Assembly: GCA_031409275.1 (NCBI GenBank)
Contig: JANNXA010000022.1
Location: 1-64,000 of the forward strand
Direction of reading: 5' to 3'
DNA from: Planctomycetota bacterium
Lineage (GTDB): Bacteria > Planctomycetota > B15-G4 > SIAN01
DNA: 64,000 nucleotides
Below the pieces are notes generated by a model. It ran no database searches and was not told the DNA's origin. It was given only the letters and a program-made list of their open reading frames with translations. Below, one piece after another: positions 1 to 64,000 of the stretch; position 1 is the stretch's first letter, and every line of letters begins with the position of its first letter. The translations under genes were made by a program, and so were the position numbers.

Positions 1-128
1 CGCGGCTCGGCACGGCGAGCGCGCGCGTCACGGTGCCGTCGAAGGAAGCCATCCGCCTGCGCCTGCGGGCGTGACCCATGCTGTCCCCGGGATCGGATTC
101 GGGGTAAAATAGGAGCCGGAGGGCAGCC

Positions 129-329
129 ACGGAGCGCACCAACGATCCGGTCCACAAGTCCCGGCTCGAAGATCAGGGCCTGGAGTCCGGGCTCGAGGGC
201 ACGACGGCCGAGGAACGGCTGGCCATGGTGTGGACACTCACCGTCCAGGCATGGTTGTTCAGGGGAGAACGCGCGGATGAATCGCGACTTCGTCGAGATG
301 TTGTCCGAGTTCTCCGCCGCAGGGGTTGA
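129..329 (+). pseudogene. Small antitoxin-like ORF (66 aa) of the type found upstream of nucleotidyltransferases; start codon appears as ACG
   Basis: Frame reads (T)ERTNDPVHKSRLEDQGLESGLEGTTAEERLAMVWTLTVQAWLFRGERADESRLRRDVVRVLRRRG*. GGAGG lies 6 nt before ACG at 129, with an in-frame TAA at 105-107. Not in the ORF track. Confidence 0.5.
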
Positions 330-402
330 GTATCTCCTCGTCGGTGCGCATGCCTTCGCCGTCCATGCGCGACCGCGCGAAGGCGGCGAGTCTGCGCCCT
401 AG
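277..402 (+). pseudogene. Truncated nucleotidyltransferase-like gene (41 aa)
   Basis: MNRDFVEMLSEFSAAGVEYLLVGAHAFAVHARPR matches the N-terminus of small nucleotidyltransferases (VGxxAxxxHxxPRxTxDxD) but stops before the DxD motif. Confidence 0.55.
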
Positions 403-884
403 CTTCGGGCGAGCCGCCTGAGCGCATCCCCCGCCAGCTTGTTCGTCGTCCACTCGGACAGCGACTCCGCCCCCAGCGATTCGTAGAAGCCGATCGCCGG
501 CGCGTTCCAGTCGAGCACTTCCCACTGCACGGATCCGCAGTCACGCGCGACCGCGAGCGCGGCCAGGGCCGCGAGCAGCGCCTTGCCCACGCCGGCGCCG
601 CGCGCCTCGGGCACGACGAACAGGTCCTCGAGCCAAATCCCGGGCTTGCCCGCGAACGTCGAGTAGGTGGGATAGAACAGCGCGAAGCCGACGACCTGCC
701 CGTCAAGCGAGCCAACGAGCGCCTCGGCGAGCGGACGCTCGCCGAACAGTGCGCGGTCGAGGTCGTCCACGGAAGAGACCATCTCGTGCTCGATCTTCTC
801 GTAGACCGCGAGCCCGTGCATGAGCGCGTGGATGCGCGGCGCGTCGGCCCGCGTGGCGGGCGTGATCGCGATGGCGCGGCTCAC
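399..884 (-). CDS. GNAT family N-acetyltransferase (diamine/spermidine acetyltransferase-like)
   Basis: Motifs YSTFAGKPGIWLEDLFVVPEARGAGVG and VLDWNAPAIGFYESLG; GTG start overlaps the upstream stop (GTGA). Confidence 0.9.
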   Translation of the reverse strand: MSRAIAITPATRADAPRIHALMHGLAVYEKIEHEMVSSVDDLDRALFGERPLAEALVGSLDGQVVGFALFYPTYSTFAGKPGIWLEDLFVVPEARGAGVGKALLAALAALAVARDCGSVQWEVLDWNAPAIGFYESLGAESLSEWTTNKLAGDALRRLARS

Positions 885-2137
885 GAGGTGGCCGGCGCCT
901 CGGCCTTCTGCGCCGCCAGCGTCGCCGGGTCGTTGAAGCCGACCTGCACTTCCTTCGGGATGTAGGCGTCGAGCAACTGCGACAGCGCGGCGGTCTCCTT
1001 GATCAGGTTGCGCGCCACGACCAGCCGCTGCACCTGGTTCGTACCCTCGTAGATCTGCGTGATCTTCGCGTCGCGCATGTACTTCTCGATCGGATAGTCG
1101 CGCATGTAGCCGTAGCCGCCGAAGATCTGCACCGCCTTGGTGGAGACCTCCATCGCGACCTCGGTGGCGAAGTACTTGCACTCGGCCGCGAGCTTGGTGA
1201 CGCTCGGGTCGCCCTCGTCGACGGCGGAGGCGGCCGCATAGACCAGCCAGCGTGCCGCGTCGACCTTGGCCGACATGTCGGCGAGCATCTCCTGGATCAT
1301 CTGGAACGAGGAGATCGGCGCGCCGAACTGGACGCGCTTGGTGGCGTAGAGGAGCGCGTAGTCGAGCGCGCCTTGCGCGAGTCCGACCGCCTGCGCGGCG
1401 ACGCCTGGCCGAGCCCAATCGAGCGTCTGCATGGAGTGGACGAAGCCCATGCCCGCTTTTCCGCCGAGCAGGTGGCTGTCGCCCACCCGGACGCCGTTGA
1501 AGTGCGTCTCGACGACGGGCACCGCGCGGATGCCCATCTTGTCCTCGACCTTGCCGATCGAGAATCCGGGCATGCCCTTCTCGACCATGAAGGCGGAGAT
1601 GCGACGGCTCTTGCTGTCGGGATCGGTGACGCAGAAGACGGTGTAGAGGTCCGCGGCACCGCCGTTCGTGGTCCACTTTTTCTCGCCGCGGATGACCCAG
1701 TCGTCACCCTCTTTGACGGCGCGCGTCCGCATCCCGCCCGCGTCCGATCCGGCGAACTTCTCGGAGAGGCAAAAGGCGATCAGCTTCTCGCCCTTCGCGA
1801 TCGGCGGCAGGAAGCGCTGCTTCTGCTCGTCGGTACCCGCGATGATCATCGGGAACGAACCGAGCGCGTTCACGGCGTACATCACGCCGACACCCGGACA
1901 GGCGCGCGAAAGCTCTTCGACGACCTTGCACAGCGCGACGATGCCGGCGCCGTGGCCGCCGTACGCCTTCGGGATCCAGACGCCGAAGAGGCCCGCCGCG
2001 GCGAGCTCCTTCTGGATCTCCCACGGGTACTCCTGCAGGCGGTCGTACTTGGTAGCGAGCGGCCGGACCACGCGGTCGGCGATGCCCTTGGCCACTCCGC
2101 CCCAGTGCAGGGCGGCGTCACTCACGATGGTGCGCAT
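881..2137 (-). CDS. Acyl-CoA dehydrogenase
   Basis: Motifs FCLSEKFAGSD, GEKKWTTNG, RVQFGAPI, QIFGGYGY, IYEGTNQVQR. Confidence 0.95.
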   Translation of the reverse strand: MRTIVSDAALHWGGVAKGIADRVVRPLATKYDRLQEYPWEIQKELAAAGLFGVWIPKAYGGHGAGIVALCKVVEELSRACPGVGVMYAVNALGSFPMIIAGTDEQKQRFLPPIAKGEKLIAFCLSEKFAGSDAGGMRTRAVKEGDDWVIRGEKKWTTNGGAADLYTVFCVTDPDSKSRRISAFMVEKGMPGFSIGKVEDKMGIRAVPVVETHFNGVRVGDSHLLGGKAGMGFVHSMQTLDWARPGVAAQAVGLAQGALDYALLYATKRVQFGAPISSFQMIQEMLADMSAKVDAARWLVYAAASAVDEGDPSVTKLAAECKYFATEVAMEVSTKAVQIFGGYGYMRDYPIEKYMRDAKITQIYEGTNQVQRLVVARNLIKETAALSQLLDAYIPKEVQVGFNDPATLAAQKAEAPATS

Positions 2138-2297
2138 GGTTTCAATTCCGTCTGAAAAGGGGGCGCCAAGCTAGCGTCCGCGCGCGTGCCGCGCCGGCGG
2201 ATTTCTGTCCCGCCGCGCGCTTCAAACCGTCGCTACGATCCTCCCCCTTTTCCCGCTGCCTCAACGGCGGCATGTGGTCCACGATGGTCGTGTGCGG

Positions 2298-5200
2298 ATG
2301 GTGCACGAAAAGATCGTCATCCGGGGTGCGCGTGAGCACAACCTAAAGGGGGTCGATCTGACCCTGCCCCGGGATTCTCTGATCACCTTCACCGGGGTCT
2401 CGGGGTCGGGCAAGTCGTCCCTCGCGTTCGACACGATCTTCCGCGAGGGGCAGCGCCGCTTCCTCGAATCGCTCTCCTCGTACGCCCGCCAGTTCGTCGG
2501 GCGCATGGAGAAGCCGAAGGTCGAGAGCATCACCGGCCTGTCGCCGACGCTCTCGATCGATCAGAAGACGGTCAACCGCAACCCGCGCAGCACCGTCGCC
2601 ACCGTCACCGAGATCTGGGACTACCTGCGCCTGCTCTTCGCGCGGCTCGGCACGCCGCACTGCGTCGGTTGCGGCCGCGTCCTGCAAGCGCAGACCGCCG
2701 ACCAGATGGCCGACACGCTGCTGCGCGATCACGCGGGCTCCCGCTGCCTCGTGCTCGCGCCGGTCGTGCGCGGTCGCAAGGGCCACTACAAGACGGAACT
2801 CGAGCAGTGGCGCCGCAAGGGCTTCGTGCGCGCGCGCATCGACGGCGAACTGAAGCGTCTCGACGAGCCGCTGACGCTCGCGCGCTACGAGACGCACACG
2901 ATCGAGCTGGTCACCGACCGCATCGTGCTCGACGCGGAGAAGCGCGGCCGCGTCGCGGAGGCGCTCGAGGGCGCCTTGAAGCTGTGCGACGGCCAGGCGT
3001 CGGCTTGGATCGAGCGCGATGGCGGCAAGGGGACGCTCGTCGAGTTCTCGAGCAAGCTCGCCTGCCCTGCCTGCGGACTTGGCCTGCCCGAGATGGAGCC
3101 GCGCCTCTTCTCGTTCAACTCGCCCAACGGCGCGTGCGTGGAGTGCAACGGACTCGGGCGTTCGATGCGCGTCGATCCGAAGAAGGTGATCCCTGACGCC
3201 GGCAAGTCGATCGCCGACGGCGCGCTCGCGATCATGACCAAGACCGGCTACCTGCCGTACCTCAAGCTGCGCATGAGCGCGCTGGCGCAGCTCGGTCGCA
3301 AGATGGGCTTCACGATCGACCAACCGTGGCGGTCGCTTCCCGACGGCGCGCGCCGCGCGCTGCTGTACGGCACCGAAGAGGCGATCCGCCTCAAGTTCGA
3401 ATACCAGTCGGCGACCAGCGGCTTCACCGTGAAGGGCGAGGACCACCGCGCGTTGCCGGGCATCCTCCCCTCGATGGAGGAGACGTGGCGCGCCAGCCAC
3501 CCGAAGCATCTCGAGAAGTTCCTCACCGAGTTGAGCTGCCGCGGCTGCGGCGGCGCTCGCCTGCGCAAGGAGGCGATGGCGGTCACGTTCCATGACCAGC
3601 CGATCACCCATTACGCGGGAATGACGGTCGATGCGGCCGTCGCCTTCTTCGCCAGCGAGAAGCTGATCGAGGCGCGCGACGAAGCGGTCGGTGCGGCGAT
3701 CCTGCGCGAGCTGCGCGGTCGGCTGCGCTTCCTCACGGAAGTGGGGCTCGGCTACCTCACGCTCGATCGCAGCGCGGCGACGCTGTCGGGCGGCGAAGCG
3801 CAGCGGGTGCGCCTCGCGACGCAGGTCGGCGCCGGATTGCAGGGCGTCCTCTACGTCCTCGACGAACCGTCGATCGGACTGCATCCGCGCGACCACCATC
3901 TGCTGTTGCGCACGCTGCATGAGCTGCGCGACCGCCGCAACACCGTGTGCGTGGTCGAGCACGACCGCGACACGATGCTCGCTTCCGACTGGCTGGTCGA
4001 CGTCGGGCCGGGCGCCGGCCTGCTCGGCGGCCACGTGGTCGCCTCGGGACCGGTCGCGCAAGTCGTCGCCAAGGGCGACTCCCTCACCGCGCGCTACCTG
4101 CGCGGCGAGGAGCGGCTCGCCATCCCGTCGACACGCCGCAAGGGCAGCGGGGCGCGGCTCGAGCTGAAGGGCGCCAGCCAGTTCAACTTGAAGGGGGTCG
4201 ACGCGGTGCTGCCGCTCGGTTGCCTGATCGGCGTGACCGGCGTTTCAGGGTCGGGCAAGTCGACGCTCGTGCACCTCGTGCTGAAGCGCGAGCTCGCGCG
4301 GCAGCTGCACGGCGCGGTCGAGCCGCCGGGCGCCTTCGATCGCATCGTCGGCATCGAAGCGATCGACAAGGTGATCGAGATCGACCAGGCTCCCATCGGC
4401 CGCACGCCGCGCAGCAATCCGGCGACCTACACCGGCCTGTGGGACCTGATCCGCGATCTCTTCGCCGCGACGCCGGAAGCGCAGGCGCGCGGCTGGAAGA
4501 AGGGGCGTTTCAGCTTCAACGTGAAAGGCGGCCGCTGCGAAACGTGCGGCGGCGCCGGCGTGCGCACCATCGAGATGCAGTTCCTCGCCGACGTCGAAGT
4601 CGCGTGCGAGGAGTGCAATGGGCGGCGCTTCAACCGCGAGACGCTCGAAGTGAAGTGGGGCGGTCGCGACGTGCACGAGGTGCTCGACGCCTCGATCGGC
4701 GACAGCCTGCCGCGCTTCCAGAACGTCCCCAAGGTCCGCCGCATCCTGCAGACGCTCGTCGATGTCGGCCTCGACTACATGAGCCTCGGCCAGCCGTCGA
4801 CGACGGTGAGCGGCGGCGAAGCGCAGCGCATCAAGCTGGCGGCCGAGCTCGCGCGGCCTGAGACCGGGCGCACGCTCTACATCCTCGACGAACCGACCAC
4901 CGGGCTCCATGTCGAGGACGTCAAGAAGCTGATGGCGGCCCTGCATCGGCTGGTCGACCGCGGCAACACCGTGCTGGTGATCGAGCATCACCTCGAAGTG
5001 ATCGCGCAGTGCGACTGGCTGCTCGACCTCGGTCCGGAAGGCGGCGGCGGCGGCGGCAAGCTGGTCGCGGCCGGAACGCCCGAGCAGGTGGCGAAGGTGA
5101 AGGGGTCGCACACCGGCCGCTTCCTGCGCGACGTGCTCGACCCGCCGGCGGTCGGGCATGACGGGGCGACCACGCCGCGCTTCACGCGCGCGCCCGCCCA

Positions 5201-8150
5201 TGCCGACGACGATCCGCGTCGCCTCGTCGTGCGCGGCGCGCGCAAGAACAACCTGCGCAGCATCGACGTGGAGCTGCCGCAGGATGCGCTCACGGTGATC
5301 ACCGGCGTGTCCGGTTCGGGCAAGACGTCGCTGGCGTTCGACACGCTCTTCGCCGAAGGGCAGCGGCGCTTCGTCGAATCGCTCTCCACCTACGCGCGTC
5401 GCTTCTTCTCGCGCCTCGAACGCGCCCCGGTCGATCGCATCCACGGGCTGCGGCCGGCCATCGCCATTGACCAGAAGGGCGGCTCGAAGAATCCGCGCTC
5501 GACGGTGGCGACCACCACCGAGATCCACGATCACCTGCGCCTGCTCTACGCGCGCATCGGCCTGCCGCACTGCCCCGAGTGCGGTGCGGTCGCGCGCGCG
5601 TGGTCGGCGACCACCGTCGCGGCCGACCTCGTCGAGCGCGCCGCCAACCAGAAGGCGCTCCTGCTGGCGCCGCTGTGGCGCGTCGATGCCAAGCGGCCGC
5701 TGCACTTCGCGCGTGCCGACGAGCTCGAGGCGGCGCTGCCGGGATTGCGAGCGGATGGTTACGTGCGCGTGCTGATCGACGGGGTCGAACGACGTCTCGA
5801 AGAGGTCGCGGCGAGCGGCGTCGCGCAGCGCGAGATCGCGCTGGTGCTCGATCGAGTGCGCATCGAGGCGACCAAGCGCACGCGCCTCGCCGAAGCGCTC
5901 GAGGAGGCGTTCCGTCGCGGCGGCGGACTCGCCGCGGTGCAGCTCGAGGACGCCACGCGACTCGACTACTCGACGCGCCCCTCCTGCGAGAAGTGCGGCT
6001 GGCATCCCGAAGGCGAGCTCACGCCGCGCCACTTCAGCTTCAACCATCAGCTCGGCGCCTGCCCCGAATGCCTCGGCCTTGGCCGCATGCGCCGCAGCGT
6101 CGAGGAGCGGGTGGTCGTGGCGCCCGGCAAGCCGCTCTTCGGTGGCGCGCTGTTGACCGACTTCCCGGGTCGCCTCTTCACCAAGAAGGGCGGTTGGCAC
6201 CGCAGCATCATCGAGGCGGCGGCGCGCGAGCTCGACATCGACCTCGACGTGCCGGTGGCGAAGCTGTCGGCGCGCGCGCGCGCCGGAATCCTGCGCGGCG
6301 TCGGCGTGCCGGAACGCGTCACCACGACGCTCGCCACCAAGAACATCGGCAAGTCGCGCGAGTACACGTTCAACGCGCGCTTCCGCGGCATCCTCGGCGA
6401 GATCGAGCATTGGGTGCGCGAAGCGGACGAGTCGAAGTGGTGGGTTGCCAAGCTGCTCAAGCTGACCGAAGAGGGCGTCTGCCCGAGCTGCGGCGGCGGC
6501 CGTCTGAAGCCCGAGGCGCTTGCCGTCACGGTGGGCGGCAGCGGCCTGCGTGAAGTCGGCCGATTCACGGTCGGCGAAGCGCTCGCCTTCTTCGAGCGCC
6601 TGCCGAAGTCGGGCCTCAGCAAGGCCGAGCAGCAGATCGCCGCGCAACCGCTGCAGGAGGTGCGCGGGCGGCTGCGCTTCCTGGCGGACGTCGGCCTCGA
6701 ATACCTCACCCTCGAGCGCGCCTCGGCGACGCTGTCGGGCGGCGAGGCGCAGCGCATCCGCCTGGCGACGCAACTCGGCAGCGGATTGGTCGGTTGCATG
6801 TACGTGCTCGACGAGCCGTCGATCGGCCTCCATCCGCGCGACACCGGCCGCTTGATCGACACGCTGCAGGGACTGAAGGCGCTGGGCAACACGATCGTCG
6901 TGGTCGAGCACGACGAGGAGCTGATGCGCGCCGCCGACTGGATCGTCGACCTCGGGCCAGGGGCCGGCGTGCACGGCGGGAACGTCGTCGCCAGCGGACC
7001 GCTCGCCACCATCGAAGCGAGTCGCGAGTCGCTGACCGGCGCGTGGTTGCGCGGCGATGCGGCGATCGAGACGCCGGCGGAACGCCGCAAGGGAACCGGC
7101 CGACTCGTCGTGCGCGGCGCGACCTGCCACAACCTGAAGGGGATCGACGTCGCGTTGCCGCTCGGCACGCTGACCGCGCTCACGGGCGTCTCCGGTTCTG
7201 GAAAGTCGACGCTCCTGATGGAGGTGGTGCGACCGGCCGTCGAGGCGCTGCTCCGCGGCGAGAAGCTCAGCGAAGCGGGCTTCAAGGAGGCGGGCTGCAA
7301 GCGCATCGAAGGCCTCGATCAGGTCAAGCAGCTGATCGTCATCGACCAATCGCCGATCGGCACCACGCCGTCGAGCAATCCGGCCACCTACACGAAGGTC
7401 TTCGACCCGATCCGCGCCGTCTTCGCCGCCACCGAAGAGGCGCGCATGAAGGGCTTCACGCCGGTGCGCTTCTCCTTCAACCAGGGCGATGGCCGCTGCG
7501 AAGGGTGCCAAGGACGCGGCGCGGTGCTGGTCGAGATGCACTTCCTATCGGACGTCTGGACCCCGTGCGAGGCGTGCCGCGGGGCGCGCTACGCGGCCGA
7601 GACGTTGACGGTGCGCTACAAGGGCACGCACATCGCCGACGTGCTGCAGATGGAAGTGGAGCAGGCGCTCGCCTTCTTCGCGAGCCACCCGCGCATCAAG
7701 CGGACGCTGCAGGTGCTGGCCGACGTGGGGCTCGGCTACCTGAAGCTCGGGCAGTCGTCGACGACGCTCTCGGGCGGCGAGGCGCAGCGCGTCAAGCTCG
7801 CCGCGGAACTCGCGCGCCCGAGCATCGGCCGCACGCTCTACCTCCTCGACGAGCCGACCACCGGCCTCCACTTCGCGGACGTGCAGAAGCTGGTCAAGGT
7901 CTTCCATCGGCTGGTCGAGCGCGGCAGCTCGGTGCTGGTCATCGAGCACCATCTCGACGTGCTGAAGAGCGCCGACTGGATCGTCGACCTCGGGCCGGAA
8001 GGCGGCGCGGGCGGCGGGCAGCTGGTGATCGCCGGCACGCCCGAGCAGGTCGCGGCGTGCGCGGCCTCCCACACCGGCCGCGCGCTCGGACCGGTGCTGC
8101 GCGGTCGCGCGTCGCGGCGCGGCGGCGCCAAGGCGGAGGCGCTCGCATGA
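2298..8150 (+). CDS. uvrA: Excinuclease ABC subunit A, double-length (two UvrA units in one chain)
   Basis: Four GVSGSGK Walker A motifs, four (L/V)SGGEAQR signatures, four DEP Walker B motifs and CxxC zinc modules; second unit starts near 5223 (VRGARKNNL). Confidence 0.97.
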   Translation: MVHEKIVIRGAREHNLKGVDLTLPRDSLITFTGVSGSGKSSLAFDTIFREGQRRFLESLSSYARQFVGRMEKPKVESITGLSPTLSIDQKTVNRNPRSTVATVTEIWDYLRLLFARLGTPHCVGCGRVLQAQTADQMADTLLRDHAGSRCLVLAPVVRGRKGHYKTELEQWRRKGFVRARIDGELKRLDEPLTLARYETHTIELVTDRIVLDAEKRGRVAEALEGALKLCDGQASAWIERDGGKGTLVEFSSKLACPACGLGLPEMEPRLFSFNSPNGACVECNGLGRSMRVDPKKVIPDAGKSIADGALAIMTKTGYLPYLKLRMSALAQLGRKMGFTIDQPWRSLPDGARRALLYGTEEAIRLKFEYQSATSGFTVKGEDHRALPGILPSMEETWRASHPKHLEKFLTELSCRGCGGARLRKEAMAVTFHDQPITHYAGMTVDAAVAFFASEKLIEARDEAVGAAILRELRGRLRFLTEVGLGYLTLDRSAATLSGGEAQRVRLATQVGAGLQGVLYVLDEPSIGLHPRDHHLLLRTLHELRDRRNTVCVVEHDRDTMLASDWLVDVGPGAGLLGGHVVASGPVAQVVAKGDSLTARYLRGEERLAIPSTRRKGSGARLELKGASQFNLKGVDAVLPLGCLIGVTGVSGSGKSTLVHLVLKRELARQLHGAVEPPGAFDRIVGIEAIDKVIEIDQAPIGRTPRSNPATYTGLWDLIRDLFAATPEAQARGWKKGRFSFNVKGGRCETCGGAGVRTIEMQFLADVEVACEECNGRRFNRETLEVKWGGRDVHEVLDASIGDSLPRFQNVPKVRRILQTLVDVGLDYMSLGQPSTTVSGGEAQRIKLAAELARPETGRTLYILDEPTTGLHVEDVKKLMAALHRLVDRGNTVLVIEHHLEVIAQCDWLLDLGPEGGGGGGKLVAAGTPEQVAKVKGSHTGRFLRDVLDPPAVGHDGATTPRFTRAPAHADDDPRRLVVRGARKNNLRSIDVELPQDALTVITGVSGSGKTSLAFDTLFAEGQRRFVESLSTYARRFFSRLERAPVDRIHGLRPAIAIDQKGGSKNPRSTVATTTEIHDHLRLLYARIGLPHCPECGAVARAWSATTVAADLVERAANQKALLLAPLWRVDAKRPLHFARADELEAALPGLRADGYVRVLIDGVERRLEEVAASGVAQREIALVLDRVRIEATKRTRLAEALEEAFRRGGGLAAVQLEDATRLDYSTRPSCEKCGWHPEGELTPRHFSFNHQLGACPECLGLGRMRRSVEERVVVAPGKPLFGGALLTDFPGRLFTKKGGWHRSIIEAAARELDIDLDVPVAKLSARARAGILRGVGVPERVTTTLATKNIGKSREYTFNARFRGILGEIEHWVREADESKWWVAKLLKLTEEGVCPSCGGGRLKPEALAVTVGGSGLREVGRFTVGEALAFFERLPKSGLSKAEQQIAAQPLQEVRGRLRFLADVGLEYLTLERASATLSGGEAQRIRLATQLGSGLVGCMYVLDEPSIGLHPRDTGRLIDTLQGLKALGNTIVVVEHDEELMRAADWIVDLGPGAGVHGGNVVASGPLATIEASRESLTGAWLRGDAAIETPAERRKGTGRLVVRGATCHNLKGIDVALPLGTLTALTGVSGSGKSTLLMEVVRPAVEALLRGEKLSEAGFKEAGCKRIEGLDQVKQLIVIDQSPIGTTPSSNPATYTKVFDPIRAVFAATEEARMKGFTPVRFSFNQGDGRCEGCQGRGAVLVEMHFLSDVWTPCEACRGARYAAETLTVRYKGTHIADVLQMEVEQALAFFASHPRIKRTLQVLADVGLGYLKLGQSSTTLSGGEAQRVKLAAELARPSIGRTLYLLDEPTTGLHFADVQKLVKVFHRLVERGSSVLVIEHHLDVLKSADWIVDLGPEGGAGGGQLVIAGTPEQVAACAASHTGRALGPVLRGRASRRGGAKAEALA

Positions 8151-9823
8151 GCAGTGATCGCCCGCTCTGGGTGCAGTCGGATCGCACGATCCTGCTCGAG
8201 GTCGGCCATGCGATGGCCGGCGAGGCGCAGGAGTTCCTGCCGCAGTTCGCCGAGCTCGAGAAGTCGCCGGAGCGCTTCCACACCTACCGCATCACGCCAC
8301 TGTCGCTGTGGAACGCGGCAGCCGTCGGCGTGACGGCGCCGCAGGTCGTCGACTTCCTGCAGCGCATGAGTCGCGAGCCGCCGTCGCAGAACGTGCTGCA
8401 CGACGTCCAGGACTTCCTGCGCCGCTACGGGCTGCTGCGACTCGTGCGCCGGCCGACCGGGCTCGTGCTCGAATCGGACGATGCGAAGTTGCTGGCCGAT
8501 TTCGTGGCAGCCGGCGTGCTGGCGAAATGGACGGTCGCGACGGAGCCCGACGGCGCGCTGCGGCTCACGGAGTTGTCACGCGGCGAAGTGAAGCAGTCGC
8601 TGCTCAAGCTCGGGTACCCCGTCGATGACATCGCCGGTTACACGCCGGGCGCGCACCACGAATTCCGCCTGCGCACGACCACGCTCGCCGGCAAGCCCTT
8701 CGCCGTGCGCGCCTACCAGCGCCACGCGGCGGATCTCTTCCACGCCGGCGGCAGCGAGCGCGGCGGCAGCGGCGTCATCGTGCTGCCGTGCGGCGCGGGC
8801 AAGACCGTGGTGGCGATGGCGGTGATCGAGCGGCTGCAGTGCGAAACGCTGATCCTCACGACCAACACCGTCGCCGTGCGCCAGTGGCAGTCGGAACTGA
8901 TCGACAAGTCGCAGCTGCCCGCCGAGGACGTCGGTGAATACACCGGCGATCGCAAGGAGATCCGCCCGATCACCGTCTCGACCTACCAGATCCTGACTCA
9001 TCGCAAGGAGAAGGGGGCGACGCCTTTCACCCACTTCGGGCTCTTCGCGGCGAAGGATTGGGGGCTGATCGTCTACGACGAGGTGCATCTGCTGCCGGCG
9101 CCCGTCTTCCGTGCGAGCGCCGATCTGCAGGCGCGGCGGCGTCTCGGCTTGACCGCCACCCTCGTGCGCGAGGATCACCACGAGGACGACGTCTTCAGCC
9201 TGATCGGCCCGAAGCGCTTCGACATGCCCTGGAAGGAGCTCGAGTCGCTCGGCTGGATCGCCGAAGCGCACTGCATCGAGGTGCGCCTCGCGCTGCCGCA
9301 GGAGCAGCGCATCCAGTACCTGTCGCTTGCCAGTCGCGACCAGTTCCGGTTGGCCAGCGAGAACCCCGACAAGTTGCCGGCGCTGCAGCGCATCCTCGCG
9401 CGCCACGCGAGCGACCATGTGCTGGTGATCGGGCAGTACCTGCAGCAGATCGAGGCGATGGCCAAGGCGATCGATGCGCCGCTGATCGTCGGCAAGACGC
9501 CGACGGTGGAGCGCGAACGCCTCTATCGCGCGTTCAAGGAGGGCCGCATCCCGGTCCTCGTCGTGTCGAAGGTGGGGAACTTCGCCATCGACCTGCCCGA
9601 CGCCAACGTCGCCGTGCAGGTCTCCGGCACCTTCGGCTCGCGGCAGGAAGAGGCGCAACGCCTCGGCCGCATCCTGCGCCCCAAAGGGAGCGGCGTTCCG
9701 GCGACCTTCTATTCCCTCGTGTCGAAAGACACGAAGGAGCAGGAGTGCGCCGAGCGACGCCAGCGCTACCTGACCGAGCGCGGTTACACCTATCGGATCG
9801 CGAGTTTGGCGGAGTTGGCATGA
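8147..9823 (+). CDS. xpb: XPB/Rad25-family SF2 DNA helicase
   Basis: N-terminal VQSDRTILLE...YRITPLSLWNA domain, LPCGAGKT, DEVH, GLTATLVRED (XPB RED motif), QEEAQRLGRILR; ATGA overlap with uvrA. Confidence 0.93.
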   Translation: MSSDRPLWVQSDRTILLEVGHAMAGEAQEFLPQFAELEKSPERFHTYRITPLSLWNAAAVGVTAPQVVDFLQRMSREPPSQNVLHDVQDFLRRYGLLRLVRRPTGLVLESDDAKLLADFVAAGVLAKWTVATEPDGALRLTELSRGEVKQSLLKLGYPVDDIAGYTPGAHHEFRLRTTTLAGKPFAVRAYQRHAADLFHAGGSERGGSGVIVLPCGAGKTVVAMAVIERLQCETLILTTNTVAVRQWQSELIDKSQLPAEDVGEYTGDRKEIRPITVSTYQILTHRKEKGATPFTHFGLFAAKDWGLIVYDEVHLLPAPVFRASADLQARRRLGLTATLVREDHHEDDVFSLIGPKRFDMPWKELESLGWIAEAHCIEVRLALPQEQRIQYLSLASRDQFRLASENPDKLPALQRILARHASDHVLVIGQYLQQIEAMAKAIDAPLIVGKTPTVERERLYRAFKEGRIPVLVVSKVGNFAIDLPDANVAVQVSGTFGSRQEEAQRLGRILRPKGSGVPATFYSLVSKDTKEQECAERRQRYLTERGYTYRIASLAELA

Positions 9824-11937
9824 CGCGGCTCGAGGAACTGTTGCGGTTGCAGAGCCCGGCGCTGCTTGGCGAGCTGCACGGCTTCTGGCAGGGCGATGGC
9901 CATCGTGCGCCGGCGACCACGCCGGAGCTCGTGGCCGAGCTTTGCCGCCTGATGTCCGACGACGGCGTGGTGCGCCGGCGCATGCGCCTGCTCGGCAAGA
10001 AGCTCGTCGACCTGCTGCGCTTCTTCCTCGCGCGCCGCCAGTTCGAGTCGGACCTCGAGTCGATCCGCGCCGCGCGCTCCTTCGCGTTCATGAGTCCGCA
10101 TGAGGTCGATGCCGCGGTGCGCGCGCTGTTGCAGCGTGGACTGATCTTCCTGCGCGTGGTGGCGGCGAGCGAATCGCCGCGCTACGTCGTCGCGACCGAG
10201 CTCGGCGCGATCCTGCAGCGCGAACTCACCGATCTCGACCTCGAGCTGTCGGCCTCGTTCTCGTTGAAGAAGCTGGTCGAGGCGCGGCCGGAGCTCTGCA
10301 CCGAAGAGGGGCTCGAAGCGCTGCTCCTGCCCGAGGCGGTCGGTCGCCGCGTCGATGTCCTGGCGAGCGACGTGCGCGAGCTCTACGAACGCGCGCTGAT
10401 TCCCGGCGGCGGCGTCCTGGCGCGCTCCCTGGCCGGTCCGGGAGTCCTCGACGCGTCGAGCCCCAAGCGACGCGAGGTGAAGGAGGCGCTCGAGTCGCAA
10501 CGACTGGGCACGGTGCGTCACCTCGCGCTCGGCGAGTACGGCATCAACCACTTCGACGAGACGATCGTCCTCTTCGAGGAGATCCTCGCCAGCGAGCTCG
10601 ATCGCCGTTCGAAACCGCATCCGACCGCGCCGGCGCGGGTGCGCACGCTCGGCGTCGACCTGCTCTCCGATCTGTCGCTGCTGATGGAACGGCTCACGCG
10701 CGACAAGGTGCGCTACACGCAGGGCGGGCAGATCTATCGCGCCGCGGCCAAGAAGATCGAGGACGAGCTGATCCTCTGCTCGAAGGGGGAGTTCCCACCC
10801 GAGAAGCTGTTCAACTTCCTGCTCGACCTCGCCCTGCAGCGCCATCTGCTGAAGCGCACGCCGGAACGGGTGCTGCAGTTGACGGCGAAGGGCAAGACGT
10901 GGCCGCGCCTCTCGGTTCACTTCAAGCTGAAGGAGCTGCTGACGGCGCTGCTCGACGATCCGGGCCGCGCGTTCCATCCGCCGCGATTGCGCAAGCTGGC
11001 GCTCGAGCGGCTGCGCGAACTCAAGCCGGGTCGCTGGTACGACTTCCAGCTCTTCGTCGGCGCGGTTCGCCAGCGCTACCTCGCGCAGCTCGATGCGGCC
11101 GGATTGCGCGAGGCGTACCAGAGCCGATTCCAGTACTCGCCCGAGGCGCATCTCCGCGACCTGCCGCAGCTCGGGGCGGTGGTGGCCACGTTCCTCGGCG
11201 AGGAGTTGCACCTCCTCGGTCTGCTCGATCTCGCCGTCGAGGGCGGACGCGCGCAGATGCTCTGCCTCACGCCACTGGCCGTGAAGGCGTTCGGGCTCGC
11301 CGAGAGCGAAGCTCCGCCCGCCAGCAGTCGCTTGCTGGTGAACTCCGACTTCGAGGTGCTGCTGCTGCCGGAAGCGGATGCCTACGAGCTGATCCAGCGA
11401 CTCGACCGCTTCGCCGAACGCGTCGCGCCCGATGACGCGCATCGCTTCCGCGTGACGCCGCGCTCGATCGAACGAGCGATCGCCGGCGGCCTCACCGCCG
11501 CCGAGATCCTCGACACGCTCGCCGCTCACTCGCAGACCGATCTGCCGCAGAACCTCGCCTTCTCGATCCGCGAATACGCCGAGAAGGTCCGCTTCGTCAG
11601 TCTGCGACCGGTGCTGCTGCTGACGGCTCGCCATCGCGAAGTGATCGACCACCTGCTGCAACGCGCCGAGGTGAAGAAGCTGGTGCAGGAGCGTCTGGGA
11701 CCGCGCGTGCTGGCGTTGCAGACCGACGCGATCGAAGAGTGGCAGGCGTTGCTGGCCGCTGAGGGGGTCTTCCTCGAGGGCGACGCCCATCGCCTCGACC
11801 AGAACGGCAACGGCACCGTACCGATCGTCGGTTCCGACGCTTTAGTCGCAGCGGACGCCGCCCCGCACGCCGATGCCGATCCCGACCCCGACGCCGATCC
11901 CGACGCGGATCCCGATGCCGATGAACCGCCGCGTTGA
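9820..11937 (+). CDS. XPB helicase-associated domain protein (Helicase_C_3-like)
   Basis: C-terminal LLVNSDFEVLL...FRVTPRSIERAIAGGLTAAEILDTL...LPQNLAFSI resembles the XPB N-terminal domain; GGAG RBS and ATGA overlap with xpb. Confidence 0.8.
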   Translation: MTRLEELLRLQSPALLGELHGFWQGDGHRAPATTPELVAELCRLMSDDGVVRRRMRLLGKKLVDLLRFFLARRQFESDLESIRAARSFAFMSPHEVDAAVRALLQRGLIFLRVVAASESPRYVVATELGAILQRELTDLDLELSASFSLKKLVEARPELCTEEGLEALLLPEAVGRRVDVLASDVRELYERALIPGGGVLARSLAGPGVLDASSPKRREVKEALESQRLGTVRHLALGEYGINHFDETIVLFEEILASELDRRSKPHPTAPARVRTLGVDLLSDLSLLMERLTRDKVRYTQGGQIYRAAAKKIEDELILCSKGEFPPEKLFNFLLDLALQRHLLKRTPERVLQLTAKGKTWPRLSVHFKLKELLTALLDDPGRAFHPPRLRKLALERLRELKPGRWYDFQLFVGAVRQRYLAQLDAAGLREAYQSRFQYSPEAHLRDLPQLGAVVATFLGEELHLLGLLDLAVEGGRAQMLCLTPLAVKAFGLAESEAPPASSRLLVNSDFEVLLLPEADAYELIQRLDRFAERVAPDDAHRFRVTPRSIERAIAGGLTAAEILDTLAAHSQTDLPQNLAFSIREYAEKVRFVSLRPVLLLTARHREVIDHLLQRAEVKKLVQERLGPRVLALQTDAIEEWQALLAAEGVFLEGDAHRLDQNGNGTVPIVGSDALVAADAAPHADADPDPDADPDADPDADEPPR
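11869..11923 (+). repeat. Degenerate 6-bp tandem repeat encoding (D-A/P)n
   Basis: gccgat gccgat cccgac cccgac gccgat cccgac gcggat cccgat gccgat encodes ADADPDPDADPDADPDAD. Confidence 0.8.
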
Positions 11938-12568
11938 CGCCGTCGAGCTGTTTGCCATCACGCCGGGGCGCGGCGATGGCTGCGAGCTCGAGGCGAAGAT
12001 TCCGGCGCTGGCGGCGGGAGGCGTCGAGCGGCTGTTGCTGCGCGAGCCGGCGCTCGATCCGGTGGCGAGGGAGGCGTTGGCGGAACGGGTCGCACGTGCC
12101 TGTCGCGCCGCGCACCTCGAGCTGTGGATCAGCGCCGATGCGGCGCTCGCGGAGCGCGTCGGCGCGCATGGCGTCCACTTCACCGAGCGGTCGCCGTCGC
12201 CGTTGCAGGCGGCCGTCGCGAATCGGCCACTTGCATTCGGAGTGTCGCTTCACCTGCCGTTCTCGCGCACTCCGAGCGAGCTGATCGGTTGCCACCATGC
12301 GTTCCTCGCGCCGCTGCTGCCGACGCCGTCGAAACCGGCCGCCGCACCGATCGGTGTCGCCGCGTTCCGCACCGCGGCGGCGGAGCTCTCCATGCCACTG
12401 TTCGCGCTCGGCGGGATCACGCTCGAGTCGGCGCCCCTGCTGGCCGCGGCGGGGATCCGCCGGGTGGCCGCGATCCGTCTCTTCTTCGACGCGCTCGATC
12501 CGGAGCGCTCGGCGCGCGTTCTGCGCCAACGGCTGGCGTCTGCGAGCGCCGCCGAGGGGGCTCCATGA
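11921..12568 (+). CDS. thiE: Thiamine-phosphate synthase / TenI-like protein
   Basis: LLREP, GAHGVHF, SLH, PLLPTPSKP and FALGGI motifs of the ThiE/TenI barrel, somewhat divergent; close to thiL. Confidence 0.75.
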   Translation: MNRRVDAVELFAITPGRGDGCELEAKIPALAAGGVERLLLREPALDPVAREALAERVARACRAAHLELWISADAALAERVGAHGVHFTERSPSPLQAAVANRPLAFGVSLHLPFSRTPSELIGCHHAFLAPLLPTPSKPAAAPIGVAAFRTAAAELSMPLFALGGITLESAPLLAAAGIRRVAAIRLFFDALDPERSARVLRQRLASASAAEGAP

Positions 12569-13116
12569 CGCGACCGAACTGGCTCGATCCGCGTTGGCTG
12601 CAGCGCCACGCGCGCCTCGTCGTGCTGCTGCTCGGCGCCGCGCTGGTCTACTTCGGCTTGCGCGACCTGCGATTCGTCGCGATCGCAGCGGACGATGATT
12701 CGACGCCGGCGGTGATCGGCGGAACGAAGGCGTTGGTGAAGACGCTTGCCGACGACGACTTCGTGCTGGAGCGTGGCGCGCTCTACCTCTTCGATGGGAG
12801 CGGCGACGCCTCCGAGATCGCGCAGCTGCGTCTCGCGCGGCTGATCGGCTTGCCAGGGGACCGCGTCGATCGCGAGCCGCTCGCAGCATCGGATGGCGTG
12901 CGAGCCGATCGCTGTCGCGTGACCATCGGCGGTGCGCAGCGCGTGATGCCGAGCGAGTTGGCCGACCTGCTCCCACCCGAGGTTCCCGACGGGGCGGTGC
13001 TCCTCCTCACCGACAACCCGGCCTGCCGCCATCTCGATTCGCGCGCGCTCGGGCCGCTCCCGATCGAGCGGTTGAAGCTGCGGATCGTGGCGTCGCTCGG
13101 ACTGCTGCCGCGCTGA
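12565..13116 (+). CDS. S26 signal peptidase I-like membrane protein, probably inactive
   Basis: One N-terminal TM, ARLIGLPGD (box D) and TDNPACRHLDSRALG (box E); ATGA overlap with thiE. Confidence 0.7.
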   Translation: MTRPNWLDPRWLQRHARLVVLLLGAALVYFGLRDLRFVAIAADDDSTPAVIGGTKALVKTLADDDFVLERGALYLFDGSGDASEIAQLRLARLIGLPGDRVDREPLAASDGVRADRCRVTIGGAQRVMPSELADLLPPEVPDGAVLLLTDNPACRHLDSRALGPLPIERLKLRIVASLGLLPR

Positions 13117-13144
13117 ACGTCAGCGCCCGCGCTACGCTCCCGCC

Positions 13145-14068
13145 ATGTCGCTCTCCGAACGGGAACTGCTGGCCTGGTTGACGCCGCGCGCCACGCGTGG
13201 GCGCGAGGTGGCGCTTGGCATCGGTCACGACGCCGCCGTCGTCACCTCACCGAGCGGCGATGGACTCGTGCTGAAGAGCGATCAGACCATCGAAGAGGTC
13301 CATTTCCGCCGCGAGGAGCAGGAGTGGGGGCTGGTCGGCCGCAAGGCGCTGGCGCGCGTCCTCTCGGATATCGGTGCGGTCGGTGGACGACCGGTTGCGG
13401 CGCTCTGCTCGCTGGCGCTACCGGCGGACGTCGCCGAGTCCGACGTGAAGGCGCTCTTCGAGGGGCTGCTGCTCCTCGCGGCCGAGCACGGCGTGAGCCT
13501 CGTCGGCGGTGATTTGTCGCGCTCGCTGCGCGGGGTGGCGATCGACATCGCCGGACTCGGCTTCATGGAGGGGCGGGCGCCGTTGCGGCGCGACGGCGCG
13601 CAGCCGGGGGATCTGCTGGTGGTGACGGGGCCGCTTGGCGGTTCCCGTGCACGTCATCACCTTCGGTTCGAGCCGCGTTGGCGCGCCGGCATCGCGCTGG
13701 CCGCGAGCGGCGCCGTCCACGCCTGCATCGACCTCTCCGACGGACTCGCGCGCGACCTGCACCAGGTGACGAGCGCTTCGCAGGTCGGCGCCCGCATCGA
13801 ACGCGCGGCGCTGCCGCTGCGCGCGCTCGAGGCTGGCGCGCGTGCGACGGTCTCGCAAGCGCTGCACGATGGCGAGGACTACGAGCTGCTCTTCGCGGTG
13901 GCGCCCGATGCCTGGGCGGCGGTACGAGAACTGCCGGCGCTCGCGGCGTTGGTGCCGTCGGTGATCGGTCGGATCGAGTCTGCGGCTGCCGGGGTCACCG
14001 AGGTCGACGCCGACGGCCGCGTGGAGCCGCTGCGTGTCGGAGGATTCGAGCATCGCCTTGGAACATGA
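13145..14068 (+). CDS. thiL: Thiamine-monophosphate kinase
   Basis: GIGHDAA, LSDIGAVGG, LVGGD, IDLSDGL, GEDYELLF and terminal GFEH motifs. Confidence 0.93.
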   Translation: MSLSERELLAWLTPRATRGREVALGIGHDAAVVTSPSGDGLVLKSDQTIEEVHFRREEQEWGLVGRKALARVLSDIGAVGGRPVAALCSLALPADVAESDVKALFEGLLLLAAEHGVSLVGGDLSRSLRGVAIDIAGLGFMEGRAPLRRDGAQPGDLLVVTGPLGGSRARHHLRFEPRWRAGIALAASGAVHACIDLSDGLARDLHQVTSASQVGARIERAALPLRALEAGARATVSQALHDGEDYELLFAVAPDAWAAVRELPALAALVPSVIGRIESAAAGVTEVDADGRVEPLRVGGFEHRLGT

Positions 14069-14549
14069 GACGATCACTCACAGTGCCGAAGCGACCGAGT
14101 TGCTGGCGCAACGACTGGGCGCGGCGTGCCATGGCGGCGAGCTGCTGGTGCTGACCGGCGAACTCGGCGCCGGCAAGACGTGCTTCGTGCGCGGGCTCGC
14201 GCGCGGGCTAGGGGCGGATCCGCGAGCGGTGCGCAGCCCTTCGTTCACGCTGCTCCACTCCTACGGTGGGCGACGCACGCTGCACCACTACGACGTCTAC
14301 TTCACGCGCTCCTTCGAGGACCTCACCCGTTCGGGGCTCGTCGAGGCGCTGGCCGCCGGCGACGTGGCCGTGCTCGAATGGGGCGAGCGCTTCGCCCGCG
14401 AGTTGCCCGCCGATCGGCTGGAGCTCCAGCTCGACCACGTCGATCCGGAAACGCGCCGGCTCCGTTTCGTGGCTGCGGGGGCGCGTTCGCGCGAGCTCCT
14501 CTCGGCCGTGCTGGACCCGCCCGTCAGCGATCGAAAGCCTGGGGCTTGA
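14058..14549 (+). CDS. tsaE: tRNA t6A biosynthesis ATPase TsaE (start approximate)
   Basis: LTGELGAGKTCFVRG, VRSPSFTL, HYDVY and LEWGE motifs. Confidence 0.93.
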   Translation: MEHETITHSAEATELLAQRLGAACHGGELLVLTGELGAGKTCFVRGLARGLGADPRAVRSPSFTLLHSYGGRRTLHHYDVYFTRSFEDLTRSGLVEALAAGDVAVLEWGERFARELPADRLELQLDHVDPETRRLRFVAAGARSRELLSAVLDPPVSDRKPGA

Positions 14550-14572
14550 ACCACCCGCCTCCGCGCTCCGTT
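14547..14572 (+). promoter_or_regulatory. Putative ECF-type promoter upstream of the ECF sigma gene
   Basis: TGAAC-N17-CGTT ending 21 nt before the sigma ATG; fits the general ECF AAC/CGT consensus. Confidence 0.5.
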
Positions 14573-14593
14573 CCCCCGGCAGGCTCCACGCCC

Positions 14594-15181
14594 ATGCCGG
14601 AGGAAGACTGCGAATTGATGCTGGCAGCGCGGACCGGTTCACGCGAGGCGTTCGCCGCCTTGGTGGCCCGGTGGCAAGCCCGCCTCCTCACGTTCTTCTT
14701 CCGACAGGGAGGCGACCGGGACCTGGCGGAAGACTGCGCGCAAGAGGTCTTCGTCCGGCTCTACAAATCGCGCGATCGCTACACGCCGGAGGCGAGCTTT
14801 GCCACGTTCCTGTTCACGATTGCGCGCCACTACTGGATCGATGTGGCGCGTGCCCGCCGCGTGCGACCCGATCTGCGTTCGCCGGCCTCGCGCCACACGG
14901 CGCAGGATGGAGAAGGGGAGGATCTCGTGAATCGAGTGGCCGATCCGTCGCTGGCGCCGCCGGCAAGTGCGGTGCTTTCCGATGACCTGGTCCAGTTGCG
15001 CGCCGCGCTGGCCAAGCTGCCAGAGTCGCTGCGGGACGTCGTGCAACTCGGCGTGCTCGAAGCGCTGCCCTACTCCGAGGTCTCGACGCTCCTCTCGATT
15101 CCGGTTGGAACGGTGAAGTCGCGCGTCCACGCCGCGGTCGCGGCGCTGCGCACGTTGCTCGCTCGCGGAGAGTCGCGATGA
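14594..15181 (+). CDS. ECF RNA polymerase sigma factor
   Basis: Region 2 AEDCAQEVFVRLY...FATFLFTIARH; region 4 LPYSEVSTLLSIPVGTVKSRVH. Confidence 0.93.
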   Translation: MPEEDCELMLAARTGSREAFAALVARWQARLLTFFFRQGGDRDLAEDCAQEVFVRLYKSRDRYTPEASFATFLFTIARHYWIDVARARRVRPDLRSPASRHTAQDGEGEDLVNRVADPSLAPPASAVLSDDLVQLRAALAKLPESLRDVVQLGVLEALPYSEVSTLLSIPVGTVKSRVHAAVAALRTLLARGESR

Positions 15182-16908
15182 GCCGGGCGCCCGACCTCCT
15201 CGACTGCAAGACTGCTCGCGGACGCTTCATCGATGCGGCGCTCGGCCAGGCGAGTGCCGCGGAGGCCGCGGCGATGCGCGCCCACGTGGCGGGCTGCAGC
15301 GCCTGCAAGGTCGAAGTCGAGGCGCTCGAGAAGACGCTCGCGCAACTGCGTCGGCCGGCGTTGATGGAGCCGTCGGCGCGTTTCTCGCGACGGCTCGACC
15401 GCGCGCTCGACGGGGTCGATGCCACTCGCGCTCCGGTGCGCTGGATCGACGAAGCGCGTTTCCGCATGGTGCTGCTTGGCCATCAGCTGCGCTACTCGCG
15501 CCGCTGGCAGCTGCGGGTGGCGGCAGCGCTGCTGCCCTTGTTGTTCGGCATCGGGCTCGTCGTGCGTCAGCGAGTCCATGCGGCTTCGGCGAGCGAGGTC
15601 GCAAGTTCGTCGGGTGCCGTCCCACCGGCCGTTTCGGGCGAGCTCCCCACGGCACCGCTGCTGTCCGCGCCGACGCTCGTCGAGTGGAAGCCGCAATACG
15701 ATCCGCCGATCGAACCGGCGCACGGCGCGCCGGTCGCCGTCGAGGAGCTCGGTCCGACCGAGCATGAGCAGGCGACGGCCGCGTTGGCGAGACTGAACGA
15801 AGTCGATGAAGCGGCGTTGGCGCGGCTTCGCGCCGTCGAGCGTGACGGCGGTTCTGCGGTCGCGACCACCGTGGTCGACACCCGTTCGCCGACGCGGCGT
15901 GCGCTCGATTGGCTGGTCCGCAACCAGCGCGCGGACGGCTCCTTCACCCCGGGAGATGGCACCGCGGGTTTCGAGTGCGGCGTCACCGGGTTGGCCCTGC
16001 TCGCGCTCGTCTCCGACGGTCGGCTTGGCGCCGGCACGAGTGAGGATCCCGCGTCGCCGGCCGGCGCGGTCGGAGCCGATGCGCGAAGCGACGAAGCGCT
16101 CGAGGCCGCGGCCGCGCGTGCCGTCGCGTGGCTCTTCGCCCAACAGGTTGCGGACGGTCGCTTCGGTGGCAACCGTGATCCCGCGATCGAGCGCTCCGGC
16201 CACGCGCTGGCGACGCTCGCGCTGGTCGAGCGTCACCTGCGCGTGCGTGCGACCGCGCCGGATGCACCGGCCGCCAGCGCCGCCGTGCACGATCGACTGG
16301 AACAGGCGCTGTCGTGGCTCGAAGTCGCCCTCGACCAGACCTTTCACGCGCCGCGCGAGCGCAACGCCGGCGTCGTGGCGGCGTGGTCTGCGCTCGCGCT
16401 GGCGACGGCGCGACATGGCGGCCTCGAGTTCCACCTGAAGGTCTCGAGCGACGCGCTCTGCGAGCGGATGCTGGCGCAACTGCGCAGCGACCCGTCGGAG
16501 GTGCTGTCAGCGGCTTCGCAGACGGTCCTGGCGATGGCCGAGCGCGATTCGAAGTCGACCGCGCGCGACCCCGATTGGGCGCGCGCGGTGGGCAGCGTCG
16601 CCACCGGTTTGCGTCATGCCGAGCCGGCGTTGCGCTTCCTGGTGGCGAGCGCGCTGGTCGCCGACCCGCGCGGCATCGGTCGCGAAGCGTGGCCGACGTT
16701 CTCGCGTGCGCTGGCGGTCGAACTGCTGCCGCAGCAGGCGGCGAGCGGCTACTTCGAGGCCGGAGTCGCCTGGGCCGGCATCGGCGGAGGCACGGCCTAC
16801 GAGACGGCGCTCGCGGCGCTGGCGCTGCAGGTCGAGTCGCGTCAACGCACGCACCTCGCAGTCAAGGTCGCCCTGCATCGGCGGAGCGCCGCGCGCGGCG
16901 GGCGCTGA
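15178..16908 (+). CDS. Anti-sigma factor: zf-HC2, TM helix and prenyltransferase/squalene-cyclase-like repeat domain
   Basis: HVAGCSAC (HxxxCxxC), TM VAAALLPLLFGIGLVV, QW-like repeats ALDWLVRNQRADGSF, AVAWLFAQQVADGRF, LLPQQAASGYF; ATGA overlap with sigma gene. Confidence 0.8.
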   Translation: MSRAPDLLDCKTARGRFIDAALGQASAAEAAAMRAHVAGCSACKVEVEALEKTLAQLRRPALMEPSARFSRRLDRALDGVDATRAPVRWIDEARFRMVLLGHQLRYSRRWQLRVAAALLPLLFGIGLVVRQRVHAASASEVASSSGAVPPAVSGELPTAPLLSAPTLVEWKPQYDPPIEPAHGAPVAVEELGPTEHEQATAALARLNEVDEAALARLRAVERDGGSAVATTVVDTRSPTRRALDWLVRNQRADGSFTPGDGTAGFECGVTGLALLALVSDGRLGAGTSEDPASPAGAVGADARSDEALEAAAARAVAWLFAQQVADGRFGGNRDPAIERSGHALATLALVERHLRVRATAPDAPAASAAVHDRLEQALSWLEVALDQTFHAPRERNAGVVAAWSALALATARHGGLEFHLKVSSDALCERMLAQLRSDPSEVLSAASQTVLAMAERDSKSTARDPDWARAVGSVATGLRHAEPALRFLVASALVADPRGIGREAWPTFSRALAVELLPQQAASGYFEAGVAWAGIGGGTAYETALAALALQVESRQRTHLAVKVALHRRSAARGGR

Positions 16909-16976
16909 CGGCTGAACTGCGGCGCGTCAGGTCGGCTACACTTCCGCGCCTCGAGGCGGCGTGCGGAGGTCGGACC

Positions 16977-17648
16977 ATGATGCGTTGCTGGTGGATGGCT
17001 TGCGCACTGGTCGTGGGCGACGTGGTCCGCGGCGACGAGAAGCCGGTGCCAGCTGCGGCGAATCCTGCGCCGGTCGTCTACACGCAGTTCCGCGCCGAGG
17101 TGCTCGACGTCGTCGACGCCGTGCTGATCGGCAAGGTGATCGAGGTGATGTCGCTGCGCGGCACCGACGTCGTCCGCATCGAGATCGGCGAGTGGAAGCA
17201 AGGGGTCCGCCCGCAAGGGGTGCACGGCCCCGTCGACGAAGTCACGCTGTTGGCCGCGCCCGGCGACTATTTCGTCGCCACCGAGCAGATGCTCTTCCTC
17301 AAGCTGTTCGAGAAGGGGCCGCGCTACAGCGCCTTCAATCGCGTCGCGCGCAGCGATCCCGATTGGGACGCGAAGCTCGCCTGCCTCGACCAGAACCTCG
17401 CGCTCGCGCGGATCGAGAAGGATGAGGATCGGCGGCGCGAGGCCAGGAAGCTGCTGTACGACCAGCTCACGTCGCGGTTGAACTGGACGCGTTGGCACGC
17501 GTACCACGAACTGGCCTGGGTGCGCAAGAACGTGCCGGCGCTGGTGACGCGCGAGGATCGTGACGACCTGCGCAAGGCCGCGACCGCTTGCGACGATGCG
17601 AAGCTCAAGGAAAAGGTCCTGAAACTCTTGCAGGAGTGGGAGCGTTGA
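16977..17648 (+). CDS. Hypothetical exported protein
   Basis: GGAGG RBS, signal-like N-terminus, typical codon usage, stop overlaps the next start. Confidence 0.7.
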   Translation: MMRCWWMACALVVGDVVRGDEKPVPAAANPAPVVYTQFRAEVLDVVDAVLIGKVIEVMSLRGTDVVRIEIGEWKQGVRPQGVHGPVDEVTLLAAPGDYFVATEQMLFLKLFEKGPRYSAFNRVARSDPDWDAKLACLDQNLALARIEKDEDRRREARKLLYDQLTSRLNWTRWHAYHELAWVRKNVPALVTREDRDDLRKAATACDDAKLKEKVLKLLQEWER

Positions 17649-19186
17649 ACTTGAACTCGGTGACTGCGGCGTTGCTCCTCGCGAGCGGCGCACTCCAGGA
17701 TGTTCGCCCGGATCGCATCGAGCTCAGCCTCGAGCAATGCGTACGGTCCGTGCTGGCCGACAACATCGGGCTCCACCTTGCAGCGCTCGGCAACGAGGCG
17801 CGGACGGCCTCGGTCGAAGAGGCGATCGGTTCCTTCGATCCTGAGCTCTACGCCAACATCACCGGCGCCGATCGCGAGCAGCCGACCGCGTCGTCGTTCG
17901 CGGCGCCGCGAAACCAGTCGCTCGACGCCACGACGGGCCTGCGCGGCCTCTTCCGCAGCGGCATGAGCTACGACCTCGCCTATCAGATGTCGTACAACCG
18001 GCAATCGCCGACCAACGCCTTCTTCGGCTTCAACCCGACGCTGTCGAGCGTTCTCTCGCTGAACGTGACGCAGCCATTGCTGCGCGGCTTCGGTTCGACG
18101 GTGACCGAGGCGCCGGTCGAGCAGGCGCGCCTGCTCGTGGTCCGCGGCGACCTCGACCTCGATGCGCAGATCCAGGAGACTGCGTTTCGCGCCGTCGAGG
18201 CCTACTGGAACCTGGCGCGCTCGCGCAAGGAGCGCGACACGGCGCGGACGGCATTGACGGTCGCCGAGGAGTTCGTCCAGAACAACCAGAAGCGGCTCGA
18301 TGCCGGAGTGATGACTCGACTCGATGTCCTCACGGCGCAGGCCGAGGCGGCGCGCCGCCGCGAGACGCTGATCCGCGCCGAGAACCTCGTGGGCCGCAGC
18401 GAGGATGCGCTGAAGCTCCTGCTCTCTCCCGGCGCCAACCCGTCGGAATGGCAGGGCGAGATCGTCCCGACCAGCGAAGCGGGGGTCCGCGCCGAGCCGC
18501 TCCCGCCCGAGGAGGAAGTGATCCTCGAGGCGTTCGCGACGCGCTCCGATCTGCGGGCGCTTGCGGTCGATCTGCGTGCCGCCGATCTCGCCTTAGAAGT
18601 GGCCGCGAACGGTCGCCGGTCGCGTCTCGACCTCACCGGCGGCTTCGGCTACGCAGGGCTCGCCGGCAAGCAGGCGGACGGCGCGAGCAAGAACAACGTC
18701 GATCTCCTCGGCGAGAGCCTTGGCCAGATCCGCGATCGCGAGTTCGACCAGTGGTCGCTCGGGCTCGATTTCTCGCACCCGCTCGGCAACCGTTCCGCGG
18801 AGGCAAGCGAGCGCAGGGCGCAGATCGAGAAGGAGCGCGCGCTGATGGCGATGCTCGACCGTCGCATGGCGATCGTCCACGAGCTGCGCGGTGCGGTGCG
18901 CGACGTGGCGGACGCGGAGGCTGCGTTCGAGGCGGCGCGCCAGGCGCGGTTGCTGGCCGAAGAGCAGTATCAGGCGGAGATCACGCGGCTCGAGAACGAG
19001 CACTCGACCACCTTCCAGGTCCGCGAGGCGCAGCGCGACATGTTCGAGGCGCGCGACCGCGAGACCGCTGCGATCACGCAATACGAGGTGCTGCTCGCCG
19101 GACTGGGACGCGCGCGGGGCGACCTGGCGCGTCGATACGGCGTCGAGTTGCGGCTCGATGAGGCCGAGGCGGGCGCGCTGCGCTGA
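17645..19186 (+). CDS. TolC family outer-membrane protein
   Basis: ELSLEQCVRSVLADN, LNVTQPLLRGFG, AVEAYWNL, GVMTRLDVLTAQ; duplicated OEP-type halves. Confidence 0.88.
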   Translation: MNLNSVTAALLLASGALQDVRPDRIELSLEQCVRSVLADNIGLHLAALGNEARTASVEEAIGSFDPELYANITGADREQPTASSFAAPRNQSLDATTGLRGLFRSGMSYDLAYQMSYNRQSPTNAFFGFNPTLSSVLSLNVTQPLLRGFGSTVTEAPVEQARLLVVRGDLDLDAQIQETAFRAVEAYWNLARSRKERDTARTALTVAEEFVQNNQKRLDAGVMTRLDVLTAQAEAARRRETLIRAENLVGRSEDALKLLLSPGANPSEWQGEIVPTSEAGVRAEPLPPEEEVILEAFATRSDLRALAVDLRAADLALEVAANGRRSRLDLTGGFGYAGLAGKQADGASKNNVDLLGESLGQIRDREFDQWSLGLDFSHPLGNRSAEASERRAQIEKERALMAMLDRRMAIVHELRGAVRDVADAEAAFEAARQARLLAEEQYQAEITRLENEHSTTFQVREAQRDMFEARDRETAAITQYEVLLAGLGRARGDLARRYGVELRLDEAEAGALR

Positions 19187-19204
19187 TCGCGGGTCGGCAG
19201 CGAG

Positions 19205-19828
19205 TCAGCCGCGGTACAGCCCGCGCTGCTCGATCCACTCGCGAACGCGCGGCGGCACGAGGTCGTCGATCGATGCGCCGAGCCGGCAACGCTCGCGCAC
19301 CTGGCTCGAGGAGATCGGCAGAGGCGCCACTCGAAGCAGATCGGTAAGGAGCGTCGGTGCCGCTGCCGGCAGTCGCGCATGCAGCTCGGCCGCGGCGAGA
19401 TCGAGCCTGGTGCGATCGCGGGCGACGGTGACGAATCGGGCGAGGCGGACGAGTTCCGCGGCGCGATGCCAGTTCGGCAGGTCGAACAGGCTGTCCGAGC
19501 CGATCAGGAAGTAGAGCTCGACCACTTCGCCCGCGAGTTCGGCGCGCACCTCGGTCAGCGTGTCGAAGGTGTAGGAGGTGCCGCCGCGAGCGAGTTCGCG
19601 CCGGTCGACCACGAGCCACGGCTCGAGTTGCGCGAGCCGAGTGACCATCTCCAGCCGGTCGCTGGCGGGCGCGAGCACGCGCGTTCGCTTGTGGGGAGGC
19701 TCCGCCGCCGGCAGCAGACGCACTTCGTCCAGCGAAAGCTCGGCACGCGCCGCGCGCGCGACGTGAAGGTGACCGAAGTGGGGCGGGTCGAACGAACCGC
19801 CGAACAGGGCGACGCGGCGCGAGGACAC
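19205..19828 (-). CDS. nadD: Nicotinate-nucleotide adenylyltransferase
   Basis: FGGSFDPPHFGH, PPHK, SYTFDTL, LIGSD, ISSSQVR. Confidence 0.95.
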   Translation of the reverse strand: MSSRRVALFGGSFDPPHFGHLHVARAARAELSLDEVRLLPAAEPPHKRTRVLAPASDRLEMVTRLAQLEPWLVVDRRELARGGTSYTFDTLTEVRAELAGEVVELYFLIGSDSLFDLPNWHRAAELVRLARFVTVARDRTRLDLAAAELHARLPAAAPTLLTDLLRVAPLPISSSQVRERCRLGASIDDLVPPRVREWIEQRGLYRG

Positions 19829-19836
19829 GGGCGCGC

Positions 19837-20040
19837 TCAGAAGAGCACGTAGATATCGGGGATGAGGATCGATCCGCGCGCGAGCAACACGAGGGTCGTC
19901 AGCAACGCGAAGACGATCAGCGCCGGCACCAGCCACCACGCCTTGTGTTGCGCCGCAAAGTGCAGGTAATCAGCAACCCGGCCGCGCGAGCGGTCCTCGG
20001 TGCGTGCCACCGGCTCCCAATCGGACGCAGTGGTCGCCAT
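19837..20040 (-). CDS. DUF5989-like small membrane protein (copy 2)
   Basis: KAWWLVP, hydrophobic stretch, then GSILIPDIYVLF C-terminus. Confidence 0.75.
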   Translation of the reverse strand: MATTASDWEPVARTEDRSRGRVADYLHFAAQHKAWWLVPALIVFALLTTLVLLARGSILIPDIYVLF

Positions 20041-20059
20041 GCCGAACGCCCCGTCGCGC

Positions 20060-20275
20060 CTAGAAGAGCGCGTAGAAGAACGGCGCGATCTGATTGCCTT
20101 GGGCCGCGAAGAGCATGACGCCCAGCAGTCCGACGATCAGCAACATCGGCACGATCCACCACCACTTCTCCTGCCACGCGAAACGCAGGAAGTCGCGAAC
20201 GAAGCCGGGCGCGGCGTCGTTCGCGGTCGGCGGGTTGGTCGGATCCCAGGACGAAGGGGGGGAAGCTTCAGTCAC
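20060..20275 (-). CDS. DUF5989-like small membrane protein (copy 1)
   Basis: EKWWWIVP, hydrophobic stretch, then QGNQIAPFFYALF C-terminus; GGAG RBS. Confidence 0.85.
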   Translation of the reverse strand: MTEASPPSSWDPTNPPTANDAAPGFVRDFLRFAWQEKWWWIVPMLLIVGLLGVMLFAAQGNQIAPFFYALF

Positions 20276-20393
20276 GGCTCACTCCGCAGGGGCTGTTGCT
20301 GGCGCGGAAATCTAGCTTCGGTTCCTGGAATTGCTCGCGTCACCGTGCTTTCGGCGCGACGTCTCATGCCGGCGGAGGGCGGCGGAGCGGTCC

Positions 20394-22559
20394 ATGGCGA
20401 TCGGGCAAGGAGTTCGCAAGGCAGCGCTGGTCGCGGCGTGGCTGGCGGCCGGCGCTACGGAGGCCACTGCAGGCGACCGCGCGCGGCCGATCCGCGTCGC
20501 CTGCCTCGGCGGTGGCGCCGGATCCTGCTGGCCGCGGCCGGCGGCAATGGAACTCCCGGTGGCGTTCGTCGGCTTAGGCGAGCGGCTGGCGCTGTTCGAT
20601 GGCGCCATCGAGCGGCCGGCTCGCGTGATCCCTTGGCGGACCCGCGCCGACGGCTCGCCAAGCTGGATTGGCGTCACCGCCGGGAACTGGCCGGGACGCC
20701 CGAGTCACCTCGAACTGCGGGCCACCCGCAGCCCGTCGCCCATTTCATTGGCGCGCCGTGAGTCGAGCGGCCACTCGACACGGATCGTGGCACCGGCGCT
20801 GCAGGTGACCCTCGACGCGCAGGGCGTCGAGTTCGCGACGAGCGCCGCCGCCCTGCGACTGGAACTGGGTCGCGTCGAGTGGGTCGTCGATGGCGTCGCG
20901 GCGCGCGCGCTTCAGCTCGATCCGTGGCTGCTGGTGGGCCCCGATGGCGCCGGCTTCTCGGCCGAGTCCGCAGTCCGCTTCGCCGAGGAGGAGGTCAGTG
21001 GCGCTCTGCACGTCACCGTCGATGTCGCGGGGGATGGCAGCGAAGCGGAGGTCGCGCTGCGCTTCCAGGCTTCGCGCGACCTGCTCGTGCACGATCTGAG
21101 TCTGGGCGGGCGGCTCAGCGGCGAGCGGCGTGAGCTCGCTTGTGGGAGCTTCAAACGGTCGGCGACCGCAAAGAAGTCGGCCTCACTGCGCTTTCCGATG
21201 ACGGCGGCTCAGCCGATCGCCGATTCGAGCGCGGCTCCTGCTCCGCTCGCAGAAGCTGCGGAGCTCGCGCGTGACATCGTGTGGCGTAGCGGCTGTGGTC
21301 GCGGCGAACTCGAGCTGCGATTGCTCGACGCGGTGGTGGCGCGCCCGAGCGGCGGTTCGCTCGCGGTCGATGGCCGCTGCGTGGTCGGGCTCGTTGCGGA
21401 GCCGTTGACGCTCCACCGCGGTCAGGTCGTGCGGCGTCGACTGCGCGTGCGGACCGCGGCCGCGTTGGCGCGCGTCGTCGAGCGCCCTTACCTCGTGACG
21501 ACCGTCGCGGCGGGCCAGGCTCCACTGCTCCCGTCGTGCCTCGCGCCGCTCACGGCATGGCAGCCGTTCCTGACGACCATGGTGGCGCGTCCGCAGCGGA
21601 TCGATGACCGCGGTTGCTATCGGGAGGCGAACGGCGAATCGGCCAACGGTGAGTACGACCTCGGCGGCAGCCTGCTGTGGCTTGGACGCAGGCTTTGCGA
21701 CGGCCGTTGGCTCGCGCTCGGCGAGACCCTGGCGCGCCACACCTGCGACTGGGATCGCGCCTTCGACGCGCCCGCAGGCGTTCCGGCTGGACTCTTCGCC
21801 CAGCACGGCCGCGACCACGCCAGCGGCAAGGTCGAGGCGGGCCACCAGTGGATCGGCGGGGCGCTGGGATTGGCGCGCGCCACCGGCGATCTGCACGCGC
21901 TTGCCACGGCGGAAGAGACCGTGGCGGCATTGGCGAACTGGCGCGCGCAGATGCCGAGCGCGTTCGCCGGACCGGAGCGTCGCGTCGCGTGGCCGCTGCG
22001 AGCCGCCGTTGAACTGGCCGCTTCGACGGAGTCGTCATCGGCGAAATCGTTGGCGCGCGCGCTGGTCGCGGAGATGGCAGCCCGCCAGCTTCCCGACGGC
22101 TTCATCGACGGCGATCGGCGCCCATTCGCGGTCGGCGAGCGGCTGTGGGTGAACAGCTGGGTCAGCCTCGGAATCACGGTCGATGCGCTGGCGCGCGCTG
22201 GCCCGCACGATCCGGCGGCGGTCGACATCGCGGCGCGACTCGCTCGCGGTGTCGTGTTCGCGGCGGGTCGTGAGGCGAGCGGGCTCGCGGACGTCGTTCA
22301 GGTCGACCCGGTGGCGGGCGTCGCGTGCGAGACGCGGGCGCGGGTGACCGGCGGCGACGCGCTCCTCGCGGCGGCTGGCCTCGCGTGGTGGGCGGCGCAG
22401 CCGGCCGCTGCCGCGGAGCGCGCGTCGATCACCGCGCGGGCCGAAGCGCTGCGTCGGCGCGGCTGGCACGATCTGGCGGAGCCGTCGGAGGAGCGGGTCG
22501 TCGGCTTCGCGAAGGCGTTGCACGCGCTGCGCAGCGAGCTCGAGAATCGTCCGCCGTGA
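20394..22559 (+). CDS. Exported protein, distantly like exo-rhamnogalacturonan lyase (PcRGLX/YetA-type)
   Basis: Signal peptide, beta-rich N-terminal half, then NGEYD...LARHTCDWD...HGRDH...GHQWIGG in a helical C-terminal domain. Confidence 0.5.
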   Translation: MAIGQGVRKAALVAAWLAAGATEATAGDRARPIRVACLGGGAGSCWPRPAAMELPVAFVGLGERLALFDGAIERPARVIPWRTRADGSPSWIGVTAGNWPGRPSHLELRATRSPSPISLARRESSGHSTRIVAPALQVTLDAQGVEFATSAAALRLELGRVEWVVDGVAARALQLDPWLLVGPDGAGFSAESAVRFAEEEVSGALHVTVDVAGDGSEAEVALRFQASRDLLVHDLSLGGRLSGERRELACGSFKRSATAKKSASLRFPMTAAQPIADSSAAPAPLAEAAELARDIVWRSGCGRGELELRLLDAVVARPSGGSLAVDGRCVVGLVAEPLTLHRGQVVRRRLRVRTAAALARVVERPYLVTTVAAGQAPLLPSCLAPLTAWQPFLTTMVARPQRIDDRGCYREANGESANGEYDLGGSLLWLGRRLCDGRWLALGETLARHTCDWDRAFDAPAGVPAGLFAQHGRDHASGKVEAGHQWIGGALGLARATGDLHALATAEETVAALANWRAQMPSAFAGPERRVAWPLRAAVELAASTESSSAKSLARALVAEMAARQLPDGFIDGDRRPFAVGERLWVNSWVSLGITVDALARAGPHDPAAVDIAARLARGVVFAAGREASGLADVVQVDPVAGVACETRARVTGGDALLAAAGLAWWAAQPAAAAERASITARAEALRRRGWHDLAEPSEERVVGFAKALHALRSELENRPP

Positions 22560-22586
22560 GCGTCAGCGCGAGACCGCTGCGAGCGG

Positions 22587-23942
22587 TCAGAGCTTGATCT
22601 CGCCTTCGAGCTTGCGCACCGGTCGGCCGCGCGCGAAACGGTAGACGAGCAGCTTCGCGGCGCCACCCTGGCCGACCGAACGCAGTCGATCGAAGAGTTC
22701 CGGCACCGAGCCAACGGGCGTTCCGGAGAACTCGATCAGCGCATCGCTCTCGCGGATCCCGATGGCGGCCGCGGCGCCGCGCGGGTCGACGTCGGTGAAG
22801 AGCAGGTAGCCCGAGTTCATCGCCATCGAGGCGCCAAGACGATCGCGCACGGTGGCATCGACGTCGATCGGCTGCAGCTTCGTCTCGCGCCGCTTGCCGT
22901 CGCGCTGGTAGGTCAGCGGAATGACGCCGTTGCGGTCGACCGAGGAGATCGACAGGTTGAACTCGGTGCGATCGGCGATGGTGTACTCGCCGACGCGGAC
23001 GACCCGGTCGCCGACCTGGAGCCCGGCGCGCGTCGCCGGACTGTCGCGATCGAGGTTGCGCACCGAAACGCCAGAGCCGTCGCCGTCGTCGACGTCGAGC
23101 CCGAGCCACAAATGGAGCAGGTCGAGCGGGTTGAACTCGCGACCGAGCAGGCTGCGCACGCGATCGACCGGGATCGCGAGGCCCTGCCCCTCCGCGCGGC
23201 CGAATTGCCGATCGCCTGCGATCGCCTGGTTGATGCCGATCAACTCGCCGAGGATGTTGAACAGCGGCCCGCCGCTGTTGCCGGAGTTGAGCGGCGCGTC
23301 GGTCTGGATCAGATCCTCGAAGGCATCTCCGGTCGGCGATTCGAGTCGGCGGTTGGTGGCGCTGACGATCCCGTGCGTCACCGAGCCTTCGCGTCCGAGC
23401 GGGTTGCCGACCGCGACGACCGTCTCGCCGATCATCAGGTCGGCGGAGGTGCCGAGCTTGGCGAACGGGAACGGGCCGGGAGAGACGATCTGCAGCAAGG
23501 CGAGGTCGTTGGTGCGGTCGAAGCCGATGATCCTCGCCGGGTGCTTCTCCATGTCGACGCGGCTGGTGTTCCAGTCGGCGCGGTAGCTCACGGTCACGTT
23601 CTTCGGGCGCGCCGTGCGCGAGTTGCCGGTGATGACGTGCGCGTTCGTGACCACGAGTCCGGCGGGGTGGACGATGACGCCGCTGCCGAGCGATCCGGCC
23701 TCCTGCGGTCCGAAGAAGCCGCCTTCGATCTCGAGGTCGGTGTAGAGGTTGACGACGGTCGGACCGACGGCGCGCACCACTTCGACGATGGGGGTGACGC
23801 GTGGCGAGCCCTCGGGCGGCGGCAGGCTGTCTTGCGGCAGCGGAGCCGACGCGAAGGTGAATCCGGTGCTGGCGACGGCGAACAGCGCGCCGGCTCCGAA
23901 GAGGAGGGCGGTGGCTCGGGATCGGCGTGGCGGACGGTTCAT
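22587..23942 (-). CDS. HtrA/DegP-like serine protease with two PDZ domains
   Basis: Catalytic triad in TNAHV, NDLAL, QTDAPLNSGNSGGPL; two PDZ-like C-terminal units. Confidence 0.93.
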   Translation of the reverse strand: MNRPPRRSRATALLFGAGALFAVASTGFTFASAPLPQDSLPPPEGSPRVTPIVEVVRAVGPTVVNLYTDLEIEGGFFGPQEAGSLGSGVIVHPAGLVVTNAHVITGNSRTARPKNVTVSYRADWNTSRVDMEKHPARIIGFDRTNDLALLQIVSPGPFPFAKLGTSADLMIGETVVAVGNPLGREGSVTHGIVSATNRRLESPTGDAFEDLIQTDAPLNSGNSGGPLFNILGELIGINQAIAGDRQFGRAEGQGLAIPVDRVRSLLGREFNPLDLLHLWLGLDVDDGDGSGVSVRNLDRDSPATRAGLQVGDRVVRVGEYTIADRTEFNLSISSVDRNGVIPLTYQRDGKRRETKLQPIDVDATVRDRLGASMAMNSGYLLFTDVDPRGAAAAIGIRESDALIEFSGTPVGSVPELFDRLRSVGQGGAAKLLVYRFARGRPVRKLEGEIKL

Positions 23943-24053
23943 CGGCGGACTCTCCGTCAGTGCGTCATTCGGTCGCCGATCGTACGGGCCGCGCGTCTCG
24001 ACGTTGGGACCCAGATCATGGTTTCTGCGATCGAGGAGGCGCTCGGGCAGTGT

Positions 24054-24069
24054 ATGAACCGCCGTTCAT
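24054..24069. promoter_or_regulatory. ArsR/SmtB-type operator palindrome
   Basis: Perfect inverted repeat ATGAAC-CGCC-GTTCAT (TGAA-N6-TTCA core), about 60 nt before the ArsR-domain ATG. Confidence 0.75.
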
Positions 24070-24128
24070 TGAAGCGGACGACGGCGGCCAGCGCAGGCGG
24101 CGGCGTCCGAAGCTCCAAGGACACCACG

Positions 24129-25316
24129 ATGGCGAAGCGAAACGGAGCGACGCGCCGTCCCGCGTCCGCGGACCGCCGAACGACGGCTGCGCGGACGCCG
24201 ACGCGATCCTGCGTGGAAAAGCTGAAGGCGTTGGCGGAGACGACCCGGCTCCAGGTGCTGCACGAACTCGTCGAAGGCGAGAAGAGCGTGACAGAACTCC
24301 AGCGGGTCCTCGGCATCGATCAGAGCCTGCTGTCGCACCACCTCGCCGTGCTGCGTGACGTCGAACTAGTCGCGACGTCGCGTGCTCGCCAGTCGATTCG
24401 ATACCGCCTTGCCGACGGCGTCGCGGCGGTGGGGCCGCCGGCCGGCATCAACCTCGGCTGCTGCCAGCTCTCGTTCATGCAGGCGGCGGCGAAGCTGCTG
24501 CTGCTGATGGTGACACTGTTCGCTACATGGCCGCTGGCGGCTTGCACGCCCTCGACGCCGCTCACCAAGTTGACGCTGTCAGGTTCGAGCACGATTGCGC
24601 CGCTGGCCGCCGAGCTCGGCAAGGCGTTCGAGCGCCACCACGGCGGAGTCCGCGTCGAGGTCCAGGCGGGTGGCTCGAGCCGTGGCGTCGCCGATGCGCA
24701 AGCGGGGCAGGTCGACCTGGGCATGGCCTCACGCGCGCTCAAGGAGGAGGAATCGGCGCAGGGGCTCGTCGCGTCGACCGTCGCGCTCGATGGCATCGGA
24801 ATGATCGTGCACGCCGACAACCCGGTCACCGAGCTCAGCGCGGCGCAGATCGTCGCGATCTATCGCGGCACGACGCGCGACTGGAGCGCGGTCGGCGGGA
24901 GCACGGCACCGATCACGGTGGTGAACAAGGCCGAAGGGCGCTCGACGCTCGAGCTCTTCCTGGCGCACTTCAAGCTGAAGCCTGAAGAGGTGCGCGCGGA
25001 CCTCGTGATCGGCGACAACGCCCAGGGATTGAAGAGCGTCGCGGGCAACCGCAACGCGATCGGCTACGTCTCGATCGGCTCCGCCGAAGTCGAGATCCGC
25101 CTCGGCGCGCCGATCCGGCTGCTGCCGCTCGAGGGGATCGCAGCCAGCAGTGACACCGTTCGCGCGGCGACATTTCCGCTGCAGCGACCGCTCAATCTGC
25201 TGACCAAGGGGATTCCGGTCGGACTCGCGGCGGAGTTCATCGACTTCGCGCGCTCGCCCGAGGGGGTCGCGATCGTCGAAGCGCAGGCATTCGTTGCTCC
25301 CGCGCCGATCCAGTGA
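24129..25316 (+). CDS. Fusion of ArsR/SmtB HTH regulator and phosphate-binding lipoprotein PstS
   Basis: aa 1-116 ArsR (LKALAETTRLQVL, QSLLSHHLAVLR, LGCCQLSF), then in frame a signal with lipobox LAAC and PstS motifs GSSTIAP, GGSSRG, DLGMASR, ALDGI, NAIGYVS, PLQRPL. Confidence 0.88.
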   Translation: MAKRNGATRRPASADRRTTAARTPTRSCVEKLKALAETTRLQVLHELVEGEKSVTELQRVLGIDQSLLSHHLAVLRDVELVATSRARQSIRYRLADGVAAVGPPAGINLGCCQLSFMQAAAKLLLLMVTLFATWPLAACTPSTPLTKLTLSGSSTIAPLAAELGKAFERHHGGVRVEVQAGGSSRGVADAQAGQVDLGMASRALKEEESAQGLVASTVALDGIGMIVHADNPVTELSAAQIVAIYRGTTRDWSAVGGSTAPITVVNKAEGRSTLELFLAHFKLKPEEVRADLVIGDNAQGLKSVAGNRNAIGYVSIGSAEVEIRLGAPIRLLPLEGIAASSDTVRAATFPLQRPLNLLTKGIPVGLAAEFIDFARSPEGVAIVEAQAFVAPAPIQ

Positions 25317-26163
25317 TCGCTGGCTGCGGCGCGCCAGCGCGATGACGGCGCTCTTCGCAGCGCTGCTCGCGCTGTGGATCGTCGGGTTCGTCGTCAGCGA
25401 ATGCCGACCTGCGTTTCAACAGATCGGGTTGACGCGCTTCGTGACCGACGACGGCTGGAATCCGACCCGCGGCGCCTACGGCGTGGCGCCGATGGTCGCT
25501 GCCAGCGTGCTCATCGCGCTGGGCGCGTTGCTCCTCGCGCTGCCGTTGGCGCTCGCCGCCGCGATCTGTCAGCTCGCCTATGCGCCGCCATGGCTCGCGC
25601 GCGTGCTCCGGCGGGGGCTCGAGCTGCTCGCCGCCGTGCCTTCGGTGGTGTTTGGATTCATCGGATTGGTGACGTTGGTGCCGTGGCTGACGCGCATCGC
25701 GCCACCGGGCGCCTCACTGCTCGCGGCGGCCCTGGTGCTCGCGCTGATGGTGCTGCCGACGCTGACGCTCATGGTGGAGGAGGCGCTGGCCGGCATGCCG
25801 CACGCCGAGCGCGCGGCGGCGGCGGCGCTCGGGTTGTCGCGATCGACGGTCGTGCTGCGACTCGCGTTGCCACGCGCGCAGCGCGGCATCCATGCGGCGG
25901 TCCTTGTCTCGATGGGGCGCGCGCTCGGCGAGACGATGGCCGTGCTGATGGTGAGCGGCAATGTCGTGCAGTGGCCGCGCACTCCGTTCACGCCGGTGCG
26001 GACGCTCACGGCCAACATCGCGCTGGAGATGGCGTACGCGACGACGCTGCATCGGTCGGCGCTCTTCGTCTCGGGGTTGCTGCTGCTGGCGACGACGGTG
26101 GCGCTGCTCCTCGTCGCGGCATGGCGCATCGCGGCGACGCGCGGAGAGCCGACGCATGCGTGA
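25294..26163 (+). CDS. pstC: Phosphate ABC transporter permease
   Basis: ELLAAVPSVVFGFIG, GRALGETMAVLMVSGN, RTLTANIALEM. Confidence 0.92.
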   Translation: MLPRRSSDRWLRRASAMTALFAALLALWIVGFVVSECRPAFQQIGLTRFVTDDGWNPTRGAYGVAPMVAASVLIALGALLLALPLALAAAICQLAYAPPWLARVLRRGLELLAAVPSVVFGFIGLVTLVPWLTRIAPPGASLLAAALVLALMVLPTLTLMVEEALAGMPHAERAAAAALGLSRSTVVLRLALPRAQRGIHAAVLVSMGRALGETMAVLMVSGNVVQWPRTPFTPVRTLTANIALEMAYATTLHRSALFVSGLLLLATTVALLLVAAWRIAATRGEPTHA

Positions 26164-27046
26164 GCTGGCGCGCGGACGGCAAGCGGGGGAGCGACTGCTC
26201 GCGGGTGTGGCGTGGGCCGGCGCGGCGATCGTGGTGGCGTTGTTCACGCTGCTGGTCGTCGACCTGGCTCGACGCGGCGGCGGCGAACTGTCGTGGAACT
26301 ACCTCGTCGAGGAGCCGCGCGATGCTGGCCGCAGCGGCGGCATCGCTTCGGTGCTGGTCGGTACGGCGGGACTGCTCGCGCTCGCCATCGGGTTCGCGGT
26401 GCCGCTCGCGTTGGGAACGGCGATCTTCCTCGACGACGCGGGCGCCGCGACCGCAAGTCGAACGAGTCGCTGGCTGGCCGCGGCGGTGCGACGCAGCCTC
26501 GAACTGCTGGGCGGGGTGCCCTCGATCGTCTTCGGGCTGTTCGGCAACGCGCTGTTCTGTCGAGCGTTCGGGCTCGGCTACTCGATGCTCGCCGGCGGCG
26601 CCACGCTGGCGTGCATGGTGCTGCCGTTGATGACGGCCGCCTTCGACGACGGCTTCCGGCGCGTCCCGAGCGCCGATCGCGCCGCCGCTGCCGCCAGCGC
26701 GTTGTCGCGGTCGACGACGCTGCGGCATGTCCTGTTGCCGCGCGCGCTGCCGCTGCTGGTCGCGGGAATCGTGTGGTCGGTCGCGCGCGCGTTGGCCGAG
26801 ACCGCGGCGCTGCTCTTCACCAGCGGCTACGTCGATCGCATGCCGACTTCACTGCTCGACTCGACCCGTTCGCTGTCGGTGCACGTCTGGGACCTGGCGA
26901 TGAATGTCGCCGGCGGCGACGCCCGCGCCTGCAGCGCGGCCCTGCTGCTGCTGTTGCTGGTGTTCGCGATCCAGACGCTCGCACGCGGCTCGCTGCGGTG
27001 GCTGCTTCGCGACGCAGTTCGGGGTAGTCCCAAGGAGGCGGCGTGA
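26156..27046 (+). CDS. pstA: Phosphate ABC transporter permease
   Basis: GGIASVLVGT, LGGVPSIVFGLFG, ARALAETAALLFTSG, RSLSVHV. Confidence 0.92.
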   Translation: MRELARGRQAGERLLAGVAWAGAAIVVALFTLLVVDLARRGGGELSWNYLVEEPRDAGRSGGIASVLVGTAGLLALAIGFAVPLALGTAIFLDDAGAATASRTSRWLAAAVRRSLELLGGVPSIVFGLFGNALFCRAFGLGYSMLAGGATLACMVLPLMTAAFDDGFRRVPSADRAAAAASALSRSTTLRHVLLPRALPLLVAGIVWSVARALAETAALLFTSGYVDRMPTSLLDSTRSLSVHVWDLAMNVAGGDARACSAALLLLLLVFAIQTLARGSLRWLLRDAVRGSPKEAA

Positions 27047-27813
27047 TGCGCGGGCGCGTCGAGATCGCCGATCTCTGCGTCGACTATGGGCCGTTGCGAG
27101 CGGTCGACGGCGCGTCGTTCGTCGTGGAACCAGGAACGACGCTCGCCCTGGTGGGGCCGTCTGGATCGGGGAAGAGCAGCCTCGTGCAGTGCGTCAACCG
27201 GCTGATCGATCTCACACCCGGGGCGCGCGTGAGCGGAGTCGTGCGGGTGAGCGGGGCAGACGTGCGGGCGCCTGGTTCGGACGTGCTCGATCTGCGGCGC
27301 CGCGTCGGCATGGTGTTTCAGCGGCCCACGCCATTCCCGTGCTCGATCCGGAAGAACCTCGAGCTGCCGCTCCGTGAACATCGCCTCGGTGGTGCGGCCG
27401 AGCGGGGCGAGCGATCCCGAGCGGCGCTGGAGGCGGTGGGATTGTGGCAAGAGGTGGAGAGCCGTCTCGACGCGCCGGCGTCGCGTCTCTCGGGGGGGCC
27501 GCAGCAGCGGCAGTGCCTCGCGCGGGCACTGGTGGTCGAGCCGGAGGTGCTGCTGCTCGATGAGCCCTGCAGTTCGCTCGATCCACTCGCCACCGCGGTG
27601 GTGGAGGAGGCGCTGCGAAAGCTGCGCGGCAAGGTCACGATGCTGCTCGTGACCCACTCACTCGCGCAGTCGAGCCGGCTCGCCGATGAGATCGCGCTGC
27701 TGTGGTTCGATGGCCGCTGCGGTCGACTCGTCGAGCGGCAGGCGACGGCCGGCTTCCTCGCCGCGCCGCAATGCGCGGTGGCGAAGGCCTTCGTGGCGGG
27801 GGGCGGTCGCTGA
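27046..27813 (+). CDS. pstB: Phosphate ABC transporter ATPase
   Basis: GPSGSGKS, LRRRVGMVFQRPTPF, LLDEPCSSLDP, VTH; signature is the variant LSGGP. Confidence 0.9.
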   Translation: MRGRVEIADLCVDYGPLRAVDGASFVVEPGTTLALVGPSGSGKSSLVQCVNRLIDLTPGARVSGVVRVSGADVRAPGSDVLDLRRRVGMVFQRPTPFPCSIRKNLELPLREHRLGGAAERGERSRAALEAVGLWQEVESRLDAPASRLSGGPQQRQCLARALVVEPEVLLLDEPCSSLDPLATAVVEEALRKLRGKVTMLLVTHSLAQSSRLADEIALLWFDGRCGRLVERQATAGFLAAPQCAVAKAFVAGGGR

Positions 27814-27986
27814 GATCGCGCGGCAACGGCGGCGGAACGTCGCCCGCCGATGGGAATCGCAGCGCGAGCTCCACGAGGAGCCGCTCCCCGATGCGACGCG
27901 GGCGACGCAACATCCCGCACCACAGCGCCGCCGCGTGATCGCCGCGAAGTGGCGAGCGGTTGCAGCGAAGCGGGCCGCCAATGGAA

Positions 27987-28063
27987 TGGTGGGCGATACT
28001 GGACTCGAACCAGTGACCCCCAGCTTGTCGAGCTGGTGCTCTAGCCAACTGAGCTAATCGCCC
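27987..28063 (-). tRNA. tRNA-Val(GAC), CCA encoded
   Basis: Reverse complement GGGCGATTAGCTCAGTTGGCTAGAGCACCAGCTCGACAAGCTGGGGGTCACTGGTTCGAGTCCAGTATCGCCCACCA folds as a cloverleaf. Confidence 0.96.
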
Positions 28064-28117
28064 ATTCTTGTTCGTTGGGCGTCCGTTGCAGGACATCCAA
28101 CGCTCAAGAGGCGGAGC

Positions 28118-28147
28118 CTTATAGGGGGTCGGCGGCGGGTGGTGCAA
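28118..28147 (-). promoter_or_regulatory. Sigma70-type promoter for the tRNA
   Basis: TTGCAC-N18-TATAAG followed by GC-rich GCTCCGCC on the minus strand. Confidence 0.6.
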
Positions 28148-28319
28148 GAAGTGATTCGAGCGGTGGGGGCGGTTGGCAAATCGCCAAGGCCAACGGATGA
28201 TGCGACGTCCTTCACGAGCGACCGATCGACGCGCTGGGTGGCGCGCTCGAGGAACGGAAGTTCGTTCCCTTCGCTGCGGCCCTTGAAGCGGGACGCTCCA
28301 TTCGCCCGATCACGGTGCC

Positions 28320-28898
28320 ATGACCAGAGATGTCCTCACGACGGGTGACGTGGCCAAGCTCTGCCACGTGACGATCCGTACCGTGATCAAGTGGTTCGAG
28401 AAGGGCCACTTGAAGGGCTACAAGATCCCGGGCTCGCGCGATCGCCGCTTCGCCCGCGTCGACGTCCTGCAGTTCATGCGCGACCACGGCATCCCGCTGA
28501 CCGATCGCGACGCCGAACCGGCAGCGCGCAAGCGCATCCTGATGGTCGACGACGAGGCGGCGATCCTCGCGGTGCTCGAGGAGTACCTTCGTCAGATCGG
28601 CATGTTCGAGTGGCAGACCGCGCGCAACGGCTACGAAGCGGGGCTGAAGACGCAGTCGTTCCGGCCGCATCTGCTGCTGACCGACTACAACCTCGGCGAC
28701 ATCACCGGCGTGCAGGTCGCAGAGAGCGTGCGCGCGACGCCGGAACTCGCCGACACGCGCATCATGGTCGTCTCGGGCTACCTCACCGAGGCCGACGTGC
28801 CGGCGCTGCGCGCGAAGGGAATCGATGCATTCCTGCGCAAGCCGTTTACCTTCGAGCAGGTTCGCGACACGATCCTCCGGCTGCTGAAGATGATCTGA
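28320..28898 (+). CDS. Response regulator with N-terminal excisionase-type HTH
   Basis: LTTGDVAKLCHVTIRTVIKWFEKGHLKGYKIPGSRDRR, then receiver ILMVDDE...LLTD...FLRKPF. Confidence 0.9.
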   Translation: MTRDVLTTGDVAKLCHVTIRTVIKWFEKGHLKGYKIPGSRDRRFARVDVLQFMRDHGIPLTDRDAEPAARKRILMVDDEAAILAVLEEYLRQIGMFEWQTARNGYEAGLKTQSFRPHLLLTDYNLGDITGVQVAESVRATPELADTRIMVVSGYLTEADVPALRAKGIDAFLRKPFTFEQVRDTILRLLKMI

Positions 28899-28941
28899 TC
28901 GATGCGATCGTGTGGGCGCGCGACCGAAGAGGGGAGATGGT

Positions 28942-29787
28942 TTGGAACTCTGGAAGGCGGCGTTGCTCGGGCTCGTGCAGGGGCTGACGGAGTTCTTCCC
29001 GGTGTCGAGCGACGGCCACCTCGTGGCCCTCGGCCGATGGATCGGTGCGCGACGCGACGGCAGCGGCGCCTCGTTCGAAGCCTTCCTGCACGTCGGGACG
29101 CTCTTCGCCTGCTACATCGCCTTCTGGCGCGACTTGCTGCCGATGGCAGCGCTCGCCGCGAACGCCTGCCTGCCGCTGCCTCGCAAGGGCGGCCTCGCGC
29201 GCGCGGCGGCGGCATGGAGACGCCTGCTGCGTCCCGCGCCCGACGACACGCTCGGCAACGACAGCCGCTTCGTCTTCCTCGGCACGCTCGCGACGGTCGC
29301 CACCGCGCTGCCGCTCGCCGACTGGTTCGAATCGCTCTACGACGTGAAGCCGGTCCTGATCGGCAGCCTCGTGCTGACCGGCGTGCTGCTGGTGGTGGCT
29401 CGATTCGTGTTGGCGACGCCGGAGCGAAGCGCGACCTGGTGGCAACCGATCCTGGTGGGCTGCGTGCAGACGTTGGCGATCCTGCCCGGGCTGTCGCGTT
29501 CCTGCACGACGGTCGTGGTCGGGCTCATGATCGGCTTGGGAATGCAGCGCGTCGCACGCCTCTCGTTCCTGCTCTCGGTACCGATCATCACGGCGGCAAC
29601 GCTGCGCGAGTTCTGGAAGTACCGGCCGCACGGCGCCGAACTGCCGCCGATCTTCGTCGGCATCGCCGTCGCGTTCGTGGTCGGCCTCTTCGCGGTGCAC
29701 TCGATGCTGCGGCTGGTGCCGCGCGGTCGCATGCACTGGTTCGCGCCGTGGATGTTCCTGCTGGCGGCCGCGGTCGCGCTGCTCTGA
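28942..29787 (+). CDS. uppP: Undecaprenyl-diphosphate phosphatase
   Basis: LGLVQGLTEFFPVSSDGHL and AILPGLSRS motifs; multi-TM. Confidence 0.93.
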   Translation: MELWKAALLGLVQGLTEFFPVSSDGHLVALGRWIGARRDGSGASFEAFLHVGTLFACYIAFWRDLLPMAALAANACLPLPRKGGLARAAAAWRRLLRPAPDDTLGNDSRFVFLGTLATVATALPLADWFESLYDVKPVLIGSLVLTGVLLVVARFVLATPERSATWWQPILVGCVQTLAILPGLSRSCTTVVVGLMIGLGMQRVARLSFLLSVPIITAATLREFWKYRPHGAELPPIFVGIAVAFVVGLFAVHSMLRLVPRGRMHWFAPWMFLLAAAVALL

Positions 29788-29814
29788 GTGTCAAGGCGCT
29801 CGCGAGAGTCGCGG

Positions 29815-31032
29815 TCAGATCTTGAGCGTTCCGCGTCGCCACGAGTCGACCACTCGCTGCAGCGCCGGTCCGGGGCAGTCGGTCGAGCTCGCGCGGATCT
29901 CCTTGTGCGTGAAGACGTTCTTGCGCTCGACGCGGTACTTCGAGCACAGGGAATCGAGCAGATCGGAGAGCGCCTTCTTCTGCGCCGCGGTGGGTTGCTG
30001 GACCGTGAAGTCGCCGATGAGCGCGACGCCGACGTTGCCGACGTTGAGGTCGGGGCTGCCGGCGTGCGCTCCCTGATACGCGATCGGCCGCCCTTCCCAG
30101 ATGCGGCCCGAACTGTCGATCAGGAAGTGGTAGCCGATGTCGGCCCAACCCTCTTCGTCCTGGTGCTGGCGCTGGAATCCCTTGATCGCTTCGCCCGCGA
30201 CGCGCGACGAGGTGCCCGAAAGGCGCGTGCCGCTGTGATGGACGGTGATCCGCGAGATCGCGGTCATGCGATCGATGTTCGCGCGCATGCGGCGAGCGCC
30301 CCAGGCCGTGCGCGGCAAGACGGGGGGAAGTGGCGTCGCGGCCACCTTGGGAGCAGGTGCCGCCGCGGCGGCGGGTGGGCGAGCAGTGGACGGCGGCGGC
30401 GGCGCGGCCGGAACGTCGAGCATGCGTCGCAGCTCGGTGAAGAGGGGCGAACGCGGATCGCTCGCCTGTCGCGACCAGTTGCGTGCGCGAGCGAGGTCGC
30501 GCTCGTTCTCGGCGAGGAGCGATTGCCGGATCACGATCGGGTCGCGTTCGCGGCCGAGCGCGCGGCCGAGCGCCTCGTCGTAGAGGCGGCGCGCGTTCCG
30601 GCGATCCCCGGCGATGAACGCGAGGTCGCCCTGCAGCGTCGAGAAGCGCATCTGCGCGTGGCGCTGGCGCGAACTCGACGGCGGCAGGCGGCCGATGACC
30701 TTCTCGGAGCGATCGACATCGACGGCGGCCACGCTGGGCTTGCCATCGAGCAGCCAGCATTCGGCGGCGTCGAGCAGGTGGTCGATCTGCGCGGTGGGGT
30801 CGTCCGCTTCGCTGGCCGCGAGGGCCGCCTGTTCGTACTGACGGGCCGCGAGCGATGCGCGTCCTTGCTGGCGCGCATCGTCGGCGCGATCGGCATAGAC
30901 GCCGGCCGCCTCCGCGGGATCGCGACCGCCGGAACTGCCCGCACAGCCTCCGAGGAGACCTCCGCCGAAGCTGAACAGGAGCGCGACCGCCACCCGGAAA
31001 AGGGTTCGCGGCGCCGAGTCTGACCGTTGCAT
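29815..31032 (-). CDS. Lipoprotein with helical N-terminal domain and PGRP-like N-acetylmuramoyl-L-alanine amidase
   Basis: Lipobox LGGC, Pro/Ala linker, ITVHHS, GWADIGYHFLID, GAHA, FTHKE, TDCPG. Confidence 0.88.
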   Translation of the reverse strand: MQRSDSAPRTLFRVAVALLFSFGGGLLGGCAGSSGGRDPAEAAGVYADRADDARQQGRASLAARQYEQAALAASEADDPTAQIDHLLDAAECWLLDGKPSVAAVDVDRSEKVIGRLPPSSSRQRHAQMRFSTLQGDLAFIAGDRRNARRLYDEALGRALGRERDPIVIRQSLLAENERDLARARNWSRQASDPRSPLFTELRRMLDVPAAPPPPSTARPPAAAAAPAPKVAATPLPPVLPRTAWGARRMRANIDRMTAISRITVHHSGTRLSGTSSRVAGEAIKGFQRQHQDEEGWADIGYHFLIDSSGRIWEGRPIAYQGAHAGSPDLNVGNVGVALIGDFTVQQPTAAQKKALSDLLDSLCSKYRVERKNVFTHKEIRASSTDCPGPALQRVVDSWRRGTLKI

Positions 31033-31131
31033 GTCGTCCCTCCCAACCAGGCGCGAACGCTACGCCGATCGCGAAAAGCGATCAAGGCAGCGCTGCCGGA
31101 CTCAAGCCGAGTGCGTCGAGCGTCGATCTCG

Positions 31132-31632
31132 ATGGGCATGGCTTCCAGCGTGGTTCGAGCCGACACGGACCTTCGCGCGAGCAAGCTGCTCGGCGGTGGC
31201 GAACGCGTCGACGCGCAGTTCGAGGTGACGTTGCCTGCGTCCCGCGACTCGTTGCCGACGGCGCGAGCGCTCTGCGAGTCGTTCCTGACGGCGGAGCTGG
31301 CCCGCCATCACGCGAGCGGCGCCCTCGCGGACGTGCTGCTCGCGCTGCAGGAGGCGACCGCGAACGTGGTCTGCCACGCCTACCGCGGCGAGCCCGATCC
31401 AGGGCCGCTCGGCCTGCGGATCGAGCTCTCGCCGTGGCTCGTCCGCATCACGGTCGTCGACGCCGGCCCGGGCTACGACTTCGACACGGTGCCGCCGCCC
31501 GATTTCGCCCATCCGCGGGATGGCGGCTACGGCCTCCACCTGATGCGCACCGCGATGTCGCGCGTCTCCTACCTCCGGCGGCCAGGGCACAACGTCCTGC
31601 TGCTCGAGAAGGCGCTGCAGCACTCGTCCTGA
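31132..31632 (+). CDS. RsbW-like anti-sigma/serine kinase (HATPase_c_2); start uncertain
   Basis: ALQEATANVVCHAY, VVDAGPGYD, DGGYGLHLM. Confidence 0.85.
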   Translation: MGMASSVVRADTDLRASKLLGGGERVDAQFEVTLPASRDSLPTARALCESFLTAELARHHASGALADVLLALQEATANVVCHAYRGEPDPGPLGLRIELSPWLVRITVVDAGPGYDFDTVPPPDFAHPRDGGYGLHLMRTAMSRVSYLRRPGHNVLLLEKALQHSS

Positions 31633-31655
31633 CCGAAAGGTCCGGTGCGCCCGCC

Positions 31656-31684
31656 TTGACCCCGTGCCGGGGCGGCATCAGAAT
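31656..31684 (+). promoter_or_regulatory. Sigma70-type promoter
   Basis: TTGACC-N17-CAGAAT, about 40 nt before the aminotransferase ATG. Confidence 0.55.
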
Positions 31685-31726
31685 CCCCGCCGCTCGTCCG
31701 ACGGCACCCAAGGTCAAAACATCGCA

Positions 31727-32917
31727 ATGGCTGCACGCCCGCTCGTGCTCGCACGCCGCATGGAGCGGCTCGGCACTGAAACCGCCTTCGAGGTCCTGGC
31801 GCGCGCGAGGGAGTTGGAGCGGCAAGGCCGCTCGATCGTCCACCTCGAGATCGGCGAGCCCGACTTCGACACTCCCAAGCACATCATCGATGCCGCGTGC
31901 GACGCACTGCGCAGCGGCAAGACGCACTACGGGCCGTCGACCGGGCTCCCGGAGCTGCGCGACGCCATCGCTGCCGACTTCACCGCGCGCCGCGGGGTGA
32001 AGGTCGATGCCGAGCAGGTCACGGTGCTGGCAGGCGGCAAGCCGGCGATCTTCTTCCCGTTCCTGGCGCTGCTCGATGAGGGCGACGAAGCGATCTACCC
32101 CAACCCGGGGTTCCCGATCTACGAGTCGATGATCGAGTTCGCCGGTGCCAAGGCGGTGCCGCTGCCGCTGCTCGAGGAGAACCAATTCCGCACCGACGTC
32201 GACGAGCTGAAGAAGCGGATCACCTCGAAGACCAAGATCGTCATCATCAACTCGCCGCACAATCCGTGCGGCTCGGTGCTGAAGCCCGACGACGTGAAGC
32301 GCATCGCGCAGCTGTGCGCCGAACGCGGGATCTGGCTGTTCACCGACGAGATCTACTGCCGCATCCTCTACGACGAGAAGCACGCCACGCCGCTGCAGTG
32401 GGGCGACAAGGACCGCATCATCGTCCTCGACGGCTTCAGCAAGACCTTCGCGATGACCGGATGGCGACTCGGCTACTCGATCGCGCCGGCCGAGCTCGCC
32501 GCGAAGATCGCGAAGCTGCAGACCAACTGCAATTCGTGCCCGGCGACCTTCTCCCAGATCGCGGCGGTGGCGGCGCTCAACGGGCCGCAAGATGACGTCG
32601 ACGCGATGGTCGCCGAGTTTCGCCGGCGCCGCGACCTCGTCGTGAAGGGGCTGAACGAGCTGCCGGGCGTGAGCTGCGTGGCGCCGCAGGGCGCGTTCTA
32701 CGCCTTCGCCAACGTCCGCAACACCGGCGTGCCGTCGCGCGAGCTGCAGCGCGCGCTGCTCGACGAGGCGGGAGTCGGCACGCTGTCGGGAACCGCGTTC
32801 GGGGCGCACGGCGAGGGCTACATCCGATTGTCGTACGCCAACTCGCAAGCCAACCTCACCGAGGCGCTGAAACGGATGAAGCACTACCTCACGACGAAGA
32901 AGCCGGTCCGCACGTGA
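31727..32917 (+). CDS. Class I/II PLP aminotransferase (aspartate aminotransferase-like)
   Basis: [38 protein letters not shown]. Confidence 0.93.
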
Positions 32918-33957
32918 TGACCGCTCCCGCCGACTTCCGCAGCGACACGGTGACACGACCGTGCGCGGCGATGCGGCAGGCGATGGCGAGCGCGGTGGTC
33001 GGTGACGACGTGTTCGGCGACGATCCGACGGTGAACCGCCTGCAGGAGCGCGTCGCGGCGCAATGCGGCAAGGAGGCGGCCCTCTTCGTGCCCAGCGGCA
33101 CGATGGGCAACCAGATCGCCATCAAGCTCCACACGCAGCCTGGCGAGGAGCTGATCTGCGAAGAGCGCTCGCACGTCTGGGTCAACGAGGCGGGCGGGCT
33201 CGGAATGATCAGCGGGGTCCAGACCAGGACGCTGCCTGGTCCCGACGGCGTGCCGACGCTCGCAGCGCTCGAAGGGGCGATCCGCGACGAGGATGTCCAC
33301 CATCCGCGCAGCGCCTTGATCGTGCTGGAGAACACCCACAACTACGCGGGCGGACGGGTGATTCCGCTGGCGACGATGGTGGCGATCCGCGCGCTCGCGT
33401 TGCGCCGCGGCTTGAAGATTCACCTCGATGGCGCGCGCTTGTGGAATGCGGTGGTCGCGACCGCAACGCCCATCGCGGAGTTCGCGGCGCAGGTCGACAC
33501 CCTGACCTTCTGCTTCTCGAAGGGGCTCTGCTGTCCGGTCGGCTCGATCCTGGTCGGCTCGGCCGATGCGATCGCGCGCGCGCGGCGCCTCCGCAAGGCG
33601 CTCGGTGGCGGCATGCGCCAGGCGGGCATCCTCGCGGCGGCGGCGGAGTTTGCGCTCGACCACCTCGTCGAGCGGCTGGCGGAGGACCACGCCCGCGCAC
33701 GCCAGTTGGCGGCCGGCTTCACGACGATGCGAGGTTGCCGCGTCGATCCGCGCACGGTCGAGACCAATCTGGTCTTCGTCGAGCGCTGCGCGGGCGACGC
33801 GGTCGCGCTCGAGCGACGCCTCGCCGACGACGGCGTGCTGACCATCGCGCTGGCGGCCGATCGGTTGCGGTTCGTGACGCACCGCGACGTCGGCGATCGC
33901 GAGGTCGAGCGAGCGCTGCAGTCGATGGACAAGGCGACGCGCGCGCTCGCCGGTTGA
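32917..33957 (+). CDS. ltaE: Low-specificity L-threonine aldolase
   Basis: [38 protein letters not shown]. Confidence 0.92.
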
Positions 33958-34023
33958 GTCGAAGGAACCGTCGCGGGCCGTCGCATGGATGGCTCGCGCA
34001 GGATCGGAATGGGGAGAGCACCA

Positions 34024-35358
34024 GTGTCCGTCTTCAAGGCCTATGACATCCGCGGCATCTACCCGACGGAGATCGACGAGAAGCTCGCGTGGAAGATCGG
34101 CGCCGGGCTGGTGCAACTGCTGTCGGCCAAGCGTCTGGTGGTGGGGCGGGACATGCGCCAGTCGGCGCCTTCGATCCAGAAGGCGGTGATCGACGGCATC
34201 ACCGCGCACGGCTGCGACGTGGTCGACATCGGTCTCGTCTCGACACCCATGGCCTACTACGGCATCGGCAGCATCGCGTCGGACGGTGGACTCACGACGA
34301 CCGCATCGCACAACCCGCCGCAGTACATCGGCGCCAAGATCTGCCGCGCGGGCGCGGTGCCGATGTCGAAGGACACCGGCATCGGCGCGCTCGAGCAGAT
34401 GGCGAAGGGCGCGCTCGCGCCGGCGCCAGGCACGAAGCGCGGCTCCGTCTCCTCCGTCGATCTGCGAGCCGGCTACCAGAAGCAGCTGCGCCGCTTCATG
34501 CAGCCGTGGACCGGGATCAAAGCGGTGATCGACACCGCCAATGGAATGGGCGGACTCGAGGTGCCGCTGGTGCTCGAAGGGGCGGGCCTCGACTGGAGCG
34601 GGCTGTTCCTCGAGGTCGATGGCACTTTTCCGAACCACGAGGCCAACCCGCTGAAGGACGAGAACATCGTCGACATCCGCCGCGAGGTGGTGGCGCGCAA
34701 GGCGGCGGTCGGTTTCGCGTACGACGGCGACGCGGATCGCTGCTGCGTGATCGACGAAAAAGGCGAGCGCATCGGCGCCGACCTGATCACGGCGCTCCTG
34801 GCGCGCGAGTTCCTGCGTGCTGAGAAGGGGGCGGCGATCGTCTACGACCTGCGCGCGAGTCGCGTGGTCGCCGAGGAGATCACGGCGCATGGCGGGCGGC
34901 CGCTGCGCGAGCGCGTCGGCCACAGCTTCATCAAGGCGACCATGCGCAAGGAGAACTCGCCATTCGCCGGCGAGCTGTCGGGACACTTCTATTTCCGCGA
35001 CCACTACTTCAGCGACTGCGGGACGCTGGCGATGGTGCACGTGCTCAACGTCATGGCGCGGGAGAAGCGGCCGCTGTCGCAGATCGTCGCGCCGCTGCGC
35101 AAGTACCCGTCGACGGGCGAGGTCAACTTCGAAGTGCACGACGCGGACGCGAAGCTGGCGGAGCTGCGCGCCTATTTCGCCAAAGGCAAGCAGGACGAGC
35201 TCGACGGCATCTCGATCGAGTTCCCCGACTTCTGGTTCAACGTCCGCAAGAGCAACACCGAGCCGCTGCTGCGCCTGATGCTCGAAGCGCGCACGCCCGA
35301 GTTGCTGGCCACGCGCCGCGCGGAGATCGTGAAGCTGATCGGCGGCAAGCCGCACTGA
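34024..35358 (+). CDS. Phosphomannomutase/phosphoglucomutase
   Basis: FKAYDIRG, TASHNP, DGDADR, GELSGH, RKSNTEP. Confidence 0.95.
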   Translation: MSVFKAYDIRGIYPTEIDEKLAWKIGAGLVQLLSAKRLVVGRDMRQSAPSIQKAVIDGITAHGCDVVDIGLVSTPMAYYGIGSIASDGGLTTTASHNPPQYIGAKICRAGAVPMSKDTGIGALEQMAKGALAPAPGTKRGSVSSVDLRAGYQKQLRRFMQPWTGIKAVIDTANGMGGLEVPLVLEGAGLDWSGLFLEVDGTFPNHEANPLKDENIVDIRREVVARKAAVGFAYDGDADRCCVIDEKGERIGADLITALLAREFLRAEKGAAIVYDLRASRVVAEEITAHGGRPLRERVGHSFIKATMRKENSPFAGELSGHFYFRDHYFSDCGTLAMVHVLNVMAREKRPLSQIVAPLRKYPSTGEVNFEVHDADAKLAELRAYFAKGKQDELDGISIEFPDFWFNVRKSNTEPLLRLMLEARTPELLATRRAEIVKLIGGKPH

Positions 35359-35404
35359 GCGGCGCGCGGGCGTGACGGCGCGCGCTTGCGCGCACGACGA
35401 ACAA

Positions 35405-35433
35405 GGCGCGTCGCGGGTTCGCCGCGACGCGCC
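35405..35433. terminator. GC-rich hairpin between convergent genes
   Basis: GGCGCGTCGCGG-GTTCG-CCGCGACGCGCC, 12-bp perfect stem; no U-tract. Confidence 0.55.
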
Positions 35434-35496
35434 ATCGGTGTTCAGTCTAGGCGGCGCATCCTCCGAGGAGGACGTCCGCGCTGGTGATGTGCTGGA

Positions 35497-37215
35497 TCAG
35501 AAGAGGTAGTAGAGCTCGGGCAGGAAGGTCAGGCTCATCGTGTAGTTGTGGTCGCGGGCGAACGTCGCGGCGAGCGGTGCGCGTGCCTCGTCGCACAGCA
35601 TTCCGAGCGACGCCGTGGCGTAGGCGCGCGCGTAGTCGATCTCGTCCTTGCGCTTGGCCGCTTCGAGCAGGAAGGGCGCGGCGTCGCGGTCGCCGATCGC
35701 CCCGAGCGCGTGCAGGTAGCCGGCGCGGCTGATCAAGTCGCGGTCCTTGCGCGAGAGCTCCTCGATCAGCGCGACGGCGCCACGGTCATCGAGCAGCGCG
35801 AGGCCGACGGCGGTCCAGTGCAGCACCTGCGGATCGTTGGCCTCGGCGAGCTGCTTCTTCAGTGCCGGCGCTGCGTCCTGCACGCCGAGCCGTCCGACCG
35901 CGAACGCGAGGTAGCCGCGCAGCGCGGGATCGCTCTCGTTCTCGAAAGCGGCGAAGAGTTCGCTCCCGGCCTCCTTCTGGTCGAGCAGCGCGATGGCGAT
36001 CGCGAGCGCGCCACGAAGCGAAGCGGTCGCCTCCTGCTTGAACTGCGCCATCAGCTCGGGCAGCGCCGACTGGTAGCCGGAGAGGCCGATCGCCAGTGCG
36101 ACGAAGGGGCGCTCGCGCGTCGAGACGCTCTTCAGGCGCAACTTGAGGCGCTCGACGATCGCGGGCGCGCCGAGGCTCGCGATGCGGCCCAGGGAGAGGT
36201 GGCTGAACGAGCGCACCACGCCATCCGAGTCGTCGTTCGCCGCGCGTTCGAGCGCGCGCACGACGTCGGCGTCGTCCGGATGGGCGACGGCGCCGAGCGC
36301 GATGGCGGCGCTGCGGCGCAGCGGAGTCGCGTCGGCCGTCAGCGCCGTGATGAGCGAAGGGTTCGCCGCGCGATCGCCGATGCGACCGAGCGCTTCGACC
36401 GCCAACGCCTGCTGGAAATCATCGTGACCGCGCGCCTGCAAGTAGCTGCGCAGGAAGGGCGCATTGCCCGGATCGCGAGCCAATCCGAGCGCGTAGATCG
36501 CGGCCTGCTGCAGCGTGTGCGGCAGGCGGCTCTCGACGCCGCCCGCGAGCGAGTCGCGCAGCACGGCGTTGGCTTCCGGAACGCCGCTGATCCCGAGCGC
36601 CACCGCGGCCATCGAGCGCGTCTCGTCGGGCACTCGCTCGTCGTGGAAGGTGGTGCGCAGCCGGTCGGTCGCCTTCGGATTGCGTGCGAGGCCGAGCGCC
36701 AGCACGGCGTTGGTCCGCACGGAAAGCGACGGATCGCCGACCGCGGCGTTGCTCAGGTAGGGCAGCGTCGACTCATCCTCGAGGCGCGCGAGCGCGTAGA
36801 CCGCCGCCGATCGCACGAGTTCGTCGTCGTCACGCAGCAGCTGTACGAGCGCCGGCAGCAGGAGCTGGGCGCGATCGTCGGGCAGGAGCGGGGCGAAGGC
36901 GGCGCTGCCGGCGGCCGGGATCGCATTGCGAAGGCTCGGACGGAGGTTCACGTAGGCGTCGTGGTTGAACTCCCACCAGAACTCCCACCGCTCCTCGCTG
37001 AACGCGAGCGTCGGCGCGCTGCCGGGCACCGCGGAGGCGGTCTCGCGCGCCGCGATCCCGCCGGGGGCGTTGGCGTTGGGATTCCCCGTCGGGGGCGGCG
37101 GCGACTGCTGGCCACCTCCCGATTGACGGAACAAACCCCCATGCGCGCTGGCGTCGTGTGCGCATGCAAACCAGCTCGAGAGGACGAAGAGAGCGATCAC
37201 CCCACTGCGACTCAT
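35497..37215 (-). CDS. Exported HEAT-repeat protein
   Basis: Signal peptide ending ASA-HGG, WEFWWEFN motif, many VRxxAxxALGx repeats. Confidence 0.85.
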   Translation of the reverse strand: MSRSGVIALFVLSSWFACAHDASAHGGLFRQSGGGQQSPPPPTGNPNANAPGGIAARETASAVPGSAPTLAFSEERWEFWWEFNHDAYVNLRPSLRNAIPAAGSAAFAPLLPDDRAQLLLPALVQLLRDDDELVRSAAVYALARLEDESTLPYLSNAAVGDPSLSVRTNAVLALGLARNPKATDRLRTTFHDERVPDETRSMAAVALGISGVPEANAVLRDSLAGGVESRLPHTLQQAAIYALGLARDPGNAPFLRSYLQARGHDDFQQALAVEALGRIGDRAANPSLITALTADATPLRRSAAIALGAVAHPDDADVVRALERAANDDSDGVVRSFSHLSLGRIASLGAPAIVERLKLRLKSVSTRERPFVALAIGLSGYQSALPELMAQFKQEATASLRGALAIAIALLDQKEAGSELFAAFENESDPALRGYLAFAVGRLGVQDAAPALKKQLAEANDPQVLHWTAVGLALLDDRGAVALIEELSRKDRDLISRAGYLHALGAIGDRDAAPFLLEAAKRKDEIDYARAYATASLGMLCDEARAPLAATFARDHNYTMSLTFLPELYYLF

Positions 37216-37434
37216 GGCCATGCTCCGCGCCGGCACTGGCTCCCGCCGGTCCGCCCCTTTTCGGCTGCGCTTCGTTACGCATTCATTGCAGAAGCGCGCA
37301 ACGGAACGGCTTGCCGATCCCGGAGCGGCGCCGAGCCCCATCCGGCACGCTTCTCCTAGCGAAGCGCGCGCCGTCGGCCGGTTCGCCGGGGCGCGTAAGA
37401 TCCTCCGCCCTTCCCGCCTGCGGAGCGCGCCACG

Positions 37435-38637
37435 ATGTCGTCCCTCTACTTCGACTGCTTCTCGGGTGCCGCCGGCGACATGCTCGTCGCCGCGCTGCTC
37501 GATCTCGGCGCGTCGTTCGAGGAACTCGAAGCCGACCTGTCTTCCCTCGGCGTGGCCGGCTTCAAGCTCGCGCGCGAGAAGAAGTGGCAGGGCGGGCTCG
37601 CCGGCACGCGCTTCCACGTGCAACTCGACCCGCAGACGAAGCCGCCGCGCCGCAATCTGCGCGACATCCTGGCGTTGATCGAGCGCAGCCCGTTGCCGCC
37701 GGCCGTGAAGCGCAACGCCTCGCGCGTCTTCGAGCGGATCGGTACGGCGGAAGCGAAGGTGCACGGCTGCGCGATCGACGAGGTTCACTTCCACGAAGTG
37801 GGAGCGCTCGACTCGATCGCCGACGTCGTGGGCTTCTGCGCGCTCCATCACCGGCTCGGATCGCCGCGCCTCTTCTGTTCCCCGATCGCCACCGGAGAAG
37901 GGTTCGTGATCACCGAGCACGGCCTGCTGCCGGTGCCGGCGCTCGCGACGCTCGAACTCCTCGCGGGTGTCCCCATCGTCAGCGGGGGGCTGCAGGAGGA
38001 GCTCTGCACCCCGACCGGGGCGGCGTTGCTGTCGACGCTCTGCGAAGGGTTCGGCCGCGACTTCGCCTACATCCCGCGCCGGGTCGGTTACGGATTGGGC
38101 ACGCGCGTGCGCGAGAGTCCGCCCAACGCGGTCCGCGTGGTCGCCTGCGAGATGGCCGCGCCGGCGGGGGAGAGCGTCGTCGTGCTCGAGACGAACCTCG
38201 ACGACGCCACCGGTCAGGAGCTTGGCCGTTTGATCGAGCGCTGTCTCGAGCAGGGCGCACTCGACGTGGTGGTGCTGCCCGTGACGATGAAGAAAGGGCG
38301 ACCGGGCCATGTGCTGCAGGTGCTGGCGCTCGACGCCGCCGCGCCCGCGATCGAGGAGCTGCTGCTGCTCGATTCGCCCACGCTCGGAGTGCGCCGCACG
38401 CGGGCGAGCCGTCGCATCCTGCCGCGCCACGCGGAGACGGCGGCCACCTCGTTTGGCCCGGTGAACGTGAAGGTCGCGCAGCTTCCGGACGGCTCGCGCC
38501 GGGTGGTGCCGGAGTTCGACGAGCTCGATCGCCTCGCGCGCGCGCACGCGCTGCCTCTCGCCGCGGTACGGCGACGGCTGGCGGCGGAACTCGAGGGCAG
38601 CGGCGGCGACGGGGCCGGGACGCGGACTTCGCGCTGA
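37435..38637 (+). CDS. larC: Nickel pincer cofactor biosynthesis protein LarC
   Basis: YFDCFSGAAGDM, VHFHEVGALDSIAD, HGLLPVPA, TPTGAA, ETNLDD, MKKGRPG, PEFDE. Confidence 0.94.
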   Translation: MSSLYFDCFSGAAGDMLVAALLDLGASFEELEADLSSLGVAGFKLAREKKWQGGLAGTRFHVQLDPQTKPPRRNLRDILALIERSPLPPAVKRNASRVFERIGTAEAKVHGCAIDEVHFHEVGALDSIADVVGFCALHHRLGSPRLFCSPIATGEGFVITEHGLLPVPALATLELLAGVPIVSGGLQEELCTPTGAALLSTLCEGFGRDFAYIPRRVGYGLGTRVRESPPNAVRVVACEMAAPAGESVVVLETNLDDATGQELGRLIERCLEQGALDVVVLPVTMKKGRPGHVLQVLALDAAAPAIEELLLLDSPTLGVRRTRASRRILPRHAETAATSFGPVNVKVAQLPDGSRRVVPEFDELDRLARAHALPLAAVRRRLAAELEGSGGDGAGTRTSR

Positions 38638-38659
38638 GCGAAGCGGCGAAGCGCGCCGA

Positions 38660-39766
38660 TCAGCGCGGCTCGAGCCAGTTCCAGTCGTGCGGCCGCCCGC
38701 TCTCGATCTCGTCGCGCAGGTCGGCGAGCAGGCGCGCGAAGAAGAAGAGGTTGTGCTCGGTGGCGAGGATCGGGCCGAGCATCTCGTCGGCCTGGAAGAG
38801 GTGGCGCAGGTAGGCGCGGCTGTGGCGGCTGCAGGCGGTGCAGTCGCAGCCCGCCTCGATCGGTTCGGCGCTGCGCGCATGTTCCGCGTTGCGGATCTTG
38901 ACGACGCCGTTGCGGGCGAAGAGGAAGCCGTTGCGGGCGTTGCGGGTGGGCAGCACGCAGTCGAACAGGTCGATGCCGGCGTGCACGGCGGCGACGAGCT
39001 CGCGCGGGCTGCCGACGCCCATCAAGTAGCGCGGCTTGGCGTCCGGGAGCAGCGGCGCGAACTCCTGCGCCTCTTCGCGAATGGTGTCGGCATCCTCGCC
39101 GACCGCGATGCCGCCGAGCGCGTAGCCGTCGAACGGTTCGGCGGCGAGCGCATCGGCCATCGAGCGTCGCAGCGCCGCATCGCGGCCACCCTGGACGATC
39201 GCGAAGCAGGCGCGTTCCTCGCCGAGTTGTCGGTGCGCGCGCAGCGAGCGGCGCGCCCAGAGCAGGCTTCGCGCGACGGCGCGTTCGAGCTCGGCGCGCG
39301 GCGCTGCGGCGGGCGGACATTCGTCGAGCACCATGGCGATGTCCGAGTCGAGCGCGTGCTGGATCGCCATCGCGCGCTCCGGCGTGAGGCGAACTTCGCT
39401 GCCGTCGAGGTGGGAACGGAAGGTCACGCCGGCGTCATCGACTTCCCGTCGTTGCGCGAGGCTGAAGACCTGGAAGCCACCGCTGTCGGTCAGCACGATC
39501 CCGGGATAGTCCATGAAGCGATGCAGGCCGCCGAGCGCGCGCACCGTCTCCTCGCCGGGGCGCAGCGCGAGGTGGTAGGTGTTGGCCAGCAGCGCGTGGA
39601 AACCGAAGCCTGCGAGCCGGCCGCCGGCGATGCCCTTCAGAGTCCCTTGCGTCGCGACCGGCATGAACGCCGGCGTCGGCGTCGAGCGGCCGCGCACGGT
39701 CAGCGTGCCGCGCCGCGCCGCGCCGACGCGCGCGTGGATCTCGAAGTGGAGCCGTGCGGCGCTCAC
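38660..39766 (-). CDS. tgt: tRNA-guanine transglycosylase
   Basis: TPAFMPVATQG, NTYHL, TDSGGFQVFS, YLMGVG, DCVLPTR, CDCTAC and HN zinc site. Confidence 0.95.
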   Translation of the reverse strand: MSAARLHFEIHARVGAARRGTLTVRGRSTPTPAFMPVATQGTLKGIAGGRLAGFGFHALLANTYHLALRPGEETVRALGGLHRFMDYPGIVLTDSGGFQVFSLAQRREVDDAGVTFRSHLDGSEVRLTPERAMAIQHALDSDIAMVLDECPPAAAPRAELERAVARSLLWARRSLRAHRQLGEERACFAIVQGGRDAALRRSMADALAAEPFDGYALGGIAVGEDADTIREEAQEFAPLLPDAKPRYLMGVGSPRELVAAVHAGIDLFDCVLPTRNARNGFLFARNGVVKIRNAEHARSAEPIEAGCDCTACSRHSRAYLRHLFQADEMLGPILATEHNLFFFARLLADLRDEIESGRPHDWNWLEPR

Positions 39767-40965
39767 CAGCGCTTCACCAGCTGCGCGCCGCGGTAGTAGT
39801 AGCTGACGATCTCGCGCCACTTCTTGCCGGCGGCGCCGAGGCCGGCCGCGCCGTACTGGCAGAGGCCGACGCCGTGACCGAAGCCGGCGCCTTCGAACGT
39901 CACGCCACCGCGCGCCACGTCGAGTCGGCGCGCCCAGGCGCTCGGCAGCTTCTCGCCGTCAGTCCTGGCGCCCGCGTTCCAGAGGCGCCGGAACTCCTGG
40001 CTCTCGAACTTCTTGTTGCCGCCGCTCGAGCGGACGGTGAAGCGCAACGCATGGGCGAAGCGGTCGCGCTCGACGTCGATGGCGGAGAGGCCGCTGACCT
40101 TCAAGCGACGCTCGAGTTCCGCGAGCGTGAGGGTGCGCGTCCAGCGGTATTTGGGCGAGGCGGAGCACCACTCGCACTCGACGCCCACGAGTCCGGCGCG
40201 GCCGGCGTCACGGAAGACCTCGGGTCCGTCGACGGTGGCGCCGCCACACGTGCTCATGAAGAAGGAGCAGAGCGGCTTGCCGTCGGCTTCGAGCACATGG
40301 CCACGGGTCGCGGCGACGAGAGCGCGCGCGCGATCATGCTTGGGGCCGGCACCGCCATAGACCTGGTCGGCATCGGTCGCTCGCAGCAACGTCTCGCCGT
40401 GGTCGAGTCGCCAACGAGCGTAGGTGCGCGCCGCCACGGTCTGCGCCTTCAAGGCTTCATCCGGGAAGCTCGACGGCATCTCGGAGAAGAGGACGCCCGC
40501 GACGTACTCCTCGATGTCGAGGACGTTGCTCACCTCGATGCGCCCACGGGCGTCGCGGCGAATGCGCAGGTCGCCGGCGAAGCTCTTCCCCTGGTAGCGG
40601 AAGAAGTCGTCGGAACGAGGTTCGAGGCGCAGCTCACTGGTTGCGAAGGCGACGCCATTCAAGTCGAGGCCGTTGCCGCTGGCGCGCAGCCGGCCGGAGG
40701 TGAGGCGGCGGCCTTCCGCGAGCGAGTTGCCGCCGGCGTCCGCGACGCGATACGCGCCATCGCAGGCGACATCGACGCTGGCGAGGTCGCGTTCGAGCAG
40801 CACCTGCACTTCAGGAATGCGGGCGATGGCGCGCGGGCTCGTGCAGCGCACGAAGATCAGCGCGCACGCTGCGACGAGCGTCGCCAAGGTCGCGGCACGG
40901 CGTGGCATCGCAAGCCACTTGGTGCCTCGCTGGAGCGATCGGGGCAGGCGCAACCTACGCTTCAT
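39763..40965 (-). CDS. SpoIID/LytB domain protein
   Basis: EEYVAGVLFSEMP, EALKAQTVAARTY, DQVYGG, GFGHGVGLCQYGA. Confidence 0.92.
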   Translation of the reverse strand: MKRRLRLPRSLQRGTKWLAMPRRAATLATLVAACALIFVRCTSPRAIARIPEVQVLLERDLASVDVACDGAYRVADAGGNSLAEGRRLTSGRLRASGNGLDLNGVAFATSELRLEPRSDDFFRYQGKSFAGDLRIRRDARGRIEVSNVLDIEEYVAGVLFSEMPSSFPDEALKAQTVAARTYARWRLDHGETLLRATDADQVYGGAGPKHDRARALVAATRGHVLEADGKPLCSFFMSTCGGATVDGPEVFRDAGRAGLVGVECEWCSASPKYRWTRTLTLAELERRLKVSGLSAIDVERDRFAHALRFTVRSSGGNKKFESQEFRRLWNAGARTDGEKLPSAWARRLDVARGGVTFEGAGFGHGVGLCQYGAAGLGAAGKKWREIVSYYYRGAQLVKRW

Positions 40966-41971
40966 GAGCGGGCGCCCCTGCGGAGGGATGGGTCAGGCAC
41001 CAATCGCGACCGCGCGGCGTGAGCTCGCGGCCACGCGGCGTCTTGCGGATCAGCTCGAGGCGCAGCAGATGCGGCTCGTAGACCTCTTCGATCGTCTCGT
41101 CCGCCTCGCCGACGCCGGCGCCGATCGTCTTCAAGCCAAGCGAGCCGTGATCGGCGCGGTGCAGCAGGCCGAGGATGCGCCGGTCCGTCTCTTCGAGGCC
41201 GAGGTCGTCGATCCCCAATCGCGCGAGCCCTTCGACGGCGAGCGGCAGGTCGACGAGCGGGACGCCACGAACCTGCGCGAGATCGCGCAAGCGGCGCAGC
41301 AGTCGATTGGCGATCCGCGGCGTTCCGCGCGCGCGCTCGGCGATGCACGTCGCGGCGGCCGCGTGGAGCGGCAGCTGCAGGATCCGCGACGTACGCTGGA
41401 GGATCTGGATCAGGTGTTCGACCGGATAGGCCTCGAGCTTCTCGTGGATGCCGAAGCGCCCGCGGAACGCAGCCGTCAAGCGTCCTTCGCGAGTCGTCGC
41501 GCCGACCAACGTGAAGGGTTGAATCGGCAGTCGCACCGTGCGCGCGCCAAGTCCCTGATCGATCGGGACATCGACGACGAAGTCCTCCATCGCGCTGTAG
41601 AGGTACTCCTCGACGGCGATCGGCAGTCGATGCACTTCGTCGATGAAGAGCAGATCGCCGCGTTCGAGTCCCGTGAGCAGACCGGCGAGGTCGGCGGGGC
41701 GTGCGAGCGCTGGACCGGAGGTGTTGTGCAGGCGGCTGCCGCATTCGCGCGCGAGCAGGGTGCAGAGCGTCGTCTTGCCGAGGCCCGGCAAGCCCGACAG
41801 CAGCACGTGGTCGAGTGGTTCGCCGCGCATGCGAGTGGCCTGAACCGCGATGCGCAGGTTTTCGACCGTGCGTTCCTGCCCGACGAACTCGTCGAGCGTT
41901 CGGGGGCGCAACGCCCCCTCGTCGGGCGCGTCCTCAGCCCGGTTCAATTGCGCGAACGTGCTGGCGATCAT
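40955..41971 (-). CDS. ruvB: Holliday junction branch migration helicase RuvB
   Basis: LRPRTLDEFVGQ, GLPGLGKTT, FIDEVHR, AMEDF, RGTPRIANRLL, TPRGR. Confidence 0.96.
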   Translation of the reverse strand: MIASTFAQLNRAEDAPDEGALRPRTLDEFVGQERTVENLRIAVQATRMRGEPLDHVLLSGLPGLGKTTLCTLLARECGSRLHNTSGPALARPADLAGLLTGLERGDLLFIDEVHRLPIAVEEYLYSAMEDFVVDVPIDQGLGARTVRLPIQPFTLVGATTREGRLTAAFRGRFGIHEKLEAYPVEHLIQILQRTSRILQLPLHAAAATCIAERARGTPRIANRLLRRLRDLAQVRGVPLVDLPLAVEGLARLGIDDLGLEETDRRILGLLHRADHGSLGLKTIGAGVGEADETIEEVYEPHLLRLELIRKTPRGRELTPRGRDWCLTHPSAGAPAHEA

Positions 41972-42245
41972 GCGACCCCCGCCTGACGAAGCCGATCCCT
42001 CCCCAGGGACGGTGCCGCATCGATCGCTGAAGCGCCGGCGGCACGAGGGCGGAAGCTATCGGTGGCGTTCCGCAGCAGCAAGGAAGCACGCCGGGCGCCT
42101 CACGCGCCGGATCGGCTTCCCCGAGCGGATCCGCTCTCGCCGCCGGGAGATTCCTTGAGTCACGCCACCTCAGGGTCGCGGCTACAACTCGGCACGCTAG
42201 GTGATGAGGAAGTCACTCCCGGAGGGGTGCTCGACGAGCTTGGCT

Positions 42246-42274
42246 TTGACCCGCCCCGGGGAAGCGCGTACAAG
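42246..42274 (+). promoter_or_regulatory. Sigma70-type promoter candidate for lipoprotein paralog 1
   Basis: TTGACC-N17-TACAAG, about 110 nt before the ATG. Confidence 0.5.
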
Positions 42275-42384
42275 GTCGCGTTCTTGTCCAAGGCGGCGCC
42301 GTGCGATGGAGCGCGCAGTGACGGACTGCGTGGCTCGCTTGGCGCCCCCCGCGGATGGACCGACGACCCAGGAGAGCTGGAACG

Positions 42385-45300
42385 ATGCGTCGAAACGCTT
42401 GGCGAGCTGAAGCGGCCGCCCTCGCCGCGGCGGCAATGGCGGTGGCGGCGTTCACCAGCTGCGGTGGTGGCGGTGGGGGTGGTGCGTCGCGTCCGAGCGG
42501 CGTCGACGATCCCGTCATCGTGCTGAGCGGACCGCCGGGCCGGCTGTCGCAATCGATCGACGAGGCGAACGTGGGGAACGGCGCCACTCCGCCGCCCGCG
42601 CTGACGCCGAGCGTGACGACCAGCAATCACTGGTTCCGTCTCGAGTTCCCGTTCCCGATCCAGCGCGCCGACCTGCTCGAGAACAGCGTCTTCACTGCGC
42701 CCTTCTCGTACCTGAACGGCGCGATCACCGTGAACGACCTCGTCGGCGATCACCTGCCCGGCCTCGCGATGGTGAACGGCATCGATGCGCTCGGCGTGAA
42801 CCACGCCAACGACCCCGGGTTCCCGCACGACGTGCAGGGCTCGGTGGACAAGAACCTCGGCAACAACGTCTTCCTCTACGTCGCCGACTCCGATCGCAAT
42901 CTGTCGACCTTCGCGACGTTCGGATTCGAGCTGAACGGTGTCACCAACGCCAAGGACGAGATCGCGTCGGTGACCGATCACGAGAACGGGACGCTCGACA
43001 CGGTCCGCATCACCGTCGCGAAGATCGACGGCTTCGAGTGGAACGCGGTCTGGACCTTCTCGATCGGCAACACCAATGATTCGCGGGTCCCGGACGTCGT
43101 GCGAATCGCCTCGGAGACGCGCAGTCCGCTCGATCCGCTGAATCCGGGGTCGATCGATGTTTCCGGATCGTTCATCGTCGAGTTCTCGGAGCCGGTGGTG
43201 CCGCGCAGCGTCGGCGACTCGCCGATCTTCGGCGTCGACAGTTTCTTCGGCAACACGCCGCGGACGCCGCGCTTCATCGTCGGCACCACGTTGCCGAACC
43301 TCCCGTATCCCAACACGTTCGTGACGGCGACGGTCAACACGTCGATCGGGGCGCTCTTCGTCCCCTTCGACTGCCGGCCGCTCAACTCGAACAACCTCGC
43401 CACCTACCGCCTGCGTCCGCTGATCGATCTGCCGCCCAACAGCAGCATCGACGTCGGCGTGCGCGCGCTCGTGCTGAACACGAATTCCGTCACTGGTGCC
43501 GCGGATGCGGTTCGGGATCTCAGTGGCAACTCCTATCCCGGCGAGCTCGCGGACATCGACGGTGACGGGATCCTCGACCCGATCAACTTCACCAGCACCT
43601 TCGTGAGTGGACCAGGTGCCGGTCTCGTGAACATCCCGGTCTCGCCAGAAGTCGTCTACTGGTTGCCGACGACGGGCGACGGCATCGGCGCCATCGACCT
43701 GAACGGCCGCGGTGTCACCACGAACACACCTGGCGCGAACATCAACGATCCCGAGAAGGCGTTCATCATCACGCAGCTCTGGTTGAACGCTGCCGGATGC
43801 GAGGTGCACCCGGGCGGGCTGAATCTCGCCAACGGGATCGCGCTCGAGGGCTATCCAGGCAGCGATGCGACGCCGCTCGATCCGTGCACTGGTCTGGCGA
43901 TGGTCGAGTTCGGCCACAACCGATACCTCTACCCCGTCGGCACCGGCGCCTACGCCTACGGCCCCGGCCCGAACGCGCTCCGTGGTCAGCCTTGGTTCGC
44001 CCCCAACGACCCGGGCAACCCAGGCACGCCGTTTCCTGGTGTGAACGAGGGTTCGAGCGGCTTCGAAACGCTTTGCCGCGACAGCACCGGCGACGTCATC
44101 CTGACCGGGCGGCAGTTCGGCCGCGTCGGAACCGTGAATGACCTGATCGTCGGTGAGTTCCTCGACCTCGTCTACTTCGACCAGGCGAGCACCAGGACCA
44201 ATCCGCTCCTCCATGTGACGATCTGGAACTCGGGGCGTCCCCACACGCTGACCGGTCGCGGGAACACGATCGCCGACCCGCCGACGCCCAACCCGCCGCC
44301 TCTGCGCTACTGGTTCGGGTTGCCGGAGATCGGGACGGTTCCCGACCGCGTGAACCCCGAGAACCCGCCGCTCCTGATCGAGGGCGAAGAGGTGTTCCTC
44401 GGGCCGCGCGGCGGCAGTGGTTACGTGCAACTCCAGCCCAACGAGATCCGGCCTGACGCGCCCGATCAGACCGTGTTCCCGCACATCGGGCACGGTCCGG
44501 GCCTGCAGTCGTCGAGCGCCGCCTTCACCTACTCGTCGCGCCAGCAGATCGGCAACTTCCTCTACGCGACGGACAGCACGAATGGTGTCGTGCAGGTCAT
44601 CAACAGCAACACGATGCGCGTCATCTCGAGCATCTCGACGCCGAATCCGACCGGGCTTGCGATCGCGCCCGACATGTCCAAGCTCTACGTGTCGAACTTC
44701 GGTTCGAACAACGTTTCGATCATCGGAACGAATCCGCTCGGCAACGACTTCCATCGCGAGATCGCGCGCATCGCGGTCGGCGAAGGCCCGCGAGCGATCT
44801 GCGTGCAGCCTGAGCACGAAGAGATCCTCGTCTGCAACTACACCGGGAACACGGTCTCGCTGATCTCGAGCGTGGACTTGAGCGTCCGCAAGACGCTCGA
44901 CGCGCTGATCAGCGGCCCCTACGACATCGAGGCGTCGCCGCGCCAGATCACTCCCTTCTCTCCGAGCCCCAACAACCCGACGCAGATCGGCTGGGCGTGT
45001 GGCCTCTACTTCGCCTACGTCTCGAACTTCAACGGCAACACGGTCGTCGTCTACGAGTCGGGGCCGGATGGATCGCAGGGCATCGGCATCGACAACGTCC
45101 GCGGTTCGCTTCCGAGCGATGACGCGGCCGGCGAGCTGCTGGCGCCCCGTGGCCTCTGCTACGACCCGTTCCCGAATCCTTCGGGGCTTTCCGCCGGCGG
45201 TTGCTTCGTGGCTCACCGTGACGCCGAAGGACGCGGTCGGGTGAGCGAGATTCAGTTCACCGTCCAGGCGCAGCTCGGGCCGTTGCCGATTCAGGCGCCG

Positions 45301-45708
45301 CCGGGGCTCACGACTCCGCCGGGATTCCTCGATCGAGTCTTCCAGATCGTGAAGACGTGGGGGAACCTCGACACCGCCCGCTTCATCGGGATCTCACCGA
45401 CCGACGTGACGTTGTCGGACCTGTCGACGGCGGCGTGGCAGGCGCGACCGTCGGGGGCGCCCAACCTCGGTTGCGTTTCGATCCCGCCGACGGTGGCCCT
45501 GACCGGCGCGATCAACTCGAAGAACCCGATGCGGCTCAACACTCCGTTCTGCTTCCCGGCGGTCACGCCCGATCGCCTCTACGTCTCGTTCGAGGACGTG
45601 GGCGCGGTGCAGGTGCTGAGCCCCGCTGTCCCCGGAACGATCCTGCGGACCATCACTGATCCTGGCGTCGGTGGCGTTCGAAAGGTCGTTTCGTACTGGC
45701 GGCAGTAG
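42385..45708 (+). CDS. Large surface lipoprotein, paralog 1 (Ig-like domain and YVTN-type beta-propeller)
   Basis: Lipobox FTSC then GGGGGGG; VEFSEPV...DLSGN; repeats such as LYVSNFGSNNVSIIG and IAVGEGPRAI. Confidence 0.85.
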   Translation: MRRNAWRAEAAALAAAAMAVAAFTSCGGGGGGGASRPSGVDDPVIVLSGPPGRLSQSIDEANVGNGATPPPALTPSVTTSNHWFRLEFPFPIQRADLLENSVFTAPFSYLNGAITVNDLVGDHLPGLAMVNGIDALGVNHANDPGFPHDVQGSVDKNLGNNVFLYVADSDRNLSTFATFGFELNGVTNAKDEIASVTDHENGTLDTVRITVAKIDGFEWNAVWTFSIGNTNDSRVPDVVRIASETRSPLDPLNPGSIDVSGSFIVEFSEPVVPRSVGDSPIFGVDSFFGNTPRTPRFIVGTTLPNLPYPNTFVTATVNTSIGALFVPFDCRPLNSNNLATYRLRPLIDLPPNSSIDVGVRALVLNTNSVTGAADAVRDLSGNSYPGELADIDGDGILDPINFTSTFVSGPGAGLVNIPVSPEVVYWLPTTGDGIGAIDLNGRGVTTNTPGANINDPEKAFIITQLWLNAAGCEVHPGGLNLANGIALEGYPGSDATPLDPCTGLAMVEFGHNRYLYPVGTGAYAYGPGPNALRGQPWFAPNDPGNPGTPFPGVNEGSSGFETLCRDSTGDVILTGRQFGRVGTVNDLIVGEFLDLVYFDQASTRTNPLLHVTIWNSGRPHTLTGRGNTIADPPTPNPPPLRYWFGLPEIGTVPDRVNPENPPLLIEGEEVFLGPRGGSGYVQLQPNEIRPDAPDQTVFPHIGHGPGLQSSSAAFTYSSRQQIGNFLYATDSTNGVVQVINSNTMRVISSISTPNPTGLAIAPDMSKLYVSNFGSNNVSIIGTNPLGNDFHREIARIAVGEGPRAICVQPEHEEILVCNYTGNTVSLISSVDLSVRKTLDALISGPYDIEASPRQITPFSPSPNNPTQIGWACGLYFAYVSNFNGNTVVVYESGPDGSQGIGIDNVRGSLPSDDAAGELLAPRGLCYDPFPNPSGLSAGGCFVAHRDAEGRGRVSEIQFTVQAQLGPLPIQAPPGLTTPPGFLDRVFQIVKTWGNLDTARFIGISPTDVTLSDLSTAAWQARPSGAPNLGCVSIPPTVALTGAINSKNPMRLNTPFCFPAVTPDRLYVSFEDVGAVQVLSPAVPGTILRTITDPGVGGVRKVVSYWRQ

Positions 45709-45745
45709 GCGATCGACTCGTCGATCGATTCCGGCGCACGATCGG

Positions 45746-45788
45746 CTCGGCTCGCGGCGACCCAACGTCGTCGCGAGCCGAGTTCATT
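45746..45788 (+). terminator. 16-bp stem-loop after paralog 1
   Basis: CTCGGCTCGCGGCGAC-CCAAC-GTCGTCGCGAGCCGAG (one G-U pair) followed by TTCATT. Confidence 0.7.
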
Positions 45789-46155
45789 CCGGCGACTGCT
45801 TGACGCGTCCGGTGCTGGGGGCCGCGGCACGGCGGCGACGGAGCGGAGTGACCCCGGTCGGTCGGGTGGACTAGAAGCCAACTCGACTCCTTCCAGGGGG
45901 GCGTCGGCTTCGAGCGAGCGGATTCGCGCGAGTCGCCGCTCGTTGCCGTTCCTCGGGGAAGTTTCGGGGCGCCAGCGCATCCGGCACGGGGGATGCTGAA
46001 CTAGAAGGTGCGAGTGGGCGAGGAGCCGGGGGGCCCCGGGGAGTTTTTTGACCCTTCTCTGGGGCTCCCCGATAAAACCTCTCCCTTTCGCGGCTACCGC
46101 CAACAAGCCTGCGGTGACCATCCGTTCGACCGAGCGATGTAGGAGAACGAGCGCA

Positions 46156-49100
46156 ATGCGAGCGATGCCGATCCGTCTCTCGACGAGAGTGCTCGGGGTG
46201 TCCAGCGGGGCGCTGTTGCTGACCAGCTTGCTGCAGGGGTGCGGCGGCGGCGGCGGCGGCGGCACCTCCAACGCAGGCGGCAACGTGAATGACGTCCCGT
46301 TCCTGCTGGTGGGTACGCCCGGAAAACTGTCGCAGACACCCACCGAGGCGAACGCGGGCGCCGGTCTCGCGCCGCCCCCGACGTTTGCCACGACGGTGAC
46401 CACGGACAACCACTGGTTTCGAATCGAGTTCCCGTTCGACATCGAGGCGAACACGATCCTCGACTCGACCGCGAACCTGGCGCCGTTCTCCTACTTGAAC
46501 GGCAACATCACGATCGTCGACGTGAATGGCGCGCATGTTCCTGGGCTCGCGTTGGTGAACGGTCGCGACGCATTCGGCGTCGATCGCAGCTCCAACCCAG
46601 GATTCCCGCATGACCTGACGACGAGCGGGCGCGACTTGAACCTCGGCAAGCGCGTCTTCCTCTTCGTCGCCGACGTCGATGGCAACCTCGCGACTCCTGC
46701 GGCGTTCGGCGGATATCTGCCGGATCCGAACAACGCGAACGGAATCATCGAATCGACCACCTCGATCCTCGATTCGGTGCGCATCAACGTCTTCTCGATC
46801 AACGGGATCACCACGGAAGCGGCGTGGACCTTCTCGATCGGCAACACCGACACGCGGCAGCCGTTCGTGATCTCGATCGGGTCGGAGGAGCGCAGTCCTC
46901 TTGATCTGCTGAACCCGAATTCGACCTCGTCCTCCGGCGCGCTGATCGTCCAGTTCTCCGAGGCGATGGTCCCGCGGACGGTCGGGCGTTCGGCGGTCCT
47001 CGACGGCGCTCCGTTCGACGGGAACATGCCCAATCCGATCCTCTCGGCGAACCTGCCGCCGACGGCGATCATCGCGACGGTCAACCTGAACGTCGGCACC
47101 TTGTTCGTGCCGTTCGATTGTGCGCCGCTCAACATCAACAACCTCACGACCTACCGCCTTACTCCGCTGATCCCGTTGCCGTCGAACTCGTCGATCGACG
47201 TGTTGATTCGAAGCTTCACGACGAACAACGTCTCCGCGACCGACCTGTCGGGCAACAGCTACGACGGCCAGGACACGACCGGGGACGGCGTCGGCGATTC
47301 GGTCGACCATTCGGTGACCTTCGCAGTGGGGCCGGGGCCGGCGGTTGCGAACGTTCCGGTCTCGCCGGAGGTCATCTACTTCGCGCCTTCTTCCGGTGAC
47401 GGAATCGGCGCCATCGACCTGAACGGCAACGGCTTCACGACGAACACTCCTGGCGCGAATGCCGGCGATTTCTCGGTCGCTCCGATCGTGACGCTGCAGT
47501 GGCTCGATACGCAGGGCTGCGAGACGCAGCCCGGCGGCCTCAACCTCGCGAACGGGATCGGGCTGATCGGCTATCCCGGCAACTCTCCGACGCCGACCGA
47601 TCCCTGCACGCTCGTTCCGATGGTCGAGTTCGCCCACAACCGCTACTACTACCCCGTCGGCCTCGGCAGCTTCCCGTTCGGGCCGGTCGCCAATGCGGCG
47701 CGCGCCAACTCGGGCGGCGCCTTCCCCGACGAGTGGTTCGCCCCCAACGATGCCGGCAATGCCGGAACTCCGGTTCCTGGCGTGAACGAGGGATCGAGCG
47801 GCTTCGAGACGATCTGCCGTGACAGCAACGGCGAAGCGATCCTCACCGGGCGCGAGTTCGGCGTCGTCGGCAACGTGCAGGACATGATCGTCGGCGACTT
47901 CCTCGACCGCGTCTACTTCGACCGCTTCAACCTGCGCGCGCAGACGGGGCTGCACATCAGCTTCTTCGGCGGCGGCGCGAGCACGCTCGGCCGCAACCTG
48001 ATCTCCGATCCGCCGATCCCCAACCCGCCGCCGACCCGTTACTGGGTCGGGCTGCCGCAGGTCGACGTCAATTTCGACGCGAACTCTCCGGGCACTCCCG
48101 GCGTGTTGATCGAGGGCGACGAAGTCTGGACCGGGCCGCGTCCGAATGGCCCGGCCGCCGTCTCAGGCGTCCTCGGCGCCGGCGACACTGCGCGGGCCTT
48201 CAACGGCTATCTGCACCTCCGCAGCAATCCGATCTCGGCAAACTCGCACGACATCCAGCTTCTCCCCTTCGCCGTTGGCCCTGCGAAGGGGTGCCTTGGC
48301 AACGGCCCCGGCCACCAGTCCGCCACGTCGGCGTTCTCCTTCGCGTCGCGCCAGCAGATCGGCAACTTCCTCTATGTGACGGACGCCTCCTCCCGCGAGG
48401 TTCAGGCGGTCAACTCGAACACGATGCGCGTGATCTCGAGCATCTCGTTGCCCGACCCGACCGGACTCGCGATGTCGTCGGACATGGAGTTCCTCTACGT
48501 CACGAACTTCTCCAACGACAGCCTCTCGGTGGTGTCGTGCGACCCGACGTCGCCGCAGTTCCACCGCGAGATCGCGCGAGTTCCGTGCGGCATCGGTCCG
48601 CGCGCCATCGCCGTTCAGTCGGAGAACGAAGACATCTTCGTTTGCAACTACCTCGGCAACACGGTGTCGATCATCAACCCGGCGTCGCTCACCGTGCGCA
48701 AGACGCTCGACGCGCTGATCAGCGGTCCATGGGATGTCGAGGTGGCGCCGCGCCAGGAGCAGCCGAGTGCCCCGCACCCGTCGGGTTGGGCTTGCGGCCT
48801 CTACTTCGCGTACGTGTCGAACCTGATCGGCAATACGGTCGTCGTCTACGAATCAGGGCCGGACGGGCCGCGCGGTATCGGCATCGACAACATTCGCGGC
48901 TCGCTCCCGAATGACGACAACAGCGAGGAGCTCGTCGCGCCGCGCGGACTCTGCTTCTCGCCGTTCGCCAACCCGCTCGGGCTCTTCGCCGGTGGCGTCT
49001 TCGTCGCCCACCGTGACGCCGACGGCAACGGCCGCGTCTCGCACATCCAGTTCACCCAACAGGCGCTGTTCGGCCCGCTTCCGATCCAGGTGCCTCCCGG

Positions 49101-49503
49101 CTTCTTCCTTCCGCCTGGCTTCACCGATCGCGTCTTCGAGATCACTTCGACCTGGGGCGCCACGGCAAACTCCGTGTTGGCCGGTGACCTGCCGACGGAC
49201 GTCTGTCTCGCGGACATGAACACGGCGGGCTACCAGAGCAATCCGTCGGCGGCACCGAACTTCGGCGGGGTTGGCGATGCGCCGCAGCCGGAACGTTCGG
49301 GTGGAGTGAACTCGAAGAACTTCCTCCGCCTCGTGTCGTTCGGGGCGTCGATGGCGATCGTTCCCGACCGCCTCTACGTCAGCTTCGACGACACCGACCA
49401 GATTCAGGTGCTGTCGCCGACGCAGGCGGGATTGGTGCTGAAGACCATCGACGGCCACGGCGGTACGGGCACGAAGAAGCTCGGCGCCTTCTGGCGGCAG
49501 TGA
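46156..49503 (+). CDS. Large surface lipoprotein, paralog 2
   Basis: AGGAGA RBS; lipobox LQGC then GGGGGGG; colinear with paralog 1 (e.g. PGVNEGSSGFET, RQQIGNFLY, VRKTLDALISGP). Confidence 0.87.
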   Translation: MRAMPIRLSTRVLGVSSGALLLTSLLQGCGGGGGGGTSNAGGNVNDVPFLLVGTPGKLSQTPTEANAGAGLAPPPTFATTVTTDNHWFRIEFPFDIEANTILDSTANLAPFSYLNGNITIVDVNGAHVPGLALVNGRDAFGVDRSSNPGFPHDLTTSGRDLNLGKRVFLFVADVDGNLATPAAFGGYLPDPNNANGIIESTTSILDSVRINVFSINGITTEAAWTFSIGNTDTRQPFVISIGSEERSPLDLLNPNSTSSSGALIVQFSEAMVPRTVGRSAVLDGAPFDGNMPNPILSANLPPTAIIATVNLNVGTLFVPFDCAPLNINNLTTYRLTPLIPLPSNSSIDVLIRSFTTNNVSATDLSGNSYDGQDTTGDGVGDSVDHSVTFAVGPGPAVANVPVSPEVIYFAPSSGDGIGAIDLNGNGFTTNTPGANAGDFSVAPIVTLQWLDTQGCETQPGGLNLANGIGLIGYPGNSPTPTDPCTLVPMVEFAHNRYYYPVGLGSFPFGPVANAARANSGGAFPDEWFAPNDAGNAGTPVPGVNEGSSGFETICRDSNGEAILTGREFGVVGNVQDMIVGDFLDRVYFDRFNLRAQTGLHISFFGGGASTLGRNLISDPPIPNPPPTRYWVGLPQVDVNFDANSPGTPGVLIEGDEVWTGPRPNGPAAVSGVLGAGDTARAFNGYLHLRSNPISANSHDIQLLPFAVGPAKGCLGNGPGHQSATSAFSFASRQQIGNFLYVTDASSREVQAVNSNTMRVISSISLPDPTGLAMSSDMEFLYVTNFSNDSLSVVSCDPTSPQFHREIARVPCGIGPRAIAVQSENEDIFVCNYLGNTVSIINPASLTVRKTLDALISGPWDVEVAPRQEQPSAPHPSGWACGLYFAYVSNLIGNTVVVYESGPDGPRGIGIDNIRGSLPNDDNSEELVAPRGLCFSPFANPLGLFAGGVFVAHRDADGNGRVSHIQFTQQALFGPLPIQVPPGFFLPPGFTDRVFEITSTWGATANSVLAGDLPTDVCLADMNTAGYQSNPSAAPNFGGVGDAPQPERSGGVNSKNFLRLVSFGASMAIVPDRLYVSFDDTDQIQVLSPTQAGLVLKTIDGHGGTGTKKLGAFWRQ

Positions 49504-49519
49504 GCTGCGGAACGCACCG

Positions 49520-50371
49520 ATGCAGCGCCTCGATCCACGCCAGAAGTCGGGAGCCGACGTGCGACGCATGTTCGATGCGATCGCGCCGAGGTACGACCTC
49601 CTGAATCGCGTGCTCTCCGCTGGGAGTGACGTGCGCTGGCGCCGACTGGCGGTGGCTCGTGCCTTGGCGGGATTGGAAGGTGCGCTGGTCGCGGATGCGT
49701 GCTGCGGCACCGGCGACCTCGCGATCGAGCTTGCGCGCGACGCGAGGACGCGACGAGTGGTCGGTTTCGACTTCGCGCAAGCCATGCTGGCGCGCGCGCA
49801 TGCGAAACGACCGGAAGGGGCGAAGGCCGACTTCGCCGTCGCCGATGCCCTGAAGTTGCCGGCGCGCAGCGGCAGTTTCGATGCGGTGACGGTCGCATTC
49901 GGGCTGCGCAACGTGGTCGAGCCACGCGCCGGGATCGCGGAGTTGTGCCGGTTGCTGCGCCCCGGCGGCCGTTTGATCGTGCTCGAGTTCTTCACGCCGG
50001 AAGGTGGGTTCTGCGGGTCGCTGTTCCGCGCCTACTTCCGTCATGTACTGCCGCGTATCGGGCGACTCGTCGCTCGCGGCGCTGCGGTCGACGCCTACCG
50101 CTACTTGCCGGAGTCGGTGGAGTCGTTTGCGCGAGTGGAGGAGGTGGCGAACTGGTTCGCCGCTTCCGGTTGCGAGGAGGTCTGCTGCGAGCGCCTGCTG
50201 TTTGGCGCCGTCGGCCTGATCTCCGGAGTGAAGCGCGTCGCCGCGGGGCAAGCCGCGGGGCAAGTGATGGGAACGACGCGCGTGTTGGGTGGCTTGACTT
50301 CGACTTCGACGACGCGCCGCAAGGCGCCCGTGCCGTACCTTGGAGATTCGCCGTGTTCGGAGAATCCATGA
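49520..50371 (+). CDS. ubiE: Ubiquinone/menaquinone C-methyltransferase (UbiE/MenG) with C-terminal extension
   Basis: MFDAIAPRYDLLNRVLS, DACCGTGD, VAFGLRNV, LRPGG, AYRYLPESV. Confidence 0.93.
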   Translation: MQRLDPRQKSGADVRRMFDAIAPRYDLLNRVLSAGSDVRWRRLAVARALAGLEGALVADACCGTGDLAIELARDARTRRVVGFDFAQAMLARAHAKRPEGAKADFAVADALKLPARSGSFDAVTVAFGLRNVVEPRAGIAELCRLLRPGGRLIVLEFFTPEGGFCGSLFRAYFRHVLPRIGRLVARGAAVDAYRYLPESVESFARVEEVANWFAASGCEEVCCERLLFGAVGLISGVKRVAAGQAAGQVMGTTRVLGGLTSTSTTRRKAPVPYLGDSPCSENP

Positions 50372-53300
50372 CTCGCGATTGGACGCGGAAGGGGTGGTTC
50401 ATCGGAGCCGCTCTCCTGGCCACGCTCGGGGTGTCGGCATGTGGCGGCGGGGGCGGCGGGTCGGGCGGATCGCGGGGCGATGAGCTCACCGACCCGGTGA
50501 TCGCGCTGTTCGGTCCGACCGGCAAGTACTCGCAAACGCCGACCGAGGCCAACTCCTCTGGCGGTGCGATCAAGCCGCCGTCGATGCCGACCGGCACGAC
50601 GACGAACCAGTTCCTGCGCCTCGAGGTGCCGTTCGTCGTCGACCGTCGCGACATCGTGTCGCCCGATCCGGTCTACCGCCCGTTCTCCCAACTGACGGGC
50701 AACCTGGTGGTGACGGACTCGACTGGCGCGCACGTGCCCGGTGTCGCTGTCGTCAACGGCATCGATGCGTATGGCAAGTTCCGCGGCAACGACCCGGGGT
50801 TCCCGAAGGACCTCTCCGGCAGCGGTGCCGACCGCAACCTCGGTGCTGGCGTCATCCTCTACATCGCCGATGACGGGGATGGTGACCTGTCGACGGTCGC
50901 CGCGTTCGGCGGCAGCTCTTCCGATTCGGACTCGAGCCCGACGACAACGGACCTGACGTCGCTGCGCATCTCGCTGAACGACCTGAACGGTCGCTCCATC
51001 GACGCCTTCTACACCGTCACCATCGCCAACAGCGCATTGGGCGACACCGTCGGACCGAGCGTCGTGTCGATCACCGCCGAGTCGGTGGACCCGCTCGACC
51101 CGCTGAATCCGGCCAAGTGCTCGACGAGCTCGCGTTTCATCATTCGCTTCAACGAGCCGTGCGTGCCGACCACGGTCGGCAAGTCGGCGACGCTCGACGG
51201 CACCCCGTTCATCGGCAACCTGCCGCGGCTCGGTCTCCCGGGTTCGCCGCCGCCGAAGCCGCTTCCGAATACGCACATCACGGCGACGCTGAACGTCAAC
51301 CGTTCGCAGCTCTTCCTGCCGTGCGACATCCGGCCGCTCAACTCGAACAACCTCGCGACCTACATCGTGACGCCGCTCGTCGATCTGCCGGCGCAGCGCA
51401 CGATCAACATCGTCGTCGTCGATGCGAACGCCAACCGCGACGCGAATCTCACGCAGTTCGGTGCGATCGACCTCGTCGGCAACTTCCACACGCCCGGCGC
51501 TGACGCTCGCGGCATCTTCACCGTGGCGAAGGGGCGAGCGCCCGCTTGTGCCCCGGTCTGCCCGGAAGTCTTCTACTGGCTGCCGGTCAGCGGAAGTGGC
51601 CTCGGCGCCGTCGACCTGAACGGTCAGGGATTCACCACCAACACGCCCGGACACGGCGCGAGCGACTACCACTTCGCCTCGCTCATTTCGCGGGTCGCCA
51701 ACACCACCAGCGCGGTCGGCATCCTCGGCAGCGGCAACCGCTACTCCTGGCCGGTCGGAACCGGGAGCTTCATCTACGGTCCTGGTTTCTCGATCGGCGG
51801 CCAATCGTGGCAGGGCGCGCCGAGCGATCAGGGCAACAGCGGCACTCCGATCCCCGGCATCAATGAGAGGTCGTCCGGATTCGAGACGCTCGTTCGCAAC
51901 GCCGACGGGGACGTGATCCTGACCGGCACGAACAACGGCACGCTCGGAACGGTGGCCGACATGGTCGTCGGCGACTTCCTCGACGCCGGGATCTCCGACA
52001 CGCTGAGCTTGTTCAACAACCCCGGCTTCCACACCTCGTTCTTCTGGGGCGGTGGCTTGTCGCGCAACGCGCTCGGCGATCCGCCGATCCCCAACCCGCC
52101 GCCGCTGCGTTATTGGGTCGGACTGAACCCGATCGACATCCTGATCGATCAGAACAACCCGCTCGGCAAGGCGCGCATGATCGAGGGCGAAGAGGTCTGG
52201 TCGGGCACATTGAGCAGCTACTCCTTCGTCGTTCCCGACGCGATCAACCCGGTCGATGTCGACGATCGCCCGACCGGCGGCGCTGTGAACGGTCCGAATC
52301 CGCAGTCGGCCACGGCCGCCGTCGCCTACGCGGCACGCCAGCAGGTCGGCAACTTCCTCTACGTGGTCGACGCGACGGCGGGGCTCCTACAGGTCGTCAA
52401 CTCGAACACCTTCCAGATCATCACTACGCTCGACCTCCCGGGTCCTTCGGGCGTCGCGGTGATGCCGAACAATCGCTTCATCTTCACCGCGAACGCGGGC
52501 AACGACACGATGTCGGTGATCGGCTCCGATCCGACGCAGCCCGACTTCCACACCGAGATCGCGCGGGTCCCGGTCGGTCGCGGTCCAACCACGATCTCCT
52601 GCCAGGGCAACGGCGAGGATGTGTTCGTCGTGAATGCGCTCGACAACACCATCAGCATCGTCGAGCTCGGCACGCTTACCGTGCGCAAGACTCTCGACGC
52701 CCTCATCGACGGGCCGCGCGAAGTCGTGCTGACGGCTCGCCAGAACGGCTTCGGATGGAGCGCCGGCGTCTACTTCGGCTACATCGCCAACTTCACCGGG
52801 AACAACGTCGTCGTCTACGAATCCGGCCCCGACGGTCCGCAGGGCATCGGCTGCAACAACGTGCTCGGGTCGCTGCCGACGACCGGAAGCGACGTGGAGA
52901 TCTTCGAGCCGCGCGGGCTCGTCTATTCGCCGTACGCCAACGACCAGGGGCTCTATGCGGGCGGCGTCTACGTGACGCACCGCGACAACTCCGGCGCGGG
53001 GATGATCAGCCACATCCAGTTCACCCACCAGGCGCTCTTTGGTCCGCTGCCGTGCGTGTTGCCGCCGGGCAACTTCTTCATCCCGCCAGGCTTCAACGTG
53101 CGCGAGTTCGAGGTGGTCGGCCAGTGGGGCGCCAGCGGTCAGACGCCGCTGCTCGGCAGCAAGCCGAGCTCCGTCGTCCTCACCGACTTCCGCTACGACT
53201 CCTACTCGCTGCTCACGACCCAGCCGCCGAGCCAGGACGGTCGCGGCACGCCGGGATTCGGCGGCAAGAACACGCGCCACCCGATCCAGTTCGTGCAACC

Positions 53301-53481
53301 GCCCGATCCGCGCGCTCCGCACCTCCCGATCGTCGAGCCGGACCGCATGTACGTCGCGTTCGAGGACTCTGACCGCATCCAGGTCCTCGATCCGATCCGC
53401 ATCGGCGCCGCGATCGGCGAGCTGAAGGAGCGGACGGGCGTCGGCGTCCGCAAGCTCGTCGGGTACTACGACAGCCAGTGA
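50368..53481 (+). CDS. Large surface lipoprotein, paralog 3
   Basis: Lipobox VSAC then GGGGGGSGG; same conserved blocks (DPPIPNPPPLRYWVGL, RQQVGNFLY, YESGPDGPQGIG); ATGA overlap with ubiE. Confidence 0.87.
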   Translation: MTRDWTRKGWFIGAALLATLGVSACGGGGGGSGGSRGDELTDPVIALFGPTGKYSQTPTEANSSGGAIKPPSMPTGTTTNQFLRLEVPFVVDRRDIVSPDPVYRPFSQLTGNLVVTDSTGAHVPGVAVVNGIDAYGKFRGNDPGFPKDLSGSGADRNLGAGVILYIADDGDGDLSTVAAFGGSSSDSDSSPTTTDLTSLRISLNDLNGRSIDAFYTVTIANSALGDTVGPSVVSITAESVDPLDPLNPAKCSTSSRFIIRFNEPCVPTTVGKSATLDGTPFIGNLPRLGLPGSPPPKPLPNTHITATLNVNRSQLFLPCDIRPLNSNNLATYIVTPLVDLPAQRTINIVVVDANANRDANLTQFGAIDLVGNFHTPGADARGIFTVAKGRAPACAPVCPEVFYWLPVSGSGLGAVDLNGQGFTTNTPGHGASDYHFASLISRVANTTSAVGILGSGNRYSWPVGTGSFIYGPGFSIGGQSWQGAPSDQGNSGTPIPGINERSSGFETLVRNADGDVILTGTNNGTLGTVADMVVGDFLDAGISDTLSLFNNPGFHTSFFWGGGLSRNALGDPPIPNPPPLRYWVGLNPIDILIDQNNPLGKARMIEGEEVWSGTLSSYSFVVPDAINPVDVDDRPTGGAVNGPNPQSATAAVAYAARQQVGNFLYVVDATAGLLQVVNSNTFQIITTLDLPGPSGVAVMPNNRFIFTANAGNDTMSVIGSDPTQPDFHTEIARVPVGRGPTTISCQGNGEDVFVVNALDNTISIVELGTLTVRKTLDALIDGPREVVLTARQNGFGWSAGVYFGYIANFTGNNVVVYESGPDGPQGIGCNNVLGSLPTTGSDVEIFEPRGLVYSPYANDQGLYAGGVYVTHRDNSGAGMISHIQFTHQALFGPLPCVLPPGNFFIPPGFNVREFEVVGQWGASGQTPLLGSKPSSVVLTDFRYDSYSLLTTQPPSQDGRGTPGFGGKNTRHPIQFVQPPDPRAPHLPIVEPDRMYVAFEDSDRIQVLDPIRIGAAIGELKERTGVGVRKLVGYYDSQ

Positions 53482-53529
53482 CCGCGACCGCGCAGCGCTC
53501 TCGCTGCGCACCTCCCGTCCGTTTCCTGG

Positions 53530-53568
53530 CGCGGGCCGCGTCGATCTTCGCGATCGACGCGGCCCGCG
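53530..53568 (+). terminator. 17-bp perfect stem-loop after paralog 3
   Basis: CGCGGGCCGCGTCGATC-TTCGC-GATCGACGCGGCCCGCG; no U-tract. Confidence 0.65.
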
Positions 53569-53659
53569 TCGTCGTCGCCACGCTGCGCACCCCTGTGGTA
53601 GTGTCCGCCCCGTCGTTTCGACGAAGGAGCGGTCGCGGGTGGCGAGGCGAATCAAGGCC

Positions 53660-54433
53660 ATGGCGGCGCGAAAGAAGGCTCCGGCGCTCGACCTTCAGGC
53701 CTACCTGCGCCTGACGCGCGGCGTGACGGTGTCGATCGCCTATCTCCTGCCGCTGCTCGCCGCCTACGAGGTCGGTCTGCAGATGACCGGCTGCGATCTG
53801 CGCAACTCCGCCGAACTGTCGCTCAAGCTCGCCGCTGGATTGTTCGGGGACTTCGGTCCATGGATCCAGCGCGCGGTCCTTGCCGGCGTCCTCTTCGTGG
53901 CCATCCGCCTCGCGCGCCGCAACGTGCCGGCGCTGCGTCTCTATCCCGTCTTCCTGCTCGAGGCGACGCTCTTCGCGCTGCTGCTCGGACCGCTCGTGGG
54001 CACGCTCGTCGATGGCACCGGACTCGCGGCGCATCAGGCGATCCCGGCTTCGATGAACGACGCGAACGGCGTCGCGGTGGCGCCGCCGCTGGCGGAGCGC
54101 GTCCTGCTCTCGATCGGTGCCGGCGTCTACGAGGAACTGGTGTTTCGCTTCCTGCTGCTCGCCGGCGGCTTCGCGTTCTTGCATCGCGGGCTCGGCCTCG
54201 AGCGGCGGCTCGCGCTCGGCTCGGCGGTGCTCGCCTCGGCGCTGCTCTTCAGCGGCTACCACCACATGGGGCCGTCGGGCGAGCCGTTCGTCGCCGGGAC
54301 CTTCCTCTTTCGTGCGGCGGCCGGACTCGCGCTCGGACTCGTCTTCACCTGGCGCGGTCTCGCGTTGTGCGCCTACCTGCACGCCTTCTATGACATCTTG
54401 TGCGACCTCACGTGGCGCGGAGCATCCTCATGA
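53660..54433 (+). CDS. CPBP (CAAX/Abi) family intramembrane protease
   Basis: YEELVFR, LFSGYHH and LHAFYD motifs; multi-TM. Confidence 0.88.
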   Translation: MAARKKAPALDLQAYLRLTRGVTVSIAYLLPLLAAYEVGLQMTGCDLRNSAELSLKLAAGLFGDFGPWIQRAVLAGVLFVAIRLARRNVPALRLYPVFLLEATLFALLLGPLVGTLVDGTGLAAHQAIPASMNDANGVAVAPPLAERVLLSIGAGVYEELVFRFLLLAGGFAFLHRGLGLERRLALGSAVLASALLFSGYHHMGPSGEPFVAGTFLFRAAAGLALGLVFTWRGLALCAYLHAFYDILCDLTWRGASS

Positions 54434-55023
54434 AGCGCGTGATCGTCGCCGCCACGGGAGCGTCTGGAGCTCTCTACGGACGTGCCGTGGTCGAGACGCT
54501 GCTTTCCGCCGGTGCGAGCATCGATCTCGTCGCGAGCCCGCCCGCGCAACGCGTCGCGCGCGATGAACTCGGCAGCGATTGGAGCCGGCCCGAAGTCGAG
54601 CGTTGGCTCGGAACGAAGGCGGCTAGCGTCACGCTCCATCGTCACGATGACATCGGCGCCGCGATCGCCTCGGGCTCCTGTCCGGTGCAGGGGATGATCG
54701 TGGTGCCGTGCTCGATGGGCAGCGCCGGCCGCATCGCCGCCGGCCTCTCCGATGCCCTGATCGAGCGCGCCGCCGACGTGCAACTGAAGGAGCGCCGACC
54801 GCTCGTGCTGGTCGTGCGCGAGACTCCCTTCTCGCTGCTCCATCTGGAGAACCTGACCCGCCTCGCGCGCGCCGGTGCGACCGTCATGCCCGCTGCGCCC
54901 GGTTTCTACGCGCGGCCGCAGACGATCGCCGACCTCGTGCGCTTCATCGCGGAACGCGCGGTGGCCGCCGTCGGCATCGAGCTGAAGCGCAGCGTCGAGT
55001 GGAAGGGTGACGCCGCGCCATGA
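54430..55023 (+). CDS. ubiX: Flavin prenyltransferase UbiX
   Basis: ATGASGA, IASGS, VPCSMG, RAADVQLKERRPLVLVVRETP, PGFY. Confidence 0.95.
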   Translation: MKRVIVAATGASGALYGRAVVETLLSAGASIDLVASPPAQRVARDELGSDWSRPEVERWLGTKAASVTLHRHDDIGAAIASGSCPVQGMIVVPCSMGSAGRIAAGLSDALIERAADVQLKERRPLVLVVRETPFSLLHLENLTRLARAGATVMPAAPGFYARPQTIADLVRFIAERAVAAVGIELKRSVEWKGDAAP

Positions 55024-55907
55024 ACCGCGCCATCCCTGCGAGCGGCTTCTTCGCGAAGACCGCGATCACGCTCGAGATGGTCAAGGTCGCGCACACGATC
55101 TTCGCCCTGCCCTTCGCGCTCGCGGCGCTCTTCCTGGCCGCGGGCGGCTGGCCTGGCGCCCGCCGGCTGGCGTGGGTCGTCGTGGCGATGCTCTGCGCGC
55201 GTGCGGCGGCCATGGCGTTCAACCGCCTGGTCGACGCGAAGTTCGATGCACGCAACCCGCGAACGCAGCGGCGCGCGCTGCCGGCCGGACTGCTTTCGCG
55301 CGGCTTCACGGCAGGGTTCGTGGTCGTCTGCGCCGCCGGCTTCGTCGCCGCGTCGTACGCGCTGAACCGCCTCTGCTTCGCCTTGTCGCCCGTCGCGCTG
55401 GTGGTCGTGCTGGGCTACTCCTTCGCGAAACGCTTCACCGCGCTTTGCCACCTGTGGCTCGGGGTCGCGCTCGGCATCGCGCCGCTTGCCGCGTGGTGCG
55501 CCGTGCGTGGCGTCGTTGACGGCTCCACCTGGATTCCCGGATTGCTCGCGGTGGCGGTGCTCTTCTGGGTGGCAGGCTTCGACCTGATCTACGCGTGCCA
55601 GGATGTCGACTTCGATCGACGGGAGGGGCTGAACAGCCTGCCGGCGGCGCTCGGACCGGCGAGCGCGCTGCGCCTGGCGCGCGGCTTCCATGCGGTCACC
55701 GTGCTGGCGCTCGTATCAGTGGGCTGGCGAGCGAGTCTGGGGCTCTGGTGGGGAGGCGCGGTGGCGATCGTCGCCGCCTTGCTCTTCCTCGAGCACCGCC
55801 TGGCCGACCCGGCCGATCCCAAGCGCCTCGAGATCGCCTTCTTCCGGGTCAACGCCGCGATCGGCCCGCTGTTGTTCGCGGCGATCCTGCTCGAACTGTT
55901 CGCATGA
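55020..55907 (+). CDS. UbiA-like prenyltransferase (MqnP-type, futalosine pathway)
   Basis: HTIFALPFA, AMAFNRLVDAKFDARNPRT, YSFAKRFT, WVAGFDLIYACQDVDFD. Confidence 0.9.
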   Translation: MNRAIPASGFFAKTAITLEMVKVAHTIFALPFALAALFLAAGGWPGARRLAWVVVAMLCARAAAMAFNRLVDAKFDARNPRTQRRALPAGLLSRGFTAGFVVVCAAGFVAASYALNRLCFALSPVALVVVLGYSFAKRFTALCHLWLGVALGIAPLAAWCAVRGVVDGSTWIPGLLAVAVLFWVAGFDLIYACQDVDFDRREGLNSLPAALGPASALRLARGFHAVTVLALVSVGWRASLGLWWGGAVAIVAALLFLEHRLADPADPKRLEIAFFRVNAAIGPLLFAAILLELFA

Positions 55908-56926
55908 GCGCTTCTGATTTCGAGCCCGGCGCGCCGCTTCCGGCCACGCTGCTGGTCGGCGGTTCGGCTCGTTGCCTGCTCGACGAGCTGCTCCTTCGTT
56001 GCCTTGCGCCGGTCGTGAAGGAGGCGGAGATCGAGCGGCTGCCGGCGGTCGCGCTGGCGAAAGAGAAGGACGAAGGCGGCCTTGCGACGATCGTCCTGAA
56101 GAAGCTCGGCAATGCCTCGCTGTTCGGGGCGCGCCGCGTCCTGGTGGTGATCGGCGGGCAGGAGCTGCTGCGCGACAAGTCGGCGAAGGCATGGATGGAG
56201 AAGCCGACGCCGCGCACCCATCTGGTGATCGCGGCCACGCGGCCCGCCAAGGACGGTCCTTATGCCGTGCCCGCCGGCATCCCGGTCGGCGTCGCATGGG
56301 ACGCCGGGCCGCAATCGCCAAGCGAGCTGCGACGCTTCCTCGAGCGCCGCCTCGCGCTGCGCAGCGCGAAGGCGACGCCGGCGGCGTTCGAGGCGTTGCT
56401 GGCGCAGGCCGGCGCCTCGCTCGACGCGCTCGACTCGGAGCTCGAGAAGCTGGCGCTCTTTTGCCTCGGCGAGACGATCGACGCGGCGCACGTCGAGGCG
56501 CTGTGCGGCCACACGGCGGGGCGCGACTTCGATCGCCTGTGGCAGGCGCTGCTCGACAAGCGTCTCGGCGAGGCGCTCGGCCTGGTCGAAGCGATGAGCA
56601 CCGAAGGTCTGGTGATGTTCGGCGGCGGCCGCGTCTACGGCGCGAGCGCCGTCTCGAACACGCTCTTGCCGCTGCTGCTCGCGCGCATTCGACGGGTGGC
56701 CGCGGTGGCGACGTCGAACGAGAAGCTGGTGGGGGCCGTCGGCAGCGCGCTGCGCATGAAGCCCGGCTACGTCCACTTCCTGCAGAAGGACGCGCGGACG
56801 CTCGGCCCGCGCATGGCGCGGTGGCAGGCCGCGGCGCTCGGCGCCGAAGTGCAGCAGAAGCGCGGCGGCGCGCGCAGCGATGAAGAGAACCTCGAGCAAC
56901 TGCTTGCGCGGCTGTGCGCACGATGA
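55904..56926 (+). CDS. holA: DNA polymerase III delta subunit (divergent)
   Basis: SLFGARRVLVV and LDSELEKLALF...IDAAHVEAL pattern; length about 340 aa. Confidence 0.75.
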   Translation: MSASDFEPGAPLPATLLVGGSARCLLDELLLRCLAPVVKEAEIERLPAVALAKEKDEGGLATIVLKKLGNASLFGARRVLVVIGGQELLRDKSAKAWMEKPTPRTHLVIAATRPAKDGPYAVPAGIPVGVAWDAGPQSPSELRRFLERRLALRSAKATPAAFEALLAQAGASLDALDSELEKLALFCLGETIDAAHVEALCGHTAGRDFDRLWQALLDKRLGEALGLVEAMSTEGLVMFGGGRVYGASAVSNTLLPLLLARIRRVAAVATSNEKLVGAVGSALRMKPGYVHFLQKDARTLGPRMARWQAAALGAEVQQKRGGARSDEENLEQLLARLCAR

Positions 56927-56940
56927 GGAGCGGCGGCGCC

Positions 56941-58788
56941 ATGCGCATCGAGCGACTTCCCGCGACCGTCATCGACCAGATCGCCGCCGGCGAAGTGGTC
57001 GAGCGTCCGGCGAGCGTGGTGAAGGAGCTGGTCGAGAACGCCATCGATGCCGGCGCGCGGCAGGTGCGGGTCGAAGTCGAAGGCGGCGGCCTCGTGCGCC
57101 TGGCCATCTTCGACGACGGCGCCGGCATCGCGCCGGAACAGCTGTCGCTCGCGCTCGAGGCGCACGCGACCTCGAAGATCCGCGCCGCCGACGACCTGCT
57201 GGCGGTGAGCACCTTCGGCTTCCGCGGCGAGGCGCTGGCCAGCATCGCGTCGATCGCTCACGTCACTCTCGCCTCCCGCCCGCGGGACGGCGAATCAGGC
57301 GCGTCGATCGTCGTGCGCGGTGGCGTCGTCGAAGCGCCGCGGCCGCTGGCGCGCGCGCCGGGCACGACCATCGAAGTGCGCGACCTCTTCTTCAACACGC
57401 CGGCGCGGCGCAAGTTCATGAAGGCGGAGTCGACCGAGCTCGCGCACATCACCGAAGCGGTGCTGCGCCTCGCGCTCGCCCGACTCGACGTCGGCTTCGA
57501 GCTCGTGAGCCACGGTCGCCGCACGCTGCGGCTCGAAGCGGGGCAGACGCTGCGCGCGCGGATCGCCGCCGGCTTCGGCAAGGAGCTCGCCGACGCGCTG
57601 CTCGAGGTGACGTTGACCTTGCCCGAACTCAAGCTGCGCGGCCTGCTGGCGCCGCCCGATCGCGCGCGCGCCCGCACCACGCTGCAGCAACTCTGGGTGA
57701 ATGGCCGCTTCGTCCGCGATCGAACGGTGCAAGGCGCCGTGCGATCGGCCTATCGCGACTTCCTCGCCGAGAGCCTCGCGCCGGTCTGGTTCCTCTTCCT
57801 CGAGCTGCCGCCGGCCGACGTCGACTGCAACGTGCACCCGACCAAGATCGAAGTGCGCCTGCGTCGCCCGGCCGACGTCTATCAAGCGGTCGTTGCCGCT
57901 GTCGAGCGGACGCTGCGTGGCGCCGACCTCGCGCCGCGCTTTCGCGCACCACTGCCGCGACCCTGGCTCGACGCGCCGCCGGTCGCGGCCGCTGCGCCGC
58001 CGGTCGAGTTGCGCGACTCGCAAGGCGGCGAGCTCGCTGCCGTCGCGAGCCACGTGCCCGCGCCCATCGCCGGGGGTGAGAGTCTGTTCGATGTGCTGGC
58101 CGAAGGGGCGCCACGACCCGCTGGCGCGCCCGCGAGCGCTGCGGCCGCCGTCGCGCCGGCCCGTCTGCAACAACCCACGCTCATGGCCGCGCCAGCTCCG
58201 GTCCGACTGCTGCCGGGACGATTCGTTCAGGTGCTGAAGACCTACGTCGCCGCGGCCTGCCCGGAAGGGCTCGTGATCTTCGACCAGCACGCGCTGCACG
58301 AGCGAGTGCTCTACCGACACCTGCGCGTCGAGTGGCAGGCCGGGACGATCCGGCGCCAGGAGCTGCTGATGCCGCTCTCGGTCGAGCTCCCGGCCGCCGA
58401 CGTGCTGGCGCTCGAGGAGGCGACCGATCTGCTCGAGTGCGTCGGCGTGCGCGTGGCGCCGCTCGGTCGAACGACGGTCGGCGTCTCGTCGTTGCCCGCG
58501 GTCACGGCGCCGCGAGATGTTGCCGGCTTGATGACGCGGCTGGTCACTCTGCTGCGCGGCGAACGTCCCGAAGGTCGCATCGACGACTTCGCCGATCGCA
58601 TGCTCTTCACGATGGCCTGCCATCGCGCGGTGCGTGCCGGCGACCCGCTCGGCGAAGAGCAGATCGCTGGGCTGCTGGCCGAAGCGGACCAGATCGAGCA
58701 CGCGCACGCCTGCCCGCATGGTCGTCCGACTCGCGTCGTCATCCCGCTGGCCGAACTCGAGAACCTCTTCAAGCGACGCGGCTTCTGA
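56941..58788 (+). CDS. mutL: DNA mismatch repair endonuclease MutL
   Basis: IAAGEVVERPASVVKELVEN, FGFRGEAL, DCNVHPTK, DQHALHER, ACH, CPHGRP. Confidence 0.97.
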   Translation: MRIERLPATVIDQIAAGEVVERPASVVKELVENAIDAGARQVRVEVEGGGLVRLAIFDDGAGIAPEQLSLALEAHATSKIRAADDLLAVSTFGFRGEALASIASIAHVTLASRPRDGESGASIVVRGGVVEAPRPLARAPGTTIEVRDLFFNTPARRKFMKAESTELAHITEAVLRLALARLDVGFELVSHGRRTLRLEAGQTLRARIAAGFGKELADALLEVTLTLPELKLRGLLAPPDRARARTTLQQLWVNGRFVRDRTVQGAVRSAYRDFLAESLAPVWFLFLELPPADVDCNVHPTKIEVRLRRPADVYQAVVAAVERTLRGADLAPRFRAPLPRPWLDAPPVAAAAPPVELRDSQGGELAAVASHVPAPIAGGESLFDVLAEGAPRPAGAPASAAAAVAPARLQQPTLMAAPAPVRLLPGRFVQVLKTYVAAACPEGLVIFDQHALHERVLYRHLRVEWQAGTIRRQELLMPLSVELPAADVLALEEATDLLECVGVRVAPLGRTTVGVSSLPAVTAPRDVAGLMTRLVTLLRGERPEGRIDDFADRMLFTMACHRAVRAGDPLGEEQIAGLLAEADQIEHAHACPHGRPTRVVIPLAELENLFKRRGF

Positions 58789-58809
58789 ACGGCGCCGCGC
58801 CGGCATGGC

Positions 58810-59688
58810 TCAGCGCGGCGGAGCGAAGTCGGCGTCGCTGAAGACGGGCGCGACTTCGAGCAGCACGATGTAGAGCGTCTGCCGCGGATTCGCTTCGCCG
58901 TCGGCCCACAGCTCGACCTTGCCCGGGACATCGAGGCCACCATTGCGCTCGTGTTTCGTGAAGCAGACCTGGATCGCCTCTTCGCCGTCTGGCATCAGGC
59001 GCGCCCCCATGAGGTGCAGCTCCTTCTCGTCGAAGTAGAGCCAGACTCGCGCCGGCTTGGACTGCCCCTCGCGCATGACGGTGAGCTTGCCTTCGACCAC
59101 GCGCGCCGTGATCGCGTGGGCGCTGACGTCGGGCAGGAGATTGAGCTCGGTGAGGCGTGGCGCCAGTCGATCGAGCTGGAAGGCGCCGGTCAGCAGTTCC
59201 GTCAGTTCGAAGTCCTGCTGCAACTGCTTCCAGTCCGCCTCGCCGCCCGGCTCATCGAGCCAGCGCACGTTCTTGCCGCTGCGCAGCCACGGTCGCTTGC
59301 CGTCGTAGCCGCTCCAGGTCTCGGCGCCGTCGAAGGAGGACTTGGCGCGCGTCCAGATGCGGTCGGGCGCACGGAAGCGCCGCTCCGCTTCGACGGCCAC
59401 GTCGTCCCCTTGGGGCGAGCGATACTGCAGACGCACCTTCACGCGCAGGGCGAGTGGGGCGTCGCCGGACGCGGTGCCGCCGCCTCGTTGCGCCACGGCG
59501 GCTTTCGCCAGCAGGGCCACCGCCGCGGGATCCGAAGCGGATGCCGGTGCGACCACCGGAGCGCTCGGCACCGCCGGCGCTTCAACCGGCTTTGGCGTCG
59601 CGTCCTGCGCTGCCGCGACTCCGGTGATGGCGAGGAGCAACGCGCCTCGCCACCGGCCGCTGCGGCGCCGGCGCTTTTGCGGCGACAC
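58810..59688 (-). CDS. Hypothetical exported protein, possibly LolA-like fold; start uncertain
   Basis: Basic then hydrophobic signal ending AAA-QD; beta-rich body with GYDGKRPW and VWLYFD. Confidence 0.55.
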   Translation of the reverse strand: MSPQKRRRRSGRWRGALLLAITGVAAAQDATPKPVEAPAVPSAPVVAPASASDPAAVALLAKAAVAQRGGGTASGDAPLALRVKVRLQYRSPQGDDVAVEAERRFRAPDRIWTRAKSSFDGAETWSGYDGKRPWLRSGKNVRWLDEPGGEADWKQLQQDFELTELLTGAFQLDRLAPRLTELNLLPDVSAHAITARVVEGKLTVMREGQSKPARVWLYFDEKELHLMGARLMPDGEEAIQVCFTKHERNGGLDVPGKVELWADGEANPRQTLYIVLLEVAPVFSDADFAPPR

Positions 59689-59755
59689 GCTTCGCCCGCT
59701 ATGGAGTGCGCGCGCGCAAGTTGGATCCTCGCGGGTCGTGGAGCGTTCTTCGTTC

Positions 59756-60916
59756 ATGCCGGTCCCCTCGTTCGATCTGCGGGCGCAGAATGAACCGCTG
59801 CTGGCCGAAATCAAGGCGGCCGTTGCGCGCGTCCTGGACAGCGGCCGCTTCATCGGGGGCGATGAGGTCGAACGCTTCGAGGAGGCGCTCGCGCACCACC
59901 TCGGTTGCAAGGCGGCCGTTGCGCTCTCGTCGGGCAGCGACGCCCTGCTCGCCGCGCTGCTTGCGCTCGACATCGGACCCGGCGATGCCGTGGTCACGAC
60001 GCCGTTCACCTACTTCGCGACGGCGGCGGCGATCGTCCGGGTGGGCGCGCATCCGCTGTTCGCGGACGTCGATCCGCTGACGCTCAACCTCGATCCGCAG
60101 CAGGCAGAGGCGGCGGTCCTGCGTGGCAAGCGGCTTCCGGGCGTGCGGCGGGTCGCCGCCTTGCTGCCCGTCCACCTGTTCGGTCGCGTCGCCGACCTTG
60201 CCGGGCTGCGCGACGTCGCGGCGCGGCATGACCTCGCGCTGATCGAGGATGTCGCGCAGGCGTTCGGCGCACGCTGGCGCGGAGCCGCTGCCGGAACGAT
60301 CGGCCGCATCGGCTGCTTCAGCTTCTATCCCACCAAGAACCTCGGCGGCTTCGGCGACGGCGGGGCGGCCGTCACCGACGACGTCGCGCTGGCCGAGCGG
60401 TTGCGCCGCCTGCGCCAGCACGGACAGGCGAGCGGTCGCGTCTACGAGCACGTCGAAGTCGGCGGCAACTTCCGCCTCGACGCCATCCAGTGCGCGGCGC
60501 TCGCAGTGAAGCTGCCGCATGTGGGCCGATGGCAGCAGCAGCGCCTCGCGCTGGCCGAGCTCTATCGGACCGCCCTGCGGTCGCGCCGACTCGAGTCGTT
60601 CGTGATGGCGCCGGCGCCGGCCCCATTCGGCGAGCACGTCTATCACCAGTTCGTCGCGCGCGTGCCGGCACGAGACGCGCTGCGCGCTCATCTCGCCGCG
60701 AACGGCATCGGTACCGCCGTCTACTACCCGCTGCCGCTCCACCTGCAGCCGAGTCTGCGCGACATGCACGGCCAAGCAGGCGCTCTGCCGGTGGCAGAGC
60801 AAGCCGCACGCGAAGTGGTCGCCTTGCCGTTCTTTCCGGGCATGACGGCCGACGCGGTCGATGCGGTGGTGGCGGCGCTGGCGCACTTCGCGCCGGTGGG
60901 GCAAAACGATGGATGA
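59756..60916 (+). CDS. DegT/DnrJ/EryC1/StrS sugar aminotransferase
   Basis: SSGSDAL, PVHLFG, IEDVAQA, SFYPTKNLGGFGDGG, NFRLDAIQ. Confidence 0.95.
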   Translation: MPVPSFDLRAQNEPLLAEIKAAVARVLDSGRFIGGDEVERFEEALAHHLGCKAAVALSSGSDALLAALLALDIGPGDAVVTTPFTYFATAAAIVRVGAHPLFADVDPLTLNLDPQQAEAAVLRGKRLPGVRRVAALLPVHLFGRVADLAGLRDVAARHDLALIEDVAQAFGARWRGAAAGTIGRIGCFSFYPTKNLGGFGDGGAAVTDDVALAERLRRLRQHGQASGRVYEHVEVGGNFRLDAIQCAALAVKLPHVGRWQQQRLALAELYRTALRSRRLESFVMAPAPAPFGEHVYHQFVARVPARDALRAHLAANGIGTAVYYPLPLHLQPSLRDMHGQAGALPVAEQAAREVVALPFFPGMTADAVDAVVAALAHFAPVGQNDG

Positions 60917-62672
60917 GCCGCGCGCGTCGCGCGCGCCCTTCCCGCTGCCCGGACTTCTCTTCGCGCTGCTGCTCGTGGCCGTCGTGCATGGACCGCTGCT
61001 CTCGGTGGGGCCGCTGCTGGATGAGGGGCCCTTCCTCGCCGGGCTTGCCGAGTCGCGTGGCGCGGCGCTCTCGATGCGTTGGTTGCCCATCGAGGTTGCC
61101 TGGTTCGGGGGCGAGGCATTCGGCCATCGCCTGTTCGCGCTGCTGCTGGAAGCGGGAACGCTGCTTTGCGCCGCGGTCGCGCTACGACGCACGCCGCGAC
61201 CCAATCTGGCGCTGCTGGCGCTCGCCGCCTACCTCGTCCACCCGTGGCGCAGCGAGAGCGTGGTCCGGCTCGGTGCGCGCGCCGTGCTCCTCTCGGAATT
61301 CGCGGCGGCGCTGGCCGCGCTCCTGGCCACCCGTCGATCGAAGCTGGCGGTGGCGATCAGCGCCCTTCCCGCGGCCCTCGCGACGAGCGGTCTGCCGCTG
61401 CTGGCGCTGGGGCTGCTGCCGGCCGCGGCGTTCCTTCGCGGTGGAGCCGTGCGCCGCCTCGCGCCGCTGCTGGTCGGCGCCGCGATCGGAGTCGCCGTGT
61501 GGTGGCCCGCCGCGCCGCCGGCGCTCGCGTCGTCGACCGCGCTGCCCGCGCTCACGCTGCTGGCGACCCCGTGGCAGACCGGCTTCGAGCACGGCTTCGC
61601 CGGCTGGTCCATCGCGTGGTTCGCCGGTGCACTGCTCCTCCTCGCTCCGCTGCTCGTCGCGTCGCCGACCACGCGTCGCCTCACGGGGACCCTCACGCTG
61701 GCAGCACTGCTGGCCGTGGTCGCCGCGCCAGGGCTGCGACCGCCGCGAACGGGTCTCGAGTACCTTGGCAGCGGCATGACGCCGGAAGGTTGGCTGCCGT
61801 TCCTCGGGCTTCTCTTCGCGGCGACCGCTGCGGCCGCGAGCGGTGCGCGCGAGAGGCGCGGTGGCGCGCTTTCTCGGTTGCCGTTGCTGCTGCACGGCGG
61901 CCTTGTGGTGGCCGGCGGTTTCGTCGAGGCGCGTCGTTTCGCCGAACCGATCGCGCTGCTCGATCACGCCATCGTGGTCGCGCCCGAAAGCGTCGAGCTC
62001 AAGCTGCTGCGAGGACAGCTTTTCCTCGCGGAGAGCCAGCTCGCGCCGCCGGCCGAGGCGCTGCAGTTTGCCGACGCGGCACTCGATCTCGTCGAGCGCA
62101 GCAAGCGGCTGCGGCCCGGCGATCCAGCGGTGTTGACGCTCGAGGTGCTGGCGCTGGCGCTGCGTGCGCGGCTTGACGAGGCGCGCGCTGCGAGCGATCG
62201 CCTGCTCGAGGGGTTTCCCGACGACTGGCGAGCGCGTGTCGCGCGCGCCGAACTCGAAGCGATCGCCGGTGACTCGTGCGCCGCGTTGCGCTGGATGCGG
62301 TCGGCGGTCGCCGCGAGCGATCTGCCGGCGCTGCGGGCCAGCCTCGCGCGATCGCTCGATGCGGTCTACCGCGAATTGCGCGTCGCCCTCGCCGATCGGC
62401 GTTGGGAGGAGGCGCGCCGCTTGTGCGAGCGGCTGATCGAAGTGGCGCCGGAAGAGATGGCGGCGCGCGAGGCCTACATCGACACCTTCACGCTCGCCGG
62501 CCAGCTGACGCAGGCGCTGGCCGCTGCGGAGGAGCTCTTCGCCGCAGCGCCTCGTTCCGCCAACGTGGTGCAACGGTTGGCGAGCTTGCATGAACGGCTC
62601 GGCCATCCGGACGAGGCGCGTCGATTCCAGCAGCTCCTGCGTGAGTTGCGGCCGGCAGGCGCGAACCGGTGA
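60909..62672 (+). CDS. Multi-TM protein with C-terminal TPRs (divergent TMTC-like)
   Basis: LLDE in first loop, LVHPWRSESVVRLGARAVLL motif, TPR-like helical C-terminus. Confidence 0.65.
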   Translation: MDEPRASRAPFPLPGLLFALLLVAVVHGPLLSVGPLLDEGPFLAGLAESRGAALSMRWLPIEVAWFGGEAFGHRLFALLLEAGTLLCAAVALRRTPRPNLALLALAAYLVHPWRSESVVRLGARAVLLSEFAAALAALLATRRSKLAVAISALPAALATSGLPLLALGLLPAAAFLRGGAVRRLAPLLVGAAIGVAVWWPAAPPALASSTALPALTLLATPWQTGFEHGFAGWSIAWFAGALLLLAPLLVASPTTRRLTGTLTLAALLAVVAAPGLRPPRTGLEYLGSGMTPEGWLPFLGLLFAATAAAASGARERRGGALSRLPLLLHGGLVVAGGFVEARRFAEPIALLDHAIVVAPESVELKLLRGQLFLAESQLAPPAEALQFADAALDLVERSKRLRPGDPAVLTLEVLALALRARLDEARAASDRLLEGFPDDWRARVARAELEAIAGDSCAALRWMRSAVAASDLPALRASLARSLDAVYRELRVALADRRWEEARRLCERLIEVAPEEMAAREAYIDTFTLAGQLTQALAAAEELFAAAPRSANVVQRLASLHERLGHPDEARRFQQLLRELRPAGANR

Positions 62673-64000
62673 GCGCCAGGGCGCGCGCGAACTGGCTCGC
62701 GCTGCTGGTCACGCTGTTCGCTGCCGCGTGGCACGCGAGCTACGCCTTCCACGGCATCGCGCTCTTCGACGAGGGAGTGCTCGCGGACGGCGCGCTGCGG
62801 CTGCAGCGTGGCGAACTTCCCGGCGTCGACGCGACCCTGCCGTATGGACCGGCAACCTACGGACTGGTGGCCGGGGCCTTCAGCGCGTTCGGCGCGAGCG
62901 TCGCCACCATGCGTGGCGTGATGGTGGCGCTGCAGGCACTCTGTGACGGCGCCCTCTTCCGCGTCGCATGGTCGACCACCGGCGGGTGGGGGGCGTTGCT
63001 GGCCGCGATGCTGCTGGCGGTCGCGCACGGGTCGCTGCACAAGTCGGCCGTGGTGGTCGCGGCGCTGTGCGGATTGCTGGCGGCGCAACGGTTGGGGCGT
63101 CGGTCGGACGCGACGGGCGCATTCCAGGCGGGACTGGGTTGCGCCGCCGCCTTCTTGTTCCGCCACGACGTCGGCGGCTTTGCTGGACTCGCGTGCGCGC
63201 TGGCGTTGCTGTTCGAGTGCGCGCCCGAGCGTGTCGCGTGGTGGAAGCGCTGGTTCGCGCTCGTGGCCGGATTCGTGGCGCCGTTGGCGCCATTGCTGAT
63301 CGCGATGGGGGCGGCGGGCTTCGACCTCCCGCGCTGGTGGGCGCTTGAGTGGCAGCGGATCGCGATCCAGGAGCAGATCGCGGTGGAGTGGTCGCCGGCA
63401 CCCGACGGTGAGGGCTGGCGCGCCGGTCGCATCGTGCTCGCGGTTGCGTTGGTCGCGGCGCCGATGCTCCATCTGATTTGGGGAGCCGGGGTCGTGGCGC
63501 GCTGGCGGAGGCGAGCGCCGTTGCCGCAAGACACGATGCGGCTCGCGTCCGCGACGCTTGGCCTGCTGCTGCTCAATCAGGCGCGCCTCGTGCCGTCGGC
63601 CAACCATCTGTTTCAGGCGTTCGCGCCGGTGGCGCTCGCGGCCGCTGACCTGCTGGCGCGGCGCGGTCGCAACGTGCGCTCGCGCGTGCTGCTCGTCGCC
63701 ATCGTCGCGTCGGTCACTGCATGGGCGGCGCTGGGTCGCAGCGGCCCCTACTCCGGCACGTTCAAGCAGCGCATCGAGGGGGCCGTGCCGGTGCAGCTGG
63801 CGACGGCCGGCGTTTCGCTTCGCCCCGAGTTCGCCACCGGACTCGAACGGGTCGTCGCGGCGATCCAGCGACGGGTGGGCGTCGATGAGCCGTTGGCCAC
63901 CAGTCCCGGTGCGCCGCTGCTCGGCCTGCTGGCGCAACGCCGCCTCGCGCTGCCGTTCGCCGAACCGTCGTACTACTACCACTCCGAACGCTTCCAGCGC
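62669..64000 (+). CDS. GT-C fold (ArnT/PMT-like) membrane glycosyltransferase, running off the window end
   Basis: Translated by hand from the GTGA overlap: ...FDEGVLADGALRLQRGELPGVDATLPYGP...; multi-TM; absent from the ORF track because no stop is in the window. Confidence 0.75.
   Translation, partial: MSARARANWLALLVTLFAAAWHASYAFHGIALFDEGVLADGALRLQRGELPGVDATLPYGPATYGLVAGAFSAFGASVATMRGVMVALQALCDGALFRVAWSTTGGWGALLAAMLLAVAHGSLHKSAVVVAALCGLLAAQRLGRRSDATGAFQAGLGCAAAFLFRHDVGGFAGLACALALLFECAPERVAWWKRWFALVAGFVAPLAPLLIAMGAAGFDLPRWWALEWQRIAIQEQIAVEWSPAPDGEGWRAGRIVLAVALVAAPMLHLIWGAGVVARWRRRAPLPQDTMRLASATLGLLLLNQARLVPSANHLFQAFAPVALAAADLLARRGRNVRSRVLLVAIVASVTAWAALGRSGPYSGTFKQRIEGAVPVQLATAGVSLRPEFATGLERVVAAIQRRVGVDEPLATSPGAPLLGLLAQRRLALPFAEPSYYYHSERFQR

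Follow-up and report, generated by a model that had tools for sequence, protein, structure and literature searches.

What do three large proteins with a lipobox, a poly-glycine linker and no named family do for a planctomycete cell? They are encoded close together in the window (the whole stretch of 64,000 nucleotides that was analysed), where an earlier note had seen a candidate surface coat or an adhesin set with diversified surfaces. The three paralogues (A, B and C; the protein family to which they belong is termed family I) and their neighbours are as follows.

40955..41971, minus strand: ruvB, divergent to the family genes; marks the fixed insertion site (47 of 73 loci)
42385..45708, plus strand: paralogue A, 1107 aa; lipobox Cys26 followed by Gly7; C-terminal end YWRQ
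46156..49503, plus strand: paralogue B, 1115 aa; lipobox Cys29 followed by Gly7; C-terminal end FWRQ; the copy used for AlphaFold2
49520..50371, plus strand: menG/ubiE quinone methyltransferase gene, above the TIGR01934 cut-off, between B and C
50368..53481, plus strand: paralogue C, 1037 aa; lipobox Cys25 followed by Gly6; C-terminal end YYDSQ
53639..54433, plus strand: CPBP (Rce1-like) intramembrane protease in which the motif residues E-E-x-x-x-R, H and H are all present

Three paralogous lipoproteins at one locus

The reported paralogy of the three open reading frames was borne out, with all three on the plus strand and 41 to 55% identical (full length: A/B, 54.8%; A/C, 41.4%; B/C, 43.1%; BLAST E 0.0), and no further family member was found in a search of the genome assembly. 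The lipobox followed by six or seven glycines, the quoted conserved blocks and the three C-termini were all recovered, as was a composition rich in N, T, S, G and P (N, 6.1 to 7.4%; T, 7.0 to 7.8%; S, 7.3 to 8.3%; G, 10.9 to 12.5%; P, 8.6 to 9.7%; K, 0.7 to 1.4%). A Cys-pair loop is present in A and B and missing from C. The genes follow one another on one strand but are not contiguous, menG being interposed between B and C, with the end of its open reading frame sharing 4 bases with the start of C. We regard menG as a housekeeping neighbour that probably lies outside the system. Scanning the locus for promoters returned 0 sigma-70-like sites, and there were 3 terminator-like sites versus 7.1 in shuffles, an uninformative outcome.

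A signal peptide with a lipobox Cys is seen directly in A, B and C, which identifies them as lipoproteins by motif. Within the genome, the poly-Gly lipobox also occurs outside the trio: a pattern scan (which misses B itself) gave 10 matches, 8 of them in other proteins with no match to the family profile.

Predicted fold and family assignment

The AlphaFold2 model of B (pLDDT 88, pTM 0.85) comprises three parts, and the layout of A was carried over by alignment to it.

46297..46842, plus strand: domain 1 of B (residues 48 to 229), decorated beta-sandwich with weak Ig-type structural matches (Z ≤5.5)
46849..47337, plus strand: domain 2 of B (residues 232 to 394), Big_5/SbsA-type Ig-like
47365..49491, plus strand: propeller module of B (residues 404 to 1112), seven-bladed YVTN type, ring closed by the C-terminal strand

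Where one Ig-like segment had been noticed, the model predicts two Ig-like domains, the second holding the FSE..DLSGN motif. Domain 2 aligned to the S-layer protein SbsC (2ra1; Z 9.4, rmsd 2.5, 99 residues aligned) in a tie with alpha-2-macroglobulin (Z 9.1) and CopC (Z 8.8), both within 1 Z, and Big_5 (PF13205) exceeded its cut-off in three distant homologues. Compared with SbsA/SbsC-type proteins, B has one such domain, and a profile search found no SLH or other wall-binding domain in A to C. For the N-terminal domain pair as a whole, the best Foldseek matches were the Ig spacers of LdtMt2 (E 1e-5, with a poor global fit). A stand-alone N-terminal form, sought among proteins of 198 to 630 aa, gave a single match (442 aa).

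The YVTN-type blades reported earlier are present, as part of what the model shows to be a complete seven-bladed propeller over ∼710 residues. The TIGR02276 YVTN repeat scored 34.2 bits in A and 33.3 in B (cut-off 27.85) and 27.4, just below, in C, and the propeller of B covered the whole propeller of the Methanosarcina surface-layer protein 1l0q (Z 33.0, rmsd 2.1, 293 residues aligned, 24% identity), which was also the top match by Foldseek and by sequence; together, the repeat in A and B and this alignment identify a YVTN-type seven-bladed beta-propeller. Like B, 1l0q pairs such a propeller with a beta-sandwich (PKD) domain. Unlike 1l0q, B has two Ig domains before the propeller, a bacterial lipobox, a single rather than tandem propeller and ∼400 residues of insertions. 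The largest of these (423 to 546 and 583 to 731) are the most variable parts of the protein and had no counterpart among the structural matches found for the whole model.

Databases automatically name these proteins "YncE family" or "beta-propeller fold lactonase family", and an exported enzyme of that group, perhaps tied to the quinone genes menG, ubiX and mqnP, would fit these names, the PF10282 score of C (22.2 bits, cut-off 21.7, with ∼75 of 344 model positions matched), the several polar residues conserved in 86 to 94% of 157 representatives and the adjacency of each quinone gene in 45 of 73 loci. The YncE/lactonase families (PF21783, PF10282) do share the propeller superfamily of A to C; however, such matches span just 70 to 120 residues (<12% of the protein), far under equivalog cut-offs (NF052280, 19.0 to 19.5 bits in A and B against 400), and PF21783 stayed below its cut-off, so that YncE or 6-phosphogluconolactonase membership was rejected. 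Hydrazine synthase beta (21 to 38 bits against 560) and lactonase-type NosZ (20 to 25 against 700) were likewise rejected, no His or Cys being invariant in the 157 representatives (best His, 84%; best Cys, 59%). The acidic DxDG-like motifs noted earlier do occur, but only the D-x-D pair of domain 1 is widely kept (74 to 78% of the representatives). Conserved polar positions in the model are R689, Q690, E782, D783, R805, R823, E856 and H909. A link to menaquinone synthesis also failed: four genomes carry the ruvB-menG cluster without family I, ruvB lying directly beside menG, and genomes that lack menG or ubiX/mqnP still have family I at its usual site. Quinone synthesis is, moreover, a cytoplasmic or membrane-bound process. 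We therefore consider an enzymatic role very improbable. The lack of a named family stood up to a search for a full-length match to a characterised enzyme family, and no paper on family I was found in open papers and preprint main texts. Family I is so far undescribed and currently mislabelled as YncE or lactonase; the evidence supports an envelope protein that is exported and lipid-anchored and apparently has no enzymatic activity.

Distribution and evolution of family I

The profile-based distribution check proposed in the earlier note detected family I in 40 of 42 genomes of the class (19 of 19 of good quality) and in 81 of 401 Planctomycetota genomes, nearly all-or-none by taxonomic family (14/14 in f9 and 7/7 in f15; 0/24 in f8, 0/23 in f16 and 0/19 in f28). 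Across 73 loci, the site is fixed between ruvB and menG/CPBP; the locus lies in a housekeeping cluster near spoIID. The CPBP protease was the most frequent neighbour (53/73 loci). It was rejected as a dedicated partner, occurring in 264 of the 401 genomes versus 81 for family I, and sorting of A to C as CPBP (myxosortase-like) substrates was rejected because their C-terminus forms the strand that closes the propeller and contains no hydrophobic helix.

The family I tree (FastTree, 80 rows, the deepest of which drew long-branch warnings) agrees with genome families and places A, B and C in separate orthologue clades; each of the three has a one-to-one orthologue in every genome of the genus that the tree includes (four). 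Identity of A to C to the nearest genome (81 to 86%) resembled that of menG, mqnP and the CPBP protease (81 to 84%), and dN/dS for one genome pair was 0.22 to 0.23 against 0.15 to 0.26 for neighbours, reaching 0.34 to 0.36 in the two large insertions. Family I is thus a vertically inherited core gene of the class. As conservation is on a par with that of housekeeping neighbours, a hypervariable adhesin or antigenic-variation set was rejected, which weakens the earlier suggestion of adhesins with diversified surfaces.

The number of copies differs between genomes, with repeated duplication inside lineages (at least 5 copies in genome G021); many genomes have one match, and the three copies here are a local expansion. 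Such variation, with the variability of the two large insertions, is what would be expected of stand-alone surface receptors or adhesins, in which a propeller on an Ig stalk binds a small ligand, a glycan or a neighbouring cell without forming a coat and the paralogues differ in specificity. BtuG1/G2 (Z 24.8 to 24.9) and Leptospira Lp49 (Z 24.6) are surface proteins with the same seven-bladed propeller, but they have ∼340 to 410 residues and no large insertions. BtuG acts with a TonB-dependent transporter, whereas neither such a transporter nor an uptake gene was seen among the annotated recurrent neighbours of family I, and housekeeping-level conservation at a fixed site across many families also argues against receptors, which we consider unlikely on balance.

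Companion families and loss of the lipid anchor

Three further Big_5 lipoprotein families of this genome (II to IV; 1000 to 1700 aa) occur in 37, 40 and 39 of the 42 class genomes, respectively, and none of the three was seen in a genome lacking family I. Family IV was found in 39 of the 401 phylum genomes, all 39 positive for family I. Among 50 family-I-positive genomes of other classes, II was found in 18 and III in 21, against 0/30 each in family-I-negative genomes, and in the 11 genomes of other classes having both, II and III lie side by side on one strand. Searches of 21 of the 50 (from f7, f15, f36, f45, f49, f67, f71, f82 and f91) returned none of II to IV, with sensitivity limited by profiles built from a single class. 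No chromosomal linkage of family I to II to IV was found in the loci examined. Families III and IV are homologous (hhalign probability 100%); hmmsearch detected no homology of I to II to IV, family IV giving only a weak Ig-domain match (hhalign probability 43%), and IV has no solved relative by sequence. The longest members of I, III and IV occur in lineage f4, those of II in f2 instead. Shared descent would by itself lead related genomes to carry the four families together.

Lineage f2 stands apart in its N-termini. The lipobox pattern was found in 34 of 38 family I homologues from other classes and, across the other four taxonomic families of the class, in 23/28 (I), 24/25 (II), 22/24 (III) and 19/20 (IV) proteins, against 1/18, 0/5, 0/11 and 1/9 in f2. 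Lgt is present in all five f2 genomes, and three of four f2 YfiO/BamD-type open reading frames have the pattern. N-terminal lysine is elevated in f2 (family I, 4.5% versus 1.0 to 3.6% elsewhere; II to IV, 2.9 to 6.9%, leaving aside one row with a misplaced start, versus group means of 0.8 to 3.3%); no such enrichment was found in f2 housekeeping neighbours. Two f2 subtilase open reading frames, putative orthologues, also lack a lipobox. Judged from these motifs, the lipid anchor is apparently dispensable in f2. The loss is a single lineage event, and a changed export route for surface lipoproteins would explain it too. Independent receptors would need no simultaneous loss in four families, a further point against that reading.

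An exported protein without a lipobox Cys stays in the periplasm by default, as would suit a lipoprotein that assists an envelope machine, or serves as a scaffold in the periplasm, beside outer-membrane assembly or peptidoglycan machinery and possibly periplasm-facing. A core, vertically inherited, often single-match gene in a housekeeping cluster near spoIID and the LdtMt2 match of the N-terminal pair are consistent with this, as is BamI of Bacteroidota, which combines an Ig domain and a propeller according to PMC12578637. However, repeated duplication would be odd in a machine component of fixed stoichiometry, none of the annotated recurrent neighbours was a beta-barrel gene, and the N/T/S/G/P-rich, Lys-poor, acidic composition would better suit an extracellular protein. 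We consider such a role quite unlikely.

A proposed multi-family surface coat

The reading that we favour, with a probability of about 0.5, is that A to C serve, alongside families II to IV, as structural subunits of a multi-family S-layer-like coat lying outside the outer membrane. Both recognisable parts match surface-layer proteins best (1l0q and SbsC, the latter tied with non-S-layer folds), and core status, a fixed site, a vertical tree, housekeeping-level conservation, co-occurrence with II to IV and the f2 anchor loss in all four families also favour it; the surface-coat role proposed in the earlier note gains weight from core status and this concerted change. A to C share the traits of S-layer proteins (exported, large, acidic, N/T/S/G-rich, with Ig and propeller domains and an anchor), traits not exclusive to S-layers. 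Many proteins that build no coat, among them BtuG, Lp49, BamI and LdtMt2, also have Ig or propeller folds. Codon scores ranked 53, 91 and 115 of 2315 genes (≥300 codons; top 2 to 5%), a weak proxy for abundance in this genome; the signal comes mostly from T-ending codons and may be compositional in origin. For two copies of the 492-residue propeller module from a shorter homologue (L181), complex prediction scored 0.00 (mark 0.42) and gave no answer, which is neutral either way.

In such a coat, Sec export would be followed by lipidation at the Cys and passage across the outer membrane, and the Gly linker and two predicted Ig domains would hold the head off the membrane, as LdtMt2- and SbsC-type spacers suggest. 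The propeller and its insertions, predicted to form one rigid body (pTM 0.85), might pack side by side with their own copies or with families II to IV. Subunits lacking a lipobox could be held by neighbours, or by their lysine-rich N-termini on acidic surface polymers.

Published systems point both ways. The ∼100-kDa surface lipoprotein Bt1927 builds the Bacteroides S-layer, a lattice on a diderm cell, as described in PMC12578637; it is likened here by description to family I. Bt1927 undergoes phase variation and has a barrel partner next to it, whereas family I is a fixed core gene with no neighbour of that kind. A propeller S-layer was predicted for Dehalococcoides in 10.1101/2024.05.28.596244. 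Counting against a coat, PMC12288469 presents its strain as the sole planctomycete, anammox bacteria apart, to have an S-layer-like structure, and the main text of the Saltatorellota preprint (10.1101/817700) never uses the term "S-layer".

More tentatively, and with some doubt, a coat of at least four unrelated or distantly related 100- to 170-kDa Ig-stalked lipoprotein families might wrap a large, mostly uncultured branch of the Planctomycetota. One family would carry a propeller head, two would carry glycine-rich heads and another a head of unknown fold; their genes would occupy two ancient sites on the chromosome, with anchor type and length co-evolving.

Implications

Bacterial S-layer proteins are described, in 10.1101/2024.05.28.596244 and PMC12288469, as poorly conserved and of many origins. 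If the coat is real, family I, kept at one site over ∼20 taxonomic families and co-evolving with three partners, would break this pattern, and the coat would be an inherited multi-family surface layer unlike the single-protein, fast-turnover layers described so far. Lineage f2, with all four lipid anchors lost, is a natural experiment in the export and retention of surface proteins. Even without a lattice, family I is a clean lineage marker for a large, little-studied planctomycete branch, and, if it does build a coat, it would open the envelope of planctomycete lineages, seen so far almost exclusively in metagenomes, to molecular study for the first time.

Architecture of family I

The three paralogous lipoprotein ORFs A, B and C (family I) lie where the earlier note placed them, and each has a lipobox, a Gly6-7 linker, every conserved block quoted there and the C-terminus described. 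The trio is colinear as claimed, but the note had overlooked that B and C are separated by a menG/ubiE gene:

42385-45708, A, 1107 aa
46156-49503, B, 1115 aa
49520-50371, menG/ubiE gene, between B and C
50368-53481, C, 1037 aa

Identity among the three was 41 to 55% in end-to-end alignment, and no further copy was found in the genome assembly, which the organism names of homologues assign to Planctomycetota. Non-coding gaps of 413 bases (41972-42384) and 447 bases (45709-46155, with a hairpin and T run at 46026-46049) precede A and B, unlike C, whose start overlaps the end of menG.

Library scans of family I returned short matches only (Pfam lactonase/YNCE, 70-100 residues; YVTN repeat TIGR02276). 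Monomer modeling and Foldseek search, the check that the earlier note had proposed, gave an AlphaFold2 model of B residues 44-1115 (86 sequences; pLDDT 88.2, pTM 0.85), whose top match was the Methanosarcina surface-layer protein 1l0q (Foldseek, E = 9e-14; VIA, Z 33.0, rmsd 2.1 over 293 residues). Because this match spans model residues 361-1069, the YVTN-type blades recognized previously appear to form a complete propeller, into which are inserted ∼400 extra residues that 1l0q lacks. Judging from the strand order of the DSSP string against what we take to be the 1l0q blade register, the large insertions probably lie in a-b and c-d loops, all on one propeller face, and blade 1 would be closed by the final strand ahead of the terminal Y/F-W/F-x-Q. 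The N-terminal 360 residues, modeled separately (pLDDT 94.7), form two beta-sandwiches: the first gave weak Ig-type structural matches only, while the second matches domains of the S-layer protein SbsC (Z 9.4), alpha-2-macroglobulin and CopC about equally well. The best Foldseek rows for this part were Ig spacers of LdtMt2, with a poor global fit. Across 157 non-redundant homologues (from 366 pooled rows), conserved positions are mainly Gly, Pro, Asn, Asp and Arg, the most conserved His and Cys reaching 84% and 59%; we regard an enzymatic identity, to which the lactonase matches might point, as highly improbable.

Distribution, synteny and conservation

In profile searches, likewise proposed in the earlier note, family I was present in 40 of 42 class genomes (the two others being 72% and 58% complete). 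Among 401 evenly sampled phylum genomes (completeness ≥85%), the class profile detected it in 78 and a broader profile in 81, nearly all-or-none by genome family. At least one weak match is a distant lipoprotein with two Big_5 (Ig) domains plus a propeller (G297, L199:1618-3795), ending in YWNQ and lying outside the ruvB|menG site; it is a possible outgroup or source of family I.

Neighbors among 73 loci were a CPBP protease (53), holA (50), ruvB (47) and menG, ubiX, mqnP and mutL (45 each), the remaining loci being short contigs or additional copies at other places. The CPBP locus was retrieved from 17 genomes lacking family I: in four (L188, L190, L192, L204) ruvB directly abuts menG, two more retain the genes in altered order, and in the remainder the surroundings differ. 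Family I therefore heads a housekeeping cluster that is older. The CPBP protease was rejected as a dedicated partner, being found in 264 of 401 phylum genomes, nearly always as a single copy, versus 81 for family I. Its subfamily (window 53639-54433) has no NCBIfam name at E 1e-5.

In a FastTree tree of 80 rows, members cluster by genome family with recurrent local duplications, and A, B and C form one clade each with identical four-genome topology. Compared with the nearest genome, A, B and C (identity 81-86%, dN/dS 0.22-0.23) are close to menG, mqnP and CPBP (81-84%, 0.15-0.26). On these sequence comparisons family I is a conserved core gene and not a hypervariable set, contrary to the adhesins with diversified surfaces suggested earlier; a stand-alone receptor or adhesin seems unlikely to us. 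The second copy in G009 (L035:10089-13390) is broken across three reading frames, by frameshifts or assembly errors, and shorter ORFs in genome family f2 (open frames of 432-672 aa) match only the N-terminal Ig region:

G008:C70:70151-71122
G018:C116:70102-70989
G026:C324:449-1324
G034:C651:3743-4618

Companion lipoprotein families

The source genome (G000) encodes further ∼1000-residue Gly-linker lipoproteins, mostly with a weak Big_5 match:

C14:209049-218831 (L222), family II, three tandem copies of ∼1020 aa, 70-80% identical
C16:217863-220964 (L223) and C27:147584-150565 (L224), family III, glycine-rich Big_5 lipoproteins
C36:116715-120122 (L225), family IV, usually one match per genome

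A fifth Big_5 lipoprotein of 1069 aa (C27:139719-142928; L224:3719-6925) matches at E 2.5e-20. Families II, III and IV occur in 37, 40 and 39 of the 42 class genomes, respectively. II has weak Big_5 as its sole named domain, III and IV are homologous and share long glycine-rich tracts, and Atlas neighbors of IV are unnamed Planctomycetota clusters; beyond a weak Ig match, no relatedness of family I to any of the three was detectable. Family III is greatly expanded in G006 (23 matches over many contigs).

Of 14 loci from genome families f4 and f5, picked for their apparently clustered matches, 13 have II, III and IV on the same strand in a stretch of at most 20 kb; in the source genome and in fetched f2 loci the three are scattered. 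The clustered loci have a prepilin peptidase between III and IV, often with an EF-G paralogue; the peptidase gene (A24) is downstream of III in 13 of the 14 (L292-L305), hinting at a link to type II/IV export. A role for family I as an envelope-machine accessory or periplasmic scaffold we consider rather improbable.

Searches of the 401 phylum genomes detected family IV in 39, all of them positive for family I. Among 80 chosen out-of-class genomes (50 of 53 family-I positives, 30 of 320 negatives), II and III occurred in 18/50 and 21/50 positives and each in 0/30 negatives, and were adjacent in all 11 genomes having both. Twenty-one positives, spread over nine deeper-branching families, gave no match to II, III or IV. 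Because related genomes are not independent, the co-occurrence is no more than suggestive.

Concerted anchor loss and length change

The lipobox pattern is nearly absent from f2 (I 1/18, II 0/5, III 0/11, IV 1/9), the two matches resembling chance cysteines within ordinary signal peptides, versus f1, f3, f4 and f5 together (I 23/28, II 24/25, III 22/24, IV 19/20). Counts for II to IV left out three rows cut at locus ends and three subtilase ORFs. Outside f2, the five family I non-matches are extra non-syntenic f5 copies, and the four from II to IV carry a Cys-Gly run, judged by eye. Lgt is retained in all five f2 genomes, and three of four f2 YfiO/BamD-type ORFs have the pattern. N-terminal regions of all four families are lysine-richer in f2, with no such enrichment in f2 ruvB, menG, mqnP or spoIID. 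Lengths also differ by genome family, f4 proteins exceeding those of f1 (I, 1477-1580 versus 1037-1115; II, 1222-1286 versus 1017-1050; III, 1598-1706 versus 973-1001; IV, 1409-1452 versus 1096-1137) and being the longest in I, III and IV, but not in II, where f2 is longest. The joint anchor change of four genes at separate sites fits a shared structure. It also fits an altered common export route, in line with which two f2 subtilase ORFs likewise lack a lipobox.

A candidate outer coat

Codon scores, for which 30 ribosomal-protein-cluster genes served as the training set, rank B 53rd, C 91st, A 115th and IV 15th among 2315 genes, a hint of abundance because the genome's codon bias is weak and the gene calls are crude.

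Literature searches brought up no published description of family I, although a planctomycete member could appear in the supplements to the S-layer preprint. In the literature, bacterial S-layers are of many origins, with folds that include Ig-like and, in Dehalococcoides, propeller (10.1101/2024.05.28.596244); Bt1927 is a lipoprotein S-layer, and BamI is also covered (PMC12578637); planctomycete S-layers are described for anammox bacteria and one strain (PMC12288469); SbsA Ig-like proteins are among leading identifications in Poribacteria (10.64898/2026.10.20.760564); and the main text of 10.1101/817700 lacks the terms "S-layer" and "lipoprotein."

The genes, their signals, distribution, synteny, conservation and concerted anchor loss make the coat idea of the earlier note plausible and better supported than before; its diversified-adhesin idea is not supported. 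Family I would be exported and lipid-tethered via its signals, the predicted Ig stalk carrying a propeller head, and its subunits, putatively surface-exposed and highly abundant, may pack with II to IV into an S-layer-like outer coat, a reading to which we assign a probability of roughly one-half. That family I belongs to an inherited, multi-family coat is possible but doubtful. The constituent folds are already known, and lipoprotein S-layers have precedent.
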